From: Angustibacter luteus
GTDB lineage: Bacteria; Actinomycetota; Actinomycetes; Actinomycetales; Angustibacteraceae
Assembly: GCF_039541115.1 (NCBI RefSeq)
Contig: NZ_BAABFP010000005.1
Coordinates: 558,001-622,000, forward strand
Direction of reading: 5' to 3'
Length of the DNA stretch: 64,000 bases
Position numbers and translations under genes: made by a program. This document shows, piece by piece, positions 1-64,000 of this stretch (its first letter is position 1; every line of letters starts with the position of its first letter). The notes beneath the pieces were generated by a model. It did not search any database. It had not been told where the DNA came from and was given only the letters and a program-made list of their open reading frames with translations.

Positions 1-2
1 CC

Positions 3-770
3 GCCGCCCTGCAGGTCGAAGGACATGCCGAGGCGACGCACCGCGATCGTCGAGCACTCGACGTGCCAGCCCGGTCGACCTGGGCCCAGGCTGCCGCCGT
101 CCCAGGAGGGCTCGCCCGGGCGGGCGGCCCGCCACAGCAGGGCGTCGAGGGCGTCCTTCTTGCCGGGCCGGTCCGGGTCCCCGCCGCGCTCGGCGTACAC
201 CTCGAGCATCTGCTCGCGCGTCCAGCTCGACACCGCGCCGAAGCGCGGCTGGCTGGCGACGTCGTAGTACACGTCCTGCAGCGCGCCCTCGGCGGCCTCG
301 CCGTCCGGGACGTCGACGCCGTACGCTGCGCCCGCGGCGACCAGCGCGCGCACGTCGGTGGCGATCTCGCCCACCGAGTCGACCACGCTGACGTAGTCGT
401 CCGGCGGTAGCACGGCCAGCGCCGTCATGTCCTCGTGGAAGAGCGCGATCTCCTGCCGGGCCAGGTCGCGCCAGTCCACGCCGTCCCGCTCGGCGCGCTC
501 GAGAAGCGGGTCGTCGACGTCGGTGACGTTCTGCACGTAGTGCACGGCGTGACCGTTGTCCCGCCAGACCCGCTGGACCACGTCGAACGTCACGTAGGTC
601 GCGGCGTGCCCCAGGTGCGTCGCGTCGTACGGCGTTATGCCGCACACGTAGAGGGTCGCGGTCGGCCCGGGGCTGGTCGGGCGCAGCTCACCGGACGAGG
701 TGTCGTGGATGCGCAGCGGGACCGGTGGCCCGGGAACGGCGGGAACCGAGGGGGCGGGCCAGGACGTCAC
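3..770 (-). CDS. mshC: Cysteine--GlcN-Ins ligase (mycothiol biosynthesis); 3' end runs off the window
   Basis: Not in the ORF track. Manual translation from GTG 770: [10 protein letters not shown]...[20 protein letters not shown]...[16 protein letters not shown], a CysRS-like MshC signature. TAGGCT lies 6 nt upstream. Confidence 0.93.
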
Positions 771-799
771 GCGCGAAGCCTAACCAGCAGGGACGACGG

Positions 800-1606
800 T
801 CAGAACGGCGGCCACGGGATGACCGGTCCGTACGCGTCAGGTCGTGGGAACCGGCCGGACCGGACCAGTGCCGCCGCCCGCGACCGGGTGCGGGCGACCT
901 CCCGCGGGGTCAGCAGCTCCTGCAGGGCCGTCGCCAGTGGACCGTCGACGCCCAGCTGGTCGGCCACCCGGGCCACGACGTCCACGCAGTCCGCCGGCAG
1001 CGCTGCACCCTGCCACCCCCACAGCACGCTGCGCAGCTTGTCGTCGACGTTGAAGCTGAGCCCGTGGTCGCACCCCCACAGGTGGCGGTCCTCGGCGACC
1101 AGCACGTGGCCGCCCTTGCGGTCCGCGTTGTCGATGACAGCGTCGAACACGGCCATCCGGGCCAGGGCGGGGTCGTCGCGGTGCACGAGGACGACGTCGC
1201 TGCCCTCACCGTCCTGGGCGTTGAGCACCGGCAGCCAGCCGTCCGGCACCCCACCGAGCGGGACGACGTCCACCATCTCGGTCTCCTCGTCCGTGTCGAT
1301 CCAGAGCTGCACGCTGCCCGGGCCGAACGGTCCGTCCCGCCACACCGTGGGCGGTACCACCTCCCAGCCGGTCGCCTCCGAGACCAGGTAGGCGGCCACC
1401 TCCCGCCGCCCCAGCGTGTCGCGGGGGAAGTCACGCAGCGGCCGCTCCCCCGCGACCGGCTTGTAGATGCAGTGCGCGGCGACCCCGTCCAGCTCGATCG
1501 CCGCGTAGAGCGTGGCGTTGGAGGCGGCGGTCATCCGGCCCTCGACCGTGATCTCGCCGGACTGGAGCAGGGTCAACGCGTCCTGACGGCCCCCCGTCGA
1601 GCTCAC
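800..1606 (-). CDS. SCO1664 family protein (PI3/4-kinase-like fold)
   Basis: YKPVAGERPLRDFP, REVAAY, DAVIDNADRKGGH, DHGLSF motifs; usual position upstream of mshC. Confidence 0.88.
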   Translation of the reverse strand: MSSTGGRQDALTLLQSGEITVEGRMTAASNATLYAAIELDGVAAHCIYKPVAGERPLRDFPRDTLGRREVAAYLVSEATGWEVVPPTVWRDGPFGPGSVQLWIDTDEETEMVDVVPLGGVPDGWLPVLNAQDGEGSDVVLVHRDDPALARMAVFDAVIDNADRKGGHVLVAEDRHLWGCDHGLSFNVDDKLRSVLWGWQGAALPADCVDVVARVADQLGVDGPLATALQELLTPREVARTRSRAAALVRSGRFPRPDAYGPVIPWPPF

Positions 1607-2151
1607 CGTCGGTGGCCGTTGGCCCGCGGGCAGATGTGACCTTCGGGGTCCAACGGGTTGCCGCAGAACGGGCAGGGCGGGCGACCGGCCTCAACGACCG
1701 CGACGGCCCGCTTGGCGAAGGCACGGGCGGCCGCTCCCGTCAGGCTGACCCGCATGACCATCGCCTCGGGTGACGGCTCGAGCTCACCGTCCTCACCGAC
1801 GTCCTCGCCCACCTCGAGGCACTCGATCACGACCCGCTCGGCGTCTGCGTCCCAGGTCAGGCTCATGGTGCCGACCCGGAAGTCCTCCTCGACGGGGGTG
1901 CTCAGCGGGGCGCTGTCGGCCAGGCCGACGGGGGTCATCGCGGGCACCGGGGCCTGCCCGCCGGTCCGGCGCACGACCTCGTCCAGCAGCTCGTCGACCC
2001 GCTCGGCGAGCACCGCGACCTGCTGCTTCTCCAACGAGACGCTGGTGACGCGGTGGCCGGACGTGGCCTGCAGGAAGAACGTGCGCTGACCGGGTTCGCC
2101 GACCGTGCCGGCGACGAAGCGCTCGGGGTCGTCGTAGTCGATGACGGGCAT
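1603..2151 (-). CDS. DUF3090 family protein
   Basis: FVAGTVGEPGQRTFFLQA, LEKQQV, C-terminal CPFC...GHICPRANG; 4-bp overlap with the next gene. Confidence 0.88.
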   Translation of the reverse strand: MPVIDYDDPERFVAGTVGEPGQRTFFLQATSGHRVTSVSLEKQQVAVLAERVDELLDEVVRRTGGQAPVPAMTPVGLADSAPLSTPVEEDFRVGTMSLTWDADAERVVIECLEVGEDVGEDGELEPSPEAMVMRVSLTGAAARAFAKRAVAVVEAGRPPCPFCGNPLDPEGHICPRANGHRR

Positions 2152-2178
2152 GGGGACGACCCTACGACGCGGCCGCGC

Positions 2179-2919
2179 TCACGCGCCGCCGCCCACCGCG
2201 GCGTCGCTGCTGGACGCCGTCGCGGCCTTCCTCGTGCCGGACCGCGAACGCCGCTTGGGCGGTGGCGGGACCAGGCCCGACAGGTCACCCCCGACGTCGT
2301 TCGTGCTGGTCACGAAGGGGCGGGTCGGCGTGTAGTGCACGACCGAGACCGAGCAGGGCGAGACCACGATGCGCTGGAACTCGTCCAGGTGCGCCCCCAG
2401 CGCGTCGTTCAGCACGGCCTTGATCACGTCGCCGTGCGAGACGGCCACCCACACCGCGTCGTCGCCGTGCTCCGCGGCGATCCGGGCGTCCCACTCCCGC
2501 ACGGCTTCGAGCGCGCGCGCCTGCATGGCCCGCATGGACTCCCCCTCCGGTCCGGGGAAGACCGCGGCGCTCGGGTGCTGCTGCACGACCTTCCACAGCG
2601 GCTCCTTGACCAGCGCCTTGAGCTCGCGGCCGGTCCAGTCGCCGTACCGGCACTCGCCGATGCGGGCATCCGTGACCACCTCCGGCCGGGCGGCGCCCTG
2701 CGGCCCCGCGACGGCGGTGATGGCAGCCGCGGTCTGCTGGCACCGATCCAGGGGGCTGGCGACGACCGCCGCGATCGGCACCACCGCCAGTCGCTGCGCG
2801 AGGGTCGCGGCCTGCTCGCGACCACGGTCGTCCAGGTCGACCCCGGGGGTCCAACCGGCCAGGACGCCGGAAGCGTTGGCGGCCGTCCGGCCGTGTCGGA
2901 TCAGCAGGACCGTGGGCAC
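2179..2919 (-). CDS. MSMEG_4193 family histidine phosphatase / phosphomutase
   Basis: LIRHG and VSHGDVIK motifs; conserved cluster position. Confidence 0.88.
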   Translation of the reverse strand: MPTVLLIRHGRTAANASGVLAGWTPGVDLDDRGREQAATLAQRLAVVPIAAVVASPLDRCQQTAAAITAVAGPQGAARPEVVTDARIGECRYGDWTGRELKALVKEPLWKVVQQHPSAAVFPGPEGESMRAMQARALEAVREWDARIAAEHGDDAVWVAVSHGDVIKAVLNDALGAHLDEFQRIVVSPCSVSVVHYTPTRPFVTSTNDVGGDLSGLVPPPPKRRSRSGTRKAATASSSDAAVGGGA

Positions 2920-2948
2920 GCGCTCACTGTACGGGGCAGGATGACGGC

Positions 2949-3983
2949 GTGATCGTGGACCAGGCCGTCTACCGCGACGGCAAGCGTCAGCCGTGCGCGG
3001 ACCTCTCCGACGAGCTGAGCCGGCTCGCCGACGTCCCCGACGGGTTCCTCTGGATCGGGCTGAAGGACCCCACGGACGACGAGTTCGACCTCGTCAAGGA
3101 CGAGCTCGGACTGCACCCGCTGGCCGTCGAGGACGCGGTGAAGGGCAACCAGCGGACCAAGATGGAGGTCTACGACGGCTCGCTCTTCGTGGTGCTCAAG
3201 CCGTTGCGGTACTTCGAGGAGACCTCCCAGGTCGAGACCGGCGAGGTGATGCTCTTCGTCGGCAAGCACTTCGTCGTGACCGTCCGGCGCGGCGAGGCCA
3301 GCCCGCTCAGCGAGGTGCGCCGCCGGCTGGAAGCGAACTCGGAGCACCTGACCTACGGTCCGGCTGCCGTGCTGCACGCCGTGATGGACGACGTCGTCGA
3401 CCAGTACGGCGCCATCGACCAGGAGATCGCCAAGGACCTGGAGCAGATGGAGGAGAGCGTCTTCGCCGGCAACGTGGAGGTCGAGGAGGCGGCGCTCGGG
3501 GAGGGCAAGCCGCAGGGCGTGCCCGCTCGCCGTCGCGGCGGGGAGGACGCCCGGCGCATCTACCTGCTCAAGCGCGAGGTGCTCGAGGTGCGGCGGGCGG
3601 TGGTCCCGCTGAAGGACGCCATGCTCCGGCTGCACGCGCAGGAGACACCGAACGTCCCCGAGGAGGCGCGCCCCTTCTTCCGGGACGTCGCCGACCACCT
3701 GCTGCGGGTCAGCGACCACATCGAGTCCTACGACCGGTTGCTGTCGGACATCCTGTCCGCGCACCTGACCCGGGTCTCGGTGCAGCAGAACGACGACATG
3801 CGACGGATCTCGGCCTGGGCGGCCATCGGCGTCGCCGCGACGCTCATCGCCGGGATCTACGGCATGAACTTCCGGCACATGCCCGAGCTGCACTGGACGC
3901 TCGGCTACCCGATGGCGCTGGGGCTGATGGTGCTCGTGTCCGCCGTGCTCTACCGGCAGTTCAAGAAGTCCGGCTGGCTCTAG
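2949..3983 (+). CDS. corA: CorA-family Mg/Co transporter
   Basis: LHPLAVED, GIYGMNF (GMN) motif, two C-terminal TM helices. Confidence 0.93.
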   Translation: MIVDQAVYRDGKRQPCADLSDELSRLADVPDGFLWIGLKDPTDDEFDLVKDELGLHPLAVEDAVKGNQRTKMEVYDGSLFVVLKPLRYFEETSQVETGEVMLFVGKHFVVTVRRGEASPLSEVRRRLEANSEHLTYGPAAVLHAVMDDVVDQYGAIDQEIAKDLEQMEESVFAGNVEVEEAALGEGKPQGVPARRRGGEDARRIYLLKREVLEVRRAVVPLKDAMLRLHAQETPNVPEEARPFFRDVADHLLRVSDHIESYDRLLSDILSAHLTRVSVQQNDDMRRISAWAAIGVAATLIAGIYGMNFRHMPELHWTLGYPMALGLMVLVSAVLYRQFKKSGWL

Positions 3984-4003
3984 GCCCGCCGGTCCCGCCG
4001 GGC

Positions 4004-4417
4004 TCAGAACCGGCGGGCCATGGCCACCGACACCGGCGCCGTCTCGACGAAGCCGAACTGCGCGTACAGGTGCCGCGCGTCACCGTCCGCGACGAGCGAG
4101 ACGTACGCGGTCGCCGGAGCTCGTCGCGTCAGCTCGTCCGTGAGCTCGCGCATGATGCGCTTGCCGAGGCCGCGTCCCTGGTGCTCGGGCAGCACGCAGA
4201 TGTCGACGACCTGGAAGTGGCAGCCGCCGTCGCCGATGACCCGGCCCATGCCCACCGTCAGCCCGTCGCGCTCGACGACGACCCCGTGCCAGGTGTTCGG
4301 CAGCCCGAGCGCCGCCGCCTCGGCTGACTTGGGGCTGAGGCCGCACGCCACCCGCAGGTCGCGGAACGTCTCGGACGACGGGACGCCGGCGCGGACGTCG
4401 TAGCCGGGGTCGCTCAC
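4004..4417 (-). CDS. GNAT family N-acetyltransferase
   Basis: VLPEHQGRGLGK acetyl-CoA motif, LYAQFGF. Confidence 0.88.
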   Translation of the reverse strand: MSDPGYDVRAGVPSSETFRDLRVACGLSPKSAEAAALGLPNTWHGVVVERDGLTVGMGRVIGDGGCHFQVVDICVLPEHQGRGLGKRIMRELTDELTRRAPATAYVSLVADGDARHLYAQFGFVETAPVSVAMARRF

Positions 4418-4426
4418 GCGCCCACC

Positions 4427-5263
4427 CTAGGTCGCGGTCAGGACGCCGGTCACGAGCAGGACGGCTGTCGCGAGGGCCAGGGCCACGCGGTACCAGATGA
4501 AGACCGTGATCGGGTGCTTGGCGACGAACCGCAGCAGCCAGGCGATCGACGCGAGGGCGACCACGAACGCGGTCACCGTGCCCACCAGGATCTGACCCCA
4601 CCCGACCACCGCGGTGTCGACGTCCTTCAGCTCGAACAGGCCCGCTGCGGTCAGGGCCGGGATAGCCAGGAAGAACGAGAGCCGGGTGGCGGTCACCCGG
4701 TCCAGGCCGCGGAACAGGCCGGCCGAGATGGTGGCGCCGGACCGGGACACGCCAGGGATCAGGGCCACGCACTGCATGAGCCCGATGAAGAGCGCATCGC
4801 GCATCCGCAGGTCCTGCTCGCCGCGGCTCTGGGTGGCCTTGGCCTCCGCCCACCACATGACGACGCTCCACCCGATCAGGGCGGCCACCACGACCCACAG
4901 GTTGCGCAGCGGGCCGGTGATGAGGTCGCGCGCGGCGAGGCCGACGACCGCGATCGGCAGCGAGCCGGCGATCACGTACCAGGCGAGCTTGTAGTCCGGG
5001 TCCTCGCGACGCGCCTGGTCCCGCAGCCCACGGGCCCAGGCGAGGACCAGACGGATGATGTCGCGGGCGAAGTAGAGCAGCGTGGCCGCGATGGCACCGA
5101 GCTGGATCACCGCCGTGAACGACGTGATCGCCGTCGAGTCGACGTCCAGTCCGAGCAGCCCCTCCGTGATCGTCAGGTGGCCGGTGCTGGAGATCGGCAG
5201 GAACTCGCTGAGCCCCTCGACGACTCCGAGCAGCACCGACTGGGCGTAGGTCAGGTCACTCAC
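4427..5263 (-). CDS. uppP: Undecaprenyl-diphosphate phosphatase
   Basis: EGLSEFLPISSTGHL and PGVSRSGATI BacA motifs. Confidence 0.95.
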   Translation of the reverse strand: MSDLTYAQSVLLGVVEGLSEFLPISSTGHLTITEGLLGLDVDSTAITSFTAVIQLGAIAATLLYFARDIIRLVLAWARGLRDQARREDPDYKLAWYVIAGSLPIAVVGLAARDLITGPLRNLWVVVAALIGWSVVMWWAEAKATQSRGEQDLRMRDALFIGLMQCVALIPGVSRSGATISAGLFRGLDRVTATRLSFFLAIPALTAAGLFELKDVDTAVVGWGQILVGTVTAFVVALASIAWLLRFVAKHPITVFIWYRVALALATAVLLVTGVLTAT

Positions 5264-5268
5264 GGACG

Positions 5269-6393
5269 TCAGGCTCCCAGACCGGAGGCGTCCAGGACCT
5301 CCGCCATCGTGCGGATCGTGTGCAGACGCTGGTCGAGGGTCGCGTCGAAGGCCGACACGGTCAGCGTGGTGACGCCCGCCTCCGCGTACGCGGCGAGCCG
5401 GTCGCGCACCCGCTCCGGCGGGCCGATGAGTGCGGTGCTGTCGATCAGCTCGTGCGGCACGGCCTCCGCAGCCTCCCGGTGCTTGCGTTCCAAAAAGAGG
5501 TCCTGCACCGTCGCGGCCGCCTCCTCGTAGCCCATCCGCACGGCGAGCTGGTTGTAGAAGTTCTTGTCCCGGCTGCCCATCCCGCCCAGGTACAGGGCCG
5601 TGTAGCCACGAACGGGTGCCGCGCAGGCCGCCACGTCGTCGCCGAAGACCACGGGGACCGTCGGCACCACGTCGAAGCCGGTCATGACGTCCTCGCCCGT
5701 CGCCCGGCCGCCGCGCTCGCGACCGGCGCGCAGGGGCCCCATCGAGACCTCGGCCTGCTCGGGGCTGAAGAAGATGCCCAGCCAGCCGTCCGCGATCTCA
5801 CCGGTCAGCTCGAGGTTCTTCGGGCCGACCGCCGCCAGGTAGAGCGGGATCTGCGCCCGCACCGGGTGCACCGTCAGCTTGATGGCCTTGCCCGGGCCGT
5901 CCGGCAGCGGGAGCGTGAAGTGCTCCCCGTCGTAGCGCAGCGTCTCGCGTCGCAGGGCCTGGCGGACGATCTCGGCGTACTCGCGGGTCCGGCCGAGCGG
6001 TTTGTCGAAGCGGACGCCGTGCCAGCCCTCGGAGACCTGCGGGCCGGAGACGCCGAGCCCCAGCCGGAACCGCCCGCCGCTCAGCGTGTCCAGCGTCGCG
6101 GCGGTCATCGCGGTCATCGCCGGGGTGCGGGCGGGGATCTGGAACACCGCGCTGCCGACGTCGATCCGCTCGGTCTGGGCGGCGACCCAGGTCAGGACGG
6201 TGGCGGCGTCCGAACCGTACGCCTCGGCGACCCAGGCCACGTCGTAGCCGAGCGCATCGGCTTCGCGGGCCAGCGCGAGGTTGTCGGCGTCGTTGCCCAG
6301 CCCCCAGTAGCCGAGGTTGAGCCCGAGGCGCATCCGGCCGGGGGTGGGCGGGGTCGACGTCCGGGGACGGGGTTCGGTTGCGGGCTCAGCCAT
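5269..6393 (-). CDS. LLM-class F420-dependent oxidoreductase
   Basis: AEAYGSDA, GRFRLGLGVSGPQVSEGWHG. Start moved to ATG 6393 (TATCGT 7 nt upstream); alternative start 6333. Confidence 0.88.
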   Translation of the reverse strand: MAEPATEPRPRTSTPPTPGRMRLGLNLGYWGLGNDADNLALAREADALGYDVAWVAEAYGSDAATVLTWVAAQTERIDVGSAVFQIPARTPAMTAMTAATLDTLSGGRFRLGLGVSGPQVSEGWHGVRFDKPLGRTREYAEIVRQALRRETLRYDGEHFTLPLPDGPGKAIKLTVHPVRAQIPLYLAAVGPKNLELTGEIADGWLGIFFSPEQAEVSMGPLRAGRERGGRATGEDVMTGFDVVPTVPVVFGDDVAACAAPVRGYTALYLGGMGSRDKNFYNQLAVRMGYEEAAATVQDLFLERKHREAAEAVPHELIDSTALIGPPERVRDRLAAYAEAGVTTLTVSAFDATLDQRLHTIRTMAEVLDASGLGA

Positions 6394-6476
6394 GCCGGAG
6401 ACGATAACGGGACGACTCGCTGATCCGGCGAGCGCCGCACGTGGCCTGGCCCACACCGCCGGTAGCGTGTGCGCCC

Positions 6477-7418
6477 ATGGAGCAGCGGTACGTCGGGACG
6501 TCGGGGCTGAAGGTCTCCCGGCTGGCCCTCGGCACGATGACCTGGGGTCGGGACACCGACGAGCACGAGTCGCGGGACCAGCTGGCGGCTTTCCTGGAGG
6601 CCGGCGGGACCTTCGTGGACACCGCCGCCGGGTACGGCGACGGGGCCGCCGAGGAGGTGCTGGGCGCACTGCTGCCGGACCTCGCCGCGCGCGAGGACGT
6701 CGTGATCTGCACGAAGGCGGGCATCTCTCGTCGCTCGGGTGAGCGGGTCGTGGATACCTCGCGCCGGGCCATGCTGTCCGCGCTGGACGGCTCGTTGACC
6801 CGGCTCGGCACCGACCACGTCGACCTGTGGCTGGCGCACACGTGGAGCGACGAGGTGCCGCTCGAGGAGACGTTGTCCGCTCTGGAGCTCGCGGTGTCCA
6901 GCGGTCGGGCCCGCTACGTCGGGGTGTCCAACTACGCCGGCTGGCAGGGCGCCCGCGCCGCCACCCTGGCCCAGCTGCGCGGCGCGGGGGCCCTGGTGAC
7001 CAACCAGGTCGAGTACTCGCTGCTGGCCCGCGCCGTCGAGGACGAGGTCGTGCCCTCGGCCGCCGCCCTGGGTTTGGGCCTGATGGCCTGGTCCCCGCTG
7101 GGCCGGGGCGTGCTGACCGGCAAGTACCGCACGGGCACGCCGGCGGACTCGCGCGCCGCCTCACCGCACTTCGCCTCGTTCGTCGAGCGCTACCTGGACG
7201 ACCGGGCCCGGCGCATCGTCGACGCCGTCGTCACGGCGGCCGACGGGCTCGGCTGCTCCCCCGCGGAGATCGCGCTCGCCTGGGTCCGGGATCAGCCGGG
7301 GGTCGTCGCACCGGTGGTCGGCGCCCGGACGGCGGCGCAGCTGCGCGGGACCCTGACGAGCGAGGACGTCGTCCTACCCCGGCAGATCCGGGACGCGCTG
7401 GACGAGGTCTCGGCCTAG
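6477..7418 (+). CDS. Aldo/keto reductase
   Basis: GLKVSRLALGTMTWG, DTAAGYG, YVGVSNY, WSPLGRGVLTGKY. Confidence 0.92.
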   Translation: MEQRYVGTSGLKVSRLALGTMTWGRDTDEHESRDQLAAFLEAGGTFVDTAAGYGDGAAEEVLGALLPDLAAREDVVICTKAGISRRSGERVVDTSRRAMLSALDGSLTRLGTDHVDLWLAHTWSDEVPLEETLSALELAVSSGRARYVGVSNYAGWQGARAATLAQLRGAGALVTNQVEYSLLARAVEDEVVPSAAALGLGLMAWSPLGRGVLTGKYRTGTPADSRAASPHFASFVERYLDDRARRIVDAVVTAADGLGCSPAEIALAWVRDQPGVVAPVVGARTAAQLRGTLTSEDVVLPRQIRDALDEVSA

Positions 7419-7420
7419 GG

Positions 7421-7458
7421 CGATCAGGCCCAGCGCGATCAGGCCCAGCGCGATCAGG
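7421..7458. repeat. 15-bp tandem repeat (CGATCAGGCCCAGCG x2.5) between convergent genes
   Basis: Copies at 7421-7435, 7436-7450 and a partial copy at 7451-7458. Confidence 0.85.
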
Positions 7459-7777
7459 TGGAGCGCGCGGGCTCCGTGTCGTCGAGGTCGTCGTAGTCCT
7501 CGTCGTCCATCCCGGTGTAGCTGCCGCCGCCCTCGACGTCGTCCGGCTCGTCGAACTCGTCGTCGTCGTCCTCGTCCCCGCGGTACACCTCGAGCGGGGT
7601 CACCTCGTCGAACGCGTCGAGCAGGGCGTCGTCGTACTCCTCGAAGGCCTCCGCGACCGCGCGGTAGGCGCCGACGACGACCGGGTCGTTCTCGCCCCGT
7701 CGTCCCGCGGCGGCCTCGAGGTGGCGCTCCAGGGCAGCCACCAGTGCATTCAGGGCCGCGCGCGGGTCAGTGGTCAT
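7454..7777 (-). CDS. Conserved actinobacterial small acidic protein
   Basis: DPRAALNALVAALERHL...YDDALLDAFDEVTPL plus Asp/Glu-rich tail; TACGGT 6 nt before ATG. Confidence 0.75.
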   Translation of the reverse strand: MTTDPRAALNALVAALERHLEAAAGRRGENDPVVVGAYRAVAEAFEEYDDALLDAFDEVTPLEVYRGDEDDDDEFDEPDDVEGGGSYTGMDDEDYDDLDDTEPARST

Positions 7778-7868
7778 GGAACGACCGTAGTCCCCCGACG
7801 GCGTCCAGGGACACCAACTATGCGTGCCGTTCTGGCGTCAGGGCCACTCGCGTGCAGAATGGTCAACG

Positions 7869-8054
7869 ATGATCGAGTACGAGTACCGGGTGATCCGCGT
7901 GCCGGCCCGCGTCACCCGCGCCGAGGCGAAGGCCCTGCTGGTGGAGCACGCCGAGTACGGGCGGTGGGAGCTTGCGCGGGTGCGCCTGCTCCAGGGCGGC
8001 GCGCGCACGGTCTGGCTGCGCCGCCGCATCATCCGGGTCCGGCGGACGGCCTAG
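7869..8054 (+). CDS. DUF5703 family protein
   Basis: MIEYEY...AEYGRWELARVRL...VWLRRRII. Confidence 0.8.
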   Translation: MIEYEYRVIRVPARVTRAEAKALLVEHAEYGRWELARVRLLQGGARTVWLRRRIIRVRRTA

Positions 8055-8169
8055 CCAGCCGCGGCCAGACGCCGCCGCGCTGATCACGGGGTGCGCGCCC
8101 GCTATGTCGGGTCTACGTTCTCAGGCGGGCGTCAGGACGGCGCCGCGCTCGCGCCGATCAGGAGGCGAC

Positions 8170-9687
8170 ATGAAGCTGACGCGCACCAAGTCCGTCGAGC
8201 AGTCGATCAAGGAGACGGACGAGCCGGAGCACAAGCTCAAGAAGAGCCTGTCCGCCTGGGACCTGACGGTCTTCGGCGTCGGCGTGATCATCGGCACGGG
8301 CATCTTCGTGCTGACCGGCAAGCAGGCCGCGTTGAACGCCGGCCCGGCCGTGGTCATCTCGTTCATCCTCGCCGCGATCGCCTGTGGCCTCGCGGCCATG
8401 TGCTACGCCGAGTTCGCGTCGACGGTCCCGGTAGCCGGAAGCGCCTACACGTTCTCCTACGCGACGCTCGGTGAGCTGGTCGCCTGGATCATCGGCTGGG
8501 ACCTGGTGCTGGAGCTCGGTCTGGGCGCGGCCGTGGTGGCCCGTGGTTGGTCCGCGTACCTGCAGAACCTGTTCGACCTGCCGACCTGGCTGGCCGGCGA
8601 CGACGCCATCCCCGACTTCGGCGCGATCTTCATCGTCGCCGTGCTGGCGGTCGTGGCGGTCGTCGGGACCAAGCTGTCCGGGCGGGTCACCGGCGTGCTG
8701 GTGGTCATCAAGATCGCGGTGGTGCTGCTGGTCATCGTGGTCGGCGCCTTCTACATCAAGACCGCGAACTACCACCCGTTCATCCCCCCGTCGAAGCCGA
8801 AGTCCGAGGAGGTCAGCGGGCTCACCCAGCCGTTGATCCAGGCGCTGTTCGGGCTGGAGCCGACGTCCTTCGGCATCTTCGGTGTGGTCGCGGCGGCGTC
8901 CGTGGTCTTCTTCGCGTACATCGGCTTCGACATCGTCGCGACGGCTGCCGAGGAGACGCGGAACCCCAAGCGCGACATGCCGCGCGGCATCATCGGCTCG
9001 CTGGTCATCTGCACCGTGCTGTACGTGCTCGTCAGCCTGGTGATCACCGGCATGGTCAAGTACGACCAGCTGGACTCGGCGGCACCACTCGCCGAGGCGT
9101 TCAAGCTCAACGGCGTCACGTGGGCCTCCAAGCTCATCTCGCTGGGGGCGGTCTGCGGCATCACCACCGTGATCCTGGTCCTGATGCTCGGCCAGAGCCG
9201 CGTGCTGTTCGCGATGTCCCGCGACGGGCTGCTGCCGCGCAAGCTGGCCAAGGTGCACCCGACGTTCGGCACGCCGTACGTGATCACGATCATCACGGCC
9301 GCGTGCATCGCCGCCCTGGCCGCCTTCGTGGACCTGGAGAAGCTGTCCGAGATGGTCAGCATCGGGACGCTGTTCGCGTTCGTGGTGGTCTCGGCCGGCG
9401 TGATCATCCTGCGCCGCACCAGGCCCGACCTCGAGCGGTCGTTCAAGACGCCGGGCGTGCCGTGGCTGCCGGTCCTGGCGATCCTGGCCTGCGTGTGGCT
9501 GATGCTCAACCTGCCGGTCGAGACGTGGCTGCGGTTCATCGTCTGGATGGTCATCGGCTTCGTCATCTACTTCGTCTACGGCGCCTCGCACAGCCGGGTG
9601 GGCATGCGTGCGGCGAGCGGCGAGGGTGAGGCGACGGCCGAGAGCGCCGCGGCCGACCGACGGAAGTCCGTGGGAGACAACGACTGA
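8170..9687 (+). CDS. APC-family amino acid permease
   Basis: GVGVIIGTGIF, CYAEFAS, GSAYT, FFAYIGFD; GGAGG RBS before ATG 8170. Confidence 0.93.
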   Translation: MKLTRTKSVEQSIKETDEPEHKLKKSLSAWDLTVFGVGVIIGTGIFVLTGKQAALNAGPAVVISFILAAIACGLAAMCYAEFASTVPVAGSAYTFSYATLGELVAWIIGWDLVLELGLGAAVVARGWSAYLQNLFDLPTWLAGDDAIPDFGAIFIVAVLAVVAVVGTKLSGRVTGVLVVIKIAVVLLVIVVGAFYIKTANYHPFIPPSKPKSEEVSGLTQPLIQALFGLEPTSFGIFGVVAAASVVFFAYIGFDIVATAAEETRNPKRDMPRGIIGSLVICTVLYVLVSLVITGMVKYDQLDSAAPLAEAFKLNGVTWASKLISLGAVCGITTVILVLMLGQSRVLFAMSRDGLLPRKLAKVHPTFGTPYVITIITAACIAALAAFVDLEKLSEMVSIGTLFAFVVVSAGVIILRRTRPDLERSFKTPGVPWLPVLAILACVWLMLNLPVETWLRFIVWMVIGFVIYFVYGASHSRVGMRAASGEGEATAESAAADRRKSVGDND

Positions 9688-9706
9688 CGAGCGCCTCGAC
9701 CGGCTG

Positions 9707-11068
9707 TCAGCAGGTGCGCAGCAGCCGGTCGAGGACGCGGGTGCCGAAGGTCAGGGCTTGGAGCGGTACCCGCTCGTCGACCCCGTGGAACATGGCGGGG
9801 AAGTCCAGGTCAGCGGGCAGCTGCAGCGGCGCGAAGCCGAAGCCCCGGATGCCGATGGTGCCCAGTGCCTTGTTGTCCGTACCGCCGGACAGGCAGTAGG
9901 GCAGCACCGGCGCGCCGGGATCCTCGGCCTGCAGCGCGGCGACCATGCGGTCCACCAGGCGCCCGTCGAACGTGGTGTCCAAGGCATTGTCGCGGTGGTG
10001 GACGTGGACGTCGACGTGCTCCCCCGCCAGCTCGCGGACCGTGGCCAGCAGGGACTCCTCGTGCCCGGGCAGGAACCGGCAGTCCACGAAGGCCTCGGCG
10101 GTCTGCGGGATCACGTTGTGCTTGTAGCCGGCCTTGAGCATCGTCGGGTTCGCGGTGTCCTGGAAGGTGGCGCCCACGAACCGGGCCACCGTGCCGAGGC
10201 TGGCCAGCAGCTCCGACGGGTCGTTGGGGTCGAGCTCGACTCCGGTGATCTCGGTCACGCCGTCCAGGAACTCGCGCACCGTCGGGGTGATCTCGATCGG
10301 CCAGTCGTGCGCGCCGATCCGGGCGACGGCCGCGCCCAACCGGGTCACCGCGTTGTCGGTGGCGATCTGCGAGCCGTGCCCGGCCCGACCCTGCGCCACC
10401 AGCCGCAGCCAGGTGATGCCCTTCTCCGCCGTCTGCAGCAGGTAGAGCCGCACCGGGTCGCCGTTCCTGCCGTCGACCGTCACCGAGTAGCCCCCGACCT
10501 CGCTGATCGCCTCGGTGACGCCCTCCAGCAGGTCGCGACGGTGCTCGACCAGCCAGTGGCTGCCGAGGACGCCACCCGCCTCCTCGTCGGCGAAGAAGGC
10601 GAACACCAGGTCGCGTGGGGGCTTGCGGCCGGTCCGGGCCAGGTCCCGCAGGACCGCGAGCATCATCGCGTCCATGTCCTTCATGTCCACCGCGCCACGG
10701 CCCCACAGGCAGCCGCCCTGCTCCTCCCCGGCGAACGGGTCGACCTGCCAGTCGTCCGCGTCGGCGGGGACGACGTCCAGGTGGCCGTGGACCATCAGCG
10801 CGCCACGGTCCCGGGTGCCCGCTGCCTCGCCCTCGACCCGGACGACGACCGTGGAGCGGCCGGGCTCGCTCTCGACCAGCTCCGGGTCGAGTCCGACGTC
10901 GGTCAGCAGGCCCATCACGTGCTCGGCCGCGGCCCGCTCCCCCGGCCCCGACCCGTCTCCGTAGTTGCTGGTGTCGATGCGCAGCAGGTCGCGGCACAGG
11001 TCCGCGACCTCGGCGACGGCCTGGTCGCTGGGGTCCTGCGCGGCGGGGGTCTGCGAGGTCTCGGTCAC
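9707..11068 (-). CDS. M20/M25/M40 family metallo-hydrolase
   Basis: HGHLDVV, GRGAVDMK, DEEAGG, HGVDER. Confidence 0.92.
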   Translation of the reverse strand: MTETSQTPAAQDPSDQAVAEVADLCRDLLRIDTSNYGDGSGPGERAAAEHVMGLLTDVGLDPELVESEPGRSTVVVRVEGEAAGTRDRGALMVHGHLDVVPADADDWQVDPFAGEEQGGCLWGRGAVDMKDMDAMMLAVLRDLARTGRKPPRDLVFAFFADEEAGGVLGSHWLVEHRRDLLEGVTEAISEVGGYSVTVDGRNGDPVRLYLLQTAEKGITWLRLVAQGRAGHGSQIATDNAVTRLGAAVARIGAHDWPIEITPTVREFLDGVTEITGVELDPNDPSELLASLGTVARFVGATFQDTANPTMLKAGYKHNVIPQTAEAFVDCRFLPGHEESLLATVRELAGEHVDVHVHHRDNALDTTFDGRLVDRMVAALQAEDPGAPVLPYCLSGGTDNKALGTIGIRGFGFAPLQLPADLDFPAMFHGVDERVPLQALTFGTRVLDRLLRTC

Positions 11069-11176
11069 GCCGCCACCGTAGTCCGGACGGGGTGGCTGGT
11101 GGTCGGGCGAGGGGTCGCTGCGTGTTAGTCTCTACGTCGCATCGCTGGGCCCCGACGGGGCCCGGTGATCCACCTC

Positions 11177-11259
11177 GTCCGGGTGGCGGAATGGCAGACG
11201 CGCTAGCTTGAGGTGCTAGTGCCCTTAGGGGCGTGGGGGTTCAAGTCCCCCTCCGGACA
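11177..11259 (+). tRNA. tRNA-Leu(GAG)
   Basis: GTCCGGG/TCCGGAC acceptor stem, D-loop GGAATGGCAGAC, anticodon loop TTGAGGT, long variable arm, T-loop TTCAAGT. Confidence 0.96.
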
Positions 11260-11287
11260 CCCATCGAACGGCAGTACGATCCGGCGC

Positions 11288-11977
11288 ATGAGCGCACCTG
11301 TGGCGACCGTCCAGGATGTGATCGTGCGACTCCAGGGCATCGACCACGACCTGCCTGCCCGGGACGGCGCGGCGGTGTTCAACCACATGTACCTGACGGT
11401 GACCGAGCAGGTGGCCGAGGGCCTCGCCGGCGCGCCGGTCTTTCGGGACCCGGCGTTCATGGCCCAGCTCGACGTCACGTTCGCGTCCCTGTGGCTCGCG
11501 GCGTACGACGCGCCCGCGGACGCCGTGCCGAAGGCGTGGGCGCCGCTGTTCGAGCGGCGACACGACGACGCGGTGCTGGCCATCCAGTTCGCCCTCGCCG
11601 GGATGAACGCGCACATCGCCCACGACCTGCCCGTCGCCCTCGTCGCCACCTGCCGCCGGCTGGACAGGTCGCCGGACGACGCCGACGTGCACGCGGACTA
11701 CGAGAAGGTCAACGAGCTGCTCGCCGCCTGCGAGTCCGAGATCCGCCGGTCCTTCCTCACCGAGGTCGGGCAGGCGCTGGACCACCGCCTCGGCCCCGTC
11801 GTGCACCTCATCGACTCGTGGAACATCGACAAGGCCCGTGACGTGGCCTGGGTCAACGCCCTCGCCATGTGGGAGATGCGTCGAGTGGGGTCGCTGGCCC
11901 GGCGCTACGTCGCGGCGCTGGCTGGCACCGTGGGCATGGCGTCACGGTGCCTGCTGACGCCGGTCGACCGGATCTGA
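11288..11977 (+). CDS. DUF5995 family protein
   Basis: DGAAVFNHMYL, AWAPLF, ALAGMNAHIAHDL, DYEKVN; TACGAT 7 nt before ATG. Confidence 0.8.
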   Translation: MSAPVATVQDVIVRLQGIDHDLPARDGAAVFNHMYLTVTEQVAEGLAGAPVFRDPAFMAQLDVTFASLWLAAYDAPADAVPKAWAPLFERRHDDAVLAIQFALAGMNAHIAHDLPVALVATCRRLDRSPDDADVHADYEKVNELLAACESEIRRSFLTEVGQALDHRLGPVVHLIDSWNIDKARDVAWVNALAMWEMRRVGSLARRYVAALAGTVGMASRCLLTPVDRI

Positions 11978-11982
11978 ACGGC

Positions 11983-13188
11983 CTACGTGAAGGCGGACAG
12001 TCCCGTCGCCTCGCGCCCCAGGATCAGCGCCTGCATCGAGTCGGTCCCTTCGTAGGTGTAGACGACCTCCATGTCCGTCATGTGCCGGGCGACGTGGTAG
12101 TCGAGCAGCACTCCGTTGCCGCCCAGCACGTCCCGGGCGTCGAAGGTCACCTGCCGGGCCATCCGGGCCGACGTGAGCTTCGCCATCGACGCCATCGCAG
12201 CGGTCAGCCGGTCCCGGTCCTGCAGCTCGGCCATCCGGAAGCACAGCAGCTGCAGGTGCGTCACCGCGGTGAGCATCTCGGCCAGCTTCATCTGGACGAG
12301 CTGGAAGCTGCCGATCGGCTGGCCGAACTGCTCCCGCTCCTGCGCGTACGTCAGGGCGATCTCGTAGCAGGCGATGGCGTGGCCGAGGCACTCCCAGGCC
12401 ACTCCCCCGCGCGTCGCCGTCAGGACGCGGTTGACGTCGTCGAACGAGCTGGCCCCGGCCAGCCGGTTCTCATCCGGTACCCGCACGCCGTCCAGCCGGA
12501 CGTCGGGCTGCCAGACCGCACGTTTGCCGATCTTGCCGGTGATGAGCTCCGTCGAGTAGCCCGGCGGGTCCTCGCCGTCCGTCCGCTCGACGACGAAGCC
12601 CTTGACCTCGCCGTCGGCCTCGTCCCTCGCCCATACGATCACCAGGTCTGCGAACGAGGCGTTCCCGATCCATCGCTTGCGTCCGTCGATGACCCAGTAG
12701 TCGCCCTCCCGCCGGGCGGTGGTGCCCAAGGCCACTGAATCCGATCCGTGGTCCGGCTCGGTCAGGCCGAACGCGCCGACGAGCTCGAGCCGGGCCATGT
12801 CGGGTAGCCACCGTTGCCGCTGCTCCTCACTGCCCAGCAGGTGGATCGACCCCATCGCGAGCCCGGAGTGCACCCCGGCGAACGTGTTCAGGCTCCCGTC
12901 ACCGCGGGACAGCTCGAGACTGACCAGGCCCGCGGCGAGCCGGCTGAGCCCCGGGCAGCCGTAGCCCTCGATGGACAGCCCCGACACGTTGAGCGCCGCC
13001 AGCCCCTGGACCAGCTCGAAGGGGAACTCCGCCCGCTCCCAGTAGCCGTTGATGACCGGCAGCACCGCGTCGTCGACGTACGCCCGGACGCGGTCGCGCA
13101 CCGCGCGGTCGTCGGCGGTCAGCCGCTCGTCCAGCAGGTAGAGGTCGGTGTCCAGGGCGGTCGTCAGGCCGGGCGTCAGGTCGCTCAC
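11983..13188 (-). CDS. Acyl-CoA dehydrogenase (glutaryl-CoA DH-like)
   Basis: FGLTEPDHGSD, KRWIGN, REQFGQPI, LGGNG, YTYEGT. Confidence 0.92.
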   Translation of the reverse strand: MSDLTPGLTTALDTDLYLLDERLTADDRAVRDRVRAYVDDAVLPVINGYWERAEFPFELVQGLAALNVSGLSIEGYGCPGLSRLAAGLVSLELSRGDGSLNTFAGVHSGLAMGSIHLLGSEEQRQRWLPDMARLELVGAFGLTEPDHGSDSVALGTTARREGDYWVIDGRKRWIGNASFADLVIVWARDEADGEVKGFVVERTDGEDPPGYSTELITGKIGKRAVWQPDVRLDGVRVPDENRLAGASSFDDVNRVLTATRGGVAWECLGHAIACYEIALTYAQEREQFGQPIGSFQLVQMKLAEMLTAVTHLQLLCFRMAELQDRDRLTAAMASMAKLTSARMARQVTFDARDVLGGNGVLLDYHVARHMTDMEVVYTYEGTDSMQALILGREATGLSAFT

Positions 13189-13224
13189 CCGGCGATTGTC
13201 GTCCGCAGCGAGTGAACCCGCACT

Positions 13225-13243
13225 CTCACCCGCTGCGGGTGAG
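13225..13243. promoter_or_regulatory. Perfect palindrome CTCACCCGC-T-GCGGGTGAG, candidate operator
   Basis: 9-bp arms with a 1-nt centre, in a divergent intergenic region. Confidence 0.55.
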
Positions 13244-13309
13244 TCGTCCGCTGATCTTGCGGGACTAGCGTTCGGCGCAGGACGACCGACGACAGAGGAG
13301 CGGATTCAG

Positions 13310-13723
13310 ATGCCGGCATCCACCATGAACGCGAGCTTCGGCGACGGGAGCGTCCTTCTCTGGATGCTCGAGTTCTTCCTCTTCATCATCTGGTTCTGGC
13401 TGCTCATCACGATCTTCTCGGACCTGTTCCGGGACCACGAGACGTCGGGTGCGGCCAAGGCGTTCTGGGTGATCTTCGTCGTGATCCTGCCCTACCTCGG
13501 TGCCCTGATCTACCTGATCGCCCGCGGTGGCGGGATGGCTGAGCGCAACGCCAAGCAGGCGGCCGCCATGCAGGCCCAGGTTGATGCGAGGATCCGAGCG
13601 GCGGCCGGTTCGGGGTCGGGCGCGAGCTCGGCGGAACAGATCGCGCAGGCGAAGTCGCTGCTGGACAGCGGCGCCATCTCCCAGGCCGAGTTCGACGCGC
13701 TGAAGGCCAAGGCACTGGCCTGA
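13310..13723 (+). CDS. PLDc_N + SHOCT domain membrane protein
   Basis: DLFRDHETSG..KAFW...PYLGALIYLIARG; C-terminal IAQAKSLLDSGAISQAEFDALKAK. Start could also be 13325. Confidence 0.85.
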   Translation: MPASTMNASFGDGSVLLWMLEFFLFIIWFWLLITIFSDLFRDHETSGAAKAFWVIFVVILPYLGALIYLIARGGGMAERNAKQAAAMQAQVDARIRAAAGSGSGASSAEQIAQAKSLLDSGAISQAEFDALKAKALA

Positions 13724-13772
13724 CCCACGTCATCCCGCCGTCGCGGCGTCGAGAGGCGTAGCGTCGCGACTC

Positions 13773-14708
13773 ATGGACGACGTCGTCGAGACACGGGGTC
13801 TGCAGAAGCGTTTCGGGAGCGTGCGCGCACTCGACGGGCTCGACCTGTCCGTGGCGCGCGGTGAGATCCACGGCTTTCTCGGGCCCAACGGGGCCGGCAA
13901 GTCCACGACGATCCGGGTCCTGCTCGGACTGGCCCGCGCGGACGGCGGCACCGCGCGGGTGTTCGGCCAGGACCCCTGGGCGGACGCCGTGGAGCTGCAC
14001 CGGCGGATCGCCTACGTCCCCGGGGACGTCAGCCTGTGGCCGAACCTGTCCGGCGGGGAGATCGTCGACCTGATCAGCCGTCTGCGCGGCGGCACGTCGG
14101 ACGCGGCCGGGTACGCGGCGCGCCGCCGCAGACTGCTCGAGGTGTTCGAGCTGGACCCGAGCAAGCGGGGTCGGGCCTACTCCAAGGGCAACCGGCAGAA
14201 GGTGGCCCTGGTCGCCGCGTTCGCCACCGAGGCCGAGCTGTACGTCCTGGACGAGCCGACCAGCGGCCTGGACCCGATCATGGAGACCGTCTTCAACGCC
14301 GAGGTGGAGCGCCTGGCAGCAGCGGGCTCCACGGTCCTGCTGTCCAGCCACATCCTGTCCGAGGTCGAGCGGCTCTGCCATCGGGTGACCATCGTGCGCG
14401 CGGGCCGGACCGCCGAGTCGGGCACGCTGGAGTCGTTGCGCCACCTGACTCGCACCGAGATCTCGTTCGCGGCGAACGGGATCGACCCGGAGTCCCTGGC
14501 GGCGATCGACGGCGTCCAGGACGTGACCGCCCTGGGCGGCCGGATCGCCCTGACGGTGGACAGCGACACGCTCACCACCGTCCTCCCGTCGATCACGGGG
14601 CTGGATGTGCGCGGGCTGACGGTCAACCCGCCATCGCTGGAGGAGCTCTTCCTGCGGCACTACGGCGAGGAGCTCGCCGCCACCGAGCACGCCGAGGGCG
14701 ACCGTTGA
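13773..14708 (+). CDS. ABC exporter ATP-binding subunit
   Basis: GPNGAGKST, YSKGNRQK, LDEPTSGLDP, SSH. Confidence 0.93.
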   Translation: MDDVVETRGLQKRFGSVRALDGLDLSVARGEIHGFLGPNGAGKSTTIRVLLGLARADGGTARVFGQDPWADAVELHRRIAYVPGDVSLWPNLSGGEIVDLISRLRGGTSDAAGYAARRRRLLEVFELDPSKRGRAYSKGNRQKVALVAAFATEAELYVLDEPTSGLDPIMETVFNAEVERLAAAGSTVLLSSHILSEVERLCHRVTIVRAGRTAESGTLESLRHLTRTEISFAANGIDPESLAAIDGVQDVTALGGRIALTVDSDTLTTVLPSITGLDVRGLTVNPPSLEELFLRHYGEELAATEHAEGDR

Positions 14709-16324
14709 CCACGTTCGGTCCTCTGCTGCGGCAACGGGTGCGCCGGGACCGCTGGCAGCTGGCGCTGTGGGTCGCAGGGACCGGCATCATGGCGGCCTTC
14801 TCGACCTCCGCGATCGCCCAGAGCTACGGGGACGACAGGTCTCGGCGGGCGATCATGCTGCTGGCGACGGAGAACCCGTCGATCCTGATGCTGCGCGGCC
14901 TGCCGGCCGGCTACGGCTTCGGCGCCTTCACGTTCTTCGAGATCTACGCCTTCCTCGCGCTGCTGGCGGGCCTGATGAGCACCTTCCTCGCCGTGCGGCA
15001 CACCCGGGCGGAGGAGGAGAGCGGTCGGGCGGACCTGGTGACGGCCACGCCCGCGGGGCGGACCGTGCCCTTGGTGGCGACCCTGGCTCATGGACTGCTG
15101 GCGAACGTCGTGCTCGGGCTCGTCGTCGCACTGGGATTCCTCAGCGCTGGCCTGCCGGTCACGGGCTCCTTCGTGGCCGGTGCGGCCGTGGCAGCAGCGG
15201 GGCTGGCGTTCCTCGGCCTGGGACTCGTGTGCGCCCAGTTCCTGCGCACGTCGCGCGGCGCCAACGGCGCGGCGGCCGCGCTCGTCGTCCTCGCGTACCT
15301 CCTGCGCGGCCTGGGTGACTCGCTGTCTCGGCCGGGCGCCGACGAGCTGCACCGCGTGGCCGCGTGGCCGAGCTGGCTGTCGCCCATCGGGTGGGGACAG
15401 CAGACCGGCGCCTGGACCGGGAACGCGCTGTGGCCGCTGCTGCTCAGCCTGTGCTTCACCGGTGCCTGCGGCGCCGGGGTCCTGGTCCTGCAGGAGCGTC
15501 GGGACACGGGCGCGAGCCTGCTGCCGTCCCGCCGCGGCCGGGACCGCGCCCGCCCGGCACTTGGCAGTCCGTCCGCCCTGGCCTGGCGCCTGCAGTGGCC
15601 GACCATCCTCGGCTGGTGCGTCGGCGGCGCGGCCACGGGGCTCCTGGCGGGATCGTTGACCCACCTGGTGGACCAGGTCTCGGATGCGGACGAGAACGTC
15701 GTCGACACCTTGCGCTCGATGGTTCCCGGGACGACGCAGACGCTCACCCAGCTCCTCATCGCGGCCATGTTCGGCGTGGCTGGGGTACTCGCCGCCGCGT
15801 GCGCCGTCCAGGTGGTGCTCCGACTGCGCCAGGAGGAGAGCGCCGGCACCGCAGAGGTGCTGCTGGCCACGCCCGTGGACCGGACGCGCTGGCTGCTCGA
15901 CTACGTCGTGCTGGGCGTCGTCGCGGTCGTCCTCGTGATGGCCGCCACGGCGGTCGCCGCCGCGCTCGCGCTGCTCGGGTCGGGTGAGGACGTGGCCCGC
16001 GTGGGCGACGCCTTCGTCGCCGGCCTGGCCCAGCTGCCCGCCGCCCTGCTGTACCTCGGCGTCCTGGCGCTGGGGTTCGTGTTCCTGCCCGGCGTGGTGA
16101 TCGGGCTGGGCTGGGGACTGCTGGCCCTGGGGGTCGCGCTGGGCACCTTCGGCGGCATGGTCGGTGCCCCGCAGTGGTTGCGCGACCTGTCCCCCTTCAC
16201 CCACACGCCGGTCCCCGGGGCGGGGGTGGCCAGCTGGACCGGCGGGCTGTGGATGCTCGCTCTGGCCGTCGCGGCGACGGCTTTGGCCGCATCCGGCATG
16301 CGTCGGCGCCAGCTCCGCCCGTGA
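14705..16324 (+). CDS. ABC-2 exporter permease (polyketide/antibiotic exporter type)
   Basis: TTG start overlapping the upstream TGA; duplicated RAEEESGR / RQEESAGT motifs, WLSPIGW, LSPFTH. Confidence 0.85.
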   Translation: MTTFGPLLRQRVRRDRWQLALWVAGTGIMAAFSTSAIAQSYGDDRSRRAIMLLATENPSILMLRGLPAGYGFGAFTFFEIYAFLALLAGLMSTFLAVRHTRAEEESGRADLVTATPAGRTVPLVATLAHGLLANVVLGLVVALGFLSAGLPVTGSFVAGAAVAAAGLAFLGLGLVCAQFLRTSRGANGAAAALVVLAYLLRGLGDSLSRPGADELHRVAAWPSWLSPIGWGQQTGAWTGNALWPLLLSLCFTGACGAGVLVLQERRDTGASLLPSRRGRDRARPALGSPSALAWRLQWPTILGWCVGGAATGLLAGSLTHLVDQVSDADENVVDTLRSMVPGTTQTLTQLLIAAMFGVAGVLAAACAVQVVLRLRQEESAGTAEVLLATPVDRTRWLLDYVVLGVVAVVLVMAATAVAAALALLGSGEDVARVGDAFVAGLAQLPAALLYLGVLALGFVFLPGVVIGLGWGLLALGVALGTFGGMVGAPQWLRDLSPFTHTPVPGAGVASWTGGLWMLALAVAATALAASGMRRRQLRP

Positions 16325-16334
16325 TCGCGCGTCG

Positions 16335-17528
16335 CTAGTCCTCGAAGGTCTCGGACCCGGTCGGCTCGACGTGCTGGGTGTCGTTCATCCGCTGGCGCAG
16401 CTTGGCCAGCTCGTAGTACATCGTGCGCCGGGCGCGGTTGGAGTTCCCGAGCGGCTGGTGCTCGGTCAGGCTGTGCCACGGGTTGTACCGCAGCGCGTCC
16501 GCGAACCGCAGCTGCGCGTCGGAGTCGAAGCGCTGCCGCACCAGCCGCAGCTCGGCGACCGGAACATACGGGGACAGCCGCTCGGGCCAGTGCACGCAGG
16601 CGTTCTCGATCGGCATGCGGTGGGGATCGGTCTGCACCTGCACCATGAAGTCCATCAGCCAGTCGCCGTCGGCCAGGGTGGAGGAGATCGCGTCCCGCAG
16701 GTAGTTCTCCTTCGCGTGCACCGGGATCCGCGACCGGCCCTGCTGTCGCGGCCTCAGCGAGTACTGCACGGCCTGGCCGGGCCCCAGCAGGAAGGGCACG
16801 TTGCTGTAGTAGCGATCCTCGACCGGGTTGGCGTGCATGGGCGAGTAGAGCAGCTGCATCGCCAGGTGAATCCAGTGCTTGGGGTTGAACGCGTAGCCCA
16901 GGGGCGCCTTCGCGCGCACCCAGCGCTGCATCTTCGCGTTCTCCTTGATGTCCGGGGTCACGAAGGCCGCGGGCGTCACCAGGATGAGGTCCTGGGTGCC
17001 CTGCTCGTCCTCCATCAGCTTCGGGCCAGGGACGCCCATCACCTTGATCCCCACGGAGCACTGCCCGAAGTCCTCCAGGTCCGGCGGGGCGAAGGGTCCG
17101 GGCCCGGAGAACCGCACCCACGCCGGGTACACCCCGGGAGTCGCGAACAGCCCGTGCCGCAGGGGCTCAGGGACGTCGTCGCGCACCGTGAACTCGGCCC
17201 GGAGCACGCCGTAGGTCTTGGTGTTGCCGAAGCGCTGGACCGCGCCGGGAAGCCAGTTCTCCCGCATGAACAGGGCGATCTCGTCGATGATCTGCTGGAC
17301 CAGACGGTCCTCGTCGGGTAGGAGCCGCTCCTGGGCCAGCTCAAGGTGCTCGTCGCGCCGGAAGAGGTTCTGCAGCCACTGCGCGGACGCGAAGAGCGGC
17401 GGTCGCAGCCACCGGTCGAACCAGCGCCGGTACAGGAACTCGAAACGGCGTTCCACCCTCCAGATCCAGAGCACCAGGTCGCTGAGCGGTCGCAGGACGT
17501 AGAACGTGAAGGCCCCCTGCGGGTTCAC
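16335..17528 (-). CDS. Catalase-related heme protein with atypical distal pocket (397 aa)
   Basis: GTG 17528 in a GTGA overlap with AGGAG RBS. WVRFS, QDLIL, DFMVQ, IENACVHW, YNPWHSLTEHQPLGNSNRARRTMY (proximal Tyr region). Distal His position reads RFGNTK. Confidence 0.82.
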   Translation of the reverse strand: MNPQGAFTFYVLRPLSDLVLWIWRVERRFEFLYRRWFDRWLRPPLFASAQWLQNLFRRDEHLELAQERLLPDEDRLVQQIIDEIALFMRENWLPGAVQRFGNTKTYGVLRAEFTVRDDVPEPLRHGLFATPGVYPAWVRFSGPGPFAPPDLEDFGQCSVGIKVMGVPGPKLMEDEQGTQDLILVTPAAFVTPDIKENAKMQRWVRAKAPLGYAFNPKHWIHLAMQLLYSPMHANPVEDRYYSNVPFLLGPGQAVQYSLRPRQQGRSRIPVHAKENYLRDAISSTLADGDWLMDFMVQVQTDPHRMPIENACVHWPERLSPYVPVAELRLVRQRFDSDAQLRFADALRYNPWHSLTEHQPLGNSNRARRTMYYELAKLRQRMNDTQHVEPTGSETFED

Positions 17529-18946
17529 GTCGCCGCTCCTGGGCCCGCAGCCGCACGGGTCGCCAACCAGCGCAGGGCGCTGATACCGGGGAGGAAGAAG
17601 TAGCCGCCGCCGCGGACCCGCACGAACTGTGGCAGGTCCCGGTAGCGCCGGCGCACCGGTGTCGCCGGAGCCGAGAACGTCGCCCCGGCTCCCCGGCCGG
17701 TGCCGACCCGGACGCCGACCAGCGGGTCGGACGCGTCGTCCAGCAGGTTGAAGCCCGGGTCGTTCAGCCAGCTGTGCTGGATGAACTCGAACTGGCGGGC
17801 GAGGTTCGCGTTGAGGCAGAGGAAGTACAGCCCCTGCTCGACCGTGCCGTCCTCGCGCTGCGTCCGGTAGGCGCGGCCGCGGCGCAGGATCCGGTGCCGG
17901 CGATTGACGTCCAGCGAGGACGCCGTCCCGGGCTTCGGCGCCAGGGCGTCGCGGGGGTTGGCGCGTCGTACGTGCGCGCCGATCGGGCACCCCAGCCCAT
18001 CCGCGTCGTTGGCGTGGTAGCCGAACTCGTTCGCCTCCGCGTGAGTGGGGTTGTCCTGCTGCGGGTCCAGCGTCAGCGGCGCACCGCTGGGCCAGCGGCC
18101 GACGAGCTGCGCACCGAGCAGTGCGGCGGCTGCCGGGTCGGCGCTGCCGTCGCTGCGCCGGGTGGCGTCGGCCAGGTACTCGTGGAAGGCGTCGACGTGC
18201 TGCTCCAGCTGGCGGAGCACGAGGTAGGAACCGTTGCGCCCGAGGTCGGCGGCGCCGTCCGCCCGGGGCAGCAGGCGTTCGGGGTCGGCCGAGTCGGCGA
18301 GCAGTGGCCGCTCCGTCAGCTGCCCGTACTCGTTGGGGTACCCGAGGACGAACTCCCCGGACCGGACGGCGCCGGGCGGGTCACTCGCCCCCGGCAGGCC
18401 GGTCAGCAGCGGCTGGGAGATGCCGTCGTGGAAGCCGAACGGCTCGTTCGGACCCAGCGTGTCCGTCGCGAGCTCGCCGGCCAGGGCGAGGCCGCTGCCC
18501 TCGGCCTGCGCGACCAGCTCTGTCTGCAGCTGGGTCAGTGCGGCGGCGCTGGCCGCGTAGACCAGCACCAGCACGTGCACCGTCGGCGTGGTCGGGCCAC
18601 CCCAGTCCCAGGTGGCCGGACCGTCGTCCCCCTGGTCGCCCAGCAGCCGGCTCCGGTACGCCGTCGCCATGCCGGTGGTGAACTGCTGCGAGAAGCCGGC
18701 GGTCACCCCGTCGCCGGCGAGCGCGCGCACGCCCTCGGCGGTCAACGCCACCTGGATCGCGCTGTCCTGCACCCGTTCCAGCGCCGAGGTGACCCGGCCC
18801 GCCCAGTCAGCCAGGACGGTCCCGGCGGCGGCGGACTCACGCACCTCCAGCAGGAGGAACGTGGCCTCGGGCAACGCCCCGTGTCCACGCAGGACCAGGC
18901 CCTGGATGTCCGCGAGGTCGAGGTCGCGGGTGGCTGTCGCGGTCAC
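17525..18946 (-). CDS. DyP-type peroxidase (473 aa)
   Basis: DIQG, EPFGFHDGISQP (GxxDG), GAHVRRANPR, HRILRRG, QFEFIQ; GTGA overlap start. Confidence 0.9.
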   Translation of the reverse strand: MTATATRDLDLADIQGLVLRGHGALPEATFLLLEVRESAAAGTVLADWAGRVTSALERVQDSAIQVALTAEGVRALAGDGVTAGFSQQFTTGMATAYRSRLLGDQGDDGPATWDWGGPTTPTVHVLVLVYAASAAALTQLQTELVAQAEGSGLALAGELATDTLGPNEPFGFHDGISQPLLTGLPGASDPPGAVRSGEFVLGYPNEYGQLTERPLLADSADPERLLPRADGAADLGRNGSYLVLRQLEQHVDAFHEYLADATRRSDGSADPAAAALLGAQLVGRWPSGAPLTLDPQQDNPTHAEANEFGYHANDADGLGCPIGAHVRRANPRDALAPKPGTASSLDVNRRHRILRRGRAYRTQREDGTVEQGLYFLCLNANLARQFEFIQHSWLNDPGFNLLDDASDPLVGVRVGTGRGAGATFSAPATPVRRRYRDLPQFVRVRGGGYFFLPGISALRWLATRAAAGPGAAT

Positions 18947-20217
18947 AGCAGGGCCAGCCACTCGGCGGCCTGCGGCTGGTCCGGATGGCCCGCGAGGCCC
19001 CGGCGCAGGGCGGCGTTGCGGTCGATCCGGGGTGCGTGCAGCTCGGGGTAGGCGGAGTACCAGACCACCGTGGGCACCTGGTGACGGCGCAGGTAGCGCT
19101 TGAAGGCTGTCTCGTCGCGGGCGCCGCCGAACAGCAGCCAGCGGGTGGACGGGTAGCCGACACCGTTGCTGAACACCAGGTTCAACCCCCACGCCAGGCG
19201 GTCGATGAAGTCGTTCATGTAGCTCTCCTGGCTGCCGTCATAGCTGCTGGCGAAGACCAGCCGGCGCCCGCCGTCCAACGGCACCCACCGGGCGAAGTGC
19301 AACGACGTCACCCCGGCCAGCGTGTGGCTGTTGAACACCAGCCGGTTTCCCAGGTCGAGGCCGAGGAGAGCGACCCGCATCGTCGTGGCCCGGACGAATC
19401 CCGGTTTGACGAAACCCACTGCGGTGAACGGGTTCTGGGTGGCCCAGTCCTCGTACTGCTCCACGTCGTGGACGTGGTCGAGGTCCACCGGTCCGGTCTC
19501 CGGAACGTCCCGCAGCTCGTGCACCCGGAGCAGGAGCAGGAAGACCACCAGCACCACGACGAGCAACGGCAGCAGGACGAGGGCGACGAGTCCCAGGGCC
19601 ACGAGCACGACGAGCGAACGCAGCTTGGAGGGCGAACCCGCCCGCGAGGCGGGGTGGCGCGCCCACCCGAGGTCGGCCCGGTCCGTGACGGCGTCGCGCA
19701 GCCGGGCGTGCAGGGAACGGGCGTCAGCACCAGCACGGACGTTCGCCGGCAACCCGTCCACCTCGTCGGCCAGGGCCGCGCTCAGCGCCGCCTCGTCGAG
19801 GACCTGTCGCAGGGTCCGCCCGATCGTGTGCACGTACACGGCGGCCGGGCGCAGGCTGTGCTCGGTCAGCCAGGCCACGCGTCCCTGCACCGAGGGGTGG
19901 GCCGGGTATCCGAGGCACCGCCCGAACAGCGCGTCCAGGCCCGGTCCGGCCACGGTCGCCAGCTCCAGCAGGTGGGCGGGCTCGTCGGTGTCGACGTCGC
20001 ACATGTAGACCAGCGACGGCGCGATGGTGCGACCCTCCAGGTCCTCGACCTCCTCCAGCACGAAGACCCGGGCGAAGTGCACGCCGTACAGGGACCCGAA
20101 GGGCAGCATCGAGTCGCCGCCACCGGCGGCGCGGATCTCGCGCAGCAGCGCGATCGTGTCCCCGACGGCGCCGTCGGCGAGGGTCGCCCGCACCGTGACG
20201 GCCGTCTGCCTCGTCAC
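18943..20217 (-). CDS. Uncharacterised membrane protein with two internally repeated HFAR domains
   Basis: GVHFAR...GLDALFGRCLGYP and SLHFAR...GLNLVFSNGVGYP flank a hydrophobic segment. Confidence 0.8.
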   Translation of the reverse strand: MTRQTAVTVRATLADGAVGDTIALLREIRAAGGGDSMLPFGSLYGVHFARVFVLEEVEDLEGRTIAPSLVYMCDVDTDEPAHLLELATVAGPGLDALFGRCLGYPAHPSVQGRVAWLTEHSLRPAAVYVHTIGRTLRQVLDEAALSAALADEVDGLPANVRAGADARSLHARLRDAVTDRADLGWARHPASRAGSPSKLRSLVVLVALGLVALVLLPLLVVVLVVFLLLLRVHELRDVPETGPVDLDHVHDVEQYEDWATQNPFTAVGFVKPGFVRATTMRVALLGLDLGNRLVFNSHTLAGVTSLHFARWVPLDGGRRLVFASSYDGSQESYMNDFIDRLAWGLNLVFSNGVGYPSTRWLLFGGARDETAFKRYLRRHQVPTVVWYSAYPELHAPRIDRNAALRRGLAGHPDQPQAAEWLALL

Positions 20218-20221
20218 GCGG

Positions 20222-20707
20222 TCAGCTCTCGCCGACCGGACTGCGCAACGTGAACCAGCCGACCCGCTTGCGCCACATCCACACCACGCCGAGATAGAGG
20301 CCCGGTGCGACCAGCCGGATCTCGTCGCGCACCATCCGGGCCACCTCGGACGTTCGCGAGTAGTCCAGGACCACGCAGTCGCGGTCGTCGACCCAGCTCG
20401 GGACGACGTCCAGCTGGGCCGGGATCAGCCGCAGCCGCAGGGGGCTGACCTTGTTCTTGAGCAGGCGGTGCTCGTGGCTGACGACCTTGCCCTGCCAGGC
20501 GACCACGTAGATGGCGGCGGCGAGCGGTTTGGCGACCGCAGTGCCCGGGAACATCAGCACGGTGCCGCGCATGTTGCCGCTCGGGACGTCGCCGGAGGGG
20601 CTGACCCGGAACAGCGCGTCGAGCTCGCGGTTGGTCATGGCGAGCAGCCGGGGCTCGTCGACCAGCAGACCGACGGGCGCAGGCTCTCCGGAGGGTTCAG
20701 CGGTCAT
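20222..20707 (-). CDS. Uncharacterised protein (161 aa), possibly a GXWXG/DUF4334-like beta-barrel
   Basis: ELDALF..., WQGK, VLDY, VRDEIRLVAPGLYLG, WFTL; GAGGAG RBS. Confidence 0.7.
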   Translation of the reverse strand: MTAEPSGEPAPVGLLVDEPRLLAMTNRELDALFRVSPSGDVPSGNMRGTVLMFPGTAVAKPLAAAIYVVAWQGKVVSHEHRLLKNKVSPLRLRLIPAQLDVVPSWVDDRDCVVLDYSRTSEVARMVRDEIRLVAPGLYLGVVWMWRKRVGWFTLRSPVGES

Positions 20708-20868
20708 CGACGCGCTCCTCTCGTCGACCGACCGGACGACGTCCGGCCGGACGATTCCACGATCCTCTGCCCTTGATCGTCTTGTAAAGGAGATGCCCGT
20801 TGACACTGCTGGCCGCGCGCTGCGACTGTGGCCATGCCGTCAGGCCGCCTGCGAAAGGGGCGCAGCCC

Positions 20869-21231
20869 ATGGATCCGAGCCTGGCCCGGAAGCTGCTCGC
20901 GGCCGTGCGCCTGGTCAACGGGGTGCTCGGCCTGCTGGCCCCGTCTTTCCTGCTGCGCCGTCTGGGGACGGACCCGGCGGTCGACCGCTCCGGCTACTAC
21001 CCGTTCCGGATGTTCGGCGTCCGCACCATCGTGATCGGGGCCGACCTCCTGCTGCTGCAGGGTGAGCAGCGCCGGCGCGCCGTCCGCCTCGCCGTCCTGA
21101 TCCACGCGTCGGACACGGTGTCCGCCGCCACGGCCGGGCTGCGCGGCGACCTCCCCCGCAAGCCCGCCGTCATCACCACGGCGATCTCCGCCACCAACAC
21201 CGCGCTCGCGATCATCGCCACCCGGGAGTAG
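20869..21231 (+). CDS. Small membrane protein (120 aa, DUF4267-like)
   Basis: Several hydrophobic segments, RMFGVRTIVIG; stop 4 nt before the dioxygenase ATG. Confidence 0.7.
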   Translation: MDPSLARKLLAAVRLVNGVLGLLAPSFLLRRLGTDPAVDRSGYYPFRMFGVRTIVIGADLLLLQGEQRRRAVRLAVLIHASDTVSAATAGLRGDLPRKPAVITTAISATNTALAIIATRE

Positions 21232-21235
21232 CGCC

Positions 21236-23059
21236 ATGGCACGAACGTCTCCGTACCGCTCCGGCCTGGTCTGGACGGTGTACGACCGGATCTGCGAACG
21301 GATCGACCGCCGGGTCGGCTGGGACAAGCTCCCCCGCCCGCTGGCGCTGCTGCTCCTCATCGGCATCCGCAACAACCTGCGCCGCGAGAACCTCTTCGAC
21401 ACGAACGTCGCGCCCGCCACGAACCTGCCGCCGCTCTCGGAGCCGTCCGCGCAGACCCGGTCCCAGCGCACGCCCGATGGCACCTACAACGACCTCGAGA
21501 CCCCACGCATGGGCATGGCGGGAGCCCGGTTCGGCCGCAACGTCCCGCTCGCCGCAGGGGCAGCCGAGACCGGCGACCGGCTGATGACCCCCAACCCGCG
21601 GGTGGTCAGCCGCCGGCTGATGACCCGGACGACCTTCCAGCCGGCGACGACCGTGAACGTCCTGGCGGCCACCTGGATCCAGTTCATGGTCAAGGACTGG
21701 TTCTCGCACGGCGCCGGCGACGCGACCCGGCCGTTCGACGTGCCGTTGCCCGACGGCGATCCCTGGCCGACTCCGCCCATGCTGGTCCCGCGGACGCTGG
21801 CGGACCCCACCCGCAGCGGTCAGGAGGACGGGTACCCGCCCACCTTCACGAACATCAACACGGCCTGGTGGGACGGCTCCTCCATCTACGGGAGCAGCAC
21901 CGACCAGCAGCGGGTCATCCGCTCCGGCGTCGACGGCAAGCTGAACGTGTCCGCCGACGGCATGCTGATCCTGCCCGACGACCCGAGCCTGAACCCCACG
22001 CTGGTCCCCGGGTTCTGGACCGGACTGGCGATGATGGGCGGCCTGTTCACGCTGGAGCACAACGCGGTCTGCGACCACCTGAAGGCGGCCAACCCGACCT
22101 GGTCGGACGAGGAGCTCTTCCAGCGCGCCCGCCTGGTGGTCTGCGCGCTCATCGCCAAGATCCACACGGTCGAGTGGACACCCGCCATCATCAGCCACCC
22201 GACCACGGTGACCGCCCTGCGCGCGAACTGGTTCGGGCTGGTCGGCGAGCGCTTCACCCGAACCTTCGGCCGCATCAGCGGCAGCGAGATCCTCAGCGGG
22301 ATCCCGGGCTCGGAGACCGACCACTACGGCGTGCCCTACTCCCTCACCGAGGAGTTCTCGATCGTCTACCGGATGCACCCGCTGATCCCGGACGACTACG
22401 CGGTGCGGTCCGCGGTCGACGACGCGCACATCGCCGACTACACGTTCCGGGACCTGGCCGGGCCGGCCGGCGGTCAGGTCCTGCAGGACGTCGCCATGGC
22501 CGACCTGCTGTACAGCTTCGGTACGGCCAACCCCGGCGCCATCGTGCTGAACAACTTCCCCCGCTTCCTCCAGGAGTTCGAGCGCCCGGACGGCAAGCTG
22601 GCCGACCTGGCGGCCACCGACATCCTGCGCACCCGCGAGCTGGGCGTCCCGCGCTACAACGAGTTCCGGCGGCTGCTGCACCTCGACCCGGCGACCAGCT
22701 TCGCCGACCTCACCGGCGGGGACCACGGGCTGGCCGCCACGCTGGACGACGTCTACGGCGGCGACCTCGAGGCCGTGGACACGATCGTCGGCATGTTCGC
22801 CGAGCAGCGCCCGACCGGCTTCGCGTTCAGCGACACGGCGTTCCGGATCTTCATCCTGATGGCGTCGCGGCGGCTGAACAGCGACCGGTTCCTCAGCTCC
22901 GACTTCACTCCCGAGGTCTACAGCCCGGCCGGGTTCGCCTGGGTGCGGGACAACGGGTTCACGTCCGTCCTGCTGCGCCACTACCCCCAGCTGCGGCCGT
23001 GCCTGCACGGCGTCAAGAACCCGTTCGCCCCCTGGGTGAGCAGTAGCGGGCCGGCCTGA
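21236..23059 (+). CDS. Fatty-acid alpha-dioxygenase-like heme enzyme (peroxidase-cyclooxygenase superfamily)
   Basis: RTPDGTYNDL, FGRN, WIQFMVKDW, WWDGSSIYG, AKIHTVEWT, EEFSIVYRMHPL, RELGVPRYNEFRR, MASRRL.SDRF. Confidence 0.9.
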   Translation: MARTSPYRSGLVWTVYDRICERIDRRVGWDKLPRPLALLLLIGIRNNLRRENLFDTNVAPATNLPPLSEPSAQTRSQRTPDGTYNDLETPRMGMAGARFGRNVPLAAGAAETGDRLMTPNPRVVSRRLMTRTTFQPATTVNVLAATWIQFMVKDWFSHGAGDATRPFDVPLPDGDPWPTPPMLVPRTLADPTRSGQEDGYPPTFTNINTAWWDGSSIYGSSTDQQRVIRSGVDGKLNVSADGMLILPDDPSLNPTLVPGFWTGLAMMGGLFTLEHNAVCDHLKAANPTWSDEELFQRARLVVCALIAKIHTVEWTPAIISHPTTVTALRANWFGLVGERFTRTFGRISGSEILSGIPGSETDHYGVPYSLTEEFSIVYRMHPLIPDDYAVRSAVDDAHIADYTFRDLAGPAGGQVLQDVAMADLLYSFGTANPGAIVLNNFPRFLQEFERPDGKLADLAATDILRTRELGVPRYNEFRRLLHLDPATSFADLTGGDHGLAATLDDVYGGDLEAVDTIVGMFAEQRPTGFAFSDTAFRIFILMASRRLNSDRFLSSDFTPEVYSPAGFAWVRDNGFTSVLLRHYPQLRPCLHGVKNPFAPWVSSSGPA

Positions 23060-23068
23060 CCCTCGCGG

Positions 23069-23308
23069 TCAGGCAGCGCCGACCAGCGCGGCGAGCTCCT
23101 CGCGGGCGTAGCGCCGGACCAGCAGTGGCACGAACGCCTGCACCTTGGCGTCGGCGAACCGGCTGGCCACCTGGTCCAGGCACTCGTCGACCTGGTGCGG
23201 GTCGACGCGCGCGTCGAACTCCTCGTGCAGCATCCGGCTGATCCCGACGAGCTCGTCGCGCGGGGTCTCGACGACGAGCGGGGCGCTGGCAACCGTGGCG
23301 ATGCTCAT
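23069..23308 (-). CDS. Small three-helix-bundle (DUF3562-like) protein
   Basis: RFADAKVQAFVPLLVRRYAREEL motif; CACGCT 6 nt before ATG. Confidence 0.7.
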   Translation of the reverse strand: MSIATVASAPLVVETPRDELVGISRMLHEEFDARVDPHQVDECLDQVASRFADAKVQAFVPLLVRRYAREELAALVGAA

Positions 23309-23430
23309 GAGCAGAGCGTGGGGCGCGAAGGTGAACGGCAGGTGAACACGACACGACTTCCGGGCGCTGATCCTGAGCCCGCGACGGGCGGGTGCCGGCG
23401 GCAGACGGCAGAATCGCCCCGGGAGGTCAC

Positions 23431-24948
23431 GTGGACCAGTCGGTAGGACTCCGCACCGGGACGGCCCGTGGTCGGTGGGTCCTGCTGGCCACGGTCCTGG
23501 GCAGCGGGATCGCGTCCCTGGATGCGACGGTGGTGAACATCGCGCTCCCCACCATCGGGCGCGACCTCGGCGCGACCCTGGCCGGCCTGCAGTGGACGCT
23601 GAACGGCTACACGCTGACGCTGGCCGCGTTCATCCTGCTCGGCGGCTCGCTCGGCGACGTCTGGGGTCGTCGGCGGATCTTCCAGATCGGCACCCTGGCC
23701 TTCGCCGCCACGTCGCTGCTGTGCGCGCTGGCCCCGACGATCGAGGTGCTGGTCGGCGCCCGGATCCTGCAGGGCGTCGCCGGCGCGCTGCTCACTCCGG
23801 GGTCGCTCGCCATCATCGCCGCGTCCTTCTGCGCGCGGGACCGGGCCGCCGCGATCGGCGCCTGGTCGGGCTTCAGCGGAGTGACGGCCGCGGCCGGGCC
23901 GTTCGTCGGCGGCTACCTGATCCAGCACCTGTCCTGGCGCTGGATCTTCCTGATCAACCTGCCGCTCGCGCTCCTGGTGGTGGTGATCGCCCAGCGGCAC
24001 GTACCGGAGAGCCGGGATGTCGATGCACCGCGCCGCACGGACGTCGCCGGGGCACTGACCTGCGTGCTGACCCTCGCCCTGCTCACGTTCGGACTGATCC
24101 GCTGGGGCGCGGACGGGATGAGCCCGCTGGTGGCGTCGTCCCTGGTGACTGCGGTGGCCGCCGGCATCGGCTTCGTCGTCGTCGAGCGCCGCAGCTCGCA
24201 CCCGATGATCCCGCTCGACATCTTCCGGTCCACCCGGTTCACCGCCGCGAACCTGGTCACGTTCCTGATGTACGCCGCCCTCGCCGGGGTCTTCTTCCTC
24301 CTGTCCCTGCAGCTGCAGATCGTCTCCGGCTTCTCTCCCATCGCCGCCGGGGCAGCTCTCCTGCCCGTGACGGCACTCATGCTGCTCGGGTCTGCCCGGG
24401 TGGGACGGCTGGCCCAGCGTTTCGGGCCGCGACCGTTCATGACGGTCGGCCCACTGGTCTGCGCCGTCGCCATGCTGCTGCTGCGCCAGGTCGGTGTCGG
24501 GGCGAGCTACTGGTTCGACGTGCTGCCGGCCATCGCCGTCTTCGGGGTGGGGCTGACGCTCACGGTGTCCCCGCTGACCACGGCGGTCCTCACCTCCGCC
24601 CCACAGCGGCACTCGGGTGTCGCCTCCGGGGTCAACAACGCGGTCGCCCGCACTGCCGGCCTGCTCGCCGTGGCGGTGCTGCCGCTGGCCGCCGGGATCG
24701 GCGAGAGCAGCTACCTGGTGCCCGCGCAGTTCGACGCCGGCTACCAGCGAGCGCTGATCGGGTGCGCGGTCCTGCTCGCCACCGCAGGGGTGCTGTCGGC
24801 GCTGCTCATCGGCAGCCGGGGACTGACCCCGGAGCACGAGCCGACGGCCAGCGAGCCGCCGGACCGACCGGCCGAGCGCTACCACTGCGGGGTGGACGCT
24901 CCCGCGCTGGGACGACCGGCATCCCTCACCGACCCTGCAGCTCACTGA
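23431..24948 (+). CDS. DHA2-type MFS efflux transporter
   Basis: LDATVVNIALP, GSLGDVWGRRR, WRWIFLINLP; GGGAGG RBS before GTG 23431. Confidence 0.92.
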   Translation: MDQSVGLRTGTARGRWVLLATVLGSGIASLDATVVNIALPTIGRDLGATLAGLQWTLNGYTLTLAAFILLGGSLGDVWGRRRIFQIGTLAFAATSLLCALAPTIEVLVGARILQGVAGALLTPGSLAIIAASFCARDRAAAIGAWSGFSGVTAAAGPFVGGYLIQHLSWRWIFLINLPLALLVVVIAQRHVPESRDVDAPRRTDVAGALTCVLTLALLTFGLIRWGADGMSPLVASSLVTAVAAGIGFVVVERRSSHPMIPLDIFRSTRFTAANLVTFLMYAALAGVFFLLSLQLQIVSGFSPIAAGAALLPVTALMLLGSARVGRLAQRFGPRPFMTVGPLVCAVAMLLLRQVGVGASYWFDVLPAIAVFGVGLTLTVSPLTTAVLTSAPQRHSGVASGVNNAVARTAGLLAVAVLPLAAGIGESSYLVPAQFDAGYQRALIGCAVLLATAGVLSALLIGSRGLTPEHEPTASEPPDRPAERYHCGVDAPALGRPASLTDPAAH

Positions 24949-25474
24949 GCGTCAGGACGACGTCCGCCTGCGACCGGGGGTCGCACGCCGCGAGGTAGAG
25001 CCGCTGGCCGCCCACGTAGCGTGCGTTGGCCGGGTGCTCCGGGTCCGGGTCGCACCCGTCCCGGACCGCCATCCGGCGGAAGGTCTCAGCGAACGGGACG
25101 TCCAGGAACACCGACAGGTGCCACAGGTCAGCGAGCTCGGCGCGGTGCAGGAACAGGCCGTCCAGCACCAGGGCCCCGCGCGTCGGCTCGAGCGCCGTGC
25201 GGCGCAGGGAGTCCAGGTCGTAGGAGTCGCGGAAGAAGCCCTGGGGCGAGTGCCGGCCCAGGCGATAGCGGACCTCGGGCGGGTTGAGGAAGTTGTCGGC
25301 GCGGACCCGTGTGACGTCGTGCCCGCGCCGGGCCAGCTCGACCTCGAGCGCGTCCCCGAGCGTGGTCTTGCCGGACCCGTCCACCCCGTCGATGCCGACC
25401 CGCACGCCATCGGGCCGACCCTGCGCAACGAGGTCGGCGACCCGTCGGACAACTCGCTGGAGACCCACCGGCAC
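24926..25474 (-). CDS. Uridine-kinase-like P-loop protein (short)
   Basis: GIDGVDGSGKTT, DNF, LDGLFL, RYVGGQRLY. Confidence 0.8.
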   Translation of the reverse strand: MPVGLQRVVRRVADLVAQGRPDGVRVGIDGVDGSGKTTLGDALEVELARRGHDVTRVRADNFLNPPEVRYRLGRHSPQGFFRDSYDLDSLRRTALEPTRGALVLDGLFLHRAELADLWHLSVFLDVPFAETFRRMAVRDGCDPDPEHPANARYVGGQRLYLAACDPRSQADVVLTLSELQGR

Positions 25475-25494
25475 AGCCTGCCACGATGGGCGCC

Positions 25495-25887
25495 ATGACC
25501 GTTCACGTGCACAGCATCACGTTCGACTGCCACCGCTGGGAGCCCCTGGTCGAGTTCTGGGCCGCGGTCTCGGACTTCGCCGAGGACCCGCAGAACCCGA
25601 ACAACGACGGTGACCCGATGGGGGCCCTGCGGTCGCCGTCCGGGCTGCAGCTGCTCTTCATCCCGGTCCCGGAGGGCAAGCAGGTGAAGAACCGGGTGCA
25701 CCTCGATGTGGTCCCGGTCGACCAGACCCGCGACGAGCAGGTAGCGGCCGTCCTCGAGCTGGGAGCGACGCAGGTCGCGGACCACCGCCGCCCGGACGGA
25801 TCGGGTTGGGTCGTCCTGGCCGACCCCGAGGGCAACGAGTTCTGCATCGAGCGCAGCCAGGCCGAGCGGGACGCCGCTGCGACGTAG
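25495..25887 (+). CDS. VOC/glyoxalase family protein
   Basis: ITFDC, KNRVHLD, WVVLADPEGNEFC. Confidence 0.9.
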   Translation: MTVHVHSITFDCHRWEPLVEFWAAVSDFAEDPQNPNNDGDPMGALRSPSGLQLLFIPVPEGKQVKNRVHLDVVPVDQTRDEQVAAVLELGATQVADHRRPDGSGWVVLADPEGNEFCIERSQAERDAAAT

Positions 25888-25896
25888 GCTGGTCGG

Positions 25897-26760
25897 GTGG
25901 ACCAGCTGGCAGCGGCACTCGACGTCCTGGACGGGCGCCGGGTCGTCGCGCTCACGGGGGCCGGGCTCTCGACCGACTCCGGCATCCCTGACTACCGGGG
26001 GCCGACAGCGGTCCCGCGGCAGCCGATGACCCACCAGGAGTTCGTGTCCGGGCCGGCGGCCCAGCGGCGGTACTGGGCCCGCAGCCACGTCGGCTGGGGT
26101 CGGATGCGGCGGGCGGAGCCGAACCCGGGCCACCTCGCGCTGGCCCGGCTCGAGCACGCGGGTGCCGTGTCGGCGTTGATCACGCAGAACGTGGACGGGC
26201 TGCACGGCGTCGCGGGCAGCCGGGACGTCGTGGACCTGCACGGCCGGATCGACGAGGTGGTGTGCCTGCGCTGCGACGAGATCACCTCGCGCGCCGCGCT
26301 GCACGAGCGGCTGACCGAGCTCAACCCGGACTTCGGGGACGGCGCGTACGCTCGCACGGCACCGGACGGCGACGCCGAGGTGCAGGACGTCGAGCACTTC
26401 CGGCTCGCCCCCTGCCTGGTCTGTCGCGGGGCGCTGATGCCGCACGTGGTGTTCTTCGGAGCCAACGTGCCCAAACCGCGGGTGGAGCGCTGCTACGCGC
26501 TGGTCGAGTCCGCGCAGGCGCTCCTGGTCGCGGGGACGTCGCTGGCCGTGCAGTCCGGGCTGCGGTTCGTCCGGCGTGCCGCCCGGGACGGGGTTCCCGT
26601 CGTCCTGGTCAACCAGGGACCGACCCGCGGTGACGACCTCGTGACGGTGAAGGTGGAGGCCGGGTGCTCCCCCACGCTCAGCGCCCTGGCCGACGTCCTC
26701 GCCGGGCGCGCAGGTAGTCCTGCACCACGTACTGACCCAGGTCGTGCGCTGACGGTGTGA
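25897..26760 (+). CDS. Sir2-family NAD-dependent deacylase (SIRT4-like)
   Basis: GAGLSTDSGIPDYRG, ITQNVDGLH, LHG, two CxxC, GTSLAV. Confidence 0.92.
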   Translation: MDQLAAALDVLDGRRVVALTGAGLSTDSGIPDYRGPTAVPRQPMTHQEFVSGPAAQRRYWARSHVGWGRMRRAEPNPGHLALARLEHAGAVSALITQNVDGLHGVAGSRDVVDLHGRIDEVVCLRCDEITSRAALHERLTELNPDFGDGAYARTAPDGDAEVQDVEHFRLAPCLVCRGALMPHVVFFGANVPKPRVERCYALVESAQALLVAGTSLAVQSGLRFVRRAARDGVPVVLVNQGPTRGDDLVTVKVEAGCSPTLSALADVLAGRAGSPAPRTDPGRALTV

Positions 26761-28669
26761 ACACCCGCCCGCCGCTGCGGCGGGCCATCGCGTCGACGAA
26801 CCGGCGCAGGCTGGGGTCCTCGCCGAGCATGAAGACGTTCAGCACCGCGCCGTAGCGGGTGAGCTGGTCGATCTCGTCGACGGTGGCCCGCAGGGTCTCG
26901 GCCCGAGGGGGCCAGGCGAACGCCGCCTCGCCGTCGGGCAGCAGGTGCGCGGTCGGCTCGCCGTCGGTGACCACCAGCACCACGGGGTCGCCGTCGCTGT
27001 GCTTGCGCAGGTGCCGGCGGGCCAATTGCAGCGCGTGCTGGAGGTTGGTGCCCTGCACGAAGTCCGGCTCGGCTGCCGCCAGCTCGCCGGCGGACAGCGT
27101 CAGGGCGTACCGGCCGAACCCGATGATCTGCAACGCGTCCTGCGGGAACTGGGTGGCGACGAGGTGGGAGAGCGCCAGCGCGGTCTGCTTCATCGGTCCC
27201 CAGCGGCCCTCGGAGACCATCGAGAACGACATGTCCACGCACAGCGCCACGGCGGCGCCGGCCCGGCGCTCGGTCTCCACCACCTCGAAGTCCTCCACCG
27301 CGAGCGCGACCGCACCACCGGCAGCAGAGGCGTTGCGCCGCACCGCGTTCGAGACGGTGCGGACGACGTCGAGCGGCTGCTCGTCGCCGAACTCCCAGGC
27401 GCGGGAGGCGCCGGTCGCCTCCCCGGCCGCTCCCGCGGACTGGACGTCGTGCGTGCCGCGGGACGCCGACTCGATGCGGGCGAACACCCGCTGCAGCGCG
27501 GTGGATCCCAAGCGTCGCAGCGCCTTTGGGCTCAGCACGGTGTCCGCGGCGCTGCCGGACAGCCACCCCTGCCGGCGCAGCTCGCGCTCCAGCTCGCGCA
27601 GCCGGCGGACGTCGTCGGCCGCACCGCGCCCGAGCTGGCGTTCCACGGCCTCGACGTCGACGTCGTCCAGGGTGGCGCCGGCGTGCTCCTGGCCCAGCTG
27701 GTCCAGCAGGTCGTCCAGCTCGGCCACCTCGGCCAACGCGCCGGTCGCCTCGCCGTAGCCGAGTGGCTCCTCCCCGCGGCCCTGCTCGCCGCGGCCCCAG
27801 GACAGGTCGGGCCGCAGCGCACGCAGGTTCTCCGACAGCGCGGCCATCTGCTCGGCGACCCCGGCCTGACCGAGCGCCTGCTCCATCAGCCCGGCCAGCT
27901 CGGCGCGCTGGGACGGCGTGAGCGAGCGCATCAGCCGCTCGCCGGCGGCGGCCCGGCGGGCCAGCAGGTCGACCAGCTCGTCGACGTCCTGCGGCTGCTC
28001 GGGGAAGAACTCGCCGTGCTCGCGCATGAACTCGGCGAAGGAGTCCGTCGTGTCCTCGCCGCGGGCGTGCTGGCCGAGCAGCTCGTTGAGGTCGGCGAGC
28101 ATGGACTGCAGCGCCGCGGCGGCCTGCGGGTCGCGCGCCGGGTCGGCGCCCTGGAGCGCGTCACGCATGCCCTCGAACCGCTGACCGAGGACGTCGTCCC
28201 GCAGCTCGTCCAGGATCCGCTGGTAGTCCGCCCGGGCCTCGTCGCTGGTCCAGTCGTACTCGGACAGCTCCTGCACGGCCCGGGACGTGGAGCGCGGCAG
28301 CGCGTCCAGCTGCGCCTCGGCGAACCGCGCGTCGTCGTCCGCGCGCTGGGCGAGGGCCTCCCGCTCGGCGGCCAGCGCCTGGTCCAGCAGGGCCTGGGCC
28401 CGGGTGATGGTGCCGTCCAACCGGCCGCGGCGCAGCGCCTCGCGGCGCATCCGGCGGGCCCGCTCGTGCAGGTCGTCCAGCCCGTGTCCGCGCTCCCCGT
28501 CGGGCCCGCGGTGCAGCAGGTCGCGCAACGCGTCGCGCAGGCTCGAGCCGGCCAGCACCTCCTCGCCGAGCTGGTCCACCGCGGACCGGACGTCGTACGG
28601 CGGTGCCAGCGGATCCGGACCGCCCTGCCAGGCGCCGTACCGGCTGCGCCGGCCGGGGTGACGCGCCAC
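26678..28669 (-). CDS. VWA-domain protein (Rv0959-like)
   Basis: DMSFSM MIDAS, GTNLQHAL, VVTDGEPTAH. Confidence 0.88.
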   Translation of the reverse strand: MARHPGRRSRYGAWQGGPDPLAPPYDVRSAVDQLGEEVLAGSSLRDALRDLLHRGPDGERGHGLDDLHERARRMRREALRRGRLDGTITRAQALLDQALAAEREALAQRADDDARFAEAQLDALPRSTSRAVQELSEYDWTSDEARADYQRILDELRDDVLGQRFEGMRDALQGADPARDPQAAAALQSMLADLNELLGQHARGEDTTDSFAEFMREHGEFFPEQPQDVDELVDLLARRAAAGERLMRSLTPSQRAELAGLMEQALGQAGVAEQMAALSENLRALRPDLSWGRGEQGRGEEPLGYGEATGALAEVAELDDLLDQLGQEHAGATLDDVDVEAVERQLGRGAADDVRRLRELERELRRQGWLSGSAADTVLSPKALRRLGSTALQRVFARIESASRGTHDVQSAGAAGEATGASRAWEFGDEQPLDVVRTVSNAVRRNASAAGGAVALAVEDFEVVETERRAGAAVALCVDMSFSMVSEGRWGPMKQTALALSHLVATQFPQDALQIIGFGRYALTLSAGELAAAEPDFVQGTNLQHALQLARRHLRKHSDGDPVVLVVTDGEPTAHLLPDGEAAFAWPPRAETLRATVDEIDQLTRYGAVLNVFMLGEDPSLRRFVDAMARRSGGRVFTPSAHDLGQYVVQDYLRARRGRRPGR

Positions 28670-28675
28670 GGCTGC

Positions 28676-30085
28676 TCAGCCCCCGTAGACCGTGCGGCCG
28701 TCGTCCGTCGTGGTCTTGGCGAGCCGTCGGGTCAGGTGCAGGCCCTCGAGCACCAGCTCGACGCCGGACGCCGCCTGGCCGGGGCTGGGTGCCTCCCCCA
28801 GCCCGAGCCGGTCCAGCACCTTCGCCAGCCCGGCGACCGTCCCGACCTGCTGGAGCACCTCGGCCGACGTCACGAGCTCGCCGGTCTCCACGCTCTCGCC
28901 GTCCTCCACGAGGGTGACGAACGAGCCCAGGTCCAGACCCGCCGTCCGGGACCGGAAGGTCTCGGCCACCGCGATCCGCAGCAGGTGCGCGAGCACCTCG
29001 GTCTCGCGTCCCTCCTCGCCGCTCTCGAACTCGACCTTGCCGCGCAGCGTCCCGACGATGGACTCGGTGTCCCCGACCCGGGCGACCGGCTCGTCCTCGC
29101 CGCGCAGCGCACCCCGGCGCAGCGCCGCGGCGGCCACCGTCTCGGCCCCGGCGACCGCGAACCGCGCCGAGACCCCGGACCGGGCGTCCACGGACGGCGA
29201 CTCGCGGACGTCGCGGGTGAACCGGGCGACGACCTCGAGCACGTGCTCGGGCACCTCGGCCACCAGCTCGGCCTCCTGGCGCACGAGGGTGATCTCGTCG
29301 TCCAGGTCCAGCGGGTAGTGGGTCCGGATCTCGGCGCCGAAGCGGTCCTTCAGCGGGGTGATGATGCGCCCGCGGTTGGTGTAGTCCTCCGGGTTCGCGC
29401 TGGCCACCAGCAGCAGGTCCAGCGGCAGCCGCAGCTGGTAGCCGCGCACCTGGACATCGCGCTCCTCCAGCACGTTCAGCAGCGAGACCTGGATCCGCTC
29501 GGCCAGGTCCGGCAGCTCGTTGATCGCGAAGATGCCGCGGTGCGTGCGCGGGACCAGCCCGTAGTGGATGGTCTCCGGGTCGCCCAGGGTGCGGCCCTGC
29601 GCCACCCGAATCGGGTCGACGTCCCCGATCAGGTCGCCGACGCTGGTGTCCGGCGTGGCGAGCTTCTCGCTGTAGCGCAGCGAGCGGTGCCGCCACGCGA
29701 CCGGCAGCTCGTCGCCCAGCTCGGCGGCGCGGCGGCGCGAGGCCGGGGTGATCGGGTCGTACGGGTGCTCGGCGAGCTCGGCGCCGTCGATGACCGGCGT
29801 CCACTCGTCGAGCAGCGCGACCAGGGATCGGATGAGCCGGGTCTTGCCCTGGCCCCGCTCGCCGAGCAGCACCAGGTCGTGCCCCGCGAGCAGGGCGCGC
29901 TCCAGCTCGGGCAGCACGGTGAGGTCGAAGCCGACGATGCCCTCGAAGCGGGGCTCGTCGTCGCGCATCAGGGCCAGCAGGTTGTGCCGGATCTCGGCCT
30001 TCACGCTGCGCAGCTGGTGCCCGCTGGCGCGCAGCTCGCCGAGGGTGGTGGGACGGTCCGGTGTGGTGTGCGAGGGGGCTGTCAC
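28676..30085 (-). CDS. AAA+ ATPase, Mg-chelatase-like (Rv0958-like)
   Basis: GERGQGKT, INELPDL, ANPEDYTNRGRIITPLKDRFG. Confidence 0.9.
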   Translation of the reverse strand: MTAPSHTTPDRPTTLGELRASGHQLRSVKAEIRHNLLALMRDDEPRFEGIVGFDLTVLPELERALLAGHDLVLLGERGQGKTRLIRSLVALLDEWTPVIDGAELAEHPYDPITPASRRRAAELGDELPVAWRHRSLRYSEKLATPDTSVGDLIGDVDPIRVAQGRTLGDPETIHYGLVPRTHRGIFAINELPDLAERIQVSLLNVLEERDVQVRGYQLRLPLDLLLVASANPEDYTNRGRIITPLKDRFGAEIRTHYPLDLDDEITLVRQEAELVAEVPEHVLEVVARFTRDVRESPSVDARSGVSARFAVAGAETVAAAALRRGALRGEDEPVARVGDTESIVGTLRGKVEFESGEEGRETEVLAHLLRIAVAETFRSRTAGLDLGSFVTLVEDGESVETGELVTSAEVLQQVGTVAGLAKVLDRLGLGEAPSPGQAASGVELVLEGLHLTRRLAKTTTDDGRTVYGG

Positions 30086-30138
30086 CCACTCACGCTACGT
30101 CGCGCCCGCCCCGGGCGCACAGGGGGTTTCCAGCGGCG

Positions 30139-32388
30139 TTACCAACGGACGAGATCGTCCATGCCCGCCGGGAGCGGTTCGCTGTGCAGGACGACGAGCC
30201 GCCGGGTCGGTCGCGACAACGCGACGTACAGGTCACTGAGGCCTCGTCGGGACGCCGAGACGACGGCCGCCGGCTCCACCACGACCACGTCGTCGAACTC
30301 CAGCCCCTTGACCTGCTCGGGCGCCAGCACGCTCACCCGGACCGTCAGGGCCGTCCGCTTCGCGTCACCGACCTGACCGGGCCACTGGTCCTCCAGGACC
30401 CGGGCCAGCTCGGGCACCTCCGCCAGCGGCGCCACCACCGCGATGGTGCCCTCCTCCGAGGCGGTCAGCAGCGAGGCCACCACCTCGACCACGGCTTGGC
30501 CGTCGCCAGGGGCGCGCTCACGCACGGCGGGATCCACCTCGCCCTCGCGGACGGACTCGACCGCCGTCACCGGCAGCCCGTTGGCTCGCGCCATGGCGTC
30601 GGCGACCCGCAGCACGCGGCCCGGCGTGCGGTAGCTGACGCTCAGCTCGCGCTCGCGCCAGCGCCCGGCGGCCACCGGCTGCAGGGCCTCCGCCCACGAG
30701 GAGGCGCCGCCGACCGTGCCGCGCTGGGCGAGGTCACCCACGACGGTCCAGGACCGTGCGGGGCAGCGGCGAGAAAGCAGGCGCCACATCATCGGGGTCA
30801 GCTCCTGCGCCTCGTCGACCACGAGGTGCCCGAACGCCCAGGAGCGGTCGGCCTCCGCGCGCTCGGCCACGCTCAGCGCCGGCCCCATCTCCGCGAACTG
30901 GTTCGCGAGCATCTCGGCACCGATCCCGGGGGCCTGCGGGTCCACCAGACCGGTCATGCCCAGCACGTCCTTGGCGTACTCGAGCTCCGCCGCCCGCTCC
31001 TGCGCACGCTGGCGACCCTCGACCCGCCCGGCCTCGCCGTCGTCACCGACCAGCTCGGCGACCTCGTCCAGCAGCGGGACGTCGGACAGCGTGAACGGCT
31101 GGTCGCGGTCGCGCTCGAGCCGGGCGCGCTCGGCTGCACTCAGCGCGTCACCGGCCGACGCGATCCGCACGGGCGTGGCGAACAGGTCCTGCAGGAAGCG
31201 CTGCGGGGTGAGGGGCATCCACAGCAGGTTCAGGTTGACCCGCACGTCGCGACTGTCCCGCAGGTCCGCGTCGAGCTCCTGCCGCAGCTCGTCCGACAGG
31301 GTCTGGCCCATCTGCTGGGCGAGCTGGCCGGCGAGGTGGCGCAGCATGTCCTTGACGAACGTCACCCGTGCGGCGTTGTGCGCGGCCCCGGTCGACCGGG
31401 CCCGGGCCCTGGCCGCGGCGACGGCCGAGCGGGTCAGGGTCAACCGGTGCGACCCGACGCGCAGCTCGAGGTCCTCGTCCGGCAGCCGCTGACGGTCCCG
31501 CACGGCGTTGGCGAGCACCTCCACCATGCGCAGGTCGCCCTTGACCTGGGCGACGTCGTCGCCGTCGTCCGTGCTGGCCTCGACGCCGGGGAACAGCGAA
31601 CCAGGGGTGGCCATCACGACGCCGGACTCGCCGAGCGAGGGCAGCACCTGCTCGATGTACCGCAGGAACAGCGGCCCGGGGCCGACGACCAGGACGCCCG
31701 AGCGCTCGAGCCGCTGGCGGTAGGTGAACAGCAGGTAGGCAGCGCGGTGCAGCGCGACGGCCGTCTTGCCCGTGCCCGGGCCGCCCTGGACCACCAGCAC
31801 GCCGGCGAGCTCGTCCCGCACGATGCGGTCCTGCTCGGCCTGGATCGTCGCCACGATGTCGCCCATGCGACCGGTGCGCGGCGCCCGCACGGCCGCCATC
31901 AGTGCGCCCTCGCCCTGCAGGGTGGCCCGTTCGTCGTCGTCGATCGCCTCGAGGTCGAGCACCTCGTCATCCAGGTGCACGACCTCGCGGCCGGACGTCG
32001 TCAGGTGCCGGCGCCTGATCACCTCGCCCGGGGCGGCCGGTGTGGCCTGGTAGAACGGCGCGGCGACCGGCGCGCGCCAGTCGACCAGCAGCTTGTCCTG
32101 GTGGTCGTCGCTGAGCCCGATGCGGCCGATGTGGTGCCGTTCGCCGCCGCGCAGGTCGAGGCGGCCGAAGCAGAGCCGGTCCTGGACGTTGCGCAGCTGG
32201 GCGAGGCGGAACTCCAGCGTCGTGGACATCGCGTCGCGCTCGGAACGCGCCTGCGGCGTGCCCACCGACCCCGTGCGCCGGATCGCCGTCAGCTGCCGCT
32301 CCGCGGCCGCGACGATGGCGTCCAGCCGTCCGTACACCACATCGAGGTGCGCCTGCTCGGCAGCGCGGTCCCCGCTCAGGTCGCTCAC
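30139..32388 (-). CDS. helD: HelD-family RNA polymerase recycling ATPase
   Basis: LCFGRLD, HIGRIG, DWRAP, DIVATIQAEQD, GGPGTGKT, VDEAQE, KGLEFD, YVALSR. Confidence 0.88.
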   Translation of the reverse strand: MSDLSGDRAAEQAHLDVVYGRLDAIVAAAERQLTAIRRTGSVGTPQARSERDAMSTTLEFRLAQLRNVQDRLCFGRLDLRGGERHHIGRIGLSDDHQDKLLVDWRAPVAAPFYQATPAAPGEVIRRRHLTTSGREVVHLDDEVLDLEAIDDDERATLQGEGALMAAVRAPRTGRMGDIVATIQAEQDRIVRDELAGVLVVQGGPGTGKTAVALHRAAYLLFTYRQRLERSGVLVVGPGPLFLRYIEQVLPSLGESGVVMATPGSLFPGVEASTDDGDDVAQVKGDLRMVEVLANAVRDRQRLPDEDLELRVGSHRLTLTRSAVAAARARARSTGAAHNAARVTFVKDMLRHLAGQLAQQMGQTLSDELRQELDADLRDSRDVRVNLNLLWMPLTPQRFLQDLFATPVRIASAGDALSAAERARLERDRDQPFTLSDVPLLDEVAELVGDDGEAGRVEGRQRAQERAAELEYAKDVLGMTGLVDPQAPGIGAEMLANQFAEMGPALSVAERAEADRSWAFGHLVVDEAQELTPMMWRLLSRRCPARSWTVVGDLAQRGTVGGASSWAEALQPVAAGRWRERELSVSYRTPGRVLRVADAMARANGLPVTAVESVREGEVDPAVRERAPGDGQAVVEVVASLLTASEEGTIAVVAPLAEVPELARVLEDQWPGQVGDAKRTALTVRVSVLAPEQVKGLEFDDVVVVEPAAVVSASRRGLSDLYVALSRPTRRLVVLHSEPLPAGMDDLVRW

Positions 32389-32407
32389 AGGCTGGGCCTC
32401 CCGGTCG

Positions 32408-32429
32408 CGCGCCAGCGGTGGCTGGCGCG
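32408..32429. other. 9-bp hairpin in the helD 5' leader
   Basis: CGCGCCAGC-GGTG-GCTGGCGCG, between a TAGGAT -10 and the GGGAGG RBS on the minus strand. Confidence 0.5.
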
Positions 32430-32482
32430 GGCATCAATCCTATGCCACGCCGCCGACGTCCACCTGCAGATACCGTTCGTCC

Positions 32483-33025
32483 GTGAGTCCAGCCCTCGAC
32501 GTCCGGCGCCCCGCGCTCGCCCACGCCCCGCTCCTCGCCGACCCGGTCGCCGCCGCGCTGCAGGCCTGGGTGCACGCGGACGGCGTCGGCGTCGCCGCGA
32601 TCGACCCCGACCTGGCGGACACCGCCGCCTTCGTCGAGGCGTACGGCGTGGCCTCGGACGCGTCGGCGAACTGCGTCGTCGTCGGCGGGCGGCGCGACGG
32701 CGTCGAGCGGATTGCGGCGTGTGTCGTGCTGGCCACCACCCGGGCCGACGTCAACGGGATCGTGCGCCGCGCCCTGGACGTCCGCAAGGCGTCGTTCCTG
32801 CCGATGGACCGGGCCGTCGAGCTGACGGGCATGGAGTACGGCGGGATCACCCCGATCGGGCTGCCCGCCGACTGGCTGCTCCTGGTGGACGAGGCCGTGA
32901 CGCTGGCCGGGCGGGTCATCGTGGGCTCGGGGCTGCGGCGCAGCAAGATCGAGGTCCCCGGAGCGGACCTCGCCCGGCTCCCCCGGGCCACCGTGGTGCC
33001 GGGCCTCGGCCGCCCAGTGGGCTGA
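32483..33025 (+). CDS. YbaK/EbsC family protein
   Basis: IDPDLADT, SANCVVV, TGMEYGGITPIG; TACCGT 6 nt before GTG. Confidence 0.88.
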   Translation: MSPALDVRRPALAHAPLLADPVAAALQAWVHADGVGVAAIDPDLADTAAFVEAYGVASDASANCVVVGGRRDGVERIAACVVLATTRADVNGIVRRALDVRKASFLPMDRAVELTGMEYGGITPIGLPADWLLLVDEAVTLAGRVIVGSGLRRSKIEVPGADLARLPRATVVPGLGRPVG

Positions 33026-33037
33026 GCCGATCCGACG

Positions 33038-33847
33038 TCAGGGGCGCAGCGCCCAGAAGGCGACGGCGCTGGCCGCCGCCACGTTGAGCGAGTCGACGCC
33101 ACCAACCATGGGGATCCGCACCACCAGGTCGGACGCCGCCACCGTCGACTCCGCGAGCCCGTGGCCTTCCGTGCCGAGCACCAGGGCCAGCCGGTCCGGT
33201 GGCGCTGCGGCCAGCTCGTCCAGCGGCACCGCGGACGCGGACAGGGCGAAGGACGCCACCGTGAAGCCGTCGTCCCGCAACGTCTGCATCCCCTCCGGCC
33301 ACGGGTCGATGCGGGTCCACGGCACCTGGAAGACCGTCCCCATCGAGACCCGGACGCTGCGTCGGTAGAGCGGGTCCGCGCACTGCGGGGTCACCAGCAC
33401 GGCGTCCACGCCGAGCGCCGCCGCCGACCGGAACATCGCGCCCACGTTCGTGTGGTCCACGACGTCCTCCAGCACGGCGACCCGGCGCGCCCCGCGGACG
33501 ACGTCCTGCACCGTGGGCAGGTCGGGCCGGTGCATCGCGGCGATCGCGCCGCGGTGCAGGTGGAAGCCGGTCAGCGCCTGCAGCACCGACGGCTCGCCGA
33601 CGAACACGGGGACGCCGTCCCGCTCGGCATCCGCGACCACGTCCGCGAGGTCGTCCAACCACCGCGGCGCCATCAGGAACGAGCGCGGTCGGTGTCCCGC
33701 GGCCAGCGCGCGACGGATCACCTTCTCGCTCTCCGCCAGGTACAGGCCCTGCTCGGGCTCGCGCAGCCGGCGCAGCGCGACGTCCGTGAGGCTCGTGTAG
33801 TCGGCCACCCGCGGGTCGGCCGGGTCCTCGATCCGCTGCACGCTCAC
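33038..33847 (-). CDS. TrmH/SpoU family RNA methyltransferase
   Basis: DHTNVGAMFRSA, LGTEGHGL, IPM..VDSLNV. Confidence 0.92.
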   Translation of the reverse strand: MSVQRIEDPADPRVADYTSLTDVALRRLREPEQGLYLAESEKVIRRALAAGHRPRSFLMAPRWLDDLADVVADAERDGVPVFVGEPSVLQALTGFHLHRGAIAAMHRPDLPTVQDVVRGARRVAVLEDVVDHTNVGAMFRSAAALGVDAVLVTPQCADPLYRRSVRVSMGTVFQVPWTRIDPWPEGMQTLRDDGFTVASFALSASAVPLDELAAAPPDRLALVLGTEGHGLAESTVAASDLVVRIPMVGGVDSLNVAAASAVAFWALRP

Positions 33848-34620
33848 CCGGTCGTCACCACCTTCACGATGGCCACCAGGCCGACCACCACGATGAACAC
33901 GCGCAGCGCGCCGGGCGGCAGCCGCCGTCCGTAGCGCGAACCGAGCACACCGCCCAGGAGCGAACCGGCGGCGATCAGCGCCACCACCCGCCAGTCGATG
34001 TGGTCGCGGGCGACGACCAGGAACGTGAGCGCCGCGACGCTGTTCACGACCAGGGCCAGCACGTTCTTGACGCCGTTGAGGCGCTGCATGGACTCGGGCA
34101 CCAGGGAGCCGAGCAGCCCCATCAGCAGCACGCCCTGGGCAGCGCCGAAGTACCCGCCGTAGGCGCCGGCGCCGAGGGTGCCGGCCATCAGCAGCGCCCG
34201 GTGCCACCGGCTCTCGTCCTGGTCGGGATCCGCGTGCCGGGCCGCGACCCGGGCCTGCAGGCGAGGCTGCAGCACCACCAGCACCAGCGAGATCGCCAGC
34301 AGCACCGGGACGATCGCCTCGAAGGCCGACGCGGGCAGGCGCAGCAGGAGCAGCGCCCCGACCATCGCACCGACGAACGACATCGGCGCCAGCAGCCGGA
34401 GCAGCCGCCCCTGCCCGGCCAGCTCGCATCGGTAGCCCCAGGTGCCCGAGACGCCGCCGGGCACCAGCCCGATGTTGTTGGACACGTTGGCGGTCACCGG
34501 CGGGAAGCCGAACGCCAGCAGGGTCGGGAAGGTGATCAGGCTGCCCGAGCCGACGATCGTGTTGATGGTGCCGGCGGCGACGCCCGCAGCGAAGATCGCG
34601 AGCACCTCGAACCAGGACAC
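33844..34620 (-). CDS. TauE/SafE family membrane protein
   Basis: GSGSLITFP, YGGYFGAAQG. Confidence 0.88.
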   Translation of the reverse strand: MSWFEVLAIFAAGVAAGTINTIVGSGSLITFPTLLAFGFPPVTANVSNNIGLVPGGVSGTWGYRCELAGQGRLLRLLAPMSFVGAMVGALLLLRLPASAFEAIVPVLLAISLVLVVLQPRLQARVAARHADPDQDESRWHRALLMAGTLGAGAYGGYFGAAQGVLLMGLLGSLVPESMQRLNGVKNVLALVVNSVAALTFLVVARDHIDWRVVALIAAGSLLGGVLGSRYGRRLPPGALRVFIVVVGLVAIVKVVTTG

Positions 34621-34647
34621 CCCGCGACCCTAGGCGAGGCCGGCCCG

Positions 34648-35862
34648 TCAGGCCCGGGGAGGGTCCTGCCCGTCGTCCTGCCCGTCGTCCTGCCCGGCGT
34701 CCGGGCCGGGGGCGGGCGGCGCGGGCGGCACCACCGGCGGTGGGACGTCCTCGACGTCGCCCAGCAGCCCGGGCTGGGACGCCGACCGGCTGGGCATCGG
34801 TCCCGGGTGGATGCCCGCACTGGCCGCACCCTCGGCCTCGGCGCTGGCGCCGGCCGCCTCACGTCGGGCCTGGGCCAGCGCCTCGTTCGGGTCCTGCAGC
34901 ACGGGAGCCTCGAACGGCAGGTCGTCGGGTGGGGGCGGCGCGGCCGACCCACCCGCCGGTGCGGGGCCGTCGGGCTCGGGCTGCAGCCGGCCGAGTACGC
35001 CGCCGATGCCCTTGAGCGCCTCGCCGAGCTCACTCGGCACGATCCACAGCTTGTTGCTGTCACCGCGGGCGATCTGCGGCAGCATCTGCAGGTACTGGTA
35101 CGCCAGCAGCTTCTGGTCAGGGTTGCCGCGGTGGATCGCGTCGAACACCTGCTGGATGGCGCGGGCCTCGCCGGTCGCGTTGAGGATCGCGGCCTGGGCG
35201 GTGCCCTCGGCGCGCAGGATGTTGGACTGCTTCTCGCCCTCGGCGGTGAGGATCTGGGCCTGCTTGACACCCTCGGCGGTGAGGATCGTGGCGCGGCGGT
35301 CCCGCTCGGCCCGCATCTGCTTCTCCATCGAGTCCTGCACCGAGGCCGGCGGGTCGATGGCCTTGAGCTCCACCCGGTTCACCCGGATCCCCCACTTGCC
35401 GGTGGCCTCGTCCAGGACGCCGCGCAGCTGCCCGTTGATCTGGTCGCGGCTGGTCAGCGTCTGCTCCAGGTCGAGCGAGCCGATGACGTTGCGCAGCGTG
35501 GTGACGGTCAGCTGCTCGATGCCCTGGATGTAGTTGGCGATCTCGTAGACCGCCGACTTCGGGTCGGTCACCTGGAAGTAGATGACCGTGTCGATGCTCA
35601 CCACCAGGTTGTCCGAGGTGATCACGGGCTGCGGCGGGAAGGAGACGACCTGCTCGCGCAGGTCGACGTTGGCACGAGGCTTGTCGATGAAGGGGATCAG
35701 CAGGTGCAGCCCCGCCTCCAGCGTGCGCGAGTACCGGCCCAGCCGTTCGATGATGATCGCCGTCGCCTGGGACACCACCCGGATCGTGCGGGCGATGACG
35801 ATGACGACGAACAGCAGCAGCAGCCCCAGGACTACCAGGACGACGATCTGGCCGGTACTCAC
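34648..35862 (-). CDS. SPFH/band 7 protein
   Basis: ERLGRY, ITSDN, TLRNVIG, WGIRVNRVE, QMRAER; Pro-rich tail. Confidence 0.93.
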   Translation of the reverse strand: MSTGQIVVLVVLGLLLLFVVIVIARTIRVVSQATAIIIERLGRYSRTLEAGLHLLIPFIDKPRANVDLREQVVSFPPQPVITSDNLVVSIDTVIYFQVTDPKSAVYEIANYIQGIEQLTVTTLRNVIGSLDLEQTLTSRDQINGQLRGVLDEATGKWGIRVNRVELKAIDPPASVQDSMEKQMRAERDRRATILTAEGVKQAQILTAEGEKQSNILRAEGTAQAAILNATGEARAIQQVFDAIHRGNPDQKLLAYQYLQMLPQIARGDSNKLWIVPSELGEALKGIGGVLGRLQPEPDGPAPAGGSAAPPPPDDLPFEAPVLQDPNEALAQARREAAGASAEAEGAASAGIHPGPMPSRSASQPGLLGDVEDVPPPVVPPAPPAPGPDAGQDDGQDDGQDPPRA

Positions 35863-36344
35863 GTAGTGCCCTCCGATTCCGGTTGGGTGACCGGGGCCTC
35901 GGCCGCGACGATCGCGGTGGCCCCGTCGATAGCGATGACGGTGACGTCCGCACCGGGCAGCAGCGCCTCAGGCGGACCGGTACGACGGGTGCGGGCGGAC
36001 CAGATCTCGCCGTGCAGCTTGACCCGGCCACCGGTCTCGGTCACGGTCTCGACCACGAGCGCGTGCCGGCCCACCAGGGCCGCGGAGCCGGTGAGGATCG
36101 CGTCGCCCATCCGCATCCGGCGGATGACCACCGGCCGCAGGAATCCCAGCAGCACCATGGCCACGACCACGAAGACCACGACCTGGACGATCACGTTGGC
36201 CCCGAACGCTGCGGCGACCGCGGCACCCAGCGCCCCGACCGCCAGCATGATGAAGACGAGGTCGAGCGTGGCCACCTCGATGGCACCGAGCAGCAGGGCA
36301 AGACCCAGCCAGGTCAGCGCCGGGTACTCCGTCAGCCAGTCCAT
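35859..36344 (-). CDS. NfeD family protein
   Basis: Hydrophobic N-terminus, GRVKLHGEIWSAR; 4-bp overlap with the SPFH gene. Confidence 0.9.
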   Translation of the reverse strand: MDWLTEYPALTWLGLALLLGAIEVATLDLVFIMLAVGALGAAVAAAFGANVIVQVVVFVVVAMVLLGFLRPVVIRRMRMGDAILTGSAALVGRHALVVETVTETGGRVKLHGEIWSARTRRTGPPEALLPGADVTVIAIDGATAIVAAEAPVTQPESEGTT

Positions 36345-36478
36345 GCGCCACCTTCTCGTGCGACGTCGGAACGCCGTCCCCACCGTTCAGACGCCTGGTC
36401 GGCCGCGGACGTTCCCCCGAGCGGCTCACCTTCCCACGCAGCGATCAAGTCGGCCACCGTCTCATCCGATAGTGCGCC

Positions 36479-37576
36479 GTGACCCCTGGTGAACGCACCC
36501 CCAGCCGGGCGCGGTGGGCCTGGCGGGCGATCGCGTCGCTCGCCTGCGTGTCCCTCACCTGGGTGGTCTCCGCACCGGCCCAGGCCGAGGACGCCGCCAC
36601 CGCACGACGGCACGCCCAGGAGGCCGCAGCACAGGTGCAGCAGATCCAGGAACGACTCGCGACCGCCGAGGCCGGGTACGAGGCCGCGCTCAGCGGTGTG
36701 GGCGACCGGGTCAGCGACTACCTGCAGGCCGACGCGCAGAGCGCGGACGCGCAGCACAGCGCCGATGCGGCGGCGGACCAGGCCGCTGCCTCCGTGCGCG
36801 CGCTCTACCTGAGCGGTGGCCAGGCCGGGCTGCTCAACACGGTGCTGACCTCGAGCAGCCTCGAGGACCTGGCCTCACGCATGATCGGGGTCGACCGGGT
36901 GCTGTCGACCACCAGCGCGAGCGCGGACGACGCGCAGCAGCAGGCGGACCGGCTCGTCGACGTGGCGGCGGAGAAGGAACGGCACGCGGACGCCGCTGTC
37001 GTCACTGCCGCCCAGCTCACCCGGCAGGCCGACCAGGTCGCGGCCCTGCTGGCCGCGGCGCAGCACTCGCTCGACTCGCTGTCGGCGACGGCGCGGCAGC
37101 TGACGGAGGCCGAGGACGCGGCGAGGGCGCTCGCCGCCGCCCGCCGGGCCGCCGAGGCCGGCCAGGACGACGCCATCGGCGCGGCCCGCGCCCAGCTGCC
37201 CACCGCCGAGTACTTCCGGCTCTACCAGGCGGCCGCCCGGACCTGCTCGGGGATGGACTGGACCCTGCTGGCCGCGGTCGGCCAGGTGGAGAGCGGGCAC
37301 GGCCGCAACGCGGGCACCAGCTCGGCGGGGGCGCAGGGGCCGATGCAGTTCATGCCCGGCACGTTCGCCTCCTACGCCGTGGACGGCAACCACGACGGGA
37401 AGCTGGACGTCTACTCCCCGGCCGACGCGATCTACACCGCGGCCCGGTACCTGTGCAGCGGCGGGGCGGGGTCGCCGGCCGGGGTGAGCGCGGCGCTGTT
37501 CCGCTACAACCGGGCGCAGTGGTACGTCGACCTGGTGCTCTCGGTGCAGGCGCAGCTCCAGGCAACCCTGGGCTGA
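36479..37576 (+). CDS. Secreted coiled-coil + lytic transglycosylase
   Basis: Signal peptide (AQA), Ala/Gln coiled coil, VES, GAQGPMQF, ALFRYN, YV. Confidence 0.88.
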   Translation: MTPGERTPSRARWAWRAIASLACVSLTWVVSAPAQAEDAATARRHAQEAAAQVQQIQERLATAEAGYEAALSGVGDRVSDYLQADAQSADAQHSADAAADQAAASVRALYLSGGQAGLLNTVLTSSSLEDLASRMIGVDRVLSTTSASADDAQQQADRLVDVAAEKERHADAAVVTAAQLTRQADQVAALLAAAQHSLDSLSATARQLTEAEDAARALAAARRAAEAGQDDAIGAARAQLPTAEYFRLYQAAARTCSGMDWTLLAAVGQVESGHGRNAGTSSAGAQGPMQFMPGTFASYAVDGNHDGKLDVYSPADAIYTAARYLCSGGAGSPAGVSAALFRYNRAQWYVDLVLSVQAQLQATLG

Positions 37577-37583
37577 CCGGTCG

Positions 37584-38366
37584 TCAGCGGGCGCGCGCCG
37601 TCCACCGGTCGCCGTGCCGCTCCAGCAGCAGGGGCAGGCCGAACGTGGCCTCGAGGTTCTCCTGGGTCAGCGTGATCTCCAACGGACCGGCGGCGACGAC
37701 CCGGCCACCGCGGAGCAGCAGGACGTCCGTGAAGTGCGGCGGGATCTCCTCGACGTGGTGGGTGACCAGGACGAGCGCCGGCGCGTAGATGTCCTCCGCG
37801 ATCGCGCCGAGCCGCTTGACGAGGTCCTCGCGCCCTCCCAGGTCCAGGCCCGCGGCCGGCTCGTCCAGCAGCATCAGCTCGGGGTCCGTCATCAGGGCCC
37901 GGGCGATCTGCACCCGCTTGCGCTCCCCCTCGCTCAGCGTGCCGAACGTGCGGTCCACGAGGTGTCCCACACCCAAGGTCTCGAGCAGCTGCGCGGCGCG
38001 GCCGTGGTCGAGGGCGTCGTACTGCTCGATCCACCGCCCGGTGACACCGTAGGACGCGGTGACCACGACGTCGCCGACCCGCTCGCCGCCCGGGATCCGT
38101 TCCGACAGTGCGGCGCTGGCCAGCCCGACCCGCGGCCGCAGCTCGAAGACGTCCACCGCGCCCAGGACCTCACCGAGGACGCCGGCGACCCCGCGGGTCG
38201 GGTGCATCCGCGCGGACGCGATCTGCAGCAGCGTCGTCTTGCCGGCACCGTTGGGGCCGAGCACGACCCACCGCTCGCCCTCGCTGACCTCCCAGGTCAC
38301 GTCGTCCAGGAGCGTGGTCGAACCACGCACGACGGTGACCCCGGCCATCGCCAGGACGTCGCTCAT
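37584..38366 (-). CDS. ABC ATP-binding protein
   Basis: GPNGAGKTT, LSEGE, LLDEP, VTHH. Confidence 0.9.
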   Translation of the reverse strand: MSDVLAMAGVTVVRGSTTLLDDVTWEVSEGERWVVLGPNGAGKTTLLQIASARMHPTRGVAGVLGEVLGAVDVFELRPRVGLASAALSERIPGGERVGDVVVTASYGVTGRWIEQYDALDHGRAAQLLETLGVGHLVDRTFGTLSEGERKRVQIARALMTDPELMLLDEPAAGLDLGGREDLVKRLGAIAEDIYAPALVLVTHHVEEIPPHFTDVLLLRGGRVVAAGPLEITLTQENLEATFGLPLLLERHGDRWTARAR

Positions 38367-38434
38367 GCGCCACGTCCTCGTAGCGTCGCCGAAACCATGA
38401 GGGCGAGACTATGGCACCGACGTAGCCTCATCCC

Positions 38435-39217
38435 ATGACCCCGTTGCCGCGCGCCGCCGTGCTCGGCCTGTGGGCCACCCCGGTGCTGGCCGGGCGGGTC
38501 AACGCCGGTGCGCTGCTGCGGGCCGTGCAGGGGGACGACGAGCCGCACGAGGTGGCTACCGCGGACGCCGCCGCGCTGGGCCCGCTGGCCGCGCCGGGCC
38601 GGTTGCCGGAGCTGCTGGGCACGCTTCGCGAGCAGCGGGTGCGCGCACTGCGCCTGGTGCTGCCGGTGCCCGGCGACCCGTCCGCGTTGCCCGGCCCGCC
38701 GAAGGTCAACGAGGCCGCGATCGAGGCCGGTGAGTGCCTGGTGACCGTCGGCGGCCCGCCCCTGGTGCTGATCCCCGAGGTCTACGAGTTCGGTTCGGTC
38801 TACGAGATCGGGCACCAGGTGCTCTGGCAGGTGCAGGACTGCTCGCCGCCGGTCGCCCCGCTCAGCACCACGGTCGGCGAGGCCGAGCGCGAGCTGCGCG
38901 AGGCCCTGCTGCGCGCCACCGACACCCTGCACGAGCTGGACCTGGCCCGGTGGCGGCCCGATGCCGCCGAACGGATCCAGGGGCTGCGCCAGGGGACGGA
39001 CCAGGCGTGGCCGCCCGGCACGCCGCCGCGAGCAGCCCGGGTGCTCGACCTGGCCTGGCGGGTGCGGTCCATCGTCGAGCTCGCGCGTGAGGACGACGGC
39101 GCCGCGGTGAACGGGTGGGAGGCGACCCGCCGCGACGAGGAGCTGCGCCAGCTCGAGACCGTCTGCCGCCGGGCGCTGGTCGCCGCGGTGAACGCGCCGA
39201 TCCACCCGCCGGACTAG
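38435..39217 (+). CDS. Hypothetical protein
   Basis: GC3-rich ORF with TAGCCT 6 nt before ATG; shares a CTAG stop palindrome with glgA. Confidence 0.75.
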   Translation: MTPLPRAAVLGLWATPVLAGRVNAGALLRAVQGDDEPHEVATADAAALGPLAAPGRLPELLGTLREQRVRALRLVLPVPGDPSALPGPPKVNEAAIEAGECLVTVGGPPLVLIPEVYEFGSVYEIGHQVLWQVQDCSPPVAPLSTTVGEAERELREALLRATDTLHELDLARWRPDAAERIQGLRQGTDQAWPPGTPPRAARVLDLAWRVRSIVELAREDDGAAVNGWEATRRDEELRQLETVCRRALVAAVNAPIHPPD

Positions 39218-40401
39218 CGCAGGGACCGGTACACCTCCAGCGTGCGGGCGGCCACGGTGGCCCAGCCGAACTCCTGCTCGGCGCGGACGCGCCCCGCGAC
39301 GCCGCGGACCCGGGCCCGGGCCGGGTCGGACACGGCGTCCACCAGGGCCGCCGCCAGGTCCGCCACGAAGCCCTCGGGGTCCACCGGAGTGCCCGAGCCG
39401 TCGTCCACCTGCTCGATCGGCACGAGCCAACCGGTCTCGCCGTCCTGCACGACCTCCGGGATGCCGCCGGTCGCGGTGGCCACGACGGGCAGCTCGCAGG
39501 CCATGGCCTCGAGGTTCACGATGCCCAGCGGCTCGTACACCGACGGGCAGGCGAAGACCGTGCCGCTGGACAGCAGCGCGACGACGTCCTCGCGGTCCAG
39601 CATGCGGTCGATCCAGACGACGCCCTGGCGGGTCGTGCGCAGCCCGTCCACCAGGGCTTCGACCTCCGCCATGATCTCGGCGGTGTCCGGGGCGCCGGCG
39701 CACAGCACGAGCTGGACGTCGGGCGGTAGCTGGGCCGCGGCCCGCAGGAAGTACGGCAGGCCCTTCTGCCGGGTGATCCGGCCGACGAAGACCACGCTGG
39801 GCTGGTCCGGGTCGACGCCCAGCGCGCGGACAGCGTCCGGCCGGGGTCGCCGGGACCAGTCGACCGTGTCGATGCCGTTGTGCACCACGTGCACGCGGGC
39901 CGGGTCGACGTCCGGGTAGCTGCGCAGCACGTCCCGGCGCATCCCGGCGCTGACGGCGATGACGGCGGCCGCCGCCTCGTAGGCCGTCTTCTCGACCCAG
40001 GACGACAGGGCGTAGCCGCCGCCCAGCTGCTCGGCCTTCCACGGCCGCAACGGTTCCAGGCTGTGCGCGGTGACCACGTGCGGGGCGCCGTGCAGCAGGG
40101 AGGCGAGGTGCCCACCGAAGTTGGCGTACCAGGTGTGCGAGTGGACGACGTCCGCGCCGTCGCAGTCCTGCGCCATCGGCAGGTCGACCCCCATGCTGCG
40201 CAGCGCGGCGTTCGCGCCCGCCAGCTCGACCGGGTCCGGGTAGCCGGTCGTGCCCACCTCGGCGCGCTCGGGGCCGAAGCAACGGACCCGGACGTCGAGG
40301 CCGGGGTCGGAGCGCAACGCGCGGACGAGCTCGGCGACGTGCACTCCCGCCCCGCCGTAGACGTCGGGTGGGTACTCGCGAGACAGCACGTCGATGCGCA
40401 C
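39214..40401 (-). CDS. glgA: Actinobacterial glycogen synthase (GlgA/GlgM type)
   Basis: [42 protein letters not shown]; divergent from glgC. Confidence 0.93.
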
Positions 40402-40476
40402 GGCCTCACCGTAGTGGCGGGGTTCGTCCCCGCGCACCCCTCGCGTGGCCCCGGCTCGAAGACTAGGTTCCTGAGC

Positions 40477-41730
40477 ATGCCGACTCGTGCGCGCAACCCG
40501 AAGATCCTGGCGATCGTCCTGGCGGGCGGCGAGGGCAAGCGCCTGATGCCCCTGACCGCCGACCGGGCCAAGCCCGCCGTGCCCTACGGCGGCATCTACC
40601 GGCTCATCGACTTCGCGCTGTCCAACGTCGTGAACTCCGGGTACCTCAAGGTCGTCGTCCTGACCCAGTACAAGTCGCACAGCCTGGACCGGCACATCGC
40701 CAAGACGTGGCGCATGTCGAACATGCTCGGCAACTACGTCGCCCCGGTGCCCGCGCAGCAGCGCGTCGGCAAACGCTGGTACCTCGGCAGCGCCGACGCC
40801 ATCTTCCAGAGCCTCAACCTCGTGCACGACGAGAAGCCGGACATCGTCGTCGTGGTCGGCGCCGACCACGTCTACCGGATGGACTTCCGGCAGATGGTCG
40901 CGCAGCACATCGAGACCGGCGCCGCCGCGACGGTCGCGGCCATCCGCCAGCCGATCGAGCTCGCCGACCAGTTCGGCGTGATCGACGTGAAGCCCGAGGA
41001 CCCCCGCCAGATCCGCGAGTTCCTGGAGAAGCCGACGGACCCCGAGGGCCTGCCGGACTCCCCCGGTGAGGTGCTGGCCTCGATGGGCAACTACGTGTTC
41101 AACACCGACGCCCTGATCGACGCGGTCACCCGCGACGCCGCGAGCGAGGACACCAAGCACGACATGGGCGGCGACATCATCCCGGACTTCGTGTCCCGCG
41201 GTGAGGCCGGCGTGTACGACTTCAAGAACAACGACGTGCCCGGATCGACGGAGCGCGACCGCGACTACTGGCGTGACGTCGGCACGATGGACGCGTACTA
41301 CGACGCGCACATGGACCTGATCTCGGTCTTCCCGGTCTTCAACCTCTACAACTACGACTGGCCGATCTTCACCGACTACGGCTCGTTGCCGCCGGCCAAG
41401 TTCGTGCACGGCTGGCACGGCCGCATCGGGCACGCGGTGAACTCCTCGGTGTCCCCCGGCACCGTGGTGTCGGGAGCGACGATCGAGAACTCGGTGCTGT
41501 CGCCGAACTGCTACATCCACTCGTGGTCCAGCGTGAGCGACAGCGTGCTGCTGGACAACGTCGAGATCGGCAGGCACGCGGTCGTGCGTCGGGCGATCGT
41601 CGACAAGAACGTGGTGATCCCCGAGGGCGCGCGGATCGGGATGGACCCCGAGGAGGACCGCGCCCGGGGGCTGACCGTCACCGAGTCCGGGTTGGTCGTC
41701 ATCGGCAAGGGCCAGAAGGTGACCGTGTGA
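40477..41730 (+). CDS. glgC: Glucose-1-phosphate adenylyltransferase
   Basis: [36 protein letters not shown]. Confidence 0.96.
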
Positions 41731-42518
41731 GCGAGCACCAGAACCACCGCAAGGTCCGGATCGGCGTCCAGCTGCAGCCGCAGCACGCCGAGTGGTCCGA
41801 CCTGCGCCGCGCGGTGGTCGCGGCCGAGGAGGCCGGAGTCGACGTGGCCTTCAACTGGGACCACTTCTACCCGTTGTACGGCGAGCCGGAGGGCAAGCAC
41901 CTCGAGTGCTGGACGGTGCTGGCGGCCTGGGCCGAGATCACCTCGCGGGTCGAGATCGGCGCGCTGGTGACCTGCAACTCCTACCGCAACCCCGAGCTGC
42001 TGGCCGACATGTCCCGCACCGTCGACCAGATCAGCGACGGCCGGCTGATCCTCGGCATCGGGGCCGGCTGGTTCGAGAAGGACTACGACGAGTACGGGTA
42101 CGAGTTCGGCACCGCGGGCTCGCGCCTCGCCGACCTGGCACAGGCGCTGCCGCGGATCGAGAAGCGGCTGGGCCGGCTCTACCCGGCGCCCACCCGCAAG
42201 ATCCCGGTGCTCATCGGCGGCGGCGGCGAGAAGAAGACGCTGCGCATGGTGGCCAAGCACGCCGACATCTGGCACAGCTTCGGCGACGCCGACGTGGTCG
42301 AGCGCAAGGTCGCCATCCTCGACGAGTGGTGCGCGACCGAGGGCCGCGACCCCGCGCAGATCGAGCGGTCCGTCGGGGTCTCGGGCGATCCGGCCGCGAC
42401 GGGGCCGCGGTTGCACGAGCTCGGCGTCCGGCTGTTCACCGTCGGGCTCGGCGGGCCCGACTACGACCTGGGCCAGCTGCGGGACTGGGTGGCCTGGCGG
42501 GACGAGGTCAACGCCTGA
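41727..42518 (+). CDS. LLM-class F420-dependent oxidoreductase (MSMEG_2906-like)
   Basis: [37 protein letters not shown] overlap with glgC. Confidence 0.88.
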
Positions 42519-42579
42519 CCCGCGTCTCGGCAGGCGAGTCGGCCAGGTCCGCGTCCCGGGCAGTGGGTAGCCTCGGCCC

Positions 42580-43806
42580 GTGATCGAGGTCCCGCCGCGC
42601 AGCACGGACGAACCGACCCTGCTCGTGACCCTGACCGGCGACGACCGGCCGGGTGTCACCTCGGCGCTCTTCTCCGCCCTGGCCGCGACCCCGGCGACGG
42701 TGCTGGACGTAGAGCAGGTCGTGGTCCGCGGGCAGCTGACCCTCGCCGTCCTGCTCACGACCGGCGGTAGTGAGAGCGTGCGCGCGGCGGCGCTGGACGT
42801 CGCGGACGAGCTGGACATGAAGGTGCGGTGCAAGCGCGGCACCGGCGACACCGCCCACCGCCGCGAGGGCCGCCTGCACGTCACGCTGCTGGCCGCCCCG
42901 CTCCTGCCCGCCGCGGTCGCGGCCGTCGCCGAGAAGCTGGCCGAGCAGGACGCCAACATCGACCGCATCCGGCGCATCTCCCGCTGGCCGGTGACCACCG
43001 TCGAGATCGACGTGTCGGGCGGGGACGTGCGCTCGCTGCGGCGCGAGGTGTCGGTCACGGCTGCGGCGCACGGGATCGACGTCGCGGTCTCCCCCGCCGG
43101 CCTGGCCCGGCGCGGCCGCCGGCTGGTCGTGATGGACGTCGACTCCACCCTCATCCAGGGTGAGGTCATCGAGATGCTCGCCGAGCGCAGCGGCCGGGTC
43201 GACGAGGTCGCGGCCATCACCGAGCGGGCCATGCGCGGCGAGCTCGACTTCGCAGCCAGCCTGCACCAGCGGGTGGCGGCGTTGGCCGGCCTCCCGTCGT
43301 CCGTGCTCGACGACGTCCGCCGGGCCGTCGAGCTCACCCCGGGGGCCCGTACCTGCGTACGCACGTTGCAGCGTCTCGGCTTCACCGTGGCGCTGGTGTC
43401 CGGCGGCTTCCTCGAGGTGGTCGAACCGCTGGCCGCCTCGCTCGGCATCACCCACGTCGAGGCCAACCGGCTGGAGGTCGTCGACGGTCGGCTCACCGGG
43501 CGGGTGCTCGGCGACGTGGTGGACCGTGCGGGAAAGGCTGCGGCGCTGCGGCGCTTCGCCGCGGCCGAGGGCCTGTCGTTGTCCCGCACCGTCGCGATCG
43601 GGGACGGCGCCAACGACCTCGACATGCTGGACACGGCGGGGCTGGGCATCGCCTTCAACGCCAAGCCCGTCGTGCGTCAGCAGGCGGACGCCACCGTCAA
43701 CGTCCCCTTCCTGGACGCCGTCCTGTACTTGCTGGGCATCCCCCGCGAGGAGGTCGAGGAGGCCGACGCGGCCGACGGCTTCGAGGTGGACGCCCTCCCC
43801 GACTAG
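42580..43806 (+). CDS. serB: Phosphoserine phosphatase with ACT domains
   Basis: GDDRPGVT, MDVDSTLI, VSGGF, GDGANDL. Confidence 0.94.
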   Translation: MIEVPPRSTDEPTLLVTLTGDDRPGVTSALFSALAATPATVLDVEQVVVRGQLTLAVLLTTGGSESVRAAALDVADELDMKVRCKRGTGDTAHRREGRLHVTLLAAPLLPAAVAAVAEKLAEQDANIDRIRRISRWPVTTVEIDVSGGDVRSLRREVSVTAAAHGIDVAVSPAGLARRGRRLVVMDVDSTLIQGEVIEMLAERSGRVDEVAAITERAMRGELDFAASLHQRVAALAGLPSSVLDDVRRAVELTPGARTCVRTLQRLGFTVALVSGGFLEVVEPLAASLGITHVEANRLEVVDGRLTGRVLGDVVDRAGKAAALRRFAAAEGLSLSRTVAIGDGANDLDMLDTAGLGIAFNAKPVVRQQADATVNVPFLDAVLYLLGIPREEVEEADAADGFEVDALPD

Positions 43807-43819
43807 CCGCCCCCTCCCC

Positions 43820-43899
43820 GTGATCATGCACGTTCGCCCCCCTCCGCGGTGATCATGCACGTTCGCCCCTGGTCTGCCGGGGCGAACGTGCATGATCAC
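43820..43899. repeat. REP-like element: two direct copies and one inverted copy of GTGATCATGCACGTTCGCCCC
   Basis: Direct copies at 43820-43840 and 43849-43869; inverted copy at 43879-43899; between convergent genes. Confidence 0.85.
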
Positions 43900-43918
43900 G
43901 GGATTGGGGGCAGTGCGG

Positions 43919-44431
43919 CTAGCCGCGGGGGGCCGCGAACGCGGTCAGCCGGCAGCTGCCCGGCGCCAGCTCGCGCCAGGGTCCGGCGAGCTCCAGGACC
44001 GCCACCCCGCTGGTCGTGAACCCTTCGCGCAGCGCCTGCTCCGCCCGCGGGTCCGCCGAACCGGCCAGCGCCGACGCCACGGCCGACTGGGTCGGCTCGT
44101 GGCCCACCACGGCGACGACGCGGACGTGGTCGTCCACCTCACGCAGCTGGGTCAGCACGCCGGACGCCGACGTCTCGTAGAGCGCGTCCCGGACGTCGAC
44201 CGGCGGCGCGTCGTCCAGCTCGGCAGCGGCCAGCTCCCAGGTCTGCCGGGCGCGCTCCGCACTCGAGCAGAGGACGAGGTCCGGGCGCAGTCCGTGCTCG
44301 GTGAGCCAGCGGCCGAGCGCGGGTGCGTCCCGTCGTCCGCGATCGTTCAGCGGGCGCTCGTGGTCGGCCACCCCGGCGTTCTGGTCGGACTTGGCGTGCC
44401 GGACGACGAGCAGCTGGCGTTCCGCGGTCAT
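43919..44431 (-). CDS. SixA-like histidine phosphatase
   Basis: VRHAKS, DHERPL..RG, SSAERARQT, VGHEP. Confidence 0.88.
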   Translation of the reverse strand: MTAERQLLVVRHAKSDQNAGVADHERPLNDRGRRDAPALGRWLTEHGLRPDLVLCSSAERARQTWELAAAELDDAPPVDVRDALYETSASGVLTQLREVDDHVRVVAVVGHEPTQSAVASALAGSADPRAEQALREGFTTSGVAVLELAGPWRELAPGSCRLTAFAAPRG

Positions 44432-44554
44432 GCCGCCATTCTGGCCCACCCTTGCTCAGCCAGAGCCGCGCGAAGCTGCTCGGCCAGCGGTCTGGGGCGA
44501 GCAAAGCAGCGCGGCGTGAGCAACCGGGGAGGGCGGGCCGCCTAGGGTGGACAG

Positions 44555-45415
44555 ATGCAAGGGCCTCCCCGCACGCGGCTCCTGGTCATCGGCGGCGCCG
44601 AGGACAAGGTGGGCACCGCCCGTGTCCTGCGCCGCTTCGTCCGGCTCGCCGGTGGCGCCCAGGCCCGCCTCCTGGTGCTGCCGACCGCCTCGATGGTCGA
44701 GGACGAGATGGTCGAGACCTACCGGACGGCGTTCGGGCGGATCGGCGTCGACCAGGTCAGCGCGGTGCAGCCCACCTCACGGGCCGAGGCCGACGACCCG
44801 GGGCTCGCGGCCCAGGTCGACGCGGCGACCGGCATCTTCATGACGGGCGGCAACCAGCTCAAGCTGGCCCAGCTCGTCGTGGGCACCGCGCTCGGCAACG
44901 CCATCGTGGACGCCTACCGACGCGGCGTGGTGGTGGCCGGCACGTCGGCCGGCGCCAGCATCATGAGCGCGCACATGATCGCCCTCGGCGAGGAGGGCAT
45001 CACCCCCCGCCAGCGCGCCAGCCAGCTCTCCGCCGGGCTGGGCCTGCTGCCGGGCGTGATCGTGGACCAGCACTTCGACCAGCGCGCCCGGTACGGCCGG
45101 CTGCTGTCGATGGTGGCCCTGTCACCGCACCTGATCGGCATGGGCGTCGACGAGGACACGGCCGCGCTCGTCACCGACGGCCGACGCGTCGAGGTGGTCG
45201 GCACCGGTGCCGTCTTCGTGGTCGACGCGGCGCGCGCAGTCACCAACGCCGCCGAGGCCCCCGAGGGCGCTCCCGTGCTCGTCTCGGGTGCCACCGTGCA
45301 CACCCTGCCGACCGGCGCGCGGTTCGACCTGGAGGCTCGCGCGCTCGAGAAGTTCGCCCCCCGGCGGGTCGATCCGGCAGTTGCCGCCCTCGCGAGTGGC
45401 GCACGACGGCGCTGA
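44555..45415 (+). CDS. cphB: Cyanophycinase (intracellular, no signal peptide)
   Basis: IGGAEDK, PTAS, GGNQ, GTSAGA (Ser), DQHFDQRARYGRL (His), GVDEDT (Glu). Confidence 0.93.
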   Translation: MQGPPRTRLLVIGGAEDKVGTARVLRRFVRLAGGAQARLLVLPTASMVEDEMVETYRTAFGRIGVDQVSAVQPTSRAEADDPGLAAQVDAATGIFMTGGNQLKLAQLVVGTALGNAIVDAYRRGVVVAGTSAGASIMSAHMIALGEEGITPRQRASQLSAGLGLLPGVIVDQHFDQRARYGRLLSMVALSPHLIGMGVDEDTAALVTDGRRVEVVGTGAVFVVDAARAVTNAAEAPEGAPVLVSGATVHTLPTGARFDLEARALEKFAPRRVDPAVAALASGARRR

Positions 45416-45466
45416 TCAGGGCATGATCGGCACGTCCGTCCCTGACCGCAGCCGACTGGAGCGCCG

Positions 45467-48238
45467 ATGAGCGACGAGCAGCCGTCCCCGGACCTGACGA
45501 TCGTCCAGGTCCGCGTCTACCGCGGTCCCAACGTCTGGTCCTACGACAAGGCCCTGCACGTGGTCGTCGACCTGGGCGTCCTCGAGCAGTTCCCGACGAA
45601 CACCCTGCCGGGCTTCACGGACCAGCTCCTCGAGCTGCTCCCGGGCCTGGAGGCGCACACCTGCTCGCGCGGGCACCGCGGCGGCTTCATCGAGCGGCTG
45701 CGCGAAGGCACCTGGCTCGGGCACGTCGCCGAGCACGTGGCCCTGCAGCTCCAGCAGGAGGCCGGCCACGACATCCGCCGCGGCAAGACCCGGCAGGTCA
45801 AGGGCGTGCCGGGCCGGTACAACATCGTCTTCTCGTACGTCGACGAGCGGGTCGCGCAGGCCGCCATCGCGCTGGCCGTCCGGCTGGTGAACCACCTCGT
45901 GCAGCCCGAGCCCGAGTTCGACTTCGCGGACCTGCTGGACACGTTCCTGCGGCAGGCCGAGCGGACCGCCTTCGGGCCGAGCACGGCAGCCATCCTGGAG
46001 GAGGCGGTGAGCCGCGACATCCCGTGGATCCGGCTCAACGAGCACTCCCTGGTGCAGCTCGGCCAGGGCGTCCACCAGCAGCGCATCCGGGCCACCATGA
46101 CGTCGCAGACGAGCGCGCTCGCCGTGGACATCGCCGGCGACAAGGAGCTCACCGGCAAGCTGCTGGCGTCGGCCGGCCTGCCCACCCCCGGCACGGAGAG
46201 CGTGCGCAGCGCCGGGGCCGCGGTGACCATCGCGGACCGGATCGGCTACCCGGTCGTGATCAAGCCGCTGGACGGCAACCACGGGCGCGGGGTCTGCCTG
46301 GACCTCAAGGACGGGGACGCCGTCCGCGCCGCCTTCCCGACCGCCCAGGACCAGTCCCGGCGGGGCTGGGTCGTGGTCGAGTCGATGGTGACCGGCAAGG
46401 ACTACCGCTGCCTCATCGTCGGCGGGCGCATGCAGGCCATCGCCGAGCGCGTCCCGGCCCACGTGGTCGGGGACGGCATGAGCACGGTGCAGGAGCTGGT
46501 GACCGAGACCAACGCGGACCCGCGCCGCGGGGTCGGGCACGAGAAGGTCCTCACCCGGATCAGCGTGGACGACGCCGCGGTGGAGCTGGTCCGCCAGCAG
46601 GGCTTCGGCATGGACGACGTCCCCCCGGCCGGCGAGATGGTCAAGCTGGCGCTGACCGGGAACATGTCGACCGGTGGCATCTCGGTCGACCGCACCTTCG
46701 AGGCGCACCCGGACAACGTGGAGATCGCCGAGGAGGCGGCCCGGGTGATCGGGTTGGACGTCGCGGGCATCGACTTCATCTGCCCGGACATCGCCCTGCC
46801 CGTGCGCGAGACCGGCGGCGCCATCTGCGAGGTCAACGCGGCGCCCGGCTTCCGGATGCACACCCACCCCACCGTCGGGGAGCCCCAGTTCATCGCCAAG
46901 CCGGTCGTCGACCTGCTCTTCCCGCCGGGCGCGCCGAGCCGGGTGCCGATCATCGCCGTCACCGGCACCAACGGGAAGACCACGACGTCGCGGATGATCG
47001 CGCACGTCTTCAAGGGTCTGGGCCGCAAGGTCGGCATGACCTCCACCGACGGTGTCGTCATCGACGAGCGCCTGGTGATCCGGGCCGACGCGTCCGGGCC
47101 GAAGTCCGCCCGGATGGTGCTGCAGAACCCGCGGGTCGACCTGGCCGTGTTCGAGGTGGCCCGCGGGGGGATCCTGCGCGAGGGCCTGGGCTACGACCGG
47201 AACGACGTCGCCGTCGTGACCAACGTCGCCCCGGACCACCTGGGCATGCGTGGCGTCGACACCCTCGAGCAGCTGGCCGAGGTCAAGGCCGTGGTCGTCG
47301 AGGCCGTCCCGCGGGACGGCGCCGCCGTGCTCAACGCCGACGACGCCCTGGTGCGCGGGATGCGCCGGCGCTGCTCGGGCGAGGTGGTCTGGTTCTCGCT
47401 GCAGGCCCCGGGCTCCGACGTCCGGGACATGATCGACGAGCACTGCCGCCGCGGCGGCAAGGCGCTGGTGCTGGACACCTCCGACAAGGGCGACATGATC
47501 GTCATCCGACACGGCCGCCGCACGATGCAGCTGGCCTGGACGCACCTGCTGCCGGCGACGTTCGGCGGCACCGCCCTGATGAACGTCGCGAACGCGATGG
47601 CCGCCGCGGGGGCCGCGTTCGCCGCGGGCGCTCCCCTGCACGACATCCGCCAGGGTCTGCGCACGTTCAGCACGTCGTACTACCTGTCGCCGGGCCGGAT
47701 GAACATGATCGACGTGCAGGGCACGGACGTCGTGGTCGACTACTGCCACAACCCGGCGGGCATGCGGGCGCTGGGCGACTTCGTGGAGCGCTTCGCGAAC
47801 CGCCGTGACGCCAAAGCCGACCTCGGCAAGCCGTCGCGCATCGCGATGATCGGTGCCGCCGGGGACCGGCGCGACGAGGACGTGCGCGAGCTGGGCGAGG
47901 TAGCCGCCGACTTCTTCGACGTCGTCGTCGTGCGCGAGGACGCGAACCTGCGCCGCCGGGCGCCCGGCGAGGCGGCCGAGATGGTCGCCGACGGGGTGCG
48001 GGCCCGGATGGCCCAGGGTGCCCGGTGCAAGCAGGTCACGGTCGTCCCGGACGAGCTGGCGGCGGTCCGGCACTGCATGGCGCTGGCGAACCGCGGTGAC
48101 CTGGTCGTGCTGTGCGCGGACAAGCACGCCGGGGTCCTCGCCGAGCTGGAGGGGCTGGCGCACCAGGCCCAGGCGGGGGCGCACCCGCAGGGGCTGGTCG
48201 GCGACCCGGACCTCGACCCGGCCGAGCTCAGGCCCTAG
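45467..48238 (+). CDS. cphA: Cyanophycin synthetase (CphA1 type)
   Basis: RGPNVW, Cx19HxxEH N-domain motif, GPSTAAI, KPLDGNHGRG, EVNAAPG, TGTNGKTTT, DYCHNP. Confidence 0.96.
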   Translation: MSDEQPSPDLTIVQVRVYRGPNVWSYDKALHVVVDLGVLEQFPTNTLPGFTDQLLELLPGLEAHTCSRGHRGGFIERLREGTWLGHVAEHVALQLQQEAGHDIRRGKTRQVKGVPGRYNIVFSYVDERVAQAAIALAVRLVNHLVQPEPEFDFADLLDTFLRQAERTAFGPSTAAILEEAVSRDIPWIRLNEHSLVQLGQGVHQQRIRATMTSQTSALAVDIAGDKELTGKLLASAGLPTPGTESVRSAGAAVTIADRIGYPVVIKPLDGNHGRGVCLDLKDGDAVRAAFPTAQDQSRRGWVVVESMVTGKDYRCLIVGGRMQAIAERVPAHVVGDGMSTVQELVTETNADPRRGVGHEKVLTRISVDDAAVELVRQQGFGMDDVPPAGEMVKLALTGNMSTGGISVDRTFEAHPDNVEIAEEAARVIGLDVAGIDFICPDIALPVRETGGAICEVNAAPGFRMHTHPTVGEPQFIAKPVVDLLFPPGAPSRVPIIAVTGTNGKTTTSRMIAHVFKGLGRKVGMTSTDGVVIDERLVIRADASGPKSARMVLQNPRVDLAVFEVARGGILREGLGYDRNDVAVVTNVAPDHLGMRGVDTLEQLAEVKAVVVEAVPRDGAAVLNADDALVRGMRRRCSGEVVWFSLQAPGSDVRDMIDEHCRRGGKALVLDTSDKGDMIVIRHGRRTMQLAWTHLLPATFGGTALMNVANAMAAAGAAFAAGAPLHDIRQGLRTFSTSYYLSPGRMNMIDVQGTDVVVDYCHNPAGMRALGDFVERFANRRDAKADLGKPSRIAMIGAAGDRRDEDVRELGEVAADFFDVVVVREDANLRRRAPGEAAEMVADGVRARMAQGARCKQVTVVPDELAAVRHCMALANRGDLVVLCADKHAGVLAELEGLAHQAQAGAHPQGLVGDPDLDPAELRP

Positions 48239-50448
48239 CCGCCTCCGCCGACGTAGCGCAGCAGCACCGCCCGGTAGTCCTGGTCGTCAGGGTCGGCGGC
48301 GTGGGTGAGCAACGCCTCCATCAGGACGGCGAGCGCGCGGTCGCTGCGGGAGCCGGCCCGCAGCGCGAGGGCGTAGAACCCTTGGGCCGCAGCGCTCGAG
48401 GGGCGCTGCTCGCGCACCTGGGACAGGATGTCGAGCGCCTCCTCGACCCGGCCGAGGACGGTCAGCGACGAGCCGAGCTGCAGCATGGCCCGGTGCCGGT
48501 GCGGTTCGCGCAGGCCGTCGCGCAGCGCTGCGCGGTACGCCGGAACGGCCTCGGCCTCGTGACCCGCCGCGTCCAGCGCGCTCGCCCACTCGAACATGAG
48601 CCGCGGGTCGTCGGGGTCGGCGTCCAGCATCGCCAGCAGCAGGCGCTGCCGGTCGGTCGCGTCGGCGTGCGCCCACAGGGCGGCGATCTGCTCCTCCTGC
48701 GGGTGCTCGCCGCGAGCGGCGACCACCTTGGCGCGGACGTCGTCGGCGCCGTCCGGGGTGGCTCCCTCGGCGAGCAGCCACTCGTCCAGCAGGGGACGGT
48801 CGGCGTGGCACATGACCGCCACGACGTCGCCGTCGACCGCGCGGGCGAGCAGTCCCTGCAGGCCGCTCAGCTCGTCCGGGAACGACGGCACGCCGGCCTT
48901 GCCCACCGCAGCGAGCCCGGCCCGCAGCGAGGTCTCGAGGTCCTCGCGAGTGCGGCCGCGGAGGTACCGCTCCTTGTGCACGATCGCGACGTCGTCCGCG
49001 CGGCGGCCGGCGATCTCGCCGAGCCCGACCAGGATCTCCTCCGTGCGGTCCCCCGCCGTGCCCAGCCCGAGGTGCAGCTGGGCACCGGGCATGCGCAGCC
49101 CCTCGCAGACGTCGAGCAGCGCCTCCAGCCCGGCCTCGTTGTGCGCCAGGTCGATCACCACGGTCACGGTGCCGCCGGCGACCGGGATGGTCCACACGTT
49201 CATCCGCCCGGGGTTGAGCCGGACGTCGGGCTGGAACGTGCGCAGCCCCTCGACGACCGCGTCCCGCTCCAACCCCAGACCGAGCCCGGCGGCGGCCGCG
49301 GCCAGCGCGTTGGCGACGTTGTGCCGCGACAGCCCGGCGAGCGTCACCGGCACGTCCAGGACCGCGATCAGTGGGTCGGGGTCGGCGTCCGAGCGCAGCA
49401 CGGTGATCGAGCCGTCCAGGACGGTGATCCCTCGGCCGCCGCCGTCCAGCGCGGTCCGCAGGGCCGGAGCGTCCGGGTCCAGGGCGAAGACCCAGGGCCG
49501 GCCGGTCGCGCGGCGCATCATGGCCAGCACCCGCGGGTCCTCGCCGTTGAGCACGCACCAGCCGGTGCGGGACGTGACCCGGGTGACCACGGCCTTGACC
49601 TCGGCCAGCTGGTCGACCGTGTCGATCCCCTGCAGCCCGAGGTGGTCGGCGCTGACGTTGGTCACCACCGAGACGTCGTTGCGGGTCACCCCCATGCCGC
49701 GCAGCAGCAGTCCCCCGCGCGCGGTCTCCAGGACGCCGAGCTGGACGCCGTCGCTGGTCAGCACCGCTCGGGCGCCGGCCGGGCCGGAGTAGTCACCGGG
49801 CTCGACGACCTCGCCCTGCACGACCACGCCGTCCGTGCTGGACCAGGCGGTCCGCCGCCCCGCTGTCATGGACAGGTGCGCCAGCAGGCGGGTCGTCGTG
49901 GTCTTGCCGTTGGTCCCGGTCACCGACGCCACCGGGACGCTCGGCGAGATCGCGCTCGGACGACGTCCGCTGGCCGTGGCCCGCACGGCCGCCCCAGCCG
50001 CGGACACCAGCTCGACGACGTCCGCCTCGCCCCAGCGGGCCAGGCAGGTCTCCAGCTGGTGACCCAGCTCGACGGCGCGGTCGTGGTGCAGCCAGGGGTA
50101 GGCGACGACGACCTCGTGCGGGTCGTTGCTCGGACGCACCCGCAGGCCCAGGCGCGACGTGCCCGAGGCAGCGGCGATGAGCCGGACGACGCGGGCCAGC
50201 ACCCGCACCGCGAGGCGCTGTCGCTGCGCGCTGCCGGGCTGGCCGGCGCGGGTGCGGGACAGGCCGAGGTCGGTGGCCCAGGCCATGGCCTGCTCGCTCG
50301 AGGCCTGGCTGAGCCCGGTGATGTCCAGTGTGAGCTTGATCGCCGCCCGCGGGAAGTACAGGTTCGGGCCGTCCAGCACCCGCAGCTCGGTCAACGCGGC
50401 CATCGGACGTGCTGCGCCCGCGTCGGCGCCGACGTCCGGATCGCTCAT
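48235..50448 (-). CDS. CphA-derived Mur-ligase protein: degenerate N domain + M domain + C-terminal TPR, no ATP-grasp domain (737 aa)
   Basis: LRVLDGPNLY, VTGTNGKTTTT at about residue 176, ETARGG, NVSADHLG, PGRMN, DLAHN, GDR, TPR_5-like tail; TAGAGT 7 nt before ATG 50448. Confidence 0.87.
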   Translation of the reverse strand: MSDPDVGADAGAARPMAALTELRVLDGPNLYFPRAAIKLTLDITGLSQASSEQAMAWATDLGLSRTRAGQPGSAQRQRLAVRVLARVVRLIAAASGTSRLGLRVRPSNDPHEVVVAYPWLHHDRAVELGHQLETCLARWGEADVVELVSAAGAAVRATASGRRPSAISPSVPVASVTGTNGKTTTTRLLAHLSMTAGRRTAWSSTDGVVVQGEVVEPGDYSGPAGARAVLTSDGVQLGVLETARGGLLLRGMGVTRNDVSVVTNVSADHLGLQGIDTVDQLAEVKAVVTRVTSRTGWCVLNGEDPRVLAMMRRATGRPWVFALDPDAPALRTALDGGGRGITVLDGSITVLRSDADPDPLIAVLDVPVTLAGLSRHNVANALAAAAAGLGLGLERDAVVEGLRTFQPDVRLNPGRMNVWTIPVAGGTVTVVIDLAHNEAGLEALLDVCEGLRMPGAQLHLGLGTAGDRTEEILVGLGEIAGRRADDVAIVHKERYLRGRTREDLETSLRAGLAAVGKAGVPSFPDELSGLQGLLARAVDGDVVAVMCHADRPLLDEWLLAEGATPDGADDVRAKVVAARGEHPQEEQIAALWAHADATDRQRLLLAMLDADPDDPRLMFEWASALDAAGHEAEAVPAYRAALRDGLREPHRHRAMLQLGSSLTVLGRVEEALDILSQVREQRPSSAAAQGFYALALRAGSRSDRALAVLMEALLTHAADPDDQDYRAVLLRYVGGGG

Positions 50449-50458
50449 GATCGCGACT

Positions 50459-51238
<780 letters not shown>

Positions 51239-51298
51239 CTAGCTCGACACCGGCGATATCTGGTCGGTTCCGTCAGTGGGTCTGGGTAGGGTCGCCTG

Positions 51299-52810
51299 GT
51301 GACCCGGGACCGAGTGGACGACGACTTCCGAGACCTGCCGCTGACCCGCCTGGCTGACGCCGCGCTGCAGCGAGCCCGCGAGCTGGGCGCCGAGCACGCC
51401 GACCTGCGGGTCGAGCGCGTGCGCAGCGCGAGCCTGCGACTGAGCGACGCCCGGGTGGCCGGCGGCGGTGACTCCACCGACAGCGGCCTGGCCGTGCGCG
51501 TGGTCGTGGACGGCGCCTGGGGCTTCTCGGCGAGTGCCGACCTGACGACCGAGGCGGCCCAGGCCGCGGCCTCGCGGGCGGTCGAGATGGCCCGGGTGTC
51601 CCGACCGCTGTCCACCGAGCGGGTCGAGCTGGCGCCCGAGCCGGTGCACACCGGTGAGTGGGTGTCCTCCTACGCGCTGGACCCGTTCGACGTCCCGGAC
51701 GCCGACAAGGCGGAGGTCTTCACCACCTGGTCCCGCCAGCTGCTCGACGCGGGCCTGAACCACGTGGACGCCTCGTTCGACTGGGTCAAGGAGCAGAAGT
51801 TCTACGCGGACCTCGCCGGCACGGCGACCACCCAGCAGCGGGTCCGCGTACAGCCCGTGCTGACCGGTGTGGTGGTCACCGGCGACGGGATGGAGACGAT
51901 GCGCACGCTCGCCCCGCCCGTGGGCCGCGGCTGGGAGTACGTGGTCGGCACGTCCGCGGACGGCGCGTGGGGGTGGGCGGAGGAGCTGGAGGCGCTGCCC
52001 GGGCTGGCCGTCGAGAAGCTCAAGGCGCCGTCGGTCGAGGCGGGCCGCTACGACCTGGTGATCGACCCCAGCAACCTGTTCCTGACCATCCACGAGTCCA
52101 TCGGGCACGCCACCGAGCTGGACCGCGCCCTGGGTTACGAGGCGGCCTACGCCGGGATGTCCTTCGCCACCCCGGACAAGCTGAACACCCTGAAGTACGG
52201 CACCCCGTTGATGCACGTCACCGGTGACCGGGACATCGAGCACGGCCTGGCCAGCATCGGCTGGGACGACGAGGGCGTCGCCACCGGCTCGTGGGACATC
52301 GTGCGCGACGGCACCCTGGTCGGCTACCAGCTGGACCGGCGGATCGCCCAGCTGACCGGCGCCGAGCGCTCGAACGGCTGCGCGTTCGCCGACTCCTCCT
52401 CGCACGTGCCGATCCAGCGGATGGCCAACGTCAGCCTGCAGCCGGCAGCGAACGGTCCCTCGACGGAGGAGATCATCGCCGGGGTCGAGCGCGGCATCTA
52501 CGTCATCGGCGACAAGTCCTGGTCGATCGACATGCAGCGCTACAACTTCCAGTTCACCGGGCAGCGGTTCTACAAGATCGAGAACGGCCGGCTGGCGGGC
52601 ATGGTCAAGGACCTCGCCTACCAGGCGACGACCACGGACTTCTGGGGCTCGATGGCCGTCGTCGGCGGCCCGCAGACCTGGGTGCTGGGTGGGGCGTTCA
52701 ACTGCGGCAAGGGCCAGCCCGGCCAGGTCGCCGCGGTCAGCCACGGGTGCCCGAGCGCGCTGTTCACCGACGTCCGAGTGCTCAACACCAACGAGGAGGG
52801 GGCAGCATGA
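51299..52810 (+). CDS. tldD: TldD-family metalloprotease subunit
   Basis: HESIGH (HExxxH), DDEG, RMAN, CGKGQP. Confidence 0.9.
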   Translation: MTRDRVDDDFRDLPLTRLADAALQRARELGAEHADLRVERVRSASLRLSDARVAGGGDSTDSGLAVRVVVDGAWGFSASADLTTEAAQAAASRAVEMARVSRPLSTERVELAPEPVHTGEWVSSYALDPFDVPDADKAEVFTTWSRQLLDAGLNHVDASFDWVKEQKFYADLAGTATTQQRVRVQPVLTGVVVTGDGMETMRTLAPPVGRGWEYVVGTSADGAWGWAEELEALPGLAVEKLKAPSVEAGRYDLVIDPSNLFLTIHESIGHATELDRALGYEAAYAGMSFATPDKLNTLKYGTPLMHVTGDRDIEHGLASIGWDDEGVATGSWDIVRDGTLVGYQLDRRIAQLTGAERSNGCAFADSSSHVPIQRMANVSLQPAANGPSTEEIIAGVERGIYVIGDKSWSIDMQRYNFQFTGQRFYKIENGRLAGMVKDLAYQATTTDFWGSMAVVGGPQTWVLGGAFNCGKGQPGQVAAVSHGCPSALFTDVRVLNTNEEGAA

Positions 52811-54180
52811 GCGCGCACCCGCACGAGCTCGCCGAGCGGGCGCTGGCGGCGGCGACGGGGCCGTGCGTGGCCCTGGTCAGCAACCGCAGCGAGGCGAACC
52901 TGCGCTGGGCCGCGAACACGCTGACCACCAACGGGCTGACCAGCAGCCAGGACGTCACGGTCATCGCCGTGCACGGCGGCGACCAGGTGGGGGTCGTGAG
53001 CCGCAGCGGCGTGGACGTCGACTCGATCGCCGCCCTGGTCGCGGACGCCGAGGCCGCCGCCCGGGCGTCCGCGCCCGCCGAGGACGCCGCCGAGCTCGTG
53101 CCGGGCCCGGCCGACGACGCGTTCGGCGAGGCTCCGGGCGAGGTCACCGCCGGCGACCTGGCCGCGCTCGCGCAGAGCCTGGGCAGCGCCCTCGAGGACG
53201 CCCGCTCCGGCGACCGCGAGCTGTTCGGGTACGCGGAGCAGACGCTGCACACGACGTACCTCGCTTCGAGCACCGGACTGCGCGCGCGGTACGCGCTGCC
53301 CGCGGCGACCGTCCAGCTCAACGGCAAGTCGCACCAGCGCAGCCGCTCGGCGTGGGCCGGAGCGGCGGCGCAGGCCCTGGACGCCGTGGACGTCGCCGCA
53401 CTGGCCGCCGAGGTCACCGACCGACTGGGTTGGCAGGCCCGGCGACTGGACGCCGAGGCCGGCCGTTACGAGACGATCCTGCCGCCGTCCGCGGTCGCCG
53501 ACCTGATGGCGTACACGCTGTGGTCCTCGGACGCGCGCTCCGCGCACGAGGGACGCTCCGTGTTCGGCCGCAAGGGCGGAGGCACCCGGGTCGGCGACCA
53601 GCTGTCCGGCCAGCACCTGCGGTTGTTCAGCGATCCGACCGCTGCCGGGATGCAGACCGCCCCGGTGGTCATGGTGGGCGGCAGCTCGCCGTTCGGCTCG
53701 GTGTTCGACAACGGCCTGCCGGTCACCCGGCAGTCCTGGATCGAGGACGGCGTGCTGCGCGCGCTGCCGACGACCCGGCACTCGGCCGGGTTGGCGGGGA
53801 TCGCCGACACCCAGGCCGCCGACAACCTCGTGATGGAGGTCGACGGTGGCCGCGGCTCCGCGATGGACCTGGTCGCCGACCTGGACGACGGCCTGCTGCT
53901 GACCTGCCTCTGGTACATCCGCGAGGTCGACCCGCAGACGCTCCTGCTCACCGGCCTGACCCGCGACGGCGTCTACAAGGTCGAGGGCGGCGAGGTCATC
54001 GGGGCGGTCACGAACTTCCGGTTCAACGAGTCCCCGGTGGACCTGCTGGACCGCATCGTGGCGGCCGGCACGACCGTGCCGACCCTGGGCCGCGAGTTCG
54101 GCGACTACCTGCCGCGGACGGCGATGCCGGCGCTGCGGGTGCGCGGCTTCAACTGCTCCAGCGTCAGCCAGGCCTCCTGA
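52807..54180 (+). CDS. TldE/PmbA-like partner subunit
   Basis: ATGA overlap with tldD; ANLRWAAN, TGLTRDG, NFRFNESP; no HExxH. Confidence 0.85.
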   Translation: MSAHPHELAERALAAATGPCVALVSNRSEANLRWAANTLTTNGLTSSQDVTVIAVHGGDQVGVVSRSGVDVDSIAALVADAEAAARASAPAEDAAELVPGPADDAFGEAPGEVTAGDLAALAQSLGSALEDARSGDRELFGYAEQTLHTTYLASSTGLRARYALPAATVQLNGKSHQRSRSAWAGAAAQALDAVDVAALAAEVTDRLGWQARRLDAEAGRYETILPPSAVADLMAYTLWSSDARSAHEGRSVFGRKGGGTRVGDQLSGQHLRLFSDPTAAGMQTAPVVMVGGSSPFGSVFDNGLPVTRQSWIEDGVLRALPTTRHSAGLAGIADTQAADNLVMEVDGGRGSAMDLVADLDDGLLLTCLWYIREVDPQTLLLTGLTRDGVYKVEGGEVIGAVTNFRFNESPVDLLDRIVAAGTTVPTLGREFGDYLPRTAMPALRVRGFNCSSVSQAS

Positions 54181-54250
54181 TCGCGCCAGCGCACGTGGCC
54201 GGGGCGGGCCCGGCATGGCGGTGGCTGGATCGCGCGCGTACCGTCATGAC

Positions 54251-54556
54251 GTGACACGGCACCAGCGTCCGACCGAGGTGCACACGATCACGTCCGCCCC
54301 CGCGTCATTGGACGACGACCTCGGGCTGCGGATGCGCAAGTACCTGATCTCGATGTCGATCCGCACGGTGTGCTTCGTGCTGGCCGTGGTGTTCTCCGGC
54401 CCGCTGCGCTGGGTGTTCCTGTCCGGCGCGATCCTGTTGCCCTACTTCGCGGTCGTGGTGGCCAACTCCGGGCCGAAGCGGTTGTCCCGCCATGCAGGAT
54501 TCGAACCCGAACGGGGTGCCATCGACGACGGCAACCGTGACAGGCTGGGCCCATGA
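54251..54556 (+). CDS. DUF3099 membrane protein
   Basis: ITSA, RMRKYLISMSIRTVCF, LPYFAVVVAN; TACCGT 6 nt before GTG. Confidence 0.85.
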   Translation: MTRHQRPTEVHTITSAPASLDDDLGLRMRKYLISMSIRTVCFVLAVVFSGPLRWVFLSGAILLPYFAVVVANSGPKRLSRHAGFEPERGAIDDGNRDRLGP

Positions 54557-54801
54557 TCGGGGCGACGGGCGATGGCACGGGGGACGTGCACGCCGGCGAG
54601 GTCGTGCCCGACCTGATGTGCAGCGCCAAGGGGTGCGGCGCGCACGCCACGTGGGTGCTGCGGTGGAACAACCCCAAGCTGCACCAGCCCGAGCGGCGCA
54701 AGACCTGGCTGGCCTGCGACGACCACCGTGACTCGCTCGGCGAGTTCCTCAGCCTGCGCGGGTTCCTGCGCGAGACCGAGCCGGCCAGCGCACTCGGATG
54801 A
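54553..54801 (+). CDS. Small conserved Cys/His protein (putative Zn-binding)
   Basis: CSAKGC, WNNPKLH, WLACDDH, FLSLRGFL; ATGA overlap with the DUF3099 gene. Confidence 0.8.
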   Translation: MIGATGDGTGDVHAGEVVPDLMCSAKGCGAHATWVLRWNNPKLHQPERRKTWLACDDHRDSLGEFLSLRGFLRETEPASALG

Positions 54802-54879
54802 CGCATACCCCGAATGTCGGCCTATCCGGGCCTATCGGCGCCCGATGACGCCGGATAGCTCGATCTTCGGGGTCATGCG
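54802..54879. repeat. Imperfect ~28-bp inverted repeat between convergent genes (terminator- or REP-like)
   Basis: CGCATACCCCGAATGTCGGCCTATCCGG ... CCGGATAGCTCGATCTTCGGGGTCATGCG. Confidence 0.65.
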
Positions 54880-54894
54880 AGATCGGTAGCTGGG

Positions 54895-55914
54895 TCAGCC
54901 GCCGATGGCGGACATCGGACGGCTCGGCTGCAGGAACGTCGGGTCATCGATCCCGTGACCGGCCTTCTTGCCGGCCACCAGCGTCATCATGAGCCGCGCC
55001 AGTTCGTCGTCGCTCGCGCCGGCCCGCAGCGGCGTGCGCAGGTCGTCCTCGGTGCGAGCGAACAGGCACGAGCGCAGCTGTCCGTCGGCGGTGAGCCGCA
55101 GCCGGTCGCAGGCACCGCAGAACGGCTGGCTCACGCTGGCGATGACGCCCACGATGGCCGGTCCGCCGTCCACCAGCCAGGTCTGGGCGGGTGCGCTGCC
55201 GCGCTCCTGGGGCGTCGGGGTGAGGGTGAACCGCTCCCCCAGCCGCTCCAGCACCTCGGCCTGGGTGACCATCGAGGACCGCTGCCAGGCGTGCTGCGCG
55301 TCCAGCGGCATCTGCTCGATGAAGCGCAGCTCGTAGCCGCGGTCCAGGCACCACTGCAGCAGGTCGGCGACACCCTCGTCGTTCACCCCGCGCATCGCCA
55401 CGGCGTTCACCTTCACCGGCGAGAGCCCGGCGGCGGCTGCCGCCGCGAGGCCAGCGACCACGTCGGCCAGCCGGTCCCGTCGGGTGAGGTCGGCGAAGGC
55501 GGCCCGGTCCACGGTGTCCAGGGACACGTTCACCCGGTCCAGGCCGGCGTCGCGCAGCGGGGCGGCCAGCCGGTCCAGCCCGAGCCCGTTGGTCGTCATG
55601 GCGATCGACGGCCGGGGTTCGAGCGCGGCGATCTGGCGGACCAGCTCGGGCAGGCCCCGACGCAGCAGGGGCTCGCCGCCGGTCAGCCGCACCGACGTCA
55701 CGCCGAGCTCCACAGCCACCCCGATGACCCGGGTGAGCTCCTCGAAGGTCAGCAGCTCGGGCTTGGGCAGCCAGTCCAGCCCCTCGGCCGGCATGCAGTA
55801 GGTGCACCGCAGGTTGCACCGGTCGGTGACGGAGACCCGCAGGTCGCTCGCCACCCGCCCGAAGCCGTCGACAAGTCGGCGGCCGGCGCTCTCGTCGTGC
55901 ACGTGGGTTGACAC
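54895..55914 (-). CDS. moaA: GTP 3',8-cyclase
   Basis: CNLRCTYC, LTGGEP, FCGACDRLR...C, MSAIGG C-terminus. Confidence 0.96.
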   Translation of the reverse strand: MSTHVHDESAGRRLVDGFGRVASDLRVSVTDRCNLRCTYCMPAEGLDWLPKPELLTFEELTRVIGVAVELGVTSVRLTGGEPLLRRGLPELVRQIAALEPRPSIAMTTNGLGLDRLAAPLRDAGLDRVNVSLDTVDRAAFADLTRRDRLADVVAGLAAAAAAGLSPVKVNAVAMRGVNDEGVADLLQWCLDRGYELRFIEQMPLDAQHAWQRSSMVTQAEVLERLGERFTLTPTPQERGSAPAQTWLVDGGPAIVGVIASVSQPFCGACDRLRLTADGQLRSCLFARTEDDLRTPLRAGASDDELARLMMTLVAGKKAGHGIDDPTFLQPSRPMSAIGG

Positions 55915-55972
55915 GGGCTCAGCGTACGTCCCCGCCGCCCAGGGCGCGCCCTGCTCCGGTTACCGTCGTGCC

Positions 55973-56824
55973 GTGCCCGGCCTGGACCTCTGGCGGCGCC
56001 ATCGACAGACCGTGGGTCTGGCCCTGATGGCGCTGGTCGTCGCGCTCGGCTGCGTGGGCCTCAGCCGATGGCAGTACCACCGGTTCGAGCACAAGCACGA
56101 CGCGAAGCAGCTGGTTCAGCGCAACTACGGCGCCCGCGCCGTCCCGCTGGCGGACCTGATGGCGGATCCGGACCAGCCCTTCGACCCGGCCGACCAGTGG
56201 CGGCGGGTGCAGGTCACCGGGCAGTACGACACCGCGGCCACCACGCTCGTGCGCAACCGGCCGCACGACGACGGCGACAGCAACCCGACGTACGGCTACG
56301 AGGTGCTGGTGCCGCTCGTCCTGTCCGATGGCAGCGCGCTGCTGGTCGACCGCGGCTGGGTGCCCAACGGCACCGAGGGGACCAACCCCGGTCAGGAGCC
56401 GGACGTCGTCCCCGCCCCGCCATCCGGCACCGTGCAGGTCGTGGCCCGGCTGCGGCCCAGCGAACCCCACCGCGGCCAGCGGGTGCCCGAGGGGCAGGTG
56501 GCCAGCATCGACGTCCCGCAGATCGCCCGGTCCACCGGTCTGGACCTCTACCCGGCGTACGGCGCGCTGGTCAGCGAGGTGCCGCCGGCCACGCCGGCGC
56601 CGGTCCTGCTGGGCAAGCCCGAGCTGGACGGCGGCGAGGGCATCAACGCCTCGTACGCCGTTCAGTGGCTGCTGTTCGCCGCGTTGGCCCTGGGCTTCCC
56701 GTGGTGGTTCGTGCGTCGCAACCGGCGGGCCGCCGAGCTCGAGGAACGGGCCGCCGACGGGACCACGGCCGCTCCGGTCCCGGTGCCGCGCCGTCGCCGG
56801 ATCTGGGACGACGAGGACGAGTAG
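55973..56824 (+). CDS. SURF1 family protein
   Basis: LSRWQ, WRRVQVTG, VDRGWVP, SYAVQW. Confidence 0.87.
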   Translation: MPGLDLWRRHRQTVGLALMALVVALGCVGLSRWQYHRFEHKHDAKQLVQRNYGARAVPLADLMADPDQPFDPADQWRRVQVTGQYDTAATTLVRNRPHDDGDSNPTYGYEVLVPLVLSDGSALLVDRGWVPNGTEGTNPGQEPDVVPAPPSGTVQVVARLRPSEPHRGQRVPEGQVASIDVPQIARSTGLDLYPAYGALVSEVPPATPAPVLLGKPELDGGEGINASYAVQWLLFAALALGFPWWFVRRNRRAAELEERAADGTTAAPVPVPRRRRIWDDEDE

Positions 56825-56881
56825 CGCCACCCGGTCGGGCGCCCTGCATGACGGACCGCAGCGAATGCCACACTGTCCGTC

Positions 56882-57643
56882 ATGGATCTCGGACTGACCG
56901 ACCGCGCGTACATCGTCACCGGCGCCTCGAGCGGCCTCGGCCGGGCCACCGCTGAGCAGCTGCTCGCCGAAGGGGCTCGGTTGCTGGTCTGCAGCCGGGA
57001 CGTCACGCACCTCGAGGAGCTCGCCGCCATGGCGGACCCGGGCAGCATCATGGTGCTGCCGGGCGACCTCGCGGACCCCGAGCTCCCGGAGCGGCTGGTG
57101 GCCGCGGCGATGGCCCGCTTCGGCCGGCTGGACGGCGCGCTGATCAGCGTGGGCGGACCGCCCGCGGGGACGTCAGACGAGATCACCGACGAGCAGTGGC
57201 GCGCAGCCTTCGAGACGGTGTTCCTGGGCCCGGTGCGGCTGGCCAGGGCGGTGTCCGACGCGGCGTCCGTCGAGGGCTGCTCCATCGCGTTCGTGCTGTC
57301 GACGTCGGTGCGCTCCCCCATCCCCGGTCTGGCGACGTCCAACGGGCTGCGCCCCGGTCTGGCCATGCTCGCCAAGACCATGGCCGACGAGGGTGGGCCG
57401 CGCGCCATCCGGGTCAACGCCTTGCTGCCAGGCCGGATCGACACCGAGCGGGTGCGCCACCTGGATGAGCTGGGTGGCGACCCCGAGGCCGCTCGCCGCG
57501 ATGCCGAGGCCGCGATCCCGCTGCGCCGGTACGGCCGTCCGGACGAGTTCGGCCGGGTCGCCACCTTCGTTCTCTCCCCCGCCGGCTCCTACATCACCGG
57601 CACGGTCATCCCCGTGGACGGCGGAGTCACCCGCTCCCTCTGA
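56882..57643 (+). CDS. SDR family oxidoreductase (atypical active site)
   Basis: TGASSGLG, SNGLR in place of YxxxK, PGRIDT, VDGG. Confidence 0.88.
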   Translation: MDLGLTDRAYIVTGASSGLGRATAEQLLAEGARLLVCSRDVTHLEELAAMADPGSIMVLPGDLADPELPERLVAAAMARFGRLDGALISVGGPPAGTSDEITDEQWRAAFETVFLGPVRLARAVSDAASVEGCSIAFVLSTSVRSPIPGLATSNGLRPGLAMLAKTMADEGGPRAIRVNALLPGRIDTERVRHLDELGGDPEAARRDAEAAIPLRRYGRPDEFGRVATFVLSPAGSYITGTVIPVDGGVTRSL

Positions 57644-57665
57644 GCGCTTGCTCTCCCCGTGCCGC

Positions 57666-59594
57666 CTATCGCGGCTCGGGGAGCGGCTCGGGGTGAGCAA
57701 CCAACACGGGCTCCGGCGAGTCCTGCTGGGCGAACTGCGTGCGGTACAGGTCGGCGTACAGGCCGCCGGCCGCCAGCAGGCTCACGTGCGTGCCGCGCTC
57801 GACGATCGCGCCGTCGTCCACGACGAGGATCTGGTCGGCGTCCCGGATGGTCGAGAGCCGGTGCGCGATGACGATGGCCGTCCGACCCTCCAGCGCCGTC
57901 GCCAGGGCGCGCTGCACGGCCACCTCGCTCTCGGAGTCCAGGTGCGCGGTGGCCTCGTCCAGCACCACGATGGACGGCGCCTTCAGCAGCAGGCGAGCCA
58001 GCGCCAGCCGCTGCTTCTCGCCACCGGACAGCCGGTAGCCCCGGTCGCCCACCACGGTGTCCAAGCCTTCGGGCAGCGACGCCACCAGCGGCCAGATCTG
58101 CGCGTCCCGGCAGGCGGCCACCAGGTCGGAGTCGCTCGCGTCGGGCCGGGCCAGCAGCAGGTTGCCGCGGATCGTGTCGTGGAACATGTGCGCGTCCTGG
58201 CTGACCACGCCCACGGTGCGGTGCAACGACTCGAGCGTCACGTCCCGGACGTCGAGCCCACCGATCCGCACGGCCCCACCGCCGACGTCGTAGAGCCGGG
58301 ACGCCAGGTGGGTGATCGTCGACTTGCCGGCGCCGGACGGCCCGACGAGCGCGACGACCTGGCCGGGCTCGACGGCGAAGCTGACGTCCCGCAGCACCGG
58401 CTGCGGTTCGCTCTGGTCAAGCACCGCGACGGACTCCAGCGAGGCCAGCGACACCTCGGACGCCCGCGGGTAGCGGAACGCGACGTGGTCGAACTGCACG
58501 GACGACGCCCCCGCGGGCAGCTCGACCGCGTCGTCGCGGTCGCGGACCAGCGGCTCCAGGTCGAGCACCTCGAACACCCGGTCGAAGCTGACCAGCGCCG
58601 TCATCACGTCGACCTGCACGTTGGACAGCGCGGTCAGCGGCCCGTAGAGGCGCCCGAGCAGCGCGGCCATCGCGACCAGCGCGCCGACCTCCATCGTGCC
58701 GTCGATCACCAAGATGCCGCCGGCGCCGTAGACGAGCGCGGTGGCCAGGGCGGCGACCAGCACCAGCGCGGTGAACAGCAGCCGCCCGTACATGGCCGAC
58801 CGGATGCCGATGTCGCGCACCCGGGACGCCTTCTCCGCGAACACCTGCTCCTCGCGGGGGAGCTGCCCGAAGATCTTGACCAGCAGGGCGCCGGCCACGT
58901 TGAACCGCTCGGTCATGGTCTGACCCATGTCGGCGTTCAGGGTCATCGCCTCGCGCGAGATCTTGGCCAGCCGGCGCCCCAGCAGCTGAGCTGGCACCAC
59001 GAACAGGGGCAGCATGATCAGCGCGACGAGCGTGATCTGCCACGACAGCGTCAGCATGGCGATGAGCACCACGACCAGCGTCACGACGTTGGACACGATC
59101 GACGACAACGTCGAGGTGAACGCCTGCTGCGCGCCGATCACGTCGCTGTTCAGCCGGGTGACGAGCGAGCCGGTCTGGGTCCGGGTGAAGAACGCGATCG
59201 GCATCTGCTGCACGTGCCCGAAGACCTTGACCCGCAGCACGTAGATGAGCCCCTCGCCGATGCTCGACGACAGGAAGCGCTCGGCCAGGCCGAGGGCCGC
59301 GTCGAAGACGGCGATCAACGCCACGAGCAGCGCGGACGTGACGACGACCCGCTTGTCCCCCGGGATCACCCCGTCGTCGATGATGCGCTTGAGCAGCAGT
59401 GGCGTCGCCACCACGAGCACCGCGTCGATGACGACGAGCACGAGGAACGCGATGATGCGGCCGCGGAAGGGTGCGGCGAAGCTGACGATGCGGCGGGCCA
59501 CCCCCGGCGTCAGGGCAGCCTGCTTCACCGACGGATCGCGTCGGACCGAGTTCATGAAGGACCCGCTCGCGCGACCCATACCGCCCATAGACAT
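57666..59594 (-). CDS. ABC transporter, fused permease/ATPase
   Basis: TM domain, GPSGAGKST, LSGGEKQR, LDEATAHLD, AHRLSTI. Confidence 0.92.
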   Translation of the reverse strand: MSMGGMGRASGSFMNSVRRDPSVKQAALTPGVARRIVSFAAPFRGRIIAFLVLVVIDAVLVVATPLLLKRIIDDGVIPGDKRVVVTSALLVALIAVFDAALGLAERFLSSSIGEGLIYVLRVKVFGHVQQMPIAFFTRTQTGSLVTRLNSDVIGAQQAFTSTLSSIVSNVVTLVVVLIAMLTLSWQITLVALIMLPLFVVPAQLLGRRLAKISREAMTLNADMGQTMTERFNVAGALLVKIFGQLPREEQVFAEKASRVRDIGIRSAMYGRLLFTALVLVAALATALVYGAGGILVIDGTMEVGALVAMAALLGRLYGPLTALSNVQVDVMTALVSFDRVFEVLDLEPLVRDRDDAVELPAGASSVQFDHVAFRYPRASEVSLASLESVAVLDQSEPQPVLRDVSFAVEPGQVVALVGPSGAGKSTITHLASRLYDVGGGAVRIGGLDVRDVTLESLHRTVGVVSQDAHMFHDTIRGNLLLARPDASDSDLVAACRDAQIWPLVASLPEGLDTVVGDRGYRLSGGEKQRLALARLLLKAPSIVVLDEATAHLDSESEVAVQRALATALEGRTAIVIAHRLSTIRDADQILVVDDGAIVERGTHVSLLAAGGLYADLYRTQFAQQDSPEPVLVAHPEPLPEPR

Positions 59595-59620
59595 GCCCGT
59601 GCAACACCCCGCCGGAGCGG

Positions 59621-60433
59621 CTACTTCCCCGCGTTCGCCACCAGCGCAGCCAGGGCGGCGAGCCGGCGGCCCTGCGCGGCCCGTTCGGCCGCGTGCTGCT
59701 CCGCGTCGCTGCGCCCGGTCGCACCAGCCAGCAGCGCCTTCGTCTCGCGGACGGCGCCGGCGTCCGGTGCGGTCAGGGCGGCCACCAGGTCGTCCACGGC
59801 CTGAGCGAGGTCCGCCCGCTCGACCCGCAGCGACGCCAGCCCGATCCGGGACGCCTCCTCGGCGCCGATCCACCGGCCGGTGACGCAGACCTCGAGCGCC
59901 CGGCTGTAGCCGATGGCGCGGACCAGCGGGGCCGTGCCGGTCAGGTCCGGCACCAGCCCGAGGCTGGTCTCGCGCATCGCGAACTTCGCGTCGTCGGCCA
60001 CGATCCGCAGGTCACAGGCCAGGGCCAGCTGGAACCCGGCGCCGACCGCGTGGCCCTGCACCGCCGCGATGCTGATGACCCGCTCGTCGGCCAGCCAGGT
60101 GAAGCCGCGCTGGAAGGCGGCGATCGTCTCGTCGAGCTGGTCCCCAGCCATCCGGGCGAGCTCGAGCAGGCCCGGCTCCCCCGGCAGACCCTCGCCGAAC
60201 ATGGCGCGGTCGAGCCCGGCGCTGAAGGACTCGCCCTCGGCCCGCAGGACGACGACCCGGACGTCGTCGTCGAGCGACTCGCCGATGGCGGCCAGAGCGC
60301 GCCAGGTCGTGGGGGTCTGGGCGTTGCGAGCCTGCGGGCGGTCCAGGGTGACGGTGAGGACTGCCCCGCTGCGCTCGGCGCGGACGTGACCGCTCGCGAG
60401 AAGGTCGGGGTCGACGTCCGGGATCTCGGGCAT
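59621..60433 (-). CDS. Enoyl-CoA hydratase/isomerase family protein
   Basis: FSAGLD, GAGFQLALACD, RETSLGLVPD. Confidence 0.9.
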   Translation of the reverse strand: MPEIPDVDPDLLASGHVRAERSGAVLTVTLDRPQARNAQTPTTWRALAAIGESLDDDVRVVVLRAEGESFSAGLDRAMFGEGLPGEPGLLELARMAGDQLDETIAAFQRGFTWLADERVISIAAVQGHAVGAGFQLALACDLRIVADDAKFAMRETSLGLVPDLTGTAPLVRAIGYSRALEVCVTGRWIGAEEASRIGLASLRVERADLAQAVDDLVAALTAPDAGAVRETKALLAGATGRSDAEQHAAERAAQGRRLAALAALVANAGK

Positions 60434-60502
60434 GCGCCCGAGCCTAGCCAGCGGCCTGCGTCCGTCCCCCGGGCAGGCCGCTGGTCGTGCAGGAACGCTC
60501 GG

Positions 60503-60715
60503 TCAAGCCGTCCGTCGCCGGGTCGCGCCGCCGCGTCCGCGGAGCACGAGATCGCTCTCAGACAGCACCCGGTGGACGAAGCCGTAGGAACGACCTGTCG
60601 CCGCGGAGATGTCGCGGATGCTCTTTCCCTCGCGGTACAGGCTGGTGACCGTCTTGGTCATCCGGGTCCGATCGTCCCCAGTCAGCCGCGCGCCCTTCTT
60701 GACGGTGGTGGTCAT
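60503..60715 (-). CDS. Small basic helix-turn-helix protein
   Basis: YREGKSIRDI...GRSYGFVHRVL..LRGRGG; AGAGGAG RBS. Confidence 0.85.
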   Translation of the reverse strand: MTTTVKKGARLTGDDRTRMTKTVTSLYREGKSIRDISAATGRSYGFVHRVLSESDLVLRGRGGATRRRTA

Positions 60716-60780
60716 GGGCCCTCCTCTGCTCTCGGGCTTTCATCGTCCGAGATGTCGGGCTAGTCCGCCACTTGAGATCG

Positions 60781-62379
60781 TCAGGCGAGGGCCACCAGGT
60801 CGGCGTACTCGGGGCTCCACAGGTCCTCGTCGCCGTCCGGCAGCAGCAGCACGCGCTCCGGTTCGAGGGCGTGCACGGCGCCCTCGTCGTGGGTCACCAG
60901 CACGACGGCGCCCTTGTAGCTGCGCAGTGCGCCGAGCACCTCGTCGCGGCTGGCCGGGTCGAGGTTGTTCGTCGGCTCGTCGAGCAGCAGCACGTTCGCG
61001 CTGGACACGACGAGCGTCGCCAGCGCGAGCCGCGTCTTCTCGCCACCGGACAGCACCCGCACCGGCTTCTCGGCGTCGTCCCCGCTGAACAGGAACGAGC
61101 CGAGCACCTTGCGGACGTCGGTGTCGCCGAGCTCGGGCGCCGCGGTGCGCATGTTCTCCAGCACCGTGCGGTCGGTGTCCAGGGTCTCGTGCTCCTGGGC
61201 GTAGTAGCCCAGGCGCAGCCCGTGGCCCGGGTGCACCTCGCCCGTGTCCGGCGGGTCGATGCCGGCCAGCATCCGCAGCAGCGTGGTCTTGCCTGCGCCG
61301 TTGAGTCCGAGGACGACGACCTTGCTGCCGCGGTCGACAGCGAGATCGACGTCGGTGAACACCTCGAGGGAGCCGTACGACCGCGACAGCCCGCTCGCCG
61401 TGAGTGGGGTGCGCCCGCAGGCGGCCGGCTCGGGGAAGCGCAGCTTGGCGACCTTGTCGCTGACCCGCTGGTCCTCGAGACCGGCGAGCAGGCGTTCGGC
61501 CCGACGGGCCATGTTCTGTGCCGCAACGGCTTTGCTCGCCTTGGCCCGCATCTTGTCGGCCTGCGACATCAGCGTCGCCGCCTTCTTCTCGGCGTTGGCA
61601 CGCTCGCGCTTGCGGCGCCGCTCGTCCGTCTCGCGCTGGTTCAGGTAGAGCTTCCACCCGACGTTGTAGAGGTCCAGCTCGGCGCGGTTGGCATCCAGGT
61701 GGAAGACCCGGTTGACCACGACGTCGAGCAGCGACACGTCGTGGCTGATGATGACCAGCCCGCCGCGGAACGCCTTGAGGTAGTCGCGCAGCCAGGTGAT
61801 CGAGTCGGCGTCCAGGTGGTTCGTCGGCTCGTCGAGCAGCAGGGTCTGCGAGCCGCTGAACAGGATGCGGGCGAGCTCGACGCGACGGCGCTGACCACCG
61901 GACAGCGTGTGCAGCGGCTGACCCAGCACCCGCTCGGGCAGGGCCAGGCTGCTGGCGATGCTCGCCGCCTCGCTCTCGGCCGCGTAGCCGCCTCGGGACT
62001 GGAACTCGGCCTCGAGCCGGCTGTACCGCGCCATCGCCTTGTCGCGGGTGTCGTCGTCCGCGCTGGCCATCCGGCCCTCGGTCTCGCGCAGGTCGCGGAT
62101 GACGACGTCCATCCCGCGGGCGGACAGGATCCGGTCACGGGCCAGCACGTCGAGGTCGCCGGTGCGCGGGTCCTGCGGCAGGTACCCGACGTCACCGGAG
62201 CTGGTGACCGTGCCGGCGGCAGGCTGACCCTCACCGGCCAGGATCTTCGTCAGCGTGGTCTTGCCGGCACCGTTGCGGCCGACCAGGCCGACCCGGTCGC
62301 CGTCCGCGACCCGGAACGTGGCTGACTCGAGCAGCACGCGGGCGCCGGCGCGCACCTCGAGTGCGGTGGCGGTGATCAC
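60781..62379 (-). CDS. ABC-F family ATPase
   Basis: Two NBDs (GRNGAGKT/LSGG/DEPTNHLD and GLNGAGKT/LSGGE/DEPTNNLD), no TM segments. Confidence 0.93.
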   Translation of the reverse strand: MITATALEVRAGARVLLESATFRVADGDRVGLVGRNGAGKTTLTKILAGEGQPAAGTVTSSGDVGYLPQDPRTGDLDVLARDRILSARGMDVVIRDLRETEGRMASADDDTRDKAMARYSRLEAEFQSRGGYAAESEAASIASSLALPERVLGQPLHTLSGGQRRRVELARILFSGSQTLLLDEPTNHLDADSITWLRDYLKAFRGGLVIISHDVSLLDVVVNRVFHLDANRAELDLYNVGWKLYLNQRETDERRRKRERANAEKKAATLMSQADKMRAKASKAVAAQNMARRAERLLAGLEDQRVSDKVAKLRFPEPAACGRTPLTASGLSRSYGSLEVFTDVDLAVDRGSKVVVLGLNGAGKTTLLRMLAGIDPPDTGEVHPGHGLRLGYYAQEHETLDTDRTVLENMRTAAPELGDTDVRKVLGSFLFSGDDAEKPVRVLSGGEKTRLALATLVVSSANVLLLDEPTNNLDPASRDEVLGALRSYKGAVVLVTHDEGAVHALEPERVLLLPDGDEDLWSPEYADLVALA

Positions 62380-62494
62380 GTTGGGGCCTCTCACGCAGGG
62401 GGTCGGGTCGGACGGCAGCCTTCGTCGTCGCCCAGGGCGTGCGGCCGAACTCGCGGTCAGTCTACGCGAGCGTCAGGATGCACCCGGAGGTCAC

Positions 62495-63367
62495 ATGAGT
62501 TTCAACGAGAACGCAGGGCTGGACACCAGCCAGGTCAGCTCCGGTGGTGGTCGCGGCAAGATGGTCATCGGCGGCGGGGCGGGTCTGGTGATCCTCGTGC
62601 TGGGGTTGGTCTTCGGGGTCGACACCAGCGGCCTGCTCGGGTCGTCCGACCCGTCGGAGCCGTCGGGCGCCAGCACGATCGGGGCCAGGTGCCGCACCGG
62701 CGCGGACGCCAACCGCGACGTCGAGTGCCGGGTGGTCGGGACCGTGAACAGCGTGCAGGCCTTCTGGGCACAGGCGCTGCCGACGTACGGCACGGAGTAC
62801 TCCCCCGCCCAGACCGTGCTGTACTCCGGCCAGACCGCCTCGGCCTGCGGCACGGCGTCAAACGCCGTCGGGCCGTTCTACTGCCCGACCGACAAGCAGG
62901 TGTACATCGACGCGAGCTTCTTCGACGAGCTGACGAGCCGCTACGGCGCGGACGACGGGGCGCTGGCCCAGGAGTACGTGGTCGCGCACGAGTACGGCCA
63001 CCACATCCAGGACGAGCTCGGCCTCCTCGGCGCTGCGCAGAACGACCGGCAGGGCGCTGACTCGGGCTCCGTCCGGGTCGAGCTGATGGCGGACTGCCTG
63101 GCCGGGGTGTGGGCGCACGGCGCAAGCACGACGACGGACCGTGCGGGCCGCACCCTGCTCAAGCCGCTCACCGCGCAGGACATCGACTCCGCGCTCTCCG
63201 CCGCCGCGGCCGTCGGGGACGACCGGATCCAGCAGAAGGCGCAGGGCCGGGTGGACCCGGAGTCGTGGACCCACGGGTCCGCGGCGCAGCGTCAGACGTG
63301 GTTCACCACGGGCTACCGGACGGGGAACCTCAAGGCCTGCAACACGCTGGACGCCGCCACCCTCTGA
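62495..63367 (+). CDS. Neutral zinc metallopeptidase (YpfJ-like)
   Basis: GPFYCP, AHEYGHHIQ, ELMADC, WTHGS; GGAGG RBS. Confidence 0.9.
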   Translation: MSFNENAGLDTSQVSSGGGRGKMVIGGGAGLVILVLGLVFGVDTSGLLGSSDPSEPSGASTIGARCRTGADANRDVECRVVGTVNSVQAFWAQALPTYGTEYSPAQTVLYSGQTASACGTASNAVGPFYCPTDKQVYIDASFFDELTSRYGADDGALAQEYVVAHEYGHHIQDELGLLGAAQNDRQGADSGSVRVELMADCLAGVWAHGASTTTDRAGRTLLKPLTAQDIDSALSAAAAVGDDRIQQKAQGRVDPESWTHGSAAQRQTWFTTGYRTGNLKACNTLDAATL

Positions 63368-63477
63368 CCCGTTCGAAATACCTCCCGCGCGGATGTATCA
63401 CCGGGGTCCGCGCCCGCTCTGTCTGGTCGTGACGGCAGGACGCCGTCGCGTACGTCTCCGACGGAGGGGAGCGATCG

Positions 63478-63654
63478 ATGGTGCAGAGCGAGCGCGTGGC
63501 GCGAGCCCGCAGGGCCAACGTGGCACGAGCCCGAGCGCGCATCATCATCGCCAGGCGACGTGCGCGGGCCGAGGGGGCGGGGTACCAACCGCCACCCGGT
63601 GGACCGAGGTGGTCCTGGGATCCGGAGCCGTCGCAGTCCGGAAACACTGGCTGA
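63478..63654 (+). CDS. Putative 58-aa Arg-rich peptide
   Basis: GGAGGGGAG upstream; MVQSERVARARRANVARARARIIIARRRARAEGAGYQPPPGGPRWSWDPEPSQSGNTG; stop 2 nt before a hairpin. Confidence 0.45.
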   Translation: MVQSERVARARRANVARARARIIIARRRARAEGAGYQPPPGGPRWSWDPEPSQSGNTG

Positions 63655-63656
63655 GA

Positions 63657-63693
63657 CGTGGGGGTCGGGAGCAGACTGCTCCCGACCCCCACG
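63657..63693. terminator. Perfect 18-bp inverted repeat (terminator or processing hairpin)
   Basis: CGTGGGGGTCGGGAGCAG-A-CTGCTCCCGACCCCCACG. Confidence 0.7.
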
Positions 63694-63767
63694 ACGCATG
63701 TCCTGAGGTGGTCAAGCCCGCCCACCGCAGGTGAGCAGACCCGAGACGACGTCGACGAAGGACGGTC

Positions 63768-64000
63768 ATGAACGAGTCCGAGTACTGGAAGAACCGGCGC
63801 AAGCAGGCACTGGCCAGGGCGCTCGCGCGCGGTCCCGAAGGGGGCGGTGTGTCGCAGGTCGACGCCGACGAGGGCTACCTCTACCGACCCGGTCAGCTGC
63901 TGTTGGGTCGTGGCGCGGTCGACGAGCTCCGGAGCGAGACGCAGTCCTCGCGCGTGCGCCCCGTCGAGTCCCTGAACGCTCGCTTCGAGGACCGCGGCGT
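63768..64000 (+). CDS. 5' part of a CDS, possibly an S8 peptidase N-terminal region (truncated by the window)
   Basis: GAAGGA RBS; MNESEYWKNRRKQALAR...YLYRPGQLL, open to the window end; no catalytic motifs visible. Confidence 0.5.
   Translation, partial: MNESEYWKNRRKQALARALARGPEGGGVSQVDADEGYLYRPGQLLLGRGAVDELRSETQSSRVRPVESLNARFEDRG

Follow-up and report, generated by a model that had tools for sequence, protein, structure and literature searches.

The window analysed here is a 64,000-nucleotide stretch of the Angustibacter luteus genome (GCF_039541115.1, NZ_BAABFP010000005.1, positions 558,001-622,000 of the forward strand), within which a six-gene cassette occupies positions 16335-23059. Its genes form two divergent units with the following features, in window positions.

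16335-17528, minus strand: catalase-fold haem protein, 397 aa, of a "distal-Asn" clade (PDB profile match)
17525-18946, minus strand: DyP-type peroxidase, class C/V, 473 aa (TIGR01413, active-site residues)
18943-20217, minus strand: HFAR protein, 424 aa (twin HFAR motif, AlphaFold2 model)
20222-20707, minus strand: 161-aa protein (U161), predicted lipocalin/FABP-like barrel (structure model)
20708-20868, no strand: divergent intergenic region, 161 bp, between the two units
20869-21231, plus strand: 120-aa DUF4267-like helical protein (M120), probably membrane (sub-cut-off Pfam match, hydropathy)
21236-23059, plus strand: fatty-acid alpha-dioxygenase-type enzyme (DOX), 607 aa, peroxidase-cyclooxygenase superfamily (An_peroxidase, PDB matches)

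All six ORFs are in frame, with a third-position GC of 0.93-0.97. The layout agreed in full with the original prediction, including the 161-bp divergent gap, the 4-nt gap between the 161-aa and HFAR genes (20218-20221), and the GTGA overlaps at 18943-18946 (HFAR/DyP) and 17525-17528 (DyP/catalase-fold). No sigma-70 promoter consensus was found in the divergent region, and a terminator scan at the locus gave results at chance level. An ABC transporter (13773-16324) and an MFS gene (23431-24948) were considered as cassette members and rejected, as in the only congener carrying the cassette the homologues of both are found at a distance from it. Export of the cassette proteins at this locus was also rejected, solely by a crude check for Tat motifs.

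The dioxygenase matched An_peroxidase in Pfam (E 3e-101), and its best PDB matches were the alpha-dioxygenases (alpha-DOX) of rice (4KVJ) and Arabidopsis (4HHR) at E 1e-117, compared with 1e-18 for COX. It keeps the catalytic Tyr (Y378) and proximal His (H381; rice Y379/H382), the stacking Phe residues F374 and F536, F531, and the set that positions the carboxylate and C2 (H310, R546, and T315; rice H311, R559, and T316), with residue roles taken from the accessible text of PMC8720084. Among 82 relatives, the equivalents of H311, T316, R559, Y379, H382, F375, and F549 were invariant, and that of F552 was kept in 81. The full alpha-DOX fatty-acid site supports the peroxidase-cyclooxygenase/alpha-dioxygenase identity claimed earlier, and from these residues the enzyme likely oxygenates fatty acids at C2. 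Homology to the plant and cyanobacterial alpha-DOXs (rice, Arabidopsis, CalDOX, and LepDOX) is full-length and the catalytic and substrate residues are common, whereas the distal His of the characterized enzymes (rice H157) is replaced by Lys (K153), which the original prediction had overlooked. The 82 relatives carried Arg (62), His (15), or Lys (5) at this position. Since the distal His is described as "partially conserved" across the family in the accessible text of PMC8720084, K153 is compatible with alpha-DOX membership; actinobacterial homologues already appear in the phylogeny of that paper, and their gene context is not described in the same text. The idea that the dioxygenase lost its distal His because partner proteins prime it was rejected, as Lys or Arg does not follow the presence of the module: the distal residue was Arg in 11, Lys in 3, and His in 1 of 15 module-bearing dioxygenases, and His in 14 of the 39 dioxygenases of HFAR-anchored loci.

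The catalase fold of the 397-aa protein is visible at profile level only, with matches to MAP2744c (3E4W, E 3.6e-6) and coral AOS (1U5U, E 0.15); neither Pfam nor a single-sequence search of the PDB gave a match. The proximal R367-x3-Y371 is kept, and both R367 and Y371 were present in 120 of 120 homologues. On the distal side, R99-F-G101-N102 stands where R-x-x-H is expected, with N102 replacing the His and G101 the preceding Thr, and Asn occupied the distal His position in all 120 homologues and in all 50 locus matches covering it. The distal Asn of the D-x4/5-N motif is replaced by V184/T185, with Ser/Thr in 120/120, a register set by alignment only; one profile comparison, circular because its target was inside the alignment, served solely to view this register. 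In coral AOS/HPL the distal set is T66/H67/N137 (PMC5617202). The uniform change from His to Asn thus indicates that the protein is neither a catalase nor an AOS/HPL of the coral/Nostoc type. Of the earlier claims, the catalase-fold identity was supported by the 3E4W profile and the proximal Tyr, while the analogy to AOS/HPL was not supported, the distal Thr-His and Asn being replaced. The distal Asn has a parallel in hydroperoxide-rearranging P450s, which use such a residue according to the accessible part of PMC13049297. A Trp/Phe/Arg-rich amphipathic N-terminus is likely an interfacial membrane anchor.

The DyP peroxidase retains an intact G171-F-H-D174-G175 motif, proximal H325, and distal R356, scores 110 bits against TIGR01413 (cut-off 100.5), and has no Tat motif. 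Judged by its residues, it alone among the three haem proteins still has its distal acid-base groups intact. Its nearest solved structure is 8RE3, which we take to be a D. radiodurans-type DyP. With class V (C) DyPs such as DrDyP it has in common the GXXDG motif, the proximal His, the distal Arg, a length of about 470 aa, and the absence of a Tat motif (PMC10820274); the same study found the nearest solved DyP inactive at neutral pH and calls the natural substrates of DyP peroxidases unclear.

For the HFAR protein, both HFAR motifs and a hydrophobic segment at residues 196-238 were found, in line with the twin-HFAR membrane protein that had been proposed. The family comprises 3,686 clusters and has no Pfam entry, and this protein drew no match in Pfam or, searched both as a single sequence and as a profile, in the PDB. 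Its AlphaFold2 model (pLDDT 90) predicts a tandem ABM-type dimeric alpha+beta barrel made of two ferredoxin-like units, each with one conserved His (H47 and H307); Tyr333 and Asp76 are also conserved. At its centre the model places a helical hydrophobic hairpin (196-236, with a break at P217), a predicted membrane anchor, and of a diverse set of 124 HFAR proteins 115 carry the hydrophobic run. The model matched WhiE-ORFI (9LMN; Z 14.4, rmsd 4.1, 225 aligned), the decarboxylase Abx(+)O (9LTX; Z 12.0, rmsd 4.5, 198 aligned), and two further tandem ABM proteins (Z 9.8 and 9.7), with Foldseek E values against ABM proteins of 2e-5 to 4e-5; the haem-binding IsdG/HmoB/MhuD gave Z 3.8-4.8. With WhiE-ORFI and Abx(+)O the predicted fold is common at 13-15% identity, whereas HFAR adds the membrane hairpin, and no polyketide synthase was seen among the cassette neighbours scanned.

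The model of the 161-aa protein, at a middling pLDDT of 66, predicts a lipocalin/FABP-like barrel of eight strands. Its best structural match was Tcur_1030 (4MVE, Z 12.4); lipocalins and FABPs scored Z 6-7, values that common barrels also reach. The sequence drew no PDB match, either singly or as a profile, and Pfam gave nothing coherent on 71 members of its family. The predicted barrel is likely a lipid carrier. The 120-aa protein lies where the original prediction placed it, and its description as a membrane protein holds as likely only, given weak hydrophobicity (max KD19 1.71) and a DUF4267 score of 22.3 bits, below the cut-off of 27.8. Of 64 relatives of the protein, 41 matched DUF4267 at E up to 0.1, and the invariant polar residues are Y44, R47, R52, H79, D82, S107, and N110. 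No other gene accompanies the dioxygenase as constantly as this one (43/80 loci).

When loci from other bacteria were compared, the six families co-occurred far above chance. Where metagenomic HFAR loci had 4 kb or more of flank on each side (18 loci), DyP was present in 18, the catalase-fold and 161-aa proteins in 17 each, the dioxygenase in 15, and the 120-aa protein in 13. DyP came after HFAR in every one of the 50 loci whose downstream flank reached 1.5 kb or more, and the dioxygenase was found in 33 of them. Across 400 genomes of the class, in which kin are not independent, the dioxygenase was present in 5 of the 7 that have a full HFAR gene and in all 4 that carry the close catalase clade, compared with 30 overall. 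Seen from the dioxygenase, the coupling is asymmetric, another point that the original prediction had missed: of 80 dioxygenase loci, 9 held the complete set, in varied gene order, and 15 held HFAR. The remaining 65 lacked HFAR and 18 of these held a GMC oxidase, which indicates a dioxygenase independent of the module. Conversely, five dioxygenase-free HFAR-DyP loci (L103, L120, L170, L178, and L180) contained a P450 or enzymes of the GMC, ALO-type, or galactose-oxidase-like kind; the peroxide used by the DyP unit may therefore be H2O2 rather than a lipid hydroperoxide. Patatin or lipase-type hydrolases adjoin the module in several loci, and the host genome carries two WS/DGAT genes. No lipoxygenase was seen among the 44 neighbours scanned of 83 listed, mostly from dioxygenase-free loci.

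The families are also joined by fusion. Among 38 long HFAR homologues there were 34 HFAR-DyP and 3 HFAR-DyP-catalase fusions. In some loci the U161 barrel precedes HFAR in one chain, fused to its N-terminus; in L019 and L040 it follows the dioxygenase, fused to the C-terminus of that enzyme, and a catalase-related domain that bears the His is fused to the dioxygenase in L044. P450-HFAR and P450-HFAR-DyP fusions exist as well, their P450 matching generic bacterial P450s only. The accessible text of PMC9719856 describes DyP subclass V4 as unexplored P450-transmembrane-DyP fusions whose middle consists of "some transmembrane regions", a layout that fits the P450-HFAR-DyP fusion P0278; that text neither recognises the ABM barrel nor ties DyP to an alpha-dioxygenase gene. 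Because the families co-occur and fuse elsewhere, non-co-occurrence, named beforehand as the first refuting outcome, is ruled out, and the claimed association of the dioxygenase with the four-gene operon was upheld. These findings indicate that the six genes are a real conserved cassette, shuffled in order and recurring across many bacteria. It is patchy and mobile, being present in one of five same-genus genomes and at a different site there, and our literature searches found no published description of it.

As to function, we consider it about evenly balanced whether the cassette encodes a membrane module that makes a 2-hydroperoxy fatty acid and intercepts it, yielding a 2-hydroxy fatty acid and an oxidised co-substrate. 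The unstable 2-hydroperoxide would be captured by the partner proteins before decarboxylation. In the most firmly grounded step, the Tyr378 radical would take the C2 hydrogen from a fatty acid held by His310, Arg546, and Thr315. The lipocalin-like barrel would then pick up the hydroperoxide at the dioxygenase and deliver it to the HFAR unit, as its fold and its fusions in both directions suggest. Adjacency and fusions further suggest that the HFAR hairpin would tether both DyP and the catalase-fold protein to a lipid droplet or to the cytoplasmic membrane. The last step is the least certain: the hydroperoxide may be the oxidant for DyP, and the distal-Asn catalase-fold protein may work not as a catalase, AOS, or lyase but as an isomerase or a hydroperoxide reductase/peroxygenase. 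The lipid reading draws on the recurrence of the lipocalin-like barrel, the membrane hairpin, and the patatin/lipase neighbours. Thus the lipid-hydroperoxide pathway originally envisaged is favoured by the alpha-DOX site and by these recurrent clues, but not in its AOS/HPL-type processing; a signal or defence metabolite as its end product is a hypothesis. Counting against the interception reading are the 65 dioxygenase loci that lack HFAR, the dioxygenase-free HFAR-DyP loci, the distal Lys/Arg that sets the dioxygenase apart from characterised alpha-DOXs, the inactivity of the nearest solved DyP at neutral pH, and the middling U161 model. In plants, alpha-DOX1 and the caleosin CLO3 make 2-HOT on lipid droplets, as given in the accessible part of PMC13543774. 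The cassette would resemble this Arabidopsis pair, in function only, in combining an alpha-dioxygenase with a haem enzyme at a lipid surface and in converting a 2-hydroperoxide to a stable 2-hydroxy acid, whereas none of the six proteins matched caleosin in Pfam, and DyP, the catalase fold, the ABM barrel with its hairpin, and the lipocalin-like barrel would act in its place. A bolder version, which we put forward tentatively and consider rather doubtful, is a widespread membrane assembly in which the alpha-hydroperoxy fatty acid is made as an oxidant, shuttled by the lipocalin, and presented by the ABM barrel on its hairpin anchor to DyP and to the catalase-fold enzyme, whose distal Asn would carry out a new chemistry, the product being a new oxylipin or 2-hydroxy lipid class.

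An unlikely alternative is controlled chain shortening, in which the module would speed up and channel the breakdown of the 2-hydroperoxy acid, by decarboxylation to a Cn-1 aldehyde or by dehydration to a 2-oxo acid, with the HFAR barrel or the distal-Asn catalase fold as catalyst and DyP priming the dioxygenase or removing peroxide. The nearest folds of HFAR, a polyketide decarboxylase and WhiE-ORFI, fit an aldehyde product equally well, and conservation of His47/His307, Tyr333, and Asp76 gives these residues a catalytic look, but a common fold proves no function. The accessible text of PMC9305512 gives the aldehyde as the default alpha-DOX end product and at the same time reports that the 2-hydroperoxy acid decarboxylates spontaneously, which leaves an enzyme unneeded. 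Catabolic alpha-oxidation is made less likely by a crude motif scan for aldehyde dehydrogenases, which found none in the ORFs adjoining 75 loci.

Less probable still is peroxide-driven tailoring, in which the HFAR-DyP-catalase-barrel core would oxidise a hydrophobic substrate with whichever peroxide comes from upstream, be it a fatty-acid hydroperoxide made by the dioxygenase or H2O2 made by an oxidase of the GMC, ALO-type, or galactose-oxidase-like kind. The greater constancy of DyP after HFAR (50/50, against 33/50 for the dioxygenase), the flavin/copper oxidases or P450 of dioxygenase-free HFAR loci, and the P450-HFAR(-DyP) fusions that match subclass V4 (PMC9719856, accessible text) all favour it. 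However, 15 of the 18 long-flanked HFAR loci carry the dioxygenase, and the barrel is fused straight to it in L019 and L040; this reading also overlaps our preferred one, the main difference being which product matters.

It is improbable that the locus is an oxidative-stress or haem-handling island, whose co-located proteins detoxify peroxides or bind haem without substrate hand-over. Peroxide scavenging is a classic role of DyP and catalase folds, some ABM barrels (IsdG/HmoB/MhuD, at low Z) bind haem, and the cassette is patchy and mobile; yet the distal His needed for H2O2 turnover is lost in two of the three haem proteins, the dioxygenase produces peroxide and removes none, and repeated fusions imply coupling.

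By established chemistry, allene-oxide or lyase reactions require an allylic system or conjugated diene that is absent when a saturated or branched acid carries its hydroperoxide at C2, and a coral/Nostoc-type oxylipin pathway with the catalase-fold protein as AOS or HPL on the dioxygenase product is highly improbable. The profile-level fold, the His-bearing fusion in L044, and the Nostoc punctiforme 10S-DOX with its catalase-related lyase (cited in the accessible part of PMC13049297) lend it some support, and those systems and the coral AOS/HPL-LOX fusions likewise combine a haem dioxygenase with a catalase fold bearing a proximal Tyr, but here the dioxygenase has the substrate residues of alpha-DOX rather than 10S-DOX/COX, the T66/H67/N137 set (PMC5617202) is G101/N102/V184-T185, and four more conserved genes are present.

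Prior work on bacterial alpha-dioxygenases has treated them as aldehyde biocatalysts rather than in a native pathway. The cassette points to a 2-hydroperoxy fatty acid as a candidate oxidant for class V DyP, provides a fold and gene context for the large HFAR family, and proposes two uncharacterised kinds of active site, with Lys or Arg at the distal position of an alpha-DOX and Asn at that of a catalase fold. If the preferred interception reading is true, the cassette would be a bacterial counterpart of the plant alpha-DOX/caleosin defence pathway made of unrelated parts, and the first step to 2-hydroxy fatty acids may need neither ATP nor NAD(P)H. The bolder oxidant version, if true, would give class V bacterial DyPs their first physiological substrate and the 3,686-cluster family a function.

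The cassette consists of a leftward operon (catalase-fold protein, DyP, HFAR protein and 161-aa barrel protein) and a rightward pair (120-aa protein and dioxygenase). Re-reading the sequence bore out the original prediction in its structural details: six ORFs of the stated sizes, a divergent gap of 161 bp, two gaps of 4 nt and two overlaps at GTGA. Each gene is present in one copy in the host genome, third-position GC is 0.93–0.97 in all six ORFs, and the GC of the region is no different from that of the rest of the window. The positioned features are as follows.

11177–11261, plus strand, tRNA-Leu(GAG), ~5 kb to the left of the cassette
13773–16324, plus strand, DrrA-like ABC exporter pair, flanking the cassette
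16335–17528, minus strand, catalase-fold protein
17525–18946, minus strand, DyP
18943–20217, minus strand, HFAR protein
21236–23059, plus strand, dioxygenase
23070–23309, minus strand, small reading frame of 80 residues, just beyond the dioxygenase
23431–24948, plus strand, MFS transporter, flanking the cassette

The exporter pair and the MFS transporter were rejected as cassette members because they are unlinked to it in congeners, and the 80-residue frame had no Pfam match and was not seen to recur among cassette neighbours. Homologues of the genes lying between the tRNA and the cassette are scattered in a congener, so this stretch may be a variable island. One of five congeners carries the whole cassette, at 77% DNA identity and in a place linked to neither flank, and its gene order is identical in a genome of another family (G217). 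The six genes travel together, without the flanking transporters.

Co-occurrence was examined from both sides. At the best 80 of 590 genome matches to the dioxygenase, we found the 120-aa gene at 43 loci, DyP at 18, the catalase-fold gene at 17, HFAR at 15 and the barrel at 14, counts that include a few distant DyP and catalase paralogues; all six genes occurred at nine loci, in several gene orders. The best 80 of 567 metagenome matches to HFAR, mostly on short contigs, were accompanied by DyP (70), the barrel (65), the catalase-fold gene (42), the dioxygenase (39) and the 120-aa gene (36), and the 18 loci with at least 4 kb on each side gave 18, 17, 17, 15 and 13, respectively. These counts uphold the expectation that the six families co-occur elsewhere. 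Across 400 genomes of the class, the dioxygenase was detected in 30 (one, G031, unpublished), the full HFAR gene in seven, five of which also carry the dioxygenase (on a different contig in two), and the close catalase clade in four, all with the dioxygenase. The Fisher test for association (p ~3e-5) overstates its strength, since related genomes are not independent.

The dioxygenase matches An_peroxidase (Pfam), and its closest solved structures are the rice and Arabidopsis alpha-dioxygenases (E = 1e-117 and 5e-113), with cyclooxygenases far behind (1e-18). When residues were scored against the rice list of PMC8720084, the catalytic Tyr, proximal His, carboxylate-binding His and Arg, and C2-positioning Thr were invariant in all 82 sequences from the 80 loci, as were two of the three stacking/channel Phe (the third in 81). 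Given these residues and best matches, C2 oxygenation of fatty acids is strongly inferred. The distal His site is Lys153 here; it is Arg in 62, His in 15 and Lys in 5 of the 82 sequences, and Arg in 16, His in 14 and Lys in 9 of 39 further dioxygenases from HFAR-anchored loci. PMC8720084 had already recorded family members in Actinobacteria and described the distal His as "partially conserved". In a tree of 114 dioxygenases, with every HFAR-anchored locus labelled as module, the label changed 19 times versus at least 30 in shuffles, and it was found on His, Arg and Lys branches.

The HFAR family comprises 3,686 clusters at 50% identity. The confident HFAR model (pLDDT 90, pTM 0.90) predicts two ferredoxin-like units and a helical hairpin at residues 196–236. 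Structurally it comes closest to WhiE-ORFI (Z 14.4) and to Abx(+)O, a decarboxylase (Z 12.0), both of them tandem ABM barrels. Among 124 diverse members, His47, Asp76, His307, Tyr333, Phe337 and Pro356 are 98–100% conserved, and a strongly hydrophobic segment, predicted to be a membrane anchor, is present in 115. For the 161-aa protein, a middling model (pLDDT 66) predicts a barrel of eight strands. Its nearest structural match is Tcur_1030 (Z 12.4, TM 0.60); lipocalins and FABPs come next, with scores at background level. The 120-aa protein resembles DUF4267 at a score below the cut-off, and seven polar residues invariant across 64 family sequences suggest a putative binding or catalytic site.

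The DyP exceeds the TIGR01413 cut-off, with 8RE3 as its nearest solved structure. Its GFHDG motif, His325 and Arg356 are conserved across loci, and it alone among the three haem proteins has an intact distal acid-base set. The Deinococcus DyP is reported to be inactive at neutral pH, and DyP substrates are called unclear (PMC10820274). The catalase-fold protein had no Pfam or NCBIfam match, and a profile of 18 relatives reached MAP2744c, a small catalase-related protein (E = 3.6e-6), as well as a catalase (0.016) and coral AOS (0.15). It retains the proximal R-x3-Y motif, and its distal R-x-x-H motif reads R99-F-G101-N102. Asn occupies the distal-His site in every one of 120 homologues, and likewise in each of the 50 (among 57) close locus matches that cover it; the distal Asn site is Val/Ser-Thr. 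The first 60 residues (14 aromatics, 10 Arg, high hydrophobic moment) are consistent with an interfacial anchor. In G217 the gene (L177:6496-7688) is broken into two frames near residues 265–285, either an assembly error or a genuine break.

Fusions join these proteins in several ways. Of 38 long HFAR homologues, 34 are HFAR-DyP and three HFAR-DyP-catalase fusions; the barrel is fused to HFAR in L006, P0097, P0122, P0285 and P0286 and to the dioxygenase in L019 and L040; and P450-HFAR (P0352) and P450-HFAR-DyP (P0278) fusions also occur. The I-helix motif of the P0352 P450 is altered. In P0352, P0278, P0272, P0291 and L180:10290-11510, HFAR is fused to or lies beside a P450, a His-type catalase domain or an endonuclease/exonuclease/phosphatase domain. 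In a Streptomyces locus (L044:3427-11809), an alpha-dioxygenase is joined to a catalase-related domain of the His type, and the locus also holds a free catalase-related gene, the 120-aa gene, a GMC oxidoreductase and a second dioxygenase.

The alpha-dioxygenase product yields the Cn-1 aldehyde by spontaneous decarboxylation (PMC9305512). Because the barrel is fused variously to the producer or the membrane unit, next to an intact peroxidase and to a haem that has a Tyr ligand and a pocket unlike that of catalases, we infer that these components would intercept the 2-hydroperoxide before decarboxylation. Reduction or peroxygenation to the 2-hydroxy acid has, in our judgement, an even chance of being the outcome. 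The known parallel is plant alpha-DOX1 with the caleosin CLO3, which produce 2-HOT on lipid droplets (PMC13543774); the host genome has two WS/DGAT genes. Channelled chain-shortening, in which the module would itself carry the product to the shorter chain, is unlikely; a crude motif scan near 75 loci found no aldehyde dehydrogenase.

HFAR is absent from 65 of the best 80 dioxygenase loci, and a GMC oxidoreductase lies near 18 of these, usually separating the 120-aa gene from the dioxygenase. In this second arrangement (L014:7669-11797 and 17 other loci, mostly Streptomyces) a trypsin-like protease often comes next (the protease is present at 14 of 80 loci), and the GMC resembles choline oxidase and fatty-acid photodecarboxylase to much the same degree. 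Where HFAR-DyP has no dioxygenase nearby, the locus holds a GMC (L103, L120, L128, L170), an oxidase of the ALO type (L178) or, in L180, a P450 with a galactose-oxidase-like gene, so the DyP unit may accept several peroxide sources. Optional partners on both sides count against a fixed six-gene pathway. A general peroxide-driven tailoring unit is improbable. Lipid-type neighbours are recurrent, not universal: small patatins at 5 loci, a hydrolase with GHSFG at 7, a large patatin-like protein bearing a GVSGG motif at 4 and a class 3 lipase in L103. The GHSFG nucleophile-elbow protein (~450–530 aa, Pfam-less) adjoins the module in L001, L002, L006, L061, L096, L106 and L177 and is paired with a subtilase in six of these seven.

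Plain detoxification by the haem enzymes is very improbable. Least probable is the AOS/HPL chemistry drawn by analogy in the original prediction: the distal-Asn clade falls outside both AOS/HPL and catalases because equivalents of T66, H67 and N137, used by coral AOS and HPL (PMC5617202), are replaced. By analogy, N102 may resemble the distal Asn that several hydroperoxide-rearranging P450s put over the iron (PMC13049297).

A full-text literature search, with most subscription papers outside its coverage, found no description of the six-gene cassette, and no paper among the matches listed combined "alpha-dioxygenase" with "dye-decolorizing". The closest earlier description is that of DyP subclass V4, a layout of P450, transmembrane regions and DyP that PMC9719856 terms unexplored. 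The logic of pairing a dioxygenase with a hydroperoxide-using haem enzyme is known; the parts of this cassette, and probably its chemistry too, are not.
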